The notes beneath the pieces were generated by a model. That model saw nothing but the letters and a program-made list of their open reading frames with translations. It was not told where the DNA came from and made no database searches. From NCBI GenBank assembly GCA_029856155.1, contig JAHQWL010000076.1, positions 1 through 20,878 of the forward strand: 20,878 nt of DNA, given 5' to 3'. This DNA is from Promethearchaeia archaeon (GTDB taxonomy: Archaea > Asgardarchaeota > Lokiarchaeia > Sigyniarchaeales > SOKP01). Below, one piece after another: positions 1 through 20,878 of this stretch; positions within the stretch are counted from its first letter, which is position 1, and the number at the start of each line of letters is the position of its first letter. The position numbers and the translations under genes are program-made.

Positions 1-189
1 GTACCCACAGCACCTTTAAGAACTATTAACAAAGTTAAACTCGAAGTGGATGAGATTTTTTGTCCAAATATAAGAGATGTGATGTGGTTCGCTGTCGCTG
101 ATGCCTATAAGAATTGGTATGATGTTCCAGAATCAGAGGTATTAGAAATTATTAATAAATCAAATTTTTACGTCTCTAAAATAAAGTGA
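1..189 (+). CDS. Phosphoribosyltransferase-family protein (COG1926-like), C-terminal part; 5' end lies outside the window
   Basis: Not in the ORF track. Frame +1 is open from base 1 to TGA at 187-189: VPTAPLRTINKVKLEVDEIFCPNIRDVMWFAVADAYKNWYDVPESEVLEII. This fits the (A)VPxAP...DE.vC...F.AV...Y..w.dv...EV tail of small PRTase-like proteins. Confidence 0.75.
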   Translation, partial: VPTAPLRTINKVKLEVDEIFCPNIRDVMWFAVADAYKNWYDVPESEVLEIINKSNFYVSKIK

Positions 190-219
190 AATAAAGAGCT
201 ATAAAATTGAAAGAAAAGT

Positions 220-227
220 AAAAAAAA
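220..227 (-). terminator. Oligo-T terminator candidate for the 88-aa gene
   Basis: T8 on the minus strand 8 nt after the stop codon. Archaeal intrinsic terminators are oligo-T tracts, but the AT-rich background lowers specificity. Confidence 0.35.
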
Positions 228-235
228 TATTTTAT

Positions 236-502
236 TTAAGCGCTAATCAAACGGAATAATATAGAAGCATGAGGAATAAAGAATTCATCTTTACGTTTGA
301 TGACCACAGTGTGAAAATATTCTGCTAATCCTAAAAAACCACGAATAACTGATTCATCTTCCTCAAATCTAAAAATAACTGTTGCGATTGCAGCTCCTGT
401 ATTAAAATTAACCTTATCATACACTCTTTCGTCAATTAAGGGAATCTTTAGCTCATTAACAATTTCATAAACCCGTTTAATGAATAGTTCTCGCTTAGGC
501 AT
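236..502 (-). CDS. Hypothetical protein, 88 aa, predicted alpha/beta
   Basis: ATG start, normal globular composition, no competing ORF, and a T-tract (A8 at 220-227 on +) just after the stop. No recognisable motif. Confidence 0.8.
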   Translation of the reverse strand: MPKRELFIKRVYEIVNELKIPLIDERVYDKVNFNTGAAIATVIFRFEEDESVIRGFLGLAEYFHTVVIKRKDEFFIPHASILFRLISA

Positions 503-767
503 TTTTTACAAACCTTTTTAATTTATTCCAATTGAATTTTTAATAATTTTTAAACTTACTAATGAAATATGTTATATAATATTAATAGGTCTAGGTTTTT
601 TAATAATTAACGTTTTTTTGGATTTACGTATTATTCCGGTATATAGAGTTAACTAAGAATGGAATAAAAATATAAATACATATTAATATAATTAAAATAT
701 AAAGATTATAACTAGTAATTTTAATTTTAATCAAATTTTCAATAATAATAGAGGAATTGAGTAGAAC
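503..767. promoter_or_regulatory. Divergent promoter region between the 88-aa gene and the proline-rich gene
   Basis: 265-bp, extremely AT-rich intergenic region between head-to-head genes. It has several TATA-like boxes (e.g. TATAAATA at 671-678) and a purine-rich GAGGAA at 751-756 before the GTG at 768. The functional TATA cannot be singled out. Confidence 0.45.
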
Positions 768-1487
768 GTGGTTTCAAAAGAACAGAAGAAAATTGAACGA
801 GTTATTAATTTCATGAAAAAGGGTTTAACATCTTTAGCTGACGATCTAGAAGAGACTGTTAAGGGGATAAATGACTTTATTAAATCATTAGCTAAAGCTC
901 AGAAAGATTTGAAAGAAGTATCTGTGGTTGAAGAAGTTCAAACCGTAAGCACTTCCTCTAAAAAAATAGTAGCTCCCACAAGTGAGGGGGCTAAAACTGC
1001 CGCTGCTAGCACTTTGTTTAGTCTTTTAAGCAGTACTGGAGGTGCTCCCGTTACTGCTTCAGGTTCAATACCCATACCAACTGCAGCCCCAGTATCAGCT
1101 ATTCCTTCAGCACCTGCCCCTTCTTCTGGAGGTGGGCCTCCAAAAGCACCTAGTTCTGGCCCCCCTAAAGCTCCTAGTGGAAGTCCTCCTAAACGACCTG
1201 GTTTACCACCAGCACCAAAATTGCCCCCTACTAGTGGAGGACCGCCTAAAGCTCCAGGCTCGCCACCCCAAGCACCTCCAGGAGCAGGACCTCCAAAACT
1301 TCCAAGTACAGGAGCACCTTCTGCACCCGCATTCGCAAAAAGACCAGGGTTACCTCCTGGTGGAATTGCTCCTGCCGCTCCCTCTGCTCCAGCTGTGGCA
1401 CCTAAACAAGGTGGAGGGTTAGGTTCGCTCCGTGACGAAATGCTTGACGAATTGAATCGACTTAAGAAGATTATGAGAGGAGAATAG
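768..1487 (+). CDS. Coiled-coil + proline-rich protein with a C-terminal WH2/C-helix/FAB-like amphipathic motif (candidate actin regulator)
   Basis: GTG start after GAGGAA (alternative ATG at 813). Residues ~5-50 show heptad hydrophobic periodicity, ~93-213 are Pro/Ala/Gly/Ser-rich with PPKxP repeats, and the protein ends GGGLGSLRDEMLDELNRLKKIMRGE. The CDS is well supported; the function is inferred. Confidence 0.85.
   Translation: MVSKEQKKIERVINFMKKGLTSLADDLEETVKGINDFIKSLAKAQKDLKEVSVVEEVQTVSTSSKKIVAPTSEGAKTAAASTLFSLLSSTGGAPVTASGSIPIPTAAPVSAIPSAPAPSSGGGPPKAPSSGPPKAPSGSPPKRPGLPPAPKLPPTSGGPPKAPGSPPQAPPGAGPPKLPSTGAPSAPAFAKRPGLPPGGIAPAAPSAPAVAPKQGGGLGSLRDEMLDELNRLKKIMRGE
1134..1358 (+). repeat. 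Intragenic degenerate peptide repeats (G/S)PP(K/Q)(A/R/L)P and KRPGLPP
   Basis: GPPKAP at residues 123, 131 and 158; SPPKRP at 139; SPPQAP at 165; GPPKLP at 174; KRPGLPP at 142 and 191. The first three units have a 24-nt period and differ at synonymous sites (gggcctccaaaagcacct vs ggcccccctaaagctcct). Confidence 0.85.
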
Positions 1488-1519
1488 TCTTTTATCAATA
1501 CGAGCCTAAATTGATTATA

Positions 1520-1527
1520 TTTTTTTT
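1520..1527 (+). terminator. Oligo-T terminator candidate after the proline-rich gene
   Basis: T8 run 32 nt after the TAG. Confidence 0.35.
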
Positions 1528-1768
1528 CTAGTAGTAAACCTATACTATCTTTAGATTTTTTTATAAGTAATATTACCTTTAAATTAAGAAATAATTATGC
1601 ACTTTTTCCATATTGCTTCATAAATCGTATTAGTTATACCTTTAGTTCAGCTCTATATTTTAATTTTTCAAGTTTTTTATTTTTTTCCAATTTATCCATT
1701 CTTTGAATAATCATAATAGAGATTAGATTCAACAAAGTTTTTTTAGGGTTTAGTAAAAATTATATATA

Positions 1769-2515
1769 ATGTTAGAAAATCGCTATTTAATTTGTGAGGA
1801 AGAAATCCCTATTATTGTGCCTAAAAGGATTATGGTTTTTGCTGGCCATCCCGACGATGAGTTAGTATCTTGTGGGGGTACGATCTTAAAATATCAAAAA
1901 CTAGGATCAGAAATTATAATTGTTATCGCTACTTTTGGCTTAGGAGGCTACGCCAAGGAAAAACATAAAGACAATATTGCTAAAAGAAGGAAAAATGAAT
2001 TAGAGCTAGTAAAGAAGTTTTTACAAAGTGAGATTATTGAGTTGGGCTATTCTGATTTACAAATTGATAGAACGAAAATCTCTCGGATTACTAATCTCAT
2101 CCGTGATTATAAACCTCAGGTAATTTTATTACCTCATTATTCAGATTTTCACCGTGTACATCGAAATTTATCATTAATCACACGAGAAGCAATATATCAC
2201 TGCTCTACAGGTAAAGCATATGCGGGACATATGAGGAGTTGGATTCCACTGGGTGTTTATTATTATGAATCTCCATCATGTAAATTTCAATACATAGAAG
2301 GATCTGTTTTTGTTATAGTGAATATAGAAGATTATTGGGAAAAGAAAAAAGAAATTTTTAACCATGTTTATACATCTCAAAAAGAAGTTTTAGAGCGTGT
2401 TTTAGATTGGGCAGAAGATACAGCAATTCTAAGGGGAAATGAAATAAATGCTGCTTTTGGTGAAGCATTTATGCCTGAGACCACATATACTCCATTAAAA
2501 ATTCTATTATTATAA
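1769..2515 (+). CDS. PIG-L/LmbE-family zinc-dependent de-N-acetylase
   Basis: N-terminal VFAGHPDDELVSCGGTI (HPDDE metal motif), RRxEL, IRxYKPxVIL, second His motif DFHRVH, SQ, and C-terminal RG...GEAF. Confidence 0.9.
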   Translation: MLENRYLICEEEIPIIVPKRIMVFAGHPDDELVSCGGTILKYQKLGSEIIIVIATFGLGGYAKEKHKDNIAKRRKNELELVKKFLQSEIIELGYSDLQIDRTKISRITNLIRDYKPQVILLPHYSDFHRVHRNLSLITREAIYHCSTGKAYAGHMRSWIPLGVYYYESPSCKFQYIEGSVFVIVNIEDYWEKKKEIFNHVYTSQKEVLERVLDWAEDTAILRGNEINAAFGEAFMPETTYTPLKILLL

Positions 2516-2608
2516 AAGTACGGAGATTTTTTTAATAATTAAAATAATATATTAGATATACTAGTTTAGGCTAAATATCTTAAAATTAAATTCAGAACCT
2601 ATTAAGGC

Positions 2609-3730
2609 ATGGGAAATCTAACAATAGTTCTTGATATTGGTCAGTTCAGCACTAAAATTGGATTTGCGGGAGAGGATACACCATCTCAAGTTTTTCTAAC
2701 AATGGTTGGAAAACCTAAATATAAAAGTGTAGATGTCAGTTATGAATCTAAGCAATCTCGTGAAGATGAAATCTATGTAGGAGATGAAATTCAATCAATT
2801 GGATTATATAAGATTTTTCATCCTATTGAGAAAGGAATTGTAGTGGATTGGACTCATTTTGAGAATATTATTGATTATATTTTTTACAACTTGAGAGTAG
2901 ATCCCACTCTTGTCAATGTATTATTCGCAGTACATCCATTATTTCCATATAATGACTTAGAGAAAATATTTAAGTTATTTTTAGAAAGATATCAATGTAT
3001 GGCGTTTTATCCAGTATTAGATTCAATGCTAACTCTATACTCCGGTGGGTTCCAAACAGGATTAATAGTAGAAATAGGAGATAGCAATACAAGAATTGTC
3101 CCGATTTATGAAGGATACAAGTTAGAGCATGCAGTAAGAATCTTAGATATTGGTGGAAAAGTACTAACTCATCATATGGAACAGATTTTAGAATCTATTG
3201 GATGGTCAGTCGATTCTTCTATTCGCAGAGAACTAGTAAGAGTTTTGAAGGAAAAAGCTTGTTTTGTATCTTTAGATTATAAAGAAGATCTAAAGCGAAG
3301 TGAACAGTATGAGAAAGAATATTCCCTTCCTGATGGTTCTACAATCTCACTTAATAAAGAAAGATTTATTATACCAGAATTATTGTTTAAACCTACTTCA
3401 GAATTAGAAGAAGATGCATTACAGGTAGCTATCATAGATGTAATTGAAGCTTGTGATTTAGATATTCGTACTGAGTTATTAAATAATATTTTTCTTTCGG
3501 GTGGTTCATCTATGTTTCCTAATTTAAAATCGCGTATCTATCAAGAATTAGAATTAGAGTTAGCAAGACGAAAGAAAAAGAATTTAGGAATTAGAATTAT
3601 CGCTCCAATGGAACGAACATTTTCTGTGTGGATTGGAGGATCAATTTTAGCAATGATTCCCGAATTTTCTCAAAATTGGATTACTCGCGCAAAATATTTT
3701 GAGGAGGGAATACCACCTAATTTACTTTAA
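2609..3730 (+). CDS. Actin-family protein, divergent Asgard actin/Arp-like paralog, 373 aa
   Basis: Colinear with actin over its full length: VLDIGQFSTKIGFAGEDTP (phosphate-1), YVGDE, PIEKGIVVDW, VEIGDSNTRIVPIYEGY (phosphate-2), KEKACFV, YSLPDG, ERFIIPELLFKP, CDLDIR, LSGGSSMFP (adenosine) and IIAPMERTFSVWIGGSILA. Confidence 0.96.
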   Translation: MGNLTIVLDIGQFSTKIGFAGEDTPSQVFLTMVGKPKYKSVDVSYESKQSREDEIYVGDEIQSIGLYKIFHPIEKGIVVDWTHFENIIDYIFYNLRVDPTLVNVLFAVHPLFPYNDLEKIFKLFLERYQCMAFYPVLDSMLTLYSGGFQTGLIVEIGDSNTRIVPIYEGYKLEHAVRILDIGGKVLTHHMEQILESIGWSVDSSIRRELVRVLKEKACFVSLDYKEDLKRSEQYEKEYSLPDGSTISLNKERFIIPELLFKPTSELEEDALQVAIIDVIEACDLDIRTELLNNIFLSGGSSMFPNLKSRIYQELELELARRKKKNLGIRIIAPMERTFSVWIGGSILAMIPEFSQNWITRAKYFEEGIPPNLL

Positions 3731-3792
3731 TATGATTTAACTTATTCTTGCGAAATATCCTAATGACATTGAGATAATACATTTTGTTAAAT

Positions 3793-3808
3793 AAGAAATG
3801 TTTATATT
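3793..3808 (+). promoter_or_regulatory. Candidate BRE/TATA promoter for the winged-helix gene
   Basis: Purine-rich AAGAAA followed by TTTATATT (3801-3808), about 36 nt before the ATG at 3844. AAGGTA (SD-like) lies at 3835-3840. Confidence 0.35.
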
Positions 3809-3843
3809 AAATTATATTATAACTACTACTTTTAAAGGTATAA

Positions 3844-4188
3844 ATGAAGATGGATGAATTTGAAGAAAATAAGTTTTATAAACCAAGTTATTCCCATTTG
3901 TTCAATAGAATTAAGGATATCAAAACACCAATAAAAAATGAAATATTAATTGCCCTCCTCGATGGTCATTGGCATTCTGAATTAGAAATAATAAGAGTTA
4001 CTAAAAGGCAACATGGATTCATTGGAAGTGTTACTTTGGGTACAATGGTAACTTCATTGAATCATTATATAAAAAATAACTATCTGCAGAAGAAGATAGT
4101 GAATGGTAAGCTTTATTATAAGATATCAGATAATTACGTTGGACTTACGAGAGCAGCATATAGGTTTGATGCAAATGATTTTCTTTAA
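3844..4188 (+). CDS. Small hypothetical protein, probable winged helix-turn-helix fold
   Basis: Pattern of helix (PIKNEILIALLDG), short strand/helix (WHSELEIIRV), helix (SVTLGTMVTSL) and beta-hairpin wing (YLQKKIVNGKLYYKIS) typical of wHTH proteins. The fold is inferred by eye. Confidence 0.7.
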   Translation: MKMDEFEENKFYKPSYSHLFNRIKDIKTPIKNEILIALLDGHWHSELEIIRVTKRQHGFIGSVTLGTMVTSLNHYIKNNYLQKKIVNGKLYYKISDNYVGLTRAAYRFDANDFL

Positions 4189-4491
4189 GAAGAAAAAAAT
4201 AAAATTATCGAATTATTTTTAAGAAAGCCGATTATTTCTTTAAATTCTTCAACACGATTAGGTTTTATATAAATATAAAGATGGTATTTTTATGTTATAT
4301 AAGTTATTAAATAGAAATTCTTATATAACAGCTGATAAATAGATTTTTCAATTGAAAATAAAATCCTATTGGGATGATAAAGTGGAAGTAAAAAATAAAT
4401 GTCAGAATTAAAGAAAGAAATCCAAATTTATTCATGTTATGAAAGTATAATCGAATATTTTTTTGTTTTTAGGATAATAATAAATAATATT

Positions 4492-6636
4492 TTATTTTTT
4501 TATGCATCTGCCTTTAAAAATTCTGTATTCCTCACAATTAGAACAGAATCCCTTACCTGATTTTTCTTTAAAACTTTCATTCCAACATTTAGGACATAAA
4601 TAATAAGTAAGGAGTTTATTATTTTTTCTAAGTTCAACTTTAAAAATATTAAAATTACAAATTGAACAGACTGAATTTAACAATTGTAATTTTCCATTCT
4701 TTGGTAAGGATAAATAGTGTTTGCAATTTTCATTAGAACAAACTAAAAATCTTTTACTTTTAATATCAATGAATTTCATAGGAGATGCAATACAAAAAGG
4801 ACAATTTGAAGTAGTGAGTGGGATCGTATAATCCATCTTATAAGTATCAATTTTAGAAGTTAATTTATGTTTATTTACCAAGAATTTATCAAACAGCTGT
4901 AAAAACTCATTTCTTATCTCATCTACAACATCATTCATTTTCTTTTTTTTATCTTTAATTTCTTCAAGTTTTTCCTCCACTTTTCTTGTAAAATCGGGCT
5001 TTAAAAATGGTAACCATATTTCAATTAAATTTTCTATTATAAATTTACCTAAATCCGTTATAAAATAATGAAGTTTCAATCTTTTTGTTAAACTACGAGT
5101 TTGCAATAATTTTATGATAACTGGTCTAGTAGATTTCGTACCTAAATGATTTTTTTCCATTATTTTAAGCAATGACGTATCATTGTATCTAGGAGGGGGT
5201 TTTGTTTCTTTTTGGATAAATAAAACCTCCTTTAATGGGATGTCATTTCCAATAATTTGAATGATAGAGTCATATTTTGGTTTAAGAAAAGGAGCAATTT
5301 CTAGAAATCCTGGAGAGATTAATGCTACAAATTGAGCTTGAAATGGCTCTTCTTTTATGAGAATTTTTAAAACTTGTTTTGATTCCAAGGCTTCTTCTCC
5401 AAAGAGTGCTAGATAATGACGTGCGAGTATATTATAAACTTTTTTTTGTAAATCATTTTCAAATCTTGAACTATTAAGCTCTATACTTTCAAGAGGTGTA
5501 ATAGGGGGGTGATCGCCCATATCTTTCTTTCCTTTCGTTGGTTTTGTTCTATTATTCTTCAAAAGATTCATAGAATAATTTTTAAATTGGGAATGTAAAG
5601 TGAATTTCTTTAAGATTTCAAAGTGATTAAAATCAGACTTATATACATCACTATCAGTTCTCGGATATGAAATTAACATATTAAGATATAAAGCATTCAT
5701 AGTCCGCATAGCTATATTAGCTGAAATTTTTAAGTTTTTTGTTAACAGGACTAAAGCTTTAGATGTATTCAATGGAGTAGGTGGGGCTCTTCTTAATGCA
5801 TTTTTAGAGTTATTAACGATCTTACCAATTTTCTCATCTTTAATCTTTTGAAAAATTTCTCTAACTATGACTTCATTATCCTTCATGAAAGGATTATGTT
5901 GGTGATGTGCTCGAAAAACTCCATTTACATGAAACAAATCAGCATCAATTAGAAAATAGGGTTCTGGAATAAAATTCAGAATCACTTGTTCCCTGAGATA
6001 TATTAAATAAAGAAGACTAGTCTGAACGCGGCCAATTGAAGTAAATCTAACTCTAAATTTATTTAATAAAGGACGTAGAGTATTTGTTATTTCTCTAGTA
6101 GCTGAAAAACCAATGAATGCATCGATGATTGCTCTAGCCTCTCCCGATTCGCCCCAACTATATTTTGGACTTATAAGATTAGTAAATTTATTTAAAATTT
6201 CATTTTTTTGAAGAGAACTAAGCCATAATTGCGATATTTTGATACTAGGATTAATATGTTTTACAAATGGTAGTGCATCAAACAGGCCAATATTGCAACC
6301 TTCTATATCAGCATCTGTCCCGATGACACAATGATTAGAAATTTTTGAATATTCCTTTAAAGAATTTATATGTGGATAAGCATAACTACTAGGTACTTTT
6401 TCAATTGCATTAGGATTTGTTATAATGTCTCGTGGACTCGTTTTTGTCCAACTTTTAAAAACATCTGTATTCCTATATTCAAGGATATGTCCTCGTAATG
6501 GAACTACATAAATATTTTTTGATTCAACTAAGTAAATATTTAATGCTTTAGCTTTTTTTATTATTTTAACTGTTCCTAATGCATTTGCAATAGCTTCTGC
6601 GGCTTTATTTTTTTCTGTAATTATTAAGGTTGTCAT
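4492..6636 (-). CDS. topA: Type IA DNA topoisomerase (archaeal TopA/Topo III) with C-terminal zinc-binding region
   Basis: TOPRIM LIITEK, GHIL, GTDADIEG, SIGRVQT, catalytic ISYPRTDS, DHPPITP, LGTKSTR and several C-terminal CxxC pairs. SD-like GAAAGGT lies upstream of the ATG. Confidence 0.96.
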   Translation of the reverse strand: MTTLIITEKNKAAEAIANALGTVKIIKKAKALNIYLVESKNIYVVPLRGHILEYRNTDVFKSWTKTSPRDIITNPNAIEKVPSSYAYPHINSLKEYSKISNHCVIGTDADIEGCNIGLFDALPFVKHINPSIKISQLWLSSLQKNEILNKFTNLISPKYSWGESGEARAIIDAFIGFSATREITNTLRPLLNKFRVRFTSIGRVQTSLLYLIYLREQVILNFIPEPYFLIDADLFHVNGVFRAHHQHNPFMKDNEVIVREIFQKIKDEKIGKIVNNSKNALRRAPPTPLNTSKALVLLTKNLKISANIAMRTMNALYLNMLISYPRTDSDVYKSDFNHFEILKKFTLHSQFKNYSMNLLKNNRTKPTKGKKDMGDHPPITPLESIELNSSRFENDLQKKVYNILARHYLALFGEEALESKQVLKILIKEEPFQAQFVALISPGFLEIAPFLKPKYDSIIQIIGNDIPLKEVLFIQKETKPPPRYNDTSLLKIMEKNHLGTKSTRPVIIKLLQTRSLTKRLKLHYFITDLGKFIIENLIEIWLPFLKPDFTRKVEEKLEEIKDKKKKMNDVVDEIRNEFLQLFDKFLVNKHKLTSKIDTYKMDYTIPLTTSNCPFCIASPMKFIDIKSKRFLVCSNENCKHYLSLPKNGKLQLLNSVCSICNFNIFKVELRKNNKLLTYYLCPKCWNESFKEKSGKGFCSNCEEYRIFKGRCIKK

Positions 6637-6833
6637 TATTACCTTTCAATAATACTATAGAATGCTTTATTTTAATTACTAAAAAAGCAATAATATTTCA
6701 TAACAGTTAAATCAATATCTGGTTATTATTAAAAGAAAATTAATTTATGTAGAATTTTAATTGATATAATATAATTTGAAATATCAATGATTTCTCGTAA
6801 TCTAGAAAGCCAATGTCAATGTTATGAAAAAAT

Positions 6834-9800
6834 TTAAATTGGTATAGTAAAACAAAATGCTGAACCTTTATTCTCTCCCTCTGAACGAGCCCAAATTTTA
6901 CCTCCATGAGCAGATATAATCCCTTTAGTAATATAAAGACCTAAACCCGTTCCAGAATCTTTAATATTAATATGATCATTAATAATTGGCGGTTTAATTC
7001 TTTCAAATTTTTTAAATAATCGTCCTATTTCGTCTTGAGCTAAGCCAATTCCGTTATCTTTAATTTCAAAGATATACTCATTATCTTTTGTTTTAGAAGA
7101 TATTTTTACCCATCCATAATCAGGAGTGAATTTAATCGCATTTGAAAGTAAATTAGTAAAAACTGTGAAAATTCGTGTATGATCTACATTCAATATGATT
7201 TCATGTTCGATATTTAATATTATCTCAAGATTTTTTTCATTGATTAGATAACTTAATTCATCAAGGCACTCATTAATGATATTACTGACATTTATTGATT
7301 CCTTTTGTAATTTTAATTCATTCTCGTCTATTTTTAAAACCTCTAATAGCTGATCCATTAGAATTTCTAATCGATTAACATTTCTCTGTACTGTCAGTAA
7401 GTCTGTTGTGATTTCAGGATTGATTTGGTTCCTATGCTTCATCAAAATATAATCTGTATAACCAGAAATTGAAATGAGTGGTGTTTTTAATTCATGGGCG
7501 GCCATTGTTATGAAATCATTCTTAACTTTATCAAGTTTTCTTAATTCAATATTTTGTTCCCTTAATTTCTTCTCAGAATCTAATAATTCTTGTTCTAATC
7601 TGAATTTTTCAGTAATATCAGAAAAAGTCCCTTCAATAACTATGGGATTATTATTATCATCTCTTATTAAGTGAGCATTTAATTGTATAATAATTATTTC
7701 TCCATTTTTCTTTTTTACAGGTACGGTATAATTTCGAATTAATCCGTTTTTTTGTAATTCTTTTCTATAATTCTTCTGATCCTCTGGTCTTTGCCAAGAA
7801 AATGGAGCTGGTTCTCCTATTAAATTTTCATTAAGATCATATCCTGCTATCTTGCTAAATGCTGGATTATGGTATATTATATTTCCTTCCCATTGTACCA
7901 TATAATATCCTTCATCTAAATTAGTTATCATATTTCTGAAATTTTTCTCGGATTCTATAAGTTGATTTTCCATTTTCTTGCTTTCGGTGATATCTCTAAT
8001 AATAGTGATTATTTGACTGACTTTACCTTCACTAAATATCGGAATTTTGCGCGTTTCAGTAATGACATCAAAATTTGGTAATATAGTAGTTTCGATCGTG
8101 ATTAAAGGCTTACCAGTTTCAAAAACTTCGCGATATTCTTCATAAATTTTATCTGGTAAGAAGAAAAATGCTTCAGAGAGATGCTTACCTAAAATTTCTG
8201 CCCCAATATCTAATTTAAAAAGCCAATTTTTAAGTTCTTTGTTTACTAGCATAATTATTAATTCATTATTGATTACATGTAAAGGATCATTTAATGAATC
8301 AATTGTAGCTCGATATTGTTGTTCAGATTCTATTAGATTTTTAGTCCGTTCTAGTACTTTTTGCTCTAATTCTCTATTTAATATTTTTAATTCTTCTTGA
8401 GATTTCTTTAATTCTTGTTCAGCTCTTTTTTTTTCTGTAATATCTTGTATTATAACTTGAAAAACAATTTCACCTCCAATTTCTACGAGAGTATCATCAA
8501 TACTGATCCACATTAAACTTCCGTTTTGTGATCTTGAAATTTGAACTTCAAGTGGTTCTGGAACGGCACCTTTCAGAATATTTTGATATCTTTCTTTAAA
8601 TAGAGGTAAAACACTTTCAGGTTTTATGGTTACTTCCAAGAAATTTCTATCAATTAAACTATCAATCTTCCTATTAAATATTTTCTCAGTTACGGGATTA
8701 CAATCAATTATAACTCCTTTTCTATTAATTATTATAATTGAATAGGGAGAATTTTCAAAGAGATGACGATATTTTGTCTCCGAATCTTTAATTTTTTGTT
8801 CTAGAAAATATTTTTCTGTAATGTCTCTTACTACTCCACTGAAACCAATTTTATCCCCCTCAGAGTTATACCTTAAATATACAGAAGATTCACATGTTGC
8901 TAAATCTCCATTCTTTTTTCGAAATTGATACTGTAAACCAGATTTTGGCATGGAGGTTTGATATACTTCATTATAAACTTTAAAAATTTTGTTTTTGTTT
9001 TCCTCATCAACAAAATTTCGATAATTAGCACCAAGTAATTCATTTTTAGAATATCCAATAAGATCAAGGAAAGCATCATTAAAAAAAGTAAAATTTCCTT
9101 TTAGATCAACCTCAAAATAAGTTTCTTTTATATTTTCAAGGATTCCTCGATATTTTTCTTCTGATTCTTTTAATTTTTGTTCTGCACTTTTACGTATTGT
9201 AATATCTTCATAGGTGACTAAAATTCCTACAACCTTTCCTTTTGGGTCATGTAAAGGAATTCTATTAACCTCAAACCATGTTTGCTTTCCATTAATTGTA
9301 GATAATGATTCTATAGCATTATATTCAGCACTATTTTTTCTCATTACTTCAATTTCCTTGTTTTTAATAGACTTAAGATTTTTTTTTAGCCAAATTAAAT
9401 CCCCATCTGTACTTCCAATAATACTTGTTGGTTCATCGATCTTATTCAAGAGCGCAAAATTCTTATTACACCCCATATAAACCAATTTTGTATCTTTCCA
9501 ATAAATAAGCTGAGGAATATTATCCAATACTAACTCTAACATTTCTCTAGTTTTCTGAACAACACTCTTCCCTTCTCTTGTTTGAAGAAGCTTCCAAAAT
9601 TGTATTTCTGGTATATAATCTGCTAAATCACCAAAACGAGCTTGGCTTTTTTTTATCTCAAACTCAAGTTTCTTAAACTTAGATATCTCTCTACTGAGTA
9701 AAATAGCTTTTTTTTTCTTATCTTCATTATCTATAAAACTTTTTCCTTTTATCTCATACCATTTAAACGGTTTACCTTTATATTTAATTTGAACCTCTTC

Positions 9801-10016
9801 AATTCCATAACCCGTTCTAAAAGTATCTTTTATTAGTTTATTTAGTCGTTTGAAATCATCTGGATGAATGAATTCATTAAATTTTTTATTTAATGTACAA
9901 TCTCCAAAATTGGTATATTCACATTGATATTTATCATTAATTATGAATATAAGATCATCAATATTTTCAGAAAAAATCTGACCAAGTTTACTGAAGTTTT
10001 CGAAAGTGCTTGTCAT
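6834..10016 (-). CDS. Soluble multi-PAS sensor histidine kinase (about 6 PAS/PAC, HisKA, HATPase)
   Basis: Repeated ESE.KYR...EN...N...(R/Q/E/S)DIT units, H-box FITMAAHELKTPL, N-box VFTNLLSNAIKFT, DNGIG, F-box LFKKF, GTGLGL and HGGKIW. No transmembrane segment is visible. Confidence 0.95.
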   Translation of the reverse strand: MTSTFENFSKLGQIFSENIDDLIFIINDKYQCEYTNFGDCTLNKKFNEFIHPDDFKRLNKLIKDTFRTGYGIEEVQIKYKGKPFKWYEIKGKSFIDNEDKKKKAILLSREISKFKKLEFEIKKSQARFGDLADYIPEIQFWKLLQTREGKSVVQKTREMLELVLDNIPQLIYWKDTKLVYMGCNKNFALLNKIDEPTSIIGSTDGDLIWLKKNLKSIKNKEIEVMRKNSAEYNAIESLSTINGKQTWFEVNRIPLHDPKGKVVGILVTYEDITIRKSAEQKLKESEEKYRGILENIKETYFEVDLKGNFTFFNDAFLDLIGYSKNELLGANYRNFVDEENKNKIFKVYNEVYQTSMPKSGLQYQFRKKNGDLATCESSVYLRYNSEGDKIGFSGVVRDITEKYFLEQKIKDSETKYRHLFENSPYSIIIINRKGVIIDCNPVTEKIFNRKIDSLIDRNFLEVTIKPESVLPLFKERYQNILKGAVPEPLEVQISRSQNGSLMWISIDDTLVEIGGEIVFQVIIQDITEKKRAEQELKKSQEELKILNRELEQKVLERTKNLIESEQQYRATIDSLNDPLHVINNELIIMLVNKELKNWLFKLDIGAEILGKHLSEAFFFLPDKIYEEYREVFETGKPLITIETTILPNFDVITETRKIPIFSEGKVSQIITIIRDITESKKMENQLIESEKNFRNMITNLDEGYYMVQWEGNIIYHNPAFSKIAGYDLNENLIGEPAPFSWQRPEDQKNYRKELQKNGLIRNYTVPVKKKNGEIIIIQLNAHLIRDDNNNPIVIEGTFSDITEKFRLEQELLDSEKKLREQNIELRKLDKVKNDFITMAAHELKTPLISISGYTDYILMKHRNQINPEITTDLLTVQRNVNRLEILMDQLLEVLKIDENELKLQKESINVSNIINECLDELSYLINEKNLEIILNIEHEIILNVDHTRIFTVFTNLLSNAIKFTPDYGWVKISSKTKDNEYIFEIKDNGIGLAQDEIGRLFKKFERIKPPIINDHINIKDSGTGLGLYITKGIISAHGGKIWARSEGENKGSAFCFTIPI

Positions 10017-10196
10017 CTCTTACAATTACCCCATTTAACATTTTAGGATTTTTTTAATCCAATAATATAATAGAAAATTTATCCTTTCTTATGAAAAAAT
10101 TATGTGATTTAAAATATATTTTTATCTATCTAGAATCTATTAAAGCTAATTTGTATAATGTAAAGAATAATAAGAAATAAATTGATTTTGTCCAAT

Positions 10197-11306
10197 CTAA
10201 CCTAATTTGCTGACCCATCCTCTAATGAATTTTCTCATATTTTCTTGTCTCAAAATTACTTCCTTTAATTGTTCTTTTGATTTGTTTGTTAAATCTATAA
10301 TCTCAGGTAAAAAATTATATTTTATTAAATATTCTTTACATTCCTTTGAGATTAAATCATTTGGTATGTTTTTAGGGTTTTTTTGAAAGTTTTTAAAATT
10401 ATATTCCCAATGTTCTAAGAAATCCTTTAAGTTTTTATTTGCTTGAAAAATTGGTAACACTCCTAAAGAATTTGTAGTAGTTAGAGCTACATTTGCTCGT
10501 TCAACACTAAATTTGTTTCCATTAAACGAAACAGCGATACCATTTTCATCATTTACTCTTTGAAGCATATTTATATCTGTAATTGAATCTCCTAAAGCAA
10601 TCATTTCTGAAATTGGCATTTCTGTTATTCTAGATATTTCCTCAATTGCTAACTCTTTTCTTTTCCCGCCTCTAACTTTGATTTGATTCATAATCCTTAC
10701 ATAATCTGATTCAGAGTTAATCCAAAAAAATTCATCCAAATCTTCAACAATACTATTAAGATCTTTATTATTCATAAGATACTTTTTAAATATCTTCTGT
10801 GTTAATACATTTACTGCATCTTCAATATCCAAGAAACTCTTTTTTAATTTTTGTATATTGAATTCGGTACAATATACATGGTCTTTTGGTATTTTTAGAG
10901 CCGCTGTAACTCTATGCGCAAAATGTGAATAACTTGTAGAAATCACGAATATATTCCAATTTTTCCGTAAAATTTTCATTAACTCTCTACATCCCGGTAG
11001 CAGACCTAAATTATTTTTTGCTAAACTGACTAATTCTTCGTCTGTGAAACAAGACGCGTATAAAGGGGCTAATAATCTGAGAGTATCTCCTGGTTGATAT
11101 TCCGGTATATTCAGTTTTTCTTTAACTCCAGGGACCTCAATAATATAATCATCATATTTAGAAATCATAGTAAAAAATTCGCCCATATTATATTCGTGCA
11201 AATCCAACTCCAACTTTTTATTTAATTTTTTTCCTAGTTCAGCCGCAAAATCGATAATACTAATAGGCCCTTCTAGATCCCAACAAGAAATCTGCTTTTT
11301 ATTCAA
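10197..11306 (-). CDS. HAD-superfamily protein, EhaR/COG4030-like
   Basis: WDLEGPIS motif I variant, SKYDDY...YQPGDTL, ISTSY (motif II), GGKRK (III), GDSITDINML (IV) and SFNGN. TTG start preceded by GAGGA. Confidence 0.8.
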   Translation of the reverse strand: MNKKQISCWDLEGPISIIDFAAELGKKLNKKLELDLHEYNMGEFFTMISKYDDYIIEVPGVKEKLNIPEYQPGDTLRLLAPLYASCFTDEELVSLAKNNLGLLPGCRELMKILRKNWNIFVISTSYSHFAHRVTAALKIPKDHVYCTEFNIQKLKKSFLDIEDAVNVLTQKIFKKYLMNNKDLNSIVEDLDEFFWINSESDYVRIMNQIKVRGGKRKELAIEEISRITEMPISEMIALGDSITDINMLQRVNDENGIAVSFNGNKFSVERANVALTTTNSLGVLPIFQANKNLKDFLEHWEYNFKNFQKNPKNIPNDLISKECKEYLIKYNFLPEIIDLTNKSKEQLKEVILRQENMRKFIRGWVSKLG

Positions 11307-11414
11307 AAAAACCGTCCTCTTATAGAATATTGCAAATTAATTTATGAATTAAAAAGTTGAAATGTTAAAAAACTACTTATTAAAGATTTATTATATGAGA
11401 GAAAAATATTTCCA

Positions 11415-11897
11415 TTAGTCTTTTAGTTTAAAAATTTCTTGAATTGGCTTATTTCTTTCTCGCTTAATTATTTCTTTCCAATTTGGTTCTATAATATTAA
11501 AGGCGTTTAATGCTAAATTTTTAATTTCATCATCAGAAGAATCTAATAATGGTCCTAAATGTGCTAATGCTCTTTTATCTTTAATCCTTGTTAGACTTTC
11601 TATTATGTATATAATTCTATATTTATCTGGTTCATATTTTTCTTGTTCTTCTTTAAGGTGCTCTATGATCCTTAATGTAGCTCTTCCATCTCTGATTCGC
11701 CCTAAAGCTTCTATTATTTTATTAATAACAATATGATCTTTCTCAGATCTAAGAGCTCTGCACATTAGATTTGTGGCTCTTCCATCCTTTAATAATCCGA
11801 GTTGTCTAGCTGCTTCAGCTCTTTTCTGCCAATCTTCATCATGAAAGAGTTTTTTTATTAAAGCATTAAATTCTGCATTTTTATCATGCCAATTCAT
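11415..11897 (-). CDS. HEAT-repeat (PBS lyase-like) protein
   Basis: Repeats RAEAARQLGLLKDGRAT, IIEALGRIRDGRAT and IIESLTRIKDKRAL, plus LLDSSDDEIKNLA. Confidence 0.88.
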   Translation of the reverse strand: MNWHDKNAEFNALIKKLFHDEDWQKRAEAARQLGLLKDGRATNLMCRALRSEKDHIVINKIIEALGRIRDGRATLRIIEHLKEEQEKYEPDKYRIIYIIESLTRIKDKRALAHLGPLLDSSDDEIKNLALNAFNIIEPNWKEIIKRERNKPIQEIFKLKD

Positions 11898-11995
11898 AGT
11901 TTCAAGAAATATCTAATATATATAATATTATAATTTGATGATTATAGAATATAAACTACTATTAATTAGGAACCATGTAAAACATAAAACAGTTT

Positions 11996-13315
11996 TTATT
12001 TATTCAAAAGAGAACTCATGTGATCAATACGCTTCTGTAATAATGCTCGTGTACCTACATCTTTTCTGTGAAAAAGTTTTCCCTCAATGCATTTTACTCC
12101 TGTTTCAGCAATCTTTTCTGCTTCCTCCAAAGATTTAGCAATCCCTAATACACCCATTGCTCTTGAAGATGTAGTAAATATCTTTCCATCCTTTCGATAT
12201 ACTGAAGCATAATAATATTTTGCTCCAGATTTTCTAATTTTTTCTATATTTATTTTGACTTGTTCATTACTTTTAGGATTGAGGGGATATCCCTCTGGAG
12301 CTAGATATTTACACACAGTAGCGCTATTTTCAAATTTAAAATTTGGAGACAAATTTCCATTAATAATAGCCCAACAAATATCTACTAGATTTCCCTTTAA
12401 GAGCGGTAAAACATTCATAGCCTCAGGATCACCAAATCGAGAATTATATTCAATTAATTTCAATCCTCCTGCCGTTTTCATAAATTGTCCATACAAAAAT
12501 CCTTTATATTCAACACCAGTTTCTACTTTTATAGCTGCTACAGTCTTTTTCATATCATCAAGCGCTTCATTAACATCTTCTTGCGAAATAAAGGGCATAA
12601 GATGGTCTTCCATAGAATAGGATCCCATCCCTCCCGTATTTGGACCCTTATCATCTTCATAAGCTCTTTTATGATCCTGAACTAATGGAGAGCCAAGAAC
12701 ATTTTTTCCATCAACAAACGTTTGTAAGGTGAATTCTTCACCAATACATTTTTCTTCCAAAAGCAATCTTTTATTCGTTTTAACCAATTCTAAACAATAA
12801 TTCAATATATCTTCTTTTGAGAAGAGATGATCTCCATAAACCATAACACCTTTGCCCCCAGTTAAGCCTTCTGGTTTTATTACAATATTTTCTGCACCTA
12901 TATCTTTAATATAGCTCTCAATTCCATCCATTGAATTAAAAACTTTACTTTTTACATTTGATTTAATATTATATTTTTCTAATAGATTTCTGGTAAATAC
13001 TTTTGAACCCTCTAGTTGAGCAGCTTCTATTTTAGGACCAATACATGGGATTCCACCTTTTTCAAGTGCATCAACAATTCCAACAACCAATGGAGCCTCA
13101 GGTCCAATTACAGCATAATCAATTTTATTATTTTGACAAAAATCAATAATTTCTCTAAAATCTGTTTCAGAATGAATTTTTACTTTTTTGCTTAAATCCT
13201 CTAATCCAGCATTTTTAAAACTCATAAAAGAAAATAAATTAGCCCCTCCATTAACAAGAGTTTCACCAATAACGTGCTCTCTTGCTCCATGTCCCACTAT
13301 TAAGACGTTTACCAT
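11996..13315 (-). CDS. purD: Phosphoribosylamine--glycine ligase (GAR synthetase)
   Basis: GHGAREH, IGPEAPL, AAQLEGSK, GLTGGKGV, GEEF, QDHKRAYEDDKGPNTGGMGS and EYNSRFGDPEA. Confidence 0.98.
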   Translation of the reverse strand: MVNVLIVGHGAREHVIGETLVNGGANLFSFMSFKNAGLEDLSKKVKIHSETDFREIIDFCQNNKIDYAVIGPEAPLVVGIVDALEKGGIPCIGPKIEAAQLEGSKVFTRNLLEKYNIKSNVKSKVFNSMDGIESYIKDIGAENIVIKPEGLTGGKGVMVYGDHLFSKEDILNYCLELVKTNKRLLLEEKCIGEEFTLQTFVDGKNVLGSPLVQDHKRAYEDDKGPNTGGMGSYSMEDHLMPFISQEDVNEALDDMKKTVAAIKVETGVEYKGFLYGQFMKTAGGLKLIEYNSRFGDPEAMNVLPLLKGNLVDICWAIINGNLSPNFKFENSATVCKYLAPEGYPLNPKSNEQVKINIEKIRKSGAKYYYASVYRKDGKIFTTSSRAMGVLGIAKSLEEAEKIAETGVKCIEGKLFHRKDVGTRALLQKRIDHMSSLLNK

Positions 13316-13424
13316 CTTCTCTCTTCCTCTTTCTTAAGTATTTGGATCTATAATAACTAATAAGGGTAATATTTAATTTTAAGATTAATTATTAACCAAA
13401 TAATCATAAACGACTATAATATAT

Positions 13425-14591
13425 TTGATAAAAATGTCAGAAGATAAATACAGAAGGGCAGCAAGAACTATTGTAAAAGCAGGTTTTCTTCCATTTCCAA
13501 TAAATAATACGATGATTGAACTATTGAAATTATTGGTTGACGAGGCACAATTGGATTTTATTATGGGTTTTAAAAGAAAAATTTCTCAAACAATGGAAGA
13601 ATTAATAAAAAGTACCAAAATGTCTAAGGATGAGATAGAGATTCATATAAAAAAACTAGCTAAGAACGGATTTTTATTTAATCAACCTAATTCGAAAGGG
13701 ATAATGGTATATAGATTAATGCCATTAATTATGGTAGGGGCATTCGAGTATACTTTTATGAAACGAATTAGTTTTAATGAGGAAGAGAAAGAAATTGCTC
13801 AATTATTTGCTCAATTATTTGATGAATTAGCCGAATTTATTCAGAAGAATTACGATACAGTTCTGCCTTTATTTGAAAGGATGCCTCCTTTTGATCGGAC
13901 TGTCCCTTTTTTAGATAAAAATATAAAAGGAGAAGAAATTCAGATATTGGTTAATAAAGACATAGAAGTTCCCGAAGAGAAAATAATGATCACCCAAAAA
14001 GTCGAAGAAATTATAGAAAAATTTGATGATATTGCTGTAGGTCATTGTTTTTGTCGTCATCATCAAGATTTATTATCAAATCCATGTAAACAGACAGAAT
14101 TAAGAGAAAATTGTTTTACTCTTGGTAAATCTGCAAAATATGTTGTTGAACAAGGTTTTGGGAGAATGATATCAAAGGATGAAGCATTGTCAATATTAAA
14201 ACGTTCTGAAAATGATGGGTTAGTCCATAAAGCTTGGCACCCACATTCTGATATCTCTAAAGATGAAACTAGTATCTGTAATTGTTGTAAATGTTGCTGT
14301 GGAATATTTGATTGGTGGAGAAAGGGAACTACAGCTATGATAAACTCAACTAATTTCATATCTGAAATTGATAAGAGTAAATGTGTCGGATGTGGTACTT
14401 GTATGGAAAAATGCCCTGTAGAAGCAATTGAGGGAGATGATAATAATAAAGCAGAAATAAATGCAGAATGGTGCATCGGTTGTGGTGTTTGTGCTCATTT
14501 TTGTCCCGAGAATGCAATATCTTTATTAGAAAAACCAAGAAAGGTGTTTGTTCCTCCTCCTAGATTAAGAAAGTATAATAAAAAACAATAA
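13425..14591 (+). CDS. Cys-rich 4Fe-4S dicluster protein with N-terminal HTH-like region
   Basis: Two ferredoxin motifs (CVGCGTCMEKCP, CIGCGVCAHFCP), plus CFCRH and ICNCCKCCCG. The start is TTG at 13425 or, more likely, ATG at 13434. Confidence 0.9.
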   Translation: MIKMSEDKYRRAARTIVKAGFLPFPINNTMIELLKLLVDEAQLDFIMGFKRKISQTMEELIKSTKMSKDEIEIHIKKLAKNGFLFNQPNSKGIMVYRLMPLIMVGAFEYTFMKRISFNEEEKEIAQLFAQLFDELAEFIQKNYDTVLPLFERMPPFDRTVPFLDKNIKGEEIQILVNKDIEVPEEKIMITQKVEEIIEKFDDIAVGHCFCRHHQDLLSNPCKQTELRENCFTLGKSAKYVVEQGFGRMISKDEALSILKRSENDGLVHKAWHPHSDISKDETSICNCCKCCCGIFDWWRKGTTAMINSTNFISEIDKSKCVGCGTCMEKCPVEAIEGDDNNKAEINAEWCIGCGVCAHFCPENAISLLEKPRKVFVPPPRLRKYNKKQ

Positions 14592-14694
14592 TTTTAATTT
14601 ACTTTACCCTACCATTTCGAATTTGAGAGGGTAATAAATTTATTATTATATCGCTCATATTTTAACCTAATAATAATAAGAGTGTTTCAATAGC

Positions 14695-15645
14695 TTGAAT
14701 AATAATTCTTATATTGCATTTCGAGAAGTGTCTAAAAATTATAAAGAATTCTTTGCTTTAGATAAAATTTCTTTTAATATTCAAAGAGGAGAGGTATTTG
14801 GATATATTGGTCCTAACGGTGCTGGAAAAACGACCACTATTAAAATTTTAGTTGGTTTAATAAGAGATTATAGTGGTGACGTTTTTATTAATGGAAAAAG
14901 TACATCAGAAAATAGAAAACAATTATATAATCTAATAGGATACCACCCACAAGAAGCTGGCTTCCAAGAATGGCGTACTGTGGACCATGCTTTTAAAACA
15001 TTTGGTCGTCTATCAGGACTTAGTTCAGATCACCTTGAAAATCGAACTCAAGAGATTTTGGAATTGATGAATCTTTCAGAAGTAAGATATAAAAGAATTG
15101 TCCATTTGTCCGGAGGAATGTTTCAAAAATTAAGGTTGGGTCAAGCCCTTCTCCATGAGCCAGAGATATTAGTATTAGATGAACCGTTATCTGGTTTAGA
15201 TCCAAATATGAGATTTCAATTCAAAAAAATCATTAGAAAGCTTAAACAGAGTGGAATTACTATTTTATTTTCTTCCCATATTTTGAGCGATGTACAAGAC
15301 ATAGCTGACAATATTGGAATATTAAATAAAGGTAGGATAATATCAATAGGAACTCCAGAAGAGCTCCAAAATAGTTTTGAAGTAGGAAATATTTTAGAAA
15401 TAATTGTTGCTGACGAAACTGCTCTTTGCAAAGATTTGGAAAATTTAACTGATGTTGATTTTGTTGAAAATGTCAAATCAAATAAACAATTGATCCACTT
15501 AAAATCCAATGTTGATGTTGATTTAAGCATCAATCAGATTATTAAAATATTAATGGATCAAAATTGTAAAATACGTTCTTTTACTCTGCTTAAACCGAGT
15601 TTAGAAGATGTATATTTAAAACTCGTTGGAGGTGAAACCATTTGA
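14695..15645 (+). CDS. ABC-2 type exporter ATP-binding subunit
   Basis: Walker A GPNGAGKTT, Q-loop PQE, signature LSGGM, Walker B ILVLDEP, SSH switch and C-terminal PSLEDVYL. TTG start. Confidence 0.95.
   Translation: MNNNSYIAFREVSKNYKEFFALDKISFNIQRGEVFGYIGPNGAGKTTTIKILVGLIRDYSGDVFINGKSTSENRKQLYNLIGYHPQEAGFQEWRTVDHAFKTFGRLSGLSSDHLENRTQEILELMNLSEVRYKRIVHLSGGMFQKLRLGQALLHEPEILVLDEPLSGLDPNMRFQFKKIIRKLKQSGITILFSSHILSDVQDIADNIGILNKGRIISIGTPEELQNSFEVGNILEIIVADETALCKDLENLTDVDFVENVKSNKQLIHLKSNVDVDLSINQIIKILMDQNCKIRSFTLLKPSLEDVYLKLVGGETI
15628..15635 (+). promoter_or_regulatory. Shine-Dalgarno site for the permease, embedded in the 3' end of the ATPase gene
   Basis: GGAGGTGA lies 6 nt before the TTG at 15642, and that TTG overlaps the ATPase stop (TTGA), indicating translational coupling. 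Confidence 0.8.
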
Positions 15646-16304
15646 GTTTGTTATTACTCTTCCTTGATGAGTTAAAGGGATATGCAAAGTCAAAAGTTAT
15701 GATTGTACTTTGGTTTGGCTTGCCTTTATTGTCTTTTTTAATTCAATATATTAATCCTAATCAATTGGAAGGAATGCCTATTTCATTTTTGGTAGCTCTT
15801 GTTGTTTCAAGCATAGGAGGCACACTTTCTGTTATAATGCTAAGTACTACAATTGTTAGTGAAAAAAATCGCCATGTTTATGAATTATTCTTAATCCGAC
15901 CTGTAAGGAGAAGTAGCTTAATTTTAGCAAAATTTTTAGCTGTATATCTCTGTTTAGTTATTGCTGTGTCAATTTCTCTTACCATCGGGCTTATTATTGA
16001 TGCCTTTACAGGTGATTTGATAGAGAATTACCTAAACGTAACATTTGAATCTTTAATTATCGGGATTTCTTCGATGGCAATTACATGCTCAATAGGGATT
16101 CTCTTTGGTGTTTTAATCTCATCTGTACCTGTAGCAGCAATTTTATCTGTATATTTAGGAAGTCAATTATCTTCACTTATAATCTTACCTACATTCTTTA
16201 TACCTGGTTTAGACACTCAAATGTTAGCATTAACCTTAGGAATAACACTTACTACTATAATTATGGGAATAAACATTATACTATTCAATCGAATGCAATT
16301 TTAG
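15642..16304 (+). CDS. ABC-2 type exporter permease
   Basis: About six hydrophobic segments and the motif SEKNRHVYELFLIRPVRRSSLILAKF (ABC-2 ExxxG..E.....P..R......K pattern). 4-nt overlap with the ATPase gene. Confidence 0.92.
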   Translation: MSLLLLFLDELKGYAKSKVMIVLWFGLPLLSFLIQYINPNQLEGMPISFLVALVVSSIGGTLSVIMLSTTIVSEKNRHVYELFLIRPVRRSSLILAKFLAVYLCLVIAVSISLTIGLIIDAFTGDLIENYLNVTFESLIIGISSMAITCSIGILFGVLISSVPVAAILSVYLGSQLSSLIILPTFFIPGLDTQMLALTLGITLTTIIMGINIILFNRMQF

Positions 16305-16350
16305 TATAACAGTAATTATGGAAACAAAAACATCTCTGGATAGAATAAAA

Positions 16351-16947
16351 CTATTCTGACTTTTGGGTTTCACTCTTTTTAGAAAACTTACGAAAAGCAA
16401 ATATTATTCTTTGAAGTACAGTTATATGAGTCCCAACTGCTAAAATAATCATCGTCCACCATAAGGCAGAGGGAACCCAAATCTGAAGTATTGCTCCTAT
16501 TAATAAAATGGGAACGCGATCAGTCCTTTCAATAATCCCAACACCATATAATTTATCTACTCCTAATGATTCAATCTTAGCTCTTGTATATGAAGTTAAG
16601 AATGCTCCAATAAGAACAAATAGCCCGATTTCTAGTGTTGTATATTCTCCAAGAATTACTCCAGTAAATAAGAAAAAATCTCCAATTCTGTCTAAAGTGG
16701 AATCTAAGAAGCTTCCCAATGTGGTAGGTCCTTGAAGGCGAGCAACGACTCCATCTAATTGATCAAAAAATTCAGTAATAAACAAAAAAATGATTATAAT
16801 TGCTAAACAATTAAAAACTAACCCAAAAAATGAAATGATTGCGGAAATTAAACCAAATAATGTAAAATAGTTAGCCGGGATTTTTACTAACTTTTTCCCT
16901 AAAGGAAGTAATAGTTTTTCAGAAAATTTTTTTATTTGTAATAGCAT
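16351..16947 (-). CDS. CDP-alcohol phosphatidyltransferase, probably archaetidylinositol-phosphate synthase-like
   Basis: Signature DQLDGVVAR...GSFLDSTLDRIGD, plus PAN..T, SYTRAKIE, GIIERTDR and T..QR, as in the AIP/PIP synthase subfamily. Multiple TM helices. Confidence 0.88.
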   Translation of the reverse strand: MLLQIKKFSEKLLLPLGKKLVKIPANYFTLFGLISAIISFFGLVFNCLAIIIIFLFITEFFDQLDGVVARLQGPTTLGSFLDSTLDRIGDFFLFTGVILGEYTTLEIGLFVLIGAFLTSYTRAKIESLGVDKLYGVGIIERTDRVPILLIGAILQIWVPSALWWTMIILAVGTHITVLQRIIFAFRKFSKKSETQKSE

Positions 16948-17028
16948 AAAATAATGATTATAACTTCTTTGTTGTTAGTATTTTTCTAAAATTAAGATTT
17001 TATAAATATAAAGTTTTACTTACATGGT

Positions 17029-17045
17029 AAAAAAAAAAGAAAAAA
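17029..17045 (-). terminator. Oligo-T terminator candidate after the downstream M32 gene
   Basis: Minus strand reads TTTTTTCTTTTTTTTTT starting 1 nt after the TAG. Confidence 0.55.
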
Positions 17046-17046
17046 T

Positions 17047-18537
17047 CTAAATTCCATAAATAGGATAGTATTTATCTTCAACGTATTTAATAAAATAATC
17101 GGGATTTAAATCTTCTCCAGTAATCTTCTGAATTAAATCGGGAGCTCTATAGATTTTACCATATTGATGCACTTTTTCTTTTAGATAATTTAAAAGGTTA
17201 GAGAATTCTCCTTTCTCATAATCTTGGGGTAAAGAAGGGTTTTCTTTTAAAGCATGATTATATATTTGAGCAGCATAAAGATTTCCTAAAGAATAACTAG
17301 GGAAATAACCGAATCCACTTGTCCAATGTACATCTTGTAGTACACCTAGAGCATCATTCGGAGGTACTATTCCTAATAATTCCTCCATTTTTGTATTCCA
17401 TAGTTCTGGCAATTCACTTGCTTGAAGATTATCTTCGATTATCATTTTCTCTAGTTCAAATCGTAGTATAATATGTAATCCATAAGTCACCTCATCAGCA
17501 TCTACTCGGATAAATGATGGTTGTACTACATTTATAGAACGATGAAATTCTTCCATTGGATAATTTTTCAAATTTTCCGGAAAAGTTTTTTGAAAGATAG
17601 GATACCAATACGTCCAAAATTCCTTACTACGCCCAACTACATTTTCCCACATTCGAGATTGAGATTCATGAATCCCCATAGAACACCCCTCAGCTAATAA
17701 TGTATCATGAATCTCTTCTTTAAATCCCATTTGGTAAAGAGCATGTCCACATTCATGAATTGTGGAAAATAAGCAATCAGGAAGAAAGTCTTCACGTATT
17801 CTAGTGGTTATCCTTGTATCTATAGATGATAATGAAGTAGTAAAAGGGTGTGTTGCTTTGTCTTGTCGTCCGGTATTAAAATCAAAATTGAGTTTCTTAA
17901 TTATTTCAAGACTTAATTGCCATTGTTTTTCAGCATCATAATGTTTTTTTAAGATTGATTGATTAGGTTTATCAGACATACTATTTAGCTTATTGACAAT
18001 CTTTACTAATTTAGGTTTCAATCCATTGAAGACTTTTAAGATGTAGTCATAAGTAACACCTGGTTCGAACAAATCTAATAAAGTTGAGTATAATGTTGGA
18101 CCTTTATCAAGTTTCTCGGCGAATTCTATTCTTAATTTAATAATTTTCTCGAGATAAGGCTTGAATATTGAAAAATCACTTTTTTCTCTTGCTTTTTCCC
18201 ATTCTATATGCCCCAATGACGAAATTTTAGCAATTTTAGCCACTAACTCATTAGGAATTTTGATTGCTTGATCATATTCTCTTTTTGCTTCTCTTATCAT
18301 CGCTAAATCTATTTCACTAAGGCTTTCTAATTTTTCAGCTTCTTTTATCAATTTGCCAGTTTTATCTGATTTTACTCTGGAATGAATTAAATTTTGCATT
18401 AGTGCTAATTGCTCAGCTCTTCCTTTCACGGAACCCTTAGGCATATTAACTTGTTGATCCCAACTTAAAAGAGCTCCAATATAAGATAATCTCATTATTT
18501 CATTAAAATATTCCCAAAGTTCTTTCATTGCGTTCAT
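17047..18537 (-). CDS. Carboxypeptidase, peptidase family M32 (CP Taq/PfuCP-like), paralog 1
   Basis: LLSWDQ, HPF, DTRITTR, HECGH (HExxH), HESQS, IRVDADE, H..LRFELE, G.LQDVHW and GYFPSYSLG. Confidence 0.97.
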   Translation of the reverse strand: MNAMKELWEYFNEIMRLSYIGALLSWDQQVNMPKGSVKGRAEQLALMQNLIHSRVKSDKTGKLIKEAEKLESLSEIDLAMIREAKREYDQAIKIPNELVAKIAKISSLGHIEWEKAREKSDFSIFKPYLEKIIKLRIEFAEKLDKGPTLYSTLLDLFEPGVTYDYILKVFNGLKPKLVKIVNKLNSMSDKPNQSILKKHYDAEKQWQLSLEIIKKLNFDFNTGRQDKATHPFTTSLSSIDTRITTRIREDFLPDCLFSTIHECGHALYQMGFKEEIHDTLLAEGCSMGIHESQSRMWENVVGRSKEFWTYWYPIFQKTFPENLKNYPMEEFHRSINVVQPSFIRVDADEVTYGLHIILRFELEKMIIEDNLQASELPELWNTKMEELLGIVPPNDALGVLQDVHWTSGFGYFPSYSLGNLYAAQIYNHALKENPSLPQDYEKGEFSNLLNYLKEKVHQYGKIYRAPDLIQKITGEDLNPDYFIKYVEDKYYPIYGI

Positions 18538-18648
18538 ATTTTAATCATTTTAGGGAGTTATTTGTAAATTATATAGAGAATGCTAATTAACGTAATACAA
18601 AAAAGTTTTTGCTTTCTAATTCAAAAACTTAATATTTTTGATGAATAG

Positions 18649-18657
18649 AAAAAAAAA
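18649..18657 (-). terminator. Oligo-T terminator candidate after the upstream M32 gene
   Basis: T9 on the minus strand 1 nt after the TAA, in the same position as the tract after the other paralog. Confidence 0.5.
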
Positions 18658-18658
18658 G

Positions 18659-20155
18659 TTATAATCTATATAGAGGGTAAAATTTCTTTTCGAGGTACTT
18701 CATAAAGTAATTAGAATTTAGGTTTTCTCCCGTTATTCTTTTTATTAAATCTGGTGCTCTAAATACAGCTCCATGTTGATGAACATTCTCTCGGACAAAA
18801 TTCAATAAATTTGAAAATTCACCTTTTTTATAGTCTTCTGGTAGATTTGGCATCTTTTTTAATGCAACATCGTACATTTGAGCTGCGTATAAAGTTCCTA
18901 GAAAATATGTTGGGAAATAACCAATCATTCCCATTCCCCAGTGTATATCTTGCAATACACCTTCTTTGTCATCTGGTGGAATGATTCCTAACAATTCCTC
19001 AAATCTAGAATTCCATATTTGCGGCAACTCACTTACTTGGATTTTTTCGTCAATAAGATCTTTTTCGATTTCAAATCGTAGTATAATATGTAATCCATAA
19101 GTTACCTCATCTGCATTTACCCTAATAAATGAAGGTTGAACTGAATTAACCGCACGATGAAATTCTTCCATAGGATAATCTTTTAAGTTTTCTGGGAAAG
19201 TCTTTTGAAAAATCGGATACCAATACATCCAAAATTCTTTACTACGCCCCACAAAATTTTCTAACATTCTTGATTGTGATTCATGGATTCCAAGTGAAGT
19301 ACCAGTACCCAATATTGTGTCATGTAGTTCTTTTTTAAAGCCCATCTCATATAGAGCATGACCGCATTCATGAATAGTTCCAAAAATACATTCATTAAGA
19401 AAATCCTCCCTTGTTCTTGTAGTTATTCGAGTATCCGTAGAAGATAATGTTGTTGTAAAAGGATGGGTTGATAGATCTTGACGTCCCGCTTCAAAGTCAA
19501 AATTCAATTTTTTTATTATTTCGAGACTAAGTTTAAATTGTTTATCTTGATCGTAGTTTTTCCGTAATATTGATTGATCAGGTTTATCAGTTGATGAATT
19601 CAATTTTTTAACAAAATCGATTAGTTTAGGCTTTATTGGATTAAAAATATTAGCGACCCAATTGTATGTTGCACCTGGTTCATATAAATCAATCAGAGTA
19701 GAATATAAATCTGGATGAGTTTCAAGTTTCCTTGCTTTCTCCCTTTGTAATTCAACTGTTTTTTCCAATAAAGGTATAAACATTTTGAAATCTTTTTTTT
19801 CTCTTGCTTTTTGCCATGTTTGTTGAGATAGTCCAGCAGTTTTTGTTATTTCCATAACTAATTCTTCTGGTAATTTTACTTCCTGTTCATAAGCTCTTTT
19901 TGCTTCTCTTAGCATTGCAGCATCGATTTCATTTAAATCTTTAAGTTTTTCAGCTTTATTAATTAATTTTTCTGCTTTTTCTGACGTTAAACGCTTGTGC
20001 ATAAGTTGTGCTATAAGTGCCAATTGTTCAGATCTACCTTCTACAGATTTATAACCCCTCATATTAACTTCCTGATCCCAACCAAGTAATGCTTGGATGT
20101 AATTCAATCTCATTATTTCAGTAAAATATTCACGAAGATCATTGATAACACTCAT
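18659..20155 (-). CDS. Carboxypeptidase, peptidase family M32, paralog 2
   Basis: LLGWDQ, HPF, DTRITTR, HECGH, HESQS, IRVNADE, QDIHW and GYFPTYFLG. Colinear with paralog 1. Confidence 0.97.
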   Translation of the reverse strand: MSVINDLREYFTEIMRLNYIQALLGWDQEVNMRGYKSVEGRSEQLALIAQLMHKRLTSEKAEKLINKAEKLKDLNEIDAAMLREAKRAYEQEVKLPEELVMEITKTAGLSQQTWQKAREKKDFKMFIPLLEKTVELQREKARKLETHPDLYSTLIDLYEPGATYNWVANIFNPIKPKLIDFVKKLNSSTDKPDQSILRKNYDQDKQFKLSLEIIKKLNFDFEAGRQDLSTHPFTTTLSSTDTRITTRTREDFLNECIFGTIHECGHALYEMGFKKELHDTILGTGTSLGIHESQSRMLENFVGRSKEFWMYWYPIFQKTFPENLKDYPMEEFHRAVNSVQPSFIRVNADEVTYGLHIILRFEIEKDLIDEKIQVSELPQIWNSRFEELLGIIPPDDKEGVLQDIHWGMGMIGYFPTYFLGTLYAAQMYDVALKKMPNLPEDYKKGEFSNLLNFVRENVHQHGAVFRAPDLIKRITGENLNSNYFMKYLEKKFYPLYRL

Positions 20156-20335
20156 TTTTAAAAACCTTATTTAAAATTCTTTTTTAATTCAATTTTATAG
20201 ATATTAGCTATACTTTTACATAAAAAATATGCTATTATTTATTTGAATATAGAATTATTTTAAAAGAAGTGTATATTGAACTTTTATTGAACTAACAACA
20301 CGAAATTAAAAAATCGATATTATATATTTTTTAAA

Positions 20336-20878
20336 TTAAGATAACTGTTCTTGTTTGACGAAGAAATCTGCTGCTAATTCCACATCTTGAATTGTTACAG
20401 GTCTCCCTAAAGATCTTTCTAATTCTATAATTAAATTTTTACATAAATTTAAGCTTAAAGAACTACCTTTACTTATAATAATTTTTTGTAATTCTTTAGT
20501 AAAATCGATAATTAGGGGTTTTTCTATCTCTTTTTTGATATCTTCATGAGGGCTGAATATCTCTATGGGCATTTTTGCTTTAGGTTTTGTCACATTATCT
20601 GTTTTATCGATCTGGGGTTCTTTACTTATTTCTTGAGATATAGATGCTTTTTTTATGGTTTTTTGTGGTGCCTTTGGAATTTTGAGTGGTTTTATATCAA
20701 TATCTTTATCTAATTTTTGAAATGAAACTAAACCTTTAGCAGGTTTTGAAGGAATAGCTTGGGATTCTTCTTTTAAGGCCTCTTGATCTTGAAATTGATC
20801 TGATGTCGCTGTGTCTGTGGTAGGAAGTGGCTTTACAGTTACTTTCCTCGAAAACATTAAAGGTTTCGAAATGTCAAA
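20336..20878 (-). CDS. Hypothetical protein, probably 5'-partial: K/E/P-rich disordered linker plus small C-terminal helical domain
   Basis: The frame stays open upstream of the ATG at 20857 to the window edge (FDISKPL-M), so the real start is probably outside the window. The last ~58 aa look like 3 amphipathic helices. Confidence 0.7.
   Translation of the reverse strand, partial: FDISKPLMFSRKVTVKPLPTTDTATSDQFQDQEALKEESQAIPSKPAKGLVSFQKLDKDIDIKPLKIPKAPQKTIKKASISQEISKEPQIDKTDNVTKPKAKMPIEIFSPHEDIKKEIEKPLIIDFTKELQKIIISKGSSLSLNLCKNLIIELERSLGRPVTIQDVELAADFFVKQEQLS

Follow-up and report, generated by a model that had tools for sequence, protein, structure and literature searches.

An actin-like gene downstream of a gene for a proline-rich protein in a Lokiarchaeial genome raises the question of whether the two encode an actin-nucleating pair and, if they do not, what the proline-rich protein does. 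Asgard cells crawl by Lokiactin-dependent protrusions (PMC13716822), yet no machinery for nucleating filaments has been identified in the group (PMC9433394). In the window (the whole 20,878-nucleotide stretch that was analysed), the open reading frames at 768-1487, 1769-2515 and 2609-3730 are all present and run in the same direction on the + strand, with 1,121 bp separating the first from the third. The first encodes PRO, a 239-residue proline-rich, adaptor-like protein with a GTG start, the second a PIG-L-family de-N-acetylase of 248 residues (Pfam E 2.6e-22), and the third a 373-residue Asgard ARP-type actin paralog (Pfam Actin, E 9e-90). This confirms the layout described in the first-pass annotation, in which same-strand genes for a Pro-rich protein and an actin lie 1.1 kb apart with a deacetylase between them.

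The order of coiled coil, Pro-rich region and C-terminal helix that had been claimed for PRO is real and conserved, as seen in the AlphaFold model and in 37 homologs. The N-terminal coiled-coil helix (residues 4-49, 777..914, + strand; pLDDT 90-96) has a clean heptad, with hydrophobic residues at 95% of a and 82% of d positions across the 37 diverse homologs, and is presumed to be an oligomerisation head. In the same model and on the same strand, it is followed by a second, short, conserved amphipathic helix of the LxxLL-G type (residues 75-91, 990..1040), a disordered Pro/Gly/Ala/Ser arm with GPPxxP units (1041..1418), and a near-invariant C-terminal helix (residues 218-236, 1419..1475, pLDDT ~92) with the consensus LRxEMLxELxRLKxIM; no globular domain is present. 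The GC content of the arm is 56% as against 30% for the window, and proline makes up 17% of the protein, with a longest run of two residues (two to four in 36 of the 37 homologs). Over the last 22 codons of the + frame, 156 changed codons among 15 orthologs are synonymous and 25 nonsynonymous. The frame is under purifying selection, and the antisense ORF at 938-1498 is therefore a shadow. The GenBank record of the cultured strain B35 (Ca. Lokiarchaeum ossiferum) annotates the antisense shadow ORF in place of the PRO gene, and for this reason PRO was probably undetectable by the published Lokiactin co-immunoprecipitation (co-IP; bioRxiv 10.1101/2025.11.30.690169, PMC13716822). The corrected PRO frame of B35 is located on CP104013.1, minus strand, at about 729,367-730,182, antisense to UYP44328.1. 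The absence of PRO from that experiment was rejected as evidence, the gene being probably missing from the search database. A search of the ESM Atlas returned only PRO's own cluster, and a literature search found no description of the family. PRO is a member of a real, previously undescribed protein family of most Asgard archaea.

Within this near pan-Asgard family, the window encodes the form with a soluble head. The profile of the end helix matches 327 of 400 Asgard genomes, usually in single copy, and the helix stands behind either a coiled-coil or a transmembrane head, on the same type of arm, the two kinds of head being unrelated by profile comparison. Small-GTPase, Zn-finger, LRR and Sec23-like proteins also carry it, in some cases as tandem copies, and it can lie internally as well as terminally. 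This genome's gelsolins have neither the helix nor the head. The end helix is a portable module and looks like a binding motif; it has no sequence match to WH2 or to known actin-binding helices. It is almost unchanged in lineages where the actin paralog was not found, and three complete genomes (G303, G002 and G004) encode a helix protein and a single actin, which is a Lokiactin. The end helix is far older and wider spread than the actin paralog. A match is absent from three genomes that are 93-96% complete and have a Lokiactin (G001, G005 and G310). Across the phylum, Lokiactin sequences share 69-93% identity, a conservation that matches the invariance of the end helix and was counted for Lokiactin as its partner. 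Counted likewise was the divergence of actin in families f22-f25, where the end helix was not found.

Across Asgard genomes, the linkage of PRO to the actin paralog holds in part. Throughout the window's family (f1), PRO lies at most 6 kb upstream of the paralog and co-oriented with it in 107 of 107 genomes that have both on the same contig, a count in which a few gene ends were estimated from ORF length and genomes of one family are not independent. In 32 of these genomes PRO directly abuts the actin gene, indicating that the deacetylase is dispensable for the block. In the sister family f3, the linkage is broken (0 of 4), with PRO and the paralog 43-272 kb apart, B35 included. Even within f1, the two genes stay together no more closely than do unrelated neighbours that serve as synteny controls. 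Of 21 family loci, 19 have a conserved 114-residue gene with no Pfam match (3844..4188, +) after the actin paralog, and 16 have an opposite-strand type IA topoisomerase-like gene (topA, its identity read off the sequence; 4492..6636, −) in the block; C0, an 88-residue alpha/beta protein divergently transcribed from PRO (236..502, −), is linked in 19 of 21. Parts of the C0-PRO-deacetylase-actin order survive in families f2 and f3, so the block is old, and it is probably ancestral to the taxonomic order. This age and the direct abutments were counted against a reading of the two genes as incidental neighbours. The transmembrane forms, for their part, adjoin rpiA, PIN-ATPase and tRNA endonuclease-like genes across classes, indicating that neighbourhoods can last without obvious shared function. 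What places PRO beside the actin paralog is gene order passed down within a single family.

Separate transcription had been suspected from T-tracts at 1520-1527 and 2527-2533. Both are present in the sequence, the first being a T8 tract 3' of the PRO stop on the + strand and a possible terminator. Their diagnostic weight is weakened by the fact that 20% of this genome's long ORFs have a T7 no more than 60 nt from their stop; pyrimidine-rich tracts lie 3' of most PRO orthologs. The gap between PRO and the paralog is never below 129 bp. An AT-rich element 5' of the paralog (2519..2608, +) is kept in the genus (the window, L036, L037 and L038), and because it is conserved whether the deacetylase is present or absent, it is probably the paralog's own promoter region. 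A sigma-70 scan, with a model unsuited to archaea, stayed at chance level.

The divergent full-length actin proves to be an ARP-type paralog, orthologous to UYP44126.1 of B35 by shared clade, by a published primer that matches the locus, and by exact record. In a tree built without eukaryotic sequences, it falls outside the Lokiactin clade (this genome's Lokiactins are L001 and L002), in a separate long-stem clade (support 100/100, stem 1.65) that comprises only f1 and f3. Its best PDB matches are conventional actins, and the non-Lokiactin actin homologs of B35 cluster with ARPs (PMC9834061). The UYP44126.1 group has already been catalogued (PMC9834061); the clade-wide loss of Q137 and H161 and the change in the S14/G15 loop are new observations here. 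None of 18 paralog orthologs keeps Q137 or H161, with D, G or E at 137 and R at 161, and these orthologs have Q or E at 14 and F or Y at 15. Arp2 and Arp3 retain the catalytic Gln137 and His161 (PMC9894260). Judged by these residues, the paralog is probably a pseudo-ATPase, a non-hydrolysing ARP-type protein. It retains a hydrophobic barbed-end cleft with a clade-specific R147F change. The UYP44126.1 transcript in B35 is severalfold below that of Lokiactin, and the tag of the paralog, mapped by a +7 offset deduced from the paper's identifier table together with two molecular weights, is absent from the listed rows of the cross-linked Lokiactin co-IP, all enriched rows included.

The explanation somewhat favoured takes PRO to be the soluble version of a tethered adaptor, near pan-Asgard and typically single-copy, and attributes the nearby position of the actin paralog to inherited gene order. 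The head would fix the protein, through a coiled coil that may oligomerise here, and through a transmembrane segment with a helical hairpin in other lineages. The disordered Pro-rich arm of 100-130 residues would provide reach, and the 19-residue amphipathic end helix would dock in the groove of a partner common to most Asgard archaea. The neighbouring paralog would be separately regulated. Put forward tentatively as the single likeliest partner is canonical Lokiactin, whose barbed-end groove the helix would engage in the manner of arcadin-2 or WH2; the adaptor, tethered to a membrane or within an oligomer, would then anchor or sequester actin or help its elongation. That the end helix is a near pan-Asgard actin-binding module linking Lokiactin to the membrane, either by tethering or by serving as a multivalent nucleation/elongation factor, is more doubtful. 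Such a module would be membrane-anchored by its transmembrane head in some lineages and clustered by coiled coils in Loki-, Hel-, Thor- and Odin-type lineages. Actin remains a live candidate partner of the end helix.

Arcadin-2, which partners crenactin in the Pyrobaculum arcade cluster (PMC5173319, PDB 5LY3), was counted as a precedent for docking on Lokiactin. Binding of arcadin-2 needs a Trp, which the PRO helix lacks; arcadin-2 depolymerises and does not nucleate (PMC5173319); and the PRO end helix, unlike arcadin-2, is far wider spread than the adjacent actin. Counted against the adaptor/Lokiactin view were the absence of a sequence match to WH2 or known actin-binding helices, the three Lokiactin genomes without a helix match and the resemblance of the helix to MIM1 tails.

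This resemblance forms the basis of the best surviving alternative, which is possible but rather unlikely: the end helix may be an extended MIM1-type ligand of MIT domains, such as that of Vps4, by which the family would recruit or regulate ESCRT-III/Vps4 at membranes rather than actin. In ESCRT-III proteins of the Vps2/24/46 class, as in PRO, a disordered stretch ends in an amphipathic helix, and MIM1- and MIM2-like tails are known in Asgard archaea (PMC7240154). When this genome's 3,159 C-termini are ranked against the helix profile, a Vps2/24/46-type ESCRT-III tail comes first after the self match (rank 2); a second ESCRT-III ranks 8 under the full 16-residue profile, and other Asgard ESCRT-III tails are mostly in the top 0.1-4%. 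However, the ESCRT-III tail scores 3.8 bits with the full profile as against 53.9 for self, and with the core profile, whose window was picked after the likeness had been noticed, a HAD hydrolase tail ranks 3. The register L/M-x-x-E-L-x-R-L-K is common to the end helix and ESCRT-III tails, and the MIM1 pattern (hydrophobic at i, i+4 and i+7, K/R at i+8), which is short and degenerate, fits M225, L229, L232 and K233. At 19 residues, however, the PRO helix exceeds the ESCRT-III tails in length, and it exceeds them in invariance too; it occurs also internally and in tandem, and is borne by a protein without a Snf7 core. Transmembrane forms of family f9 bear MIM2-like LPEIP or LPAIP words, but such words are found in only 9 of 105 arms. 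The genome encodes a Vps4-MIT and further weak MIT matches, and fusions of the helix to Sec23-like and small-GTPase proteins are compatible with trafficking. Against this, family f24 keeps ESCRT-III with no end helix detected; co-loss of the helix with actin or with ESCRT-III discriminates only weakly.

Somewhat less probable still is that the helix serves self-association or heteromer formation, whether as a VASP-like tetramer, by folding back on the head or by binding C0, in which case PRO would be a scaffold or condensate hub without a cytoskeletal partner. C0 is the most constant neighbour of PRO across the phylum; it adjoins PRO in nine families, in which the two genes can be divergent, tandem or convergent, and it is co-distributed with the soluble head. 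Its model is confident (pLDDT 92.5), and a fold search gave a best Z of 4.4 and no Foldseek match at E<=0.001. Lineages with transmembrane heads nevertheless keep the helix without a detectable C0, indicating that C0 could bind the head at most. The helix is amphipathic without a break through I235/M236 and its tandem copies could form bundles, but its invariant charged face (R222, E224, E228, R231 and K233) suggests a specific partner surface. Ena/VASP proteins, with a Pro-rich region, GAB, FAB and a tetramerising coiled coil, resemble PRO in an oligomerising helix, a Pro-rich arm and a short helix preceded by a Gly-rich linker. PRO differs from them in lacking EVH1 and GPPPPP repeats, in its N-terminal coiled coil and in the absence of a Pfam or PDB sequence match; it likewise has no match to the VASP tetramerisation domain.

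The machinery closest to the original proposal is that of WASP/WAVE/WASH (VCA) with Arp2/3, which PRO resembles in its order of coiled coil, Pro-rich region and terminal amphipathic helix, with an actin-related gene nearby. The hallmarks of nucleation-promoting factors (NPFs) are missing from PRO, which has a single terminal helix. In five genomes, the WH2 profile PF02205 does not match the PRO locus even at E<=10, and it matches 0 of 40 helix motif copies; the LKKI of the end helix lies inside one continuous helix, and its position 3 is often S or E. In the 37 homologs there is no acidic, Trp-containing A motif and no Trp near the C-terminus, and the protein ends 3-6 residues past the helix with a mostly positive net charge. 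Profilin-binding poly-Pro runs are absent upstream of the helix, and the polyproline of VASP is not bound by Loki and Odin profilins (PMC8410842). ARPC2/ARPC4 (PF05856, PF04045) gave no matches in five genomes, in which no positive control matched either. The idea of the head as a CCDC53/HSPC300 ancestor gained no support: PF10152 has no match at the locus in five genomes and matches 1 of 37 family members (E 0.012), among generic coiled-coil matches. That PRO is a proto-NPF dedicated to the adjacent Arp-like paralog, with clustered helices that engage it and seed filaments, is highly improbable: the f1 linkage, the probably ancestral block, the retained barbed-end cleft and the ARP clustering speak for it, but the linkage breaks in f3, the helix is unchanged in lineages where the paralog was not found, the NPF hallmarks and Q137/H161 are lacking, the paralog's inferred tag is absent from the co-IP rows, and the intergenic gap and the paralog's own upstream element set the two genes apart.

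An NPF-Arp pairing would be remarkable if true, but is unlikely. The family is kept by ~80% of Asgard genomes and carries a near-invariant helix on an anchored arm. These traits make it a strong candidate for a central component of the cell, whether actin or the ESCRT ATPase proves to be the partner. Because the B35 record annotates the wrong frame, proteomic data already collected may contain the answer. If it is true that the family binds Lokiactin, it would supply the missing connection from Lokiactin to the membrane, perhaps overlooked in B35 because the antisense frame was annotated.

The window genome is of the Lokiarchaeia type (4.1 Mb, 97% complete) and harbors five actin-family genes. 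The three co-oriented ORFs named by the first-pass annotation are present, all on the + strand: a Pro-rich protein (PRO, 768-1487), a PIG-L deacetylase (1769-2515) and a divergent actin paralog (2609-3730). The coiled-coil, Pro-rich and C-terminal-helix layout ascribed to PRO likewise holds, as the structure model places a disordered arm between two N-terminal helices (one of 46 residues, then a shorter one at 75-91) and the end helix (218-236), with a clean heptad pattern in the head; its + frame is under strong purifying selection. The T-tracts taken as possible signs of separate transcription do follow the genes, but such tracts are common in this genome. Elsewhere in the window are two tandem paralogous genes for putative M32-type carboxypeptidases (17047-20155, - strand), assigned from a HEXGH motif, and the C-terminal portion of a low-complexity protein without a Pfam match (20336-20878, - strand), truncated by the contig end.

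PRO has at least 214 homologs, all annotated as "hypothetical". Its last 24 residues are nearly invariant within f1, the family of the window genome, and a profile built from just the end helix matches 327 of 400 phylum genomes, mostly with one copy each. Soluble full-length relatives occur throughout the class and in families that appear to be of the Thor and Odin types; in the remaining lineages, the same arm and end helix have a different head, with a transmembrane segment followed by a helical hairpin and no relation to the soluble one. Small-GTPase, Zn-finger, LRR and Sec23-like proteins also contain the helix, single or in tandem, as does a second protein of the window genome. Because it is found in most phylum genomes, behind two heads and inside other proteins, the end helix is, judged by its sequence distribution, a portable docking-type module under phylum-wide constraint.

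Several arrangements of the helix stand out. In one set of proteins (L144:3117-3626, that is G000:C71:119116-119625; P0158, P0162, P0165, P0169, L032, L137), one to three copies precede a Zn-finger-like domain with four cysteines that is itself undescribed, and some members also carry a Ras/Roc GTPase fusion or end in a longin-like region. In the Asgard family f16 (L116, L118, L149, L151), more than ten predicted membrane spans precede hairpin, arm and helix, a form duplicated in tandem in genome G075. The homolog P0126 joins an N-terminal membrane span to a C-terminal TIR domain, a combination that could be genuine or the product of read-through.

Conserved synteny, proposed as a check on the pairing of PRO with the paralog, holds throughout f1, where PRO is co-oriented and less than 6 kb upstream in 107/107 same-contig cases (direct neighbors in 32), but fails in the sister family f3, where none of four same-contig cases is close (43-272 kb), including strain B35 and a complete genome presumed to be MK-D1. 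Functional inference from this linkage is weakened further because a 114-aa gene, an opposite-strand topoisomerase-like gene and the 88-aa gene C0 remain in the block about as faithfully. The PRO-paralog gap is at least 129 bp in every case, and the paralog has its own conserved upstream element, kept with or without the deacetylase. At L063 and L065 (f3), deacetylase and paralog abut (gap of ~15 bp or overlap). PRO is absent from this operon-like arrangement, and the paralog may have had the deacetylase as its older partner. The most constant neighbor of PRO is C0 (236-502, - strand), adjoining it in nine families and three orientations. Old Asgard neighborhoods need not mean common function, since transmembrane forms of the PRO family adjoin rpiA and tRNA-endonuclease-like genes across classes.

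In the actin tree, the paralog clade has a long stem (support 100/100), is confined to two families and stands apart from Lokiactin. Both Lokiactin copies of the window genome, L001 and L002 (G000:C4 and C26), fall in the Lokiactin clade; they are 85% identical, one with a longer branch, reflecting recent duplication or contamination (5.7% for this genome). Q137 and H161, catalytic residues that are both retained in Arp2 and Arp3 (PMC9894260), are missing and the phosphate loop is altered in 18/18 paralog orthologs examined. The description "Arp-like" is apt in a loose sense, for a protein that is probably a pseudo-ATPase, and by the Q137/H161 test does not extend to Arp2/3 orthology. A profile search of five genomes, run without a positive control, did not find ARPC2 or ARPC4. 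The B35 ortholog, UYP44126.1, is among ARP-cluster homologs with transcripts severalfold lower than those of Lokiactin (PMC9834061).

As for the partner of the end helix, Lokiactin is the likeliest single candidate, if a tentative one. The helix protein is present in complete genomes whose sole actin is Lokiactin; if the helix binds actin, the ancestral partner would be Lokiactin. Arcadin-2, apparently unrelated, provides a precedent for an archaeal tail helix able to bind the actin groove (PMC5173319). A cross-linked Lokiactin co-IP study from B35 reported profilin, gelsolins and an ARF GTPase (bioRxiv 10.1101/2025.11.30.690169), with protein tags that appear to correspond to the GenBank annotation at an offset of +7. 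In that annotation, the PRO locus (L056:7368-8183; CP104013.1, about 729.4-730.2 kb) is called as a 230-aa antisense ORF, UYP44328.1 (NEF87_000613, "collagen-like" in UniRef), between UYP44327.1 and UYP44329.1; a different gene set alone has the true frame of 268 aa. Among the rows listed, the tag of the shadow ORF is missing; PRO was probably invisible to the spectral search, and its absence is thus uninformative. The window has an equivalent shadow ORF (938-1498, - strand). The paralog's inferred tag is missing among the proteome rows listed and from all enriched co-IP rows. Among the listed rows of supplementary table 2, several proteins match Lokiactin's own enrichment, including GNAMCCOK_04250 (20.6 kDa, 21 peptides) and GNAMCCOK_04085 (56.4 kDa, 44 peptides). 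In B35, a Ras/Arf-family GTPase gene (L057:8726-9295) lies immediately upstream of the paralog, and the products of the next two genes on its far side (inferred tags 00420 and 00421) show modest enrichment in the Lokiactin co-IP (log2 1.0 and 1.5).

It is possible, if on balance unlikely, that the helix binds itself, C0 or another protein. C0, a highly conserved alpha/beta protein, is distributed in parallel with the soluble PRO head; it has no Pfam match, and its fold resembles none clearly. In the B35 proteome its inferred tag, GNAMCCOK_00427, stands at high abundance (mean 20.7), but it is unenriched in the Lokiactin co-IP rows listed.

We consider it rather unlikely, while rating it close to the actin model, that the end helix is a MIM1-like ligand of MIT domains. 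MIT domains are present in the window genome, both of its ESCRT-III tails are in register with the helix core, and these tails come second and eighth among 3,159 C-termini scored with the full helix profile. For Asgard ESCRT-III, tails of the MIM1 type that bind MIT domains have been proposed (PMC7240154). However, the matches of the two tails have low absolute scores, and a hydrolase tail ranks 3 against the core of the profile.

That PRO is a dedicated nucleation-promoting factor (NPF) for the adjacent paralog is very improbable given the f3 split, the equally linked control genes and the missing NPF hallmarks. WH2 and CCDC53 profiles have no match at the PRO locus (E<=10), neither family members nor end-helix copies have a consistent Pfam or PDB match, and PRO lacks both the acidic or Trp tail of WASP-type NPFs and their poly-Pro run, which by sequence places it outside these families; Loki and Odin profilins did not bind polyproline (PMC8410842). 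PRO could still work like an NPF. What the first-pass annotation observed stands, and its interpretation survives in part, without the dedicated NPF-Arp pairing. The reading we somewhat favor is that PRO is an undescribed, near pan-Asgard adaptor with a tethered docking helix, and that the paralog is its inherited neighbor.

Follow-up and report, generated by a model that had tools for sequence, protein, structure and literature searches.

A strongly conserved C-terminal helix in an unnamed Asgard protein family and its possible role as a tethered docking module

What does the short helix at the extreme C terminus of this 239-residue archaeal protein do? The gene lies in a window of 20,878 nucleotides, by which we mean the whole stretch of DNA that was analyzed. 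An earlier note on this DNA had observed that the last residues resemble the WH2 domain, the central helix of VCA regions, and the F-actin-binding (FAB) segment of VASP. Such a resemblance touches on a gap in Asgard cell biology: the known actin regulators of these archaea are profilins and gelsolins only, nucleation, elongation, and membrane linkage are open, and no machinery that nucleates or elongates filaments has so far been identified in them (PMC9433394; bioRxiv 10.1101/2025.11.30.690169). The reading we favor, with a probability of roughly 55%, is that the tail is not a WH2 homolog and that it would act as a docking helix carried on a tether.

The protein family and its C-terminal helix

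Judged by its homologs, the protein is a member of a large unnamed Asgard family, with more than 216 relatives that are annotated, every one of them, as "hypothetical protein". Orthologs begin MVSKEQKK. The long N-terminal helix (Table 1) would be a head or anchor, possibly a coiled coil. A second, shorter helix is invariant at K76, A79, A80, T82, L83, F84, L86, and L87 in an alignment of 39 orthologs, and equivalents of it are present in Odin-like and other lineages. Between this helix and the tail lies a proline-rich spacer with a GC content of 0.40, versus about 0.29 elsewhere, and its length and sequence differ freely among the 39 orthologs, unlike the tail. Two islands within the spacer are conserved. 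The first, invariant at L146, P147, A149, P150, K151, P153, and P154, has a comparable LPxPPK[ML]PP in genomes of family f3 and is a candidate second binding site; the second appears as PSFA[TQ]RP in the same f3 genomes.

Table 1. Features at the locus, with positions counted from the first nucleotide of the window
Feature	Residues	Position	Strand	Basis or remark
p88, 88-aa protein, divergently transcribed		236..502	-	Steadiest genomic companion of the family gene
Whole gene, 239 aa	1-239	768..1487	+	GTG start; ORF list and translation
Long N-terminal helix	4-49	777..914	+	AlphaFold2, pLDDT about 90; many invariant columns in ortholog alignment
Second short conserved helix, AKTAAASTLFSLLS	74-88	987..1031	+	Ortholog alignment; AlphaFold2 helix, low confidence
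Proline-rich spacer, predicted disordered, GPPKAP-type repeats		1065..1409	+	Alignment gaps; pLDDT about 45-60, no secondary structure
Conserved island GLPPAPKLPP	145-154	1200..1229	+	39 orthologs
Conserved island PAFAKRP	187-193	1326..1346	+	P187 invariant; A190 and K191 at least 90%
Gly linker, C-terminal helix, and stop	215-239	1410..1487	+	Translation, alignment, AlphaFold2
T8 run, 33 nt past the stop		1520..1527	+	Read from sequence
Actin-related protein (ARP), 373 aa		2609..3730	+	Pfam Actin, 9e-90

Nucleotides 1410-1484 encode GGGLGSLRDEMLDELNRLKKIMRGE, and the stop codon occupies 1485-1487. The residue numbering of the earlier note (L221, M225/L226, L229, L232, and LKKI at 232-235) agrees with our translation. 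AlphaFold2 predicts residues 218-236 (nt 1419-1475) to form a single continuous helix with a pLDDT of about 90. Conservation in orthologs, on which the earlier note had let its reading depend, is pronounced, with 21 of the last 25 positions invariant in the 39 orthologs (mean column identity 53%). Among the 78 unique motif instances drawn from all architectures, L221, M225, L226, E228, L229, R231, and L232 are each kept in 74 to 78. The consensus of the helix core is L-R-[DE]-E-M-L-x-E-L-x-R-L-[KR]-x-I-M-[RK]-G, and conservation in these 78 instances extends to 13 of 16 core positions, the charged E224, E228, and R231 among them, while variation is confined to a single stripe of the helix at positions 223, 227, 230, and 234. 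This pattern suggests that the helix is buried over most of its surface. The strict motif core occurs once in the 4.1-Mb genome and not at all in shuffled versions. These observations support a strongly conserved, functional amphipathic helix that follows a Gly linker and a Pro-rich arm. That part of the earlier claim stands, while a specific relationship to WH2, to the central helix of VCA, or to the VASP FAB was not supported by profile searches.

Relationship to WH2, VCA, and VASP

If the tail were a diverged homolog of one of these eukaryotic elements, the protein would be an archaeal relative of WASP or VASP. The order of its parts, with a Gly linker, an amphipathic helix, and LKKI after a proline-rich region, is typical of those families. 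By eye, the spacing of the hydrophobic triad can be laid without gaps on the WH2 of WASP (2a3z_C), so that M225-L226-x-x-L229 is paired with LLxxI and I235-x-R237 with the L-x-K of LNKT. The gapless match to the VASP FAB proposed in the earlier note shares six residues in a pattern found only once in the proteome, a pattern that was chosen post hoc.

Profile methods give a different picture. Neither residues 200-239 nor residues 100-239 matched any Pfam family by hmmscan at E ≤ 10, the WH2 family PF02205 had no match at the locus when searched against the six-frame translated genome at the same threshold, and none of 19 motif variants matched Pfam WH2. EVH1/WH1 and VASP_tetra were likewise without a match at E ≤ 1 for the protein and E ≤ 10 for the tail. 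Two family profiles (A2 and A4) searched against the PDB at E ≤ 10 recovered no WH2, VASP, WASP, or thymosin chain, whereas a WH2 profile (A7) built from only 3 PDB-confirmed WASP/N-WASP sequences, and therefore narrow and limited to the WASP family, does retrieve the WH2s of INF2, VPA1370, and WAVE in the PDB with E values of 0.0025-0.1. Comparison of the motif alignment A4 with A7 by hhalign, the kind of profile test that the earlier note had proposed, returned a probability of 0.6% over 6 columns.

The LKKI that had been taken for a WH2 feature fares no better. Position 234 is a lysine in only 33 of the 78 instances, with LKAL, LKSI, LRNI, or LKQI found elsewhere, and only I or L, not T or V, is seen at position 235. 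In the AlphaFold2 model, LKKI lies inside the one continuous helix and not in an extended stretch, which departs from the WH2 layout of helix, linker, and extended LKK[TV]. The string LKK[TVI] occurs 274 times in the proteome. A loose WH2-like pattern occurs 71 times versus about 63 in shuffles, so the WH2-like look is at chance level, and the warning in the earlier note that short helices can match by chance was well placed. It was also right that this is not a complete VCA, since the protein ends ...KKIMRGE with neither an acidic stretch nor a Trp, and the tails of all 39 orthologs lack both as well. Pfam searches and reading of the 239 residues revealed no EVH1, GBD, acidic or Trp element, gelsolin domain, or ESCRT-III (Snf7) domain. 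Prolines come in runs of two at most, and the protein therefore has no classical profilin site.

On these sequence comparisons, WH2/VCA/VASP homology of the tail is largely refuted, and we regard it as very improbable. The WH2-like look of the helix with its LKKI is better read as a local accident of one clade with a Lys/Leu-rich proteome, and it is unfit as a basis for WASP/VASP annotation.

Distribution and modular architectures

Of 400 Asgard genomes searched with the tail profile, 256 have a match, and these represent 56 of 85 genera. An exhaustive search of 1.84 billion proteins returned only 71 representatives, and those with names are Asgard without exception and none of them is eukaryotic, which further argues against homology with a WASP or VASP element. 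Literature searches found no paper containing the motif strings LRDEML or RLKKIM and no description of the family in work on Asgard archaea with WH2, VASP, proline-rich, or GTPase as terms, and the tail had no usable match in a language-model atlas.

The motif is carried by several kinds of proteins. Among the 71 representatives are proteins with a Ras/Roc GTPase followed by PPPP, the motif, and a Zn-ribbon, proteins with 2-3 tandem motifs and a Zn-ribbon, GTPases with a C-terminal motif, an LRV-repeat protein, and a TIR fusion. The anchor is the N-terminal helix in Loki and Odin-like lineages, and families f9, f11, f18, and f31 have in its place a transmembrane (TM) helix with basic residues and then a helical domain behind it. 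Most genomes have one strong copy only. The genome studied here has a weak second match (C71), for which a chance origin was rejected; it is a relaxed copy of the motif that stands before the Zn-ribbon domain of another protein (L014:1327-1818). The tail helix is a real, undescribed, and reusable module.

Oligomerization or docking

A helix buried on most sides could be packed against copies of itself, and the earlier note was justified in allowing for an oligomerization helix. The tail would then form a short homo-oligomeric bundle, trimeric or tetrameric, comparable to the VASP tetramerization domain, that clusters the tethers, and the copies of a tandem array would fold back onto one another. 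The arrangement of hydrophobic residues at a-, d-, and e-like positions (218, 221, 225, 229, 232, and 235/236, plus the conserved L226) is compatible with this, as is the restriction of free variation to the four positions of the variable stripe. Among PDB chains, the family profiles come closest by chance to coiled coils, namely the DC-SIGNR neck, GCN4, and M protein, and single chains with two or three motif copies exist. However, 19 residues is short for a stable coiled coil, and the 45-residue N-terminal helix of the same protein would be better suited to oligomerize. Coiled coils usually drift in sequence while the heptad is kept, but here E224, E228, and R231 are invariant across the phylum, and coiled coils rarely have an invariant Glu at a core-like position. 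The invariance of these charged residues suggests that the partner is fixed and external. Pairing of different motif-bearing proteins would also not be general, given the single strong copy of most genomes. We therefore consider self-association unlikely and prefer docking on another protein, where the phylum-wide invariance of the helix suggests a partner that is itself very conserved.

Gene neighborhoods

The gene for an actin-related protein (ARP) lies 1.1 kb downstream of the family gene and was the reason an actin link was proposed. Its product is 41-42% identical to the Lokiactin of the same genome, which is encoded at L002:1474-2616. An ARP gene is near the family gene in 6 of 6 related f1 contigs examined, directly adjacent in two of them, and also in genome G166. 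It was near none of the loci fetched from outside f1, which covered f2, f3, f5-f7, f27, and the TM-anchored forms. ARP as a conserved neighbor across the family was consequently rejected, since the adjacency is limited to f1.

The small protein p88 is the steadier companion. It adjoins the family gene, in varying orientation, in six taxonomic families (f1, f2, f5, f6, f7, and the Odin-like f27), but is unlinked to it in f3 and missing from f13, f18, f28, and most of f31, all of which bear the motif. These absences rule p88 out as a general partner for the motif. A model of p88 (pLDDT 90.5) had no Foldseek match in the PDB at E ≤ 0.001, an exhaustive VIA search peaked at a Z score of 4.4, and the language-model atlas placed p88 only in its own unnamed archaeal cluster. 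A Roadblock/LC7-like fold, guessed from the order of secondary structure elements, was unsupported by these fold searches.

One f3 genome has a small GTPase gene 218 nt upstream of the family gene and divergent from it, and an f1 contig has one at a distance of 2 kb. Around the TM-anchored forms only housekeeping genes were seen, namely a ribose-5-phosphate-isomerase-like gene (identified by reading) and an ATPase gene. The neighborhoods of the forms with GTPase and Zn-ribbon held nothing recurrent and no cytoskeleton genes.

Proposed mechanism and candidate partners

In the tether arrangement that we propose, an anchor would be followed by a disordered proline-rich arm of 100-150 residues and then, at the extreme end, by the 19-residue helix. 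The anchor in the protein studied here would be the long N-terminal helix, and in other lineages a TM helix with a helical domain or a Ras-like GTPase. The tail helix would act in trans, entering a groove or bundle on a strongly conserved cytosolic protein, and docking would keep this partner close to whatever the anchor attaches to. The presence, modularity, extreme conservation, and predicted helical form of the motif are direct observations; docking in trans and the identity of the partner we infer from them.

The tail helix probably grips a conserved partner, and by analogy with arcadin-2 an actin-family protein is our leading guess. This would be Lokiactin or, in its own family f1, the neighboring ARP, with the helix sitting in the hydrophobic groove in the manner of arcadin-2 on crenactin. 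Lokiactin was seen in nearly every family sampled and keeps 70-80% identity throughout the phylum, which counts in its favor if the partner must be as invariant as the helix. Against an actin partner are the limitation of ARP adjacency to f1, the steadier company of p88, and the gene neighborhoods of the other architectures with their lack of cytoskeleton genes. In addition, several families with a normal Lokiactin lack the motif or nearly so (f21, 0 of 6; f15, 1 of 12). Conservation over about three quarters of the helix circumference exceeds that of typical helices that bind the actin groove, such as WH2, and would also fit a helical bundle. In a study of Lokiactin co-immunoprecipitation in L. 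ossiferum, the main text names profilin, gelsolins, and an Arf GTPase, and not the tail protein (bioRxiv 10.1101/2025.11.30.690169). In L. ossiferum the tail protein is the 268-aa product of the - strand at about 729367-730173 of CP104013.1, and for that locus a 230-aa product of the opposite strand is also on record. Taken together, we hold the actin-family partner as a tentative first candidate, at rather less than even odds.

A non-actin partner would instead be sought in a small-GTPase network comprising the Ras/Roc-like GTPase, the Zn-ribbon protein, and their regulators, or in p88 or ESCRT/Vps4. The family-specific nature of ARP adjacency leaves room for this reading. It also draws on the fusions of the motif behind Ras/Roc-like GTPases, on the many proteins, one of them in this genome, in which it stands directly before a conserved Zn-ribbon, on the nearby small GTPase genes in f3 and f1, and on the reach of p88 into Odin-like genomes. 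Nevertheless, Zn-ribbon proteins carry the motif themselves, which speaks against a simple pairing of motif and Zn-ribbon in trans, no partner gene recurs beside the other motif architectures, and p88 does not follow the motif throughout. For Vps4, the relevant ligand of its MIT domain is MIM1, a C-terminal helix with the consensus (D/E)xxLxxRLxxL(K/R). By eye, only R231-L232 and I235 of the tail fit this consensus in any register, and PDB searches with the family profiles at E ≤ 10 recovered no ESCRT-III chain; the MIM1 reading was provisionally set aside on this inspection and the empty search. A partner outside the actin family altogether seems to us about as improbable as self-association.

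Comparison with known systems

The closest analogy in build is arcadin-2 of Pyrobaculum calidifontis. An unstructured, non-conserved linker joins its core to a small C-terminal helix, which is conserved and binds crenactin in the hydrophobic groove at 31 nM; the last 17 residues alone suffice for binding (PMC5173319; PDB 5LY3; eLife 2016). The tail protein has the same succession of head, disordered linker, and conserved C-terminal helix, and in family f1, though at none of the loci fetched from outside it, its gene lies near an actin-family gene, the ARP, as the arcadin-2 gene lies beside that of an actin. The two differ in that the arcadin-2 peptide depends on a Trp and the tail motif has none, and in that arcadin-2 belongs to the crenarchaeal arcade cluster, unlike the tail family. 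The linker of the tail protein is proline-rich and much longer, its helix is modular (tandem, internal, GTPase-fused, or TM-anchored), and actin binding is only a candidate function. The likeness is one of build, and we make no claim of homology.

WH2 domains (PF02205), as in WASP, N-WASP, WAVE, INF2, and VopL, are also short amphipathic helices placed after a proline-rich region, and both they and the tail motif occur singly or in tandem in GTPase-regulated or membrane-associated proteins. Unlike WH2, the tail fails in the Pfam, PDB profile, and hhalign comparisons and has far more conserved positions. Ena/VASP proteins resemble the tail protein in having a proline-rich region and then short C-terminal helical elements in their EVH2 region, but they combine an EVH1 domain with three EVH2 elements, whereas the tail protein has no EVH1, one C-terminal helix only, and no proline run of more than two. 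In Asgard archaea, the "WH2-like" elements described to date that contact actin are limited to the LKKT-type motifs of gelsolins, LRRV, LKHV, LVDV, and LKDV (PMC7444086, PMC9433394). These are four-residue extended linkers between domains, in contrast to the stand-alone 19-residue helix on a proline-rich tether.

Outside the actin systems, the TM-anchored members of the family recall the tether logic of ZipA and the FtsZ C-terminal peptide, in which a membrane anchor or polymer core is followed by a disordered P/Q-rich linker and a conserved terminal binding element. ZipA is unrelated in sequence, belongs to a different cytoskeletal system, and ends in a globular domain and not in a single helix.

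Implications for the Asgard cytoskeleton

It is conceivable, though in our estimate doubtful and somewhat less likely than an actin-family partner as such, that the helix is an actin-binding module of pan-Asgard proteins that tether actin or promote its assembly and whose origin is separate from that of WH2. If so, the forms with a membrane anchor or an N-helix would attach Lokiactin, as filament or monomer, to membranes or scaffolds, GTPase-fused forms would link small-GTPase signaling directly to actin, and the proteins with 2-3 tandem helices, some of them from Hodarchaeota, would be tandem-monomer nucleators like Spire, Cobl, and VopL. The family would then supply the Asgard machinery for nucleation, elongation, or membrane linkage that the field still seeks, and a helix that is nearly unchanged in most of the phylum, sits on the proline-rich arms of membrane anchors, scaffolds, and small GTPases, and in some proteins recurs in tandem is a candidate for this missing link. 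If actin is not the partner, the motif nonetheless identifies an undescribed network, specific to Asgard archaea, of Ras-like GTPases, Zn-ribbon proteins, and membrane tethers.

Other observations on the gene

Oligo-T tracts are a type of archaeal terminator. The T8 run downstream of the stop codon resembles one, so the family gene is probably not co-transcribed with the genes that follow it.

Organization of the tether protein and conservation of its C-terminal helix

The tether gene, as we call the gene whose C-terminal end was likened to actin-binding motifs (see table), encodes a protein with more than 216 homologs, every one of them annotated "hypothetical"; its orthologs begin MVSKEQKK. 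The AlphaFold2 model, for which 39 orthologs were the input, contains three predicted helices with disordered stretches between them, and GPPKAP-type units make up its proline-rich central tract. Translation of the window shows that the C-terminal sequence and residue numbering of the earlier note are exact. GC content peaks at window positions 1001-2000 (0.40 versus 0.24-0.32 in the remaining intervals), an effect of the spacer's codons for proline, glycine, and alanine.

Features of the tether locus, in window coordinates (nt) or residues of the tether protein
Feature	Position	Strand	Remarks
p88	236-502	-	88 aa; steadier neighbor of the tether gene than ARP
Tether gene	768-1487	+	intact ORF, 239 aa, GTG start
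Helix	residues 4-49		pLDDT about 90 (AlphaFold2)
Helix	residues 74-88		low confidence (AlphaFold2)
Helix (proposed docking helix)	residues 218-236		pLDDT about 90 (AlphaFold2)
Shadow ORF overlapping tether gene	938-1498	-	arises from GC-rich proline tract
Shadow ORF overlapping tether gene	1042-1422	+ (another frame)	arises from GC-rich proline tract
Conserved island GLPPAPKLPP	1200-1229	+	proline-rich tract; ortholog alignment
Conserved island PAFAKRP	1326-1346	+	proline-rich tract; ortholog alignment
Last 25 residues	1410-1484	+	GGGLGSLRDEMLDELNRLKKIMRGE
T8 run	1520-1527		3' of the tether-gene stop codon
PIG-L deacetylase	1769-2515		downstream of tether gene
Actin-related protein (ARP)	2609-3730	+	Pfam Actin 9e-90
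114-aa protein	3844-4188	+	between ARP and topoisomerase gene; no Pfam family

Among 39 homologs with a mean column identity of 53%, 21 of the final 25 positions do not vary, whereas the spacer differs in both length and sequence, so the motif singled out in the earlier note is indeed kept in orthologs. A single copy of its strict core is present in this 4.1-Mb genome and none in shuffles, and the motif clearly exceeds chance. The consensus core of 78 unique instances is L-R-[DE]-E-M-L-x-E-L-x-R-L-[KR]-x-I-M-[RK]-G, with per-position counts of 77 (L221), 72 (R222), 70 (E224), 76 (M225), 76 (L226), 78 (E228), 74 (L229), 75 (R231), 78 (L232), and 71 (M236). The only variable helix positions, 223, 227, 230, and 234, together form one stripe along the helix. 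Since the constraint covers about three quarters of the surface of the helix and includes three charged residues, we infer that the helix sits deep in a groove or bundle of something that barely changes. A short oligomerisation bundle formed by the C-terminal helix itself is a rival reading that we consider unlikely. We favor instead, with a probability of roughly 55% for the joint claim that the segment works in this way and is not a WH2 homolog, a reading in which the anchor would carry a flexible arm, the arm would present the docking helix, and the helix would bind in trans a highly conserved cytosolic partner.

Comparison with WH2, VCA, and VASP motifs

The proposed likeness of the C-terminal segment to WH2, VCA, and VASP motifs did not hold up in profile comparisons. 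At E<=10, Pfam gave no match for the tail or 19 variants, PF02205 gave none at the tether locus in the six-frame genome, and family profiles found no WH2, VASP, WASP, thymosin, or ESCRT-III chain in the PDB. As a positive control, a three-sequence profile of the WASP WH2 (confirmed on PDB 2a3z_C, 28/28 residues) and the N-WASP repeats retrieves INF2, Vibrio VPA1370, and WAVE WH2s at E 0.0025-0.1; hhalign of the motif profile against this WH2 profile gave 0.6% probability over six columns. The LKKI that had been read as the WH2 element following a helix lies inside the predicted helix (AlphaFold2), and K is found at position 234 in just 33 of the 78 instances. By sequence reading and Pfam, the protein lacks both an EVH1 domain and an acidic or Trp tail, in agreement with the earlier statement that this is not a complete VCA, and its longest proline run is two. 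The proteome is Lys/Leu/Ile-rich and contains LKK[TVI] 274 times and the loose WH2 pattern 71 times, versus about 63 in shuffles; judged from sequence, the WH2-like look of the tail is not above chance. A gapless alignment on the hydrophobic triad puts I235-M236-R237 at the L-x-K of WH2, a curiosity without evidential weight. True WH2/VASP homology is very improbable.

Distribution and domain architectures

The tail profile finds matches in 256 of 400 Asgard genomes, spread over 56 of 85 genera, and the motif-bearing genomes include the closed genome CP104013.1 (6.04 Mb), which we take to be the chromosome of Ca. L. ossiferum B35. Most of the 25 distant motif loci fetched for gene architecture are full-length genes that share one plan but differ in their anchor. 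In the Loki class and the Odin-like genomes (about 1.4 Mb) the anchor is an N-terminal helix; four other families have a transmembrane helix, then basic residues, then a helical domain. At the CP104013.1 ortholog locus, both a 230-aa opposite-strand product and an overlapping 268-aa correct-strand call have been recorded, and the former could conceal the tether protein in proteomics searches; the shadow ORFs of the GC-rich proline tract comprise L097:2501-3193 (+) besides the two window ORFs.

When 1.84 billion representatives were searched exhaustively with the profile, only 71 proteins were returned, and those that are named are all Asgard (Hod-, Loki-, Odin-, or Promethearchaeota). Apart from the tethers, their architectures include a Ras/Roc-like GTPase with PPPP, motif, and Zn-ribbon; two or three tandem motifs followed by a Zn-ribbon and one more domain; a GTPase that carries the motif C-terminally; an LRV-repeat protein with the motif; and a TM, tether, and TIR fusion. 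P0149 (metagenomic contig, 549 aa) is a tether-family member with an extra N-terminal TM helix and about 300 residues beyond the docking helix, ending in a TIR domain (Pfam TIR_2, 6e-18). This genome has one relaxed motif copy, in a 163-aa Zn-ribbon protein without a Pfam family (L014:1327-1818, contig C71), where FLRDEMINELNNLRDLI immediately precedes the Zn-ribbon domain (CPLCGNENH ... CCNCYKNFF). The motif and Zn-ribbon unit recurs in other Asgard genomes, where it follows Ras/Roc-like GTPases as well as 2-3 tandem motifs.

Neither the motif nor the tether family is described in any paper that our literature search found, and both appear undescribed in the literature searched. The Asgard "WH2-like" elements already known are four-residue linkers within gelsolins.

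Candidate partners and gene neighborhood

Actin-family proteins are the leading candidate partner of the docking helix, although only a tentative one. They are suggested by analogy, because the partner must show roughly the invariance of actin, because the build of the tether protein matches that of arcadin-2, because proline-rich arms, GTPase coupling, membrane anchoring, and tandem repeats recall actin assembly factors, and because the field is without any Asgard nucleator or tether. The C-terminal helix of arcadin-2 binds the hydrophobic groove of crenactin at 31 nM (PMC5173319), whereas actin binding by the tether protein is a candidate function. The ARP is 41-42% identical to the two Lokiactins of this genome (contigs C4 and C26, 85% identical to each other), which has five actin-family genes in total. 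The order tether gene-(PIG-L)-ARP is kept in 6/6 related contigs, two of them missing PIG-L, and the linkage of tether gene and ARP is limited to one taxonomic family, f1. Nearly every family sampled has Lokiactin, some motif-less families among them. The 114-aa protein follows the ARP in all f1 loci examined (51-67% identical).

A non-actin partner, namely the GTPase/Zn-ribbon network, p88, or ESCRT, seems improbable to us. p88 adjoins the tether gene, in varying orientation, in families f1, f2, f5-f7, and the Odin-like f27. In f3 the two genes are unlinked, and several motif-bearing families have no p88. The AlphaFold2 model of p88 is confident (pLDDT 90.5) and combines one strand pair with two helices and a three-stranded meander; p88 has no Pfam family and no relative in a structure search (best Z 4.4). 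It is single-copy in this genome, and 181 of 400 Asgard genomes have it.

Eight loci of four motif-bearing families (L027, L028, L039, L044, L046, L091, L092, and L094; in seven of them the motif gene is full-length and TM-anchored, and in L091 it is a short C-terminal fragment) share an approximately 230-aa gene, ribose-5-phosphate-isomerase-like by our reading of its sequence, that adjoins the motif gene, usually with a P-loop ATPase gene close by; this neighborhood probably reflects common housekeeping synteny. One f3 genome has a small Ras/Arf-like GTPase gene (L080:3254-3790 (-) / L041) that lies divergent, 218 nt from the tether gene, and an f1 contig has a homolog 2 kb upstream (L009:2381-2908).

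Follow-up and report, generated by a model that had tools for sequence, protein, structure and literature searches.

We describe an Asgard actin-related protein (ARP) that, as judged from its sequence, keeps the residues that would hold a nucleotide and has lost those that would serve hydrolysis and phosphate exit. We consider it probable that the protein is nucleotide-bound and hydrolysis-dead, or very slow, and that it has a structural or regulatory role like that of Arp4 and Arp8, rather than forming an ATP-driven filament. The gene lies in a 20,878-nucleotide stretch of DNA, hereafter the window, from a Promethearchaeia archaeon. Its features are listed in Table 1.

Table 1. The ARP gene, its diagnostic sites and its neighbours. 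Substitutions are written as actin residue > ARP residue; the own family is that of the source genome and the sister family that of Candidatus Lokiarchaeum ossiferum.
Feature	Position	Strand	Basis or occurrence
Neighbour: coiled-coil, proline-rich protein with invariant C-terminal helix, 239 aa	768..1487	+	upstream in 66/75 own-family loci; functional link putative
Neighbour: PIG-L family deacetylase	1769..2515	+	beside the ARP gene in 36/75 own-family loci and 3 sister-family genomes
Asgard ARP (373 aa), orthologous to UYP44126.1 of L. ossiferum	2609..3730	+	alignment, Pfam, tree, model
Phosphate-1 loop: D11, G13, K18 kept; S14>Q12, G15>F13	2633..2656	+	alignment; aromatic at 15 in 86/87 orthologues
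D-loop region: M44>D; no conservation at the G46 and M47 sites; length and sequence of the core (actin 41-50) vary	2714..2773	+	conservation; lowest-confidence part of the model
Sensor-loop H73>K75, drifting site (K, N, G, L, E, D)	2831..2833	+	orthologue alignment
Pro-rich loop: E107>V108, A108>H109, N111>F112, R116>L117	2930..2959	+	H109 in 119/120 close homologues
Q137>D138	3020..3022	+	codon check; Gly/Ser in 7/10 sister-family orthologues
Phosphate-2 hairpin: D154>E155, G158>S159, H161>R162; G156, D157 kept	3071..3094	+	Arg at 161 in 87/87
R177>I178, partner of N111 in actin's phosphate-exit gate	3140..3142	+	alignment; gate per PMC10643162
Adenosine loop SGG...F kept; elsewhere G182, R210, K213, E214 kept	3497..3517	+	alignment
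Four-residue subdomain 3 insert	3560..3586	+	clade alignment
Neighbour: probable winged-helix protein, 114 aa, no Pfam match	3844..4188	+	downstream in 73/75 own-family loci
Ras-family GTPase genes upstream of ARP orthologues	L081:7321-7890, L082:6066-6656, L083:8195-8779		L. ossiferum family

The first-pass annotation had drawn an actin paralogue at positions 2609-3100. This interval holds only residues 1-164 of the 373-residue open reading frame. Residues 5-367 of the full product match the Pfam Actin family (PF00022; E 9e-90). An AlphaFold model of the protein (pLDDT 89.5) superimposes on actin with Z 47 and an rmsd of 1.9 Å over 359 aligned residues. When the model was ranked against fold representatives actin came first, with Arp3, Arp4 and crenactin behind. 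The ARP is a complete actin-fold protein and shares 41% identity with the Lokiactin of its own genome.

A pseudogene or an assembly artefact was ruled out by the intact reading frame, four sources with identical sequence and a dN/dS ratio of ~0.05. Measured against 7 relatives the ratio is 0.035-0.068, indicative of purifying selection. The substitutions described below are also near-fixed among 120 close homologues (D138 in 119, R162 in 120, S159 in 120, E155 in 118 and Q12 in 116). Hence, they are neither errors nor the drift of a dying gene. The codons of D138 (3020-3022), E155, D158, S159 and R162 (3092-3094) were confirmed in the DNA. The ARP evolves far faster than Lokiactin, yet under this strong constraint, which speaks for our preferred reading. 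Thus, the ARP is 50% identical to its L. ossiferum counterpart while Lokiactin, for the same genome pair, is 91% identical. Overall, ARP identity is 50-62% in comparisons where that of Lokiactin is 88-96%.

Two alignments, one with HMMER to yeast and HC1 actin and one in α-actin numbering, bore out the substitutions that the first-pass annotation had read by eye. These are S14>Q12, H73>K75, E107>V108, R116>L117, Q137>D138, D154>E155, G158>S159 and H161>R162. Alignment to actins also upheld the retention of D11, K18, D157 and G301-G302 of the adenosine loop. Four more changes, absent from that annotation, are G15>F13, A108>H109, N111>F112 and R177>I178. In actin, catalysis has three candidate residues, Q137, D154 and H161 (PMC7221352); N111 and R177, together with H73 and G74, make up the phosphate-exit gate (PMC10643162). 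Actin and 18 Lokiactins share 176 invariant positions, 68 of which are changed in the ARP family. All six residues of the catalytic and back-door set taken from these two studies (Q137, D154, H161, R177, N111 and H73) are replaced (hypergeometric P 0.003; P 0.007 for polar sites alone). For the catalytic triad by itself, the loss is not significant (P 0.06). Conversely, all ten residues that we chose as a nucleotide-holding set (D11, G13, K18, G156, G182, R210, K213, E214, G301 and G302) are kept (P 0.006). Each is retained in 99-100% of 87 orthologues. The two counts would favour a protein that holds nucleotide without turning it over. The same genome encodes a canonical Lokiactin (G000:C4) with Q137, D154 and H161 in place, and this too speaks for our preferred reading.

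The first-pass annotation had held that the protein is not the canonical Lokiactin, and both the tree and AU tests place it outside the Lokiactin clade. In an unrooted tree built without Arp3, nuclear ARPs or crenactin, the window ARP and UYP44126.1 fall in one clade (support 100/100) with a long stem, separate from Lokiactin. Within the limits set by long branches, where long-branch pull is possible, the AU test rejects a clade of the window ARP with Lokiactins from its own order (p 0.003) or with all 18 Lokiactins (p 0.02). With the same limits, it rejects a clade with Arp2 (p 0.009), represented by a pair of almost identical Arp2-like rows that were picked out by motif.

Among 400 Asgard genomes, orthologues occur in 116 of the 134 own-family genomes and in 13 of the 14 sister-family genomes. 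No orthologue was found in the other families with the window ARP as query, and so in this sample the clade was seen in just two families of one order. Most own-family genomes without the ARP are also without the proline-rich neighbour, which hints at contigs missing from those assemblies. In L. ossiferum the orthologue corresponds exactly to record UYP44126.1 (NEF87_000411) and contains both published RT-qPCR primers. It is among three L. ossiferum homologues that cluster with ARPs and are transcribed (Rodrigues-Oliveira et al., 2023; PMC9834061). That study treats it by phylogeny and RT-qPCR only, and finds Lokiactin transcripts severalfold more abundant. Both the ARP class and one clade member are therefore already published; the window gene is a further member of the Asgard ARPs. 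In the searchable literature, where an earlier residue-level description is possible, we found neither a residue-level case for a pseudo-ATPase nor any assay for this clade. One salt-marsh RNA run (0.07 share) yielded two 151-base contigs that match the proline-rich gene and none over the ARP, and is uninformative.

The residue pattern suggests how the preferred reading would work. ATP or ADP would be held tightly, with little or no hydrolysis. Arg162 would most likely pair with the acid at actin position 154, that at 137, or both, and so occupy the space of the catalytic waters; the side-chain geometry is extrapolated from actin. Hydrophobic F112 and I178 would take the place of the polar exit gate. 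The aromatic residue at position 15 may shield the nucleotide, and F13 may have a parallel in an Arp4 tyrosine that shields ATP. There are precedents for such behaviour. Arp4, with Thr in place of Q137, binds ATP but does not hydrolyse it, and Arp8, with Glu at that site and H161>S, retains ATP and has weak ATPase activity (PMC3510490).

Self-assembly of the Lokiactin kind would also be absent, although this is a weaker expectation. It follows from a lost D-loop core and the replacement of R62, E205 and G268 (the plug glycine), beside a barbed-face groove, W-loop and D286/D288/R290 that are kept. In that case partners would dock at the barbed face, either of a single ARP subunit or of one held in a small complex. 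Conservation of the D-loop core is 0.40 in the ARP family versus 0.91 in Lokiactins, and both its length and its sequence differ even inside one genus. This difference, and the low transcript level of UYP44126.1, count for the preferred reading. M44 is lost as well. Y143, I345, L346, F352, H173 and the W-loop aromatics are kept, and family conservation is 0.80 for the W-loop and 0.75 for the 283-290 segment. R147>F and T351>E are new, near-fixed and alter the barbed-face groove; the HRxF-type C-terminus is gone. Using contact sets based on general background on F-actin, 17 of 24 barbed-face residues are kept compared with 10 of 21 on the pointed face, which is a trend and not significant (Fisher p 0.10). 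The lack of significance weighs against our reading. Lost catalysis, for its part, says nothing about polymerisation, since actin that cannot hydrolyse ATP still polymerises normally (PMC7221352).

These surfaces bear on a more specific proposal, compatible with the preferred reading, that we regard as possible without being likely. Here, the ARP would seed or cap the pointed ends of Lokiactin filaments, like Arp2/3 or Arp11 of dynactin. Its kept barbed face would take the Lokiactin D-loop, and the degraded pointed face would block further addition. The division between kept and lost residues suits this arrangement. So does the small insert of the window ARP, at a place where Arp2 and Arp3 carry longer inserts. 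Furthermore, hydrolysis-dead Arp2/3 still nucleates (PMC3587832). The proposal is weakened by the non-significant face asymmetry, by the groove changes at R147 and T351, by the rejected grouping with Arp2 and by the presence of Lokiactin without this clade in most Asgard lineages. A 2026 study of Lokiactin co-immunoprecipitation from L. ossiferum mentions, in its accessible part, no ARP among the enriched proteins (PMC13716822); this counts against the proposal, and mildly against a stable Lokiactin co-polymer.

The first-pass annotation had called the nucleotide site rewired. This is overstated and fits the own family only. The positions that are near-fixed clade-wide are Arg at 161 (87/87), an aromatic residue at 15 (86/87), Gln or Glu at 14 (~93%) and a residue other than Gly at 158. 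The set around Asp137 holds in the own family, where D138, E155, H109 and R162 are 97-100% fixed. The Asp137 and His108 pairing is otherwise found only in 3 early-branching sister-family orthologues. L. ossiferum, a 4.36-Mb closed genome and their kin carry Gly or Ser at 137, Asn at 108, Asp at 154 and Ala or Ser at 157. The L. ossiferum and 4.36-Mb-genome orthologues themselves have Gly at 137 and Ala or Ser at 157, a combination that points to relaxed catalysis rather than a new catalytic set. Position 137 is D, E, G or S across orthologues, and an essential catalytic base for the whole clade is improbable. That no single catalytic chemistry appears to be conserved here would favour the preferred reading.

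Other claims fared similarly. H73>K is real in the window ARP, but it is not a family trait; the own family has K (74%) or N (18%), and the sister family N, G, L, E or D. V159, R177 and R183 drift in the clade as well. D157, retained in the window ARP, is Ala or Ser in the sister family. This weakens the predicted nucleotide binding there and tells against our reading. The changes at E107 and R116 had been taken as compensatory. However, several orthologues have Lys at 116 beside V, I or T at 107, and so the pair is not strictly so. The subdomain 3 insert is clade-wide and strongly basic (RRKKK) in the own family only.

The own-family D/H/E/R set leaves room for a slow rewired activity, and its near-fixation, which exceeds what pure decay would predict, is a point against the preferred reading. 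Hence, we weighed a slow or partner-activated ATPase, and judge it unlikely. Asp138, held by His109, or else Glu155 would be the base, and Arg162 would supply a built-in arginine finger. On this view the clade started out with such an enzyme, and the cultured lineages lost it. The D and H pairing in the 3 early sister-family orthologues fits such a history, as does Asn108 in all 7 orthologues with G or S at 137. In its favour too, an acid at the position equivalent to 137 is the norm in MreB, ParM and Hsp70 (Glu) and in hexokinase (Asp). Arp8 likewise combines an acid at this site with low ATPase activity (PMC3510490). However, the change from D/H to G/N is one event on the tree and not independent support. 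In addition, Asp is shorter than the usual Glu or Gln, neither the exit gate nor the sensor is left, and R161 is fixed even where 137 has no acid.

A second, stable filament system, in which the ARP would form a homopolymer with new interfaces and little nucleotide turnover, seems to us improbable. In its favour, the family conserves P38, K39, Y40, G63, P243, D244 and subdomain-4 residues (0.86), no large insert would block assembly, actin itself is the nearest fold and, as noted, ATPase-dead actin polymerises. Conversely, the D-loop varies within one genus, conservation at interstrand and plug positions is low (0.62) and the transcript level of the orthologue is low. A nucleotide-free scaffold, with Q12, F13 and S159 blocking the phosphate site, would suit the bulky residues in both phosphate loops and the D157>A/S change and lost R183 of the sister family, but is very doubtful because ten nucleotide-holding residues retained at 99-100% are hard to explain without a ligand.

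Gene order gives no firm partner for the ARP. The proline-rich neighbour comprises a coiled coil at the N-terminus, a short central helix that is conserved, a ~120-aa proline-rich linker with LPPxP and a C-terminal helix ending LKKIM, which is invariant across the order. By eye, the protein is WH2-like or arcadin-2-like. Pfam hits of 20 members included no WH2 family and there was no meaningful PDB hit; the motif is so short that one may still be present. A profile of the helix matches 270 of the 400 Asgard genomes, counting weak matches outside the class at face value, and many of these genomes are without this ARP. In the sister family the proline-rich gene is unlinked to the ARP, and the link is therefore found in one family only. 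A predicted complex of the ARP, the C-terminal helix, ATP and Mg scored 0.02, which bears neither for nor against binding. A dedicated nucleation module, as gene order might suggest, was considered. It is weakened because a topoisomerase gene (65/75 own-family loci) and a histidine kinase gene (54/75) are retained about as often. The broken link in the sister family, and the frequency of the helix in lineages without the ARP, weaken it further. A promoter scan returned 25 sites versus 20.9 expected, equivalent to chance, using a bacterial model.

In 8 of 12 sister-family loci a Ras-family small GTPase gene immediately precedes the ARP orthologue in the same orientation; at one more locus it is 4 kb away. 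The best match of this GTPase in the source genome is on another contig (C68). We see a slim chance that the clade is an archaeal invention, independent of Arp2/3, in which a hydrolysis-dead ARP would seed or cap Lokiactin pointed ends and be recruited by, for example, the proline-rich neighbour or the small GTPase whose gene adjoins it in the cultured lineages. Elsewhere in the window, an 88-aa protein is encoded on the minus strand at 236-502, divergent from the proline-rich gene, and occurs in at least 35 of the 75 loci. Positions 17047-20155, also on the minus strand, hold two similar tandem genes of ~497 aa with HExGH motifs, M32 carboxypeptidase-like by eye.

The source genome has five actin-family genes: two of Lokiactin type, the window ARP, a paralogue with a Cys-rich insert and one that is very divergent. 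The second Lokiactin-type gene (L002; G000:C26:83433-84551) is 85% identical to the main copy, with intact catalytic residues and a longer branch. It is either a recent duplicate or bin contamination (5.7%). The Cys-rich paralogue (L004; G000:C52:135084-136598) is an ARP of the UYP44711.1 clade that has lost Q137 and H161 and carries a zinc-ribbon-like insert of ~125 aa near its C-terminus. In the sister family, the actin paralogues that have diverged most (L117, L118, L120 and L122, including UYP47647.1) have Arg at the H161 site in an alignment at ~20% identity, which makes this a lead only. Two further Asgard genomes (G294 contig C23 and G105 contig C8) carry tandem pairs of divergent actin-family genes (L168, L174, L176). 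The ARPC4 profile (PF05856) had no match in 5 genomes, and the positive control was likewise silent.

In 2022 the Asgard actin nucleation machinery was "yet to be discovered" (PMC9433394). The 2026 study, in its accessible part, points chiefly to gelsolins and profilins (PMC13716822). Asgard ARPs distinct from Lokiactin are evident candidates for starting or placing Asgard actin filaments, and we found no functional study of them in the searchable literature. A role in seeding or capping Lokiactin filaments, if real, would make the ARP the actin nucleator that is missing from Asgard archaea so far. A clade member is present in cultured L. ossiferum, and this makes the matter directly testable. 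The two natural states (D/H/E or G/N/D at actin 137/108/154) provide a ready comparison for the change from actin to pseudo-ATPase. The clade seems to parallel the eukaryotic ARPs in a lineage-specific way rather than to be ancestral to them, and so carries limited weight for eukaryote origins.

Among known systems, the crenactin arcade cluster with arcadin-2 (PMC5173319) similarly places an archaeal actin-family gene beside that for a protein whose conserved C-terminal helix sits on a flexible linker. For arcadin-2 binding is proven, whereas the window neighbour would be a candidate binder at most and is linked to the ARP gene in one family only. Arp2 and Arp3 are paralogues that have likewise diverged from actin; they carry an insert in subdomain 3, and their barbed face might serve as a template for a filament. 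Unlike the window ARP, they keep Q137 and H161 and hydrolyse ATP (PMC3587832); the AU test rejects a clade with Arp2, and Arp3 was outside the tree. Lokiactin (UYP47028.1; G000:C4 in the source genome) shares the fold, length, nucleotide-holding residues and Asgard-type G-x-P-K-Y before the D-loop, at ~41% identity, and the best match among solved sequences is HC1 actin (PDB 9wc4). However, Q137, D154, H161, H73, N111 and R177 are kept in 18 of 18 Lokiactins and all replaced in the window ARP. Lokiactin also has a conserved D-loop, is Asgard-wide and is ~90% identical within the order, traits not found in the ARP clade. The closest relative, UYP44126.1, shares the 100/100 clade, 50% identity, Q14, F15, R161, the subdomain-3 insert and a shortened C-terminus. 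It differs in having Gly137, Asn108, Asp154 and Ser157 where the window ARP has D/H/E/D. Its gene lies behind a Ras-family GTPase gene, while the window gene lies behind the proline-rich gene and the deacetylase. The nuclear proteins Arp4 and Arp8 (PMC3510490; PDB 3qb0, 4fo0) differ from the window ARP in sequence (24-28% identity or less), in their large inserts and in their known chromatin complex. The likeness to them is one of analogy, not orthology: an actin fold (Z 41.1 to Arp4 and 33.8 to Arp8), changed residues at 137, 161 and 73, a nucleotide that may serve as a structural cofactor and, in all likelihood, no filament.
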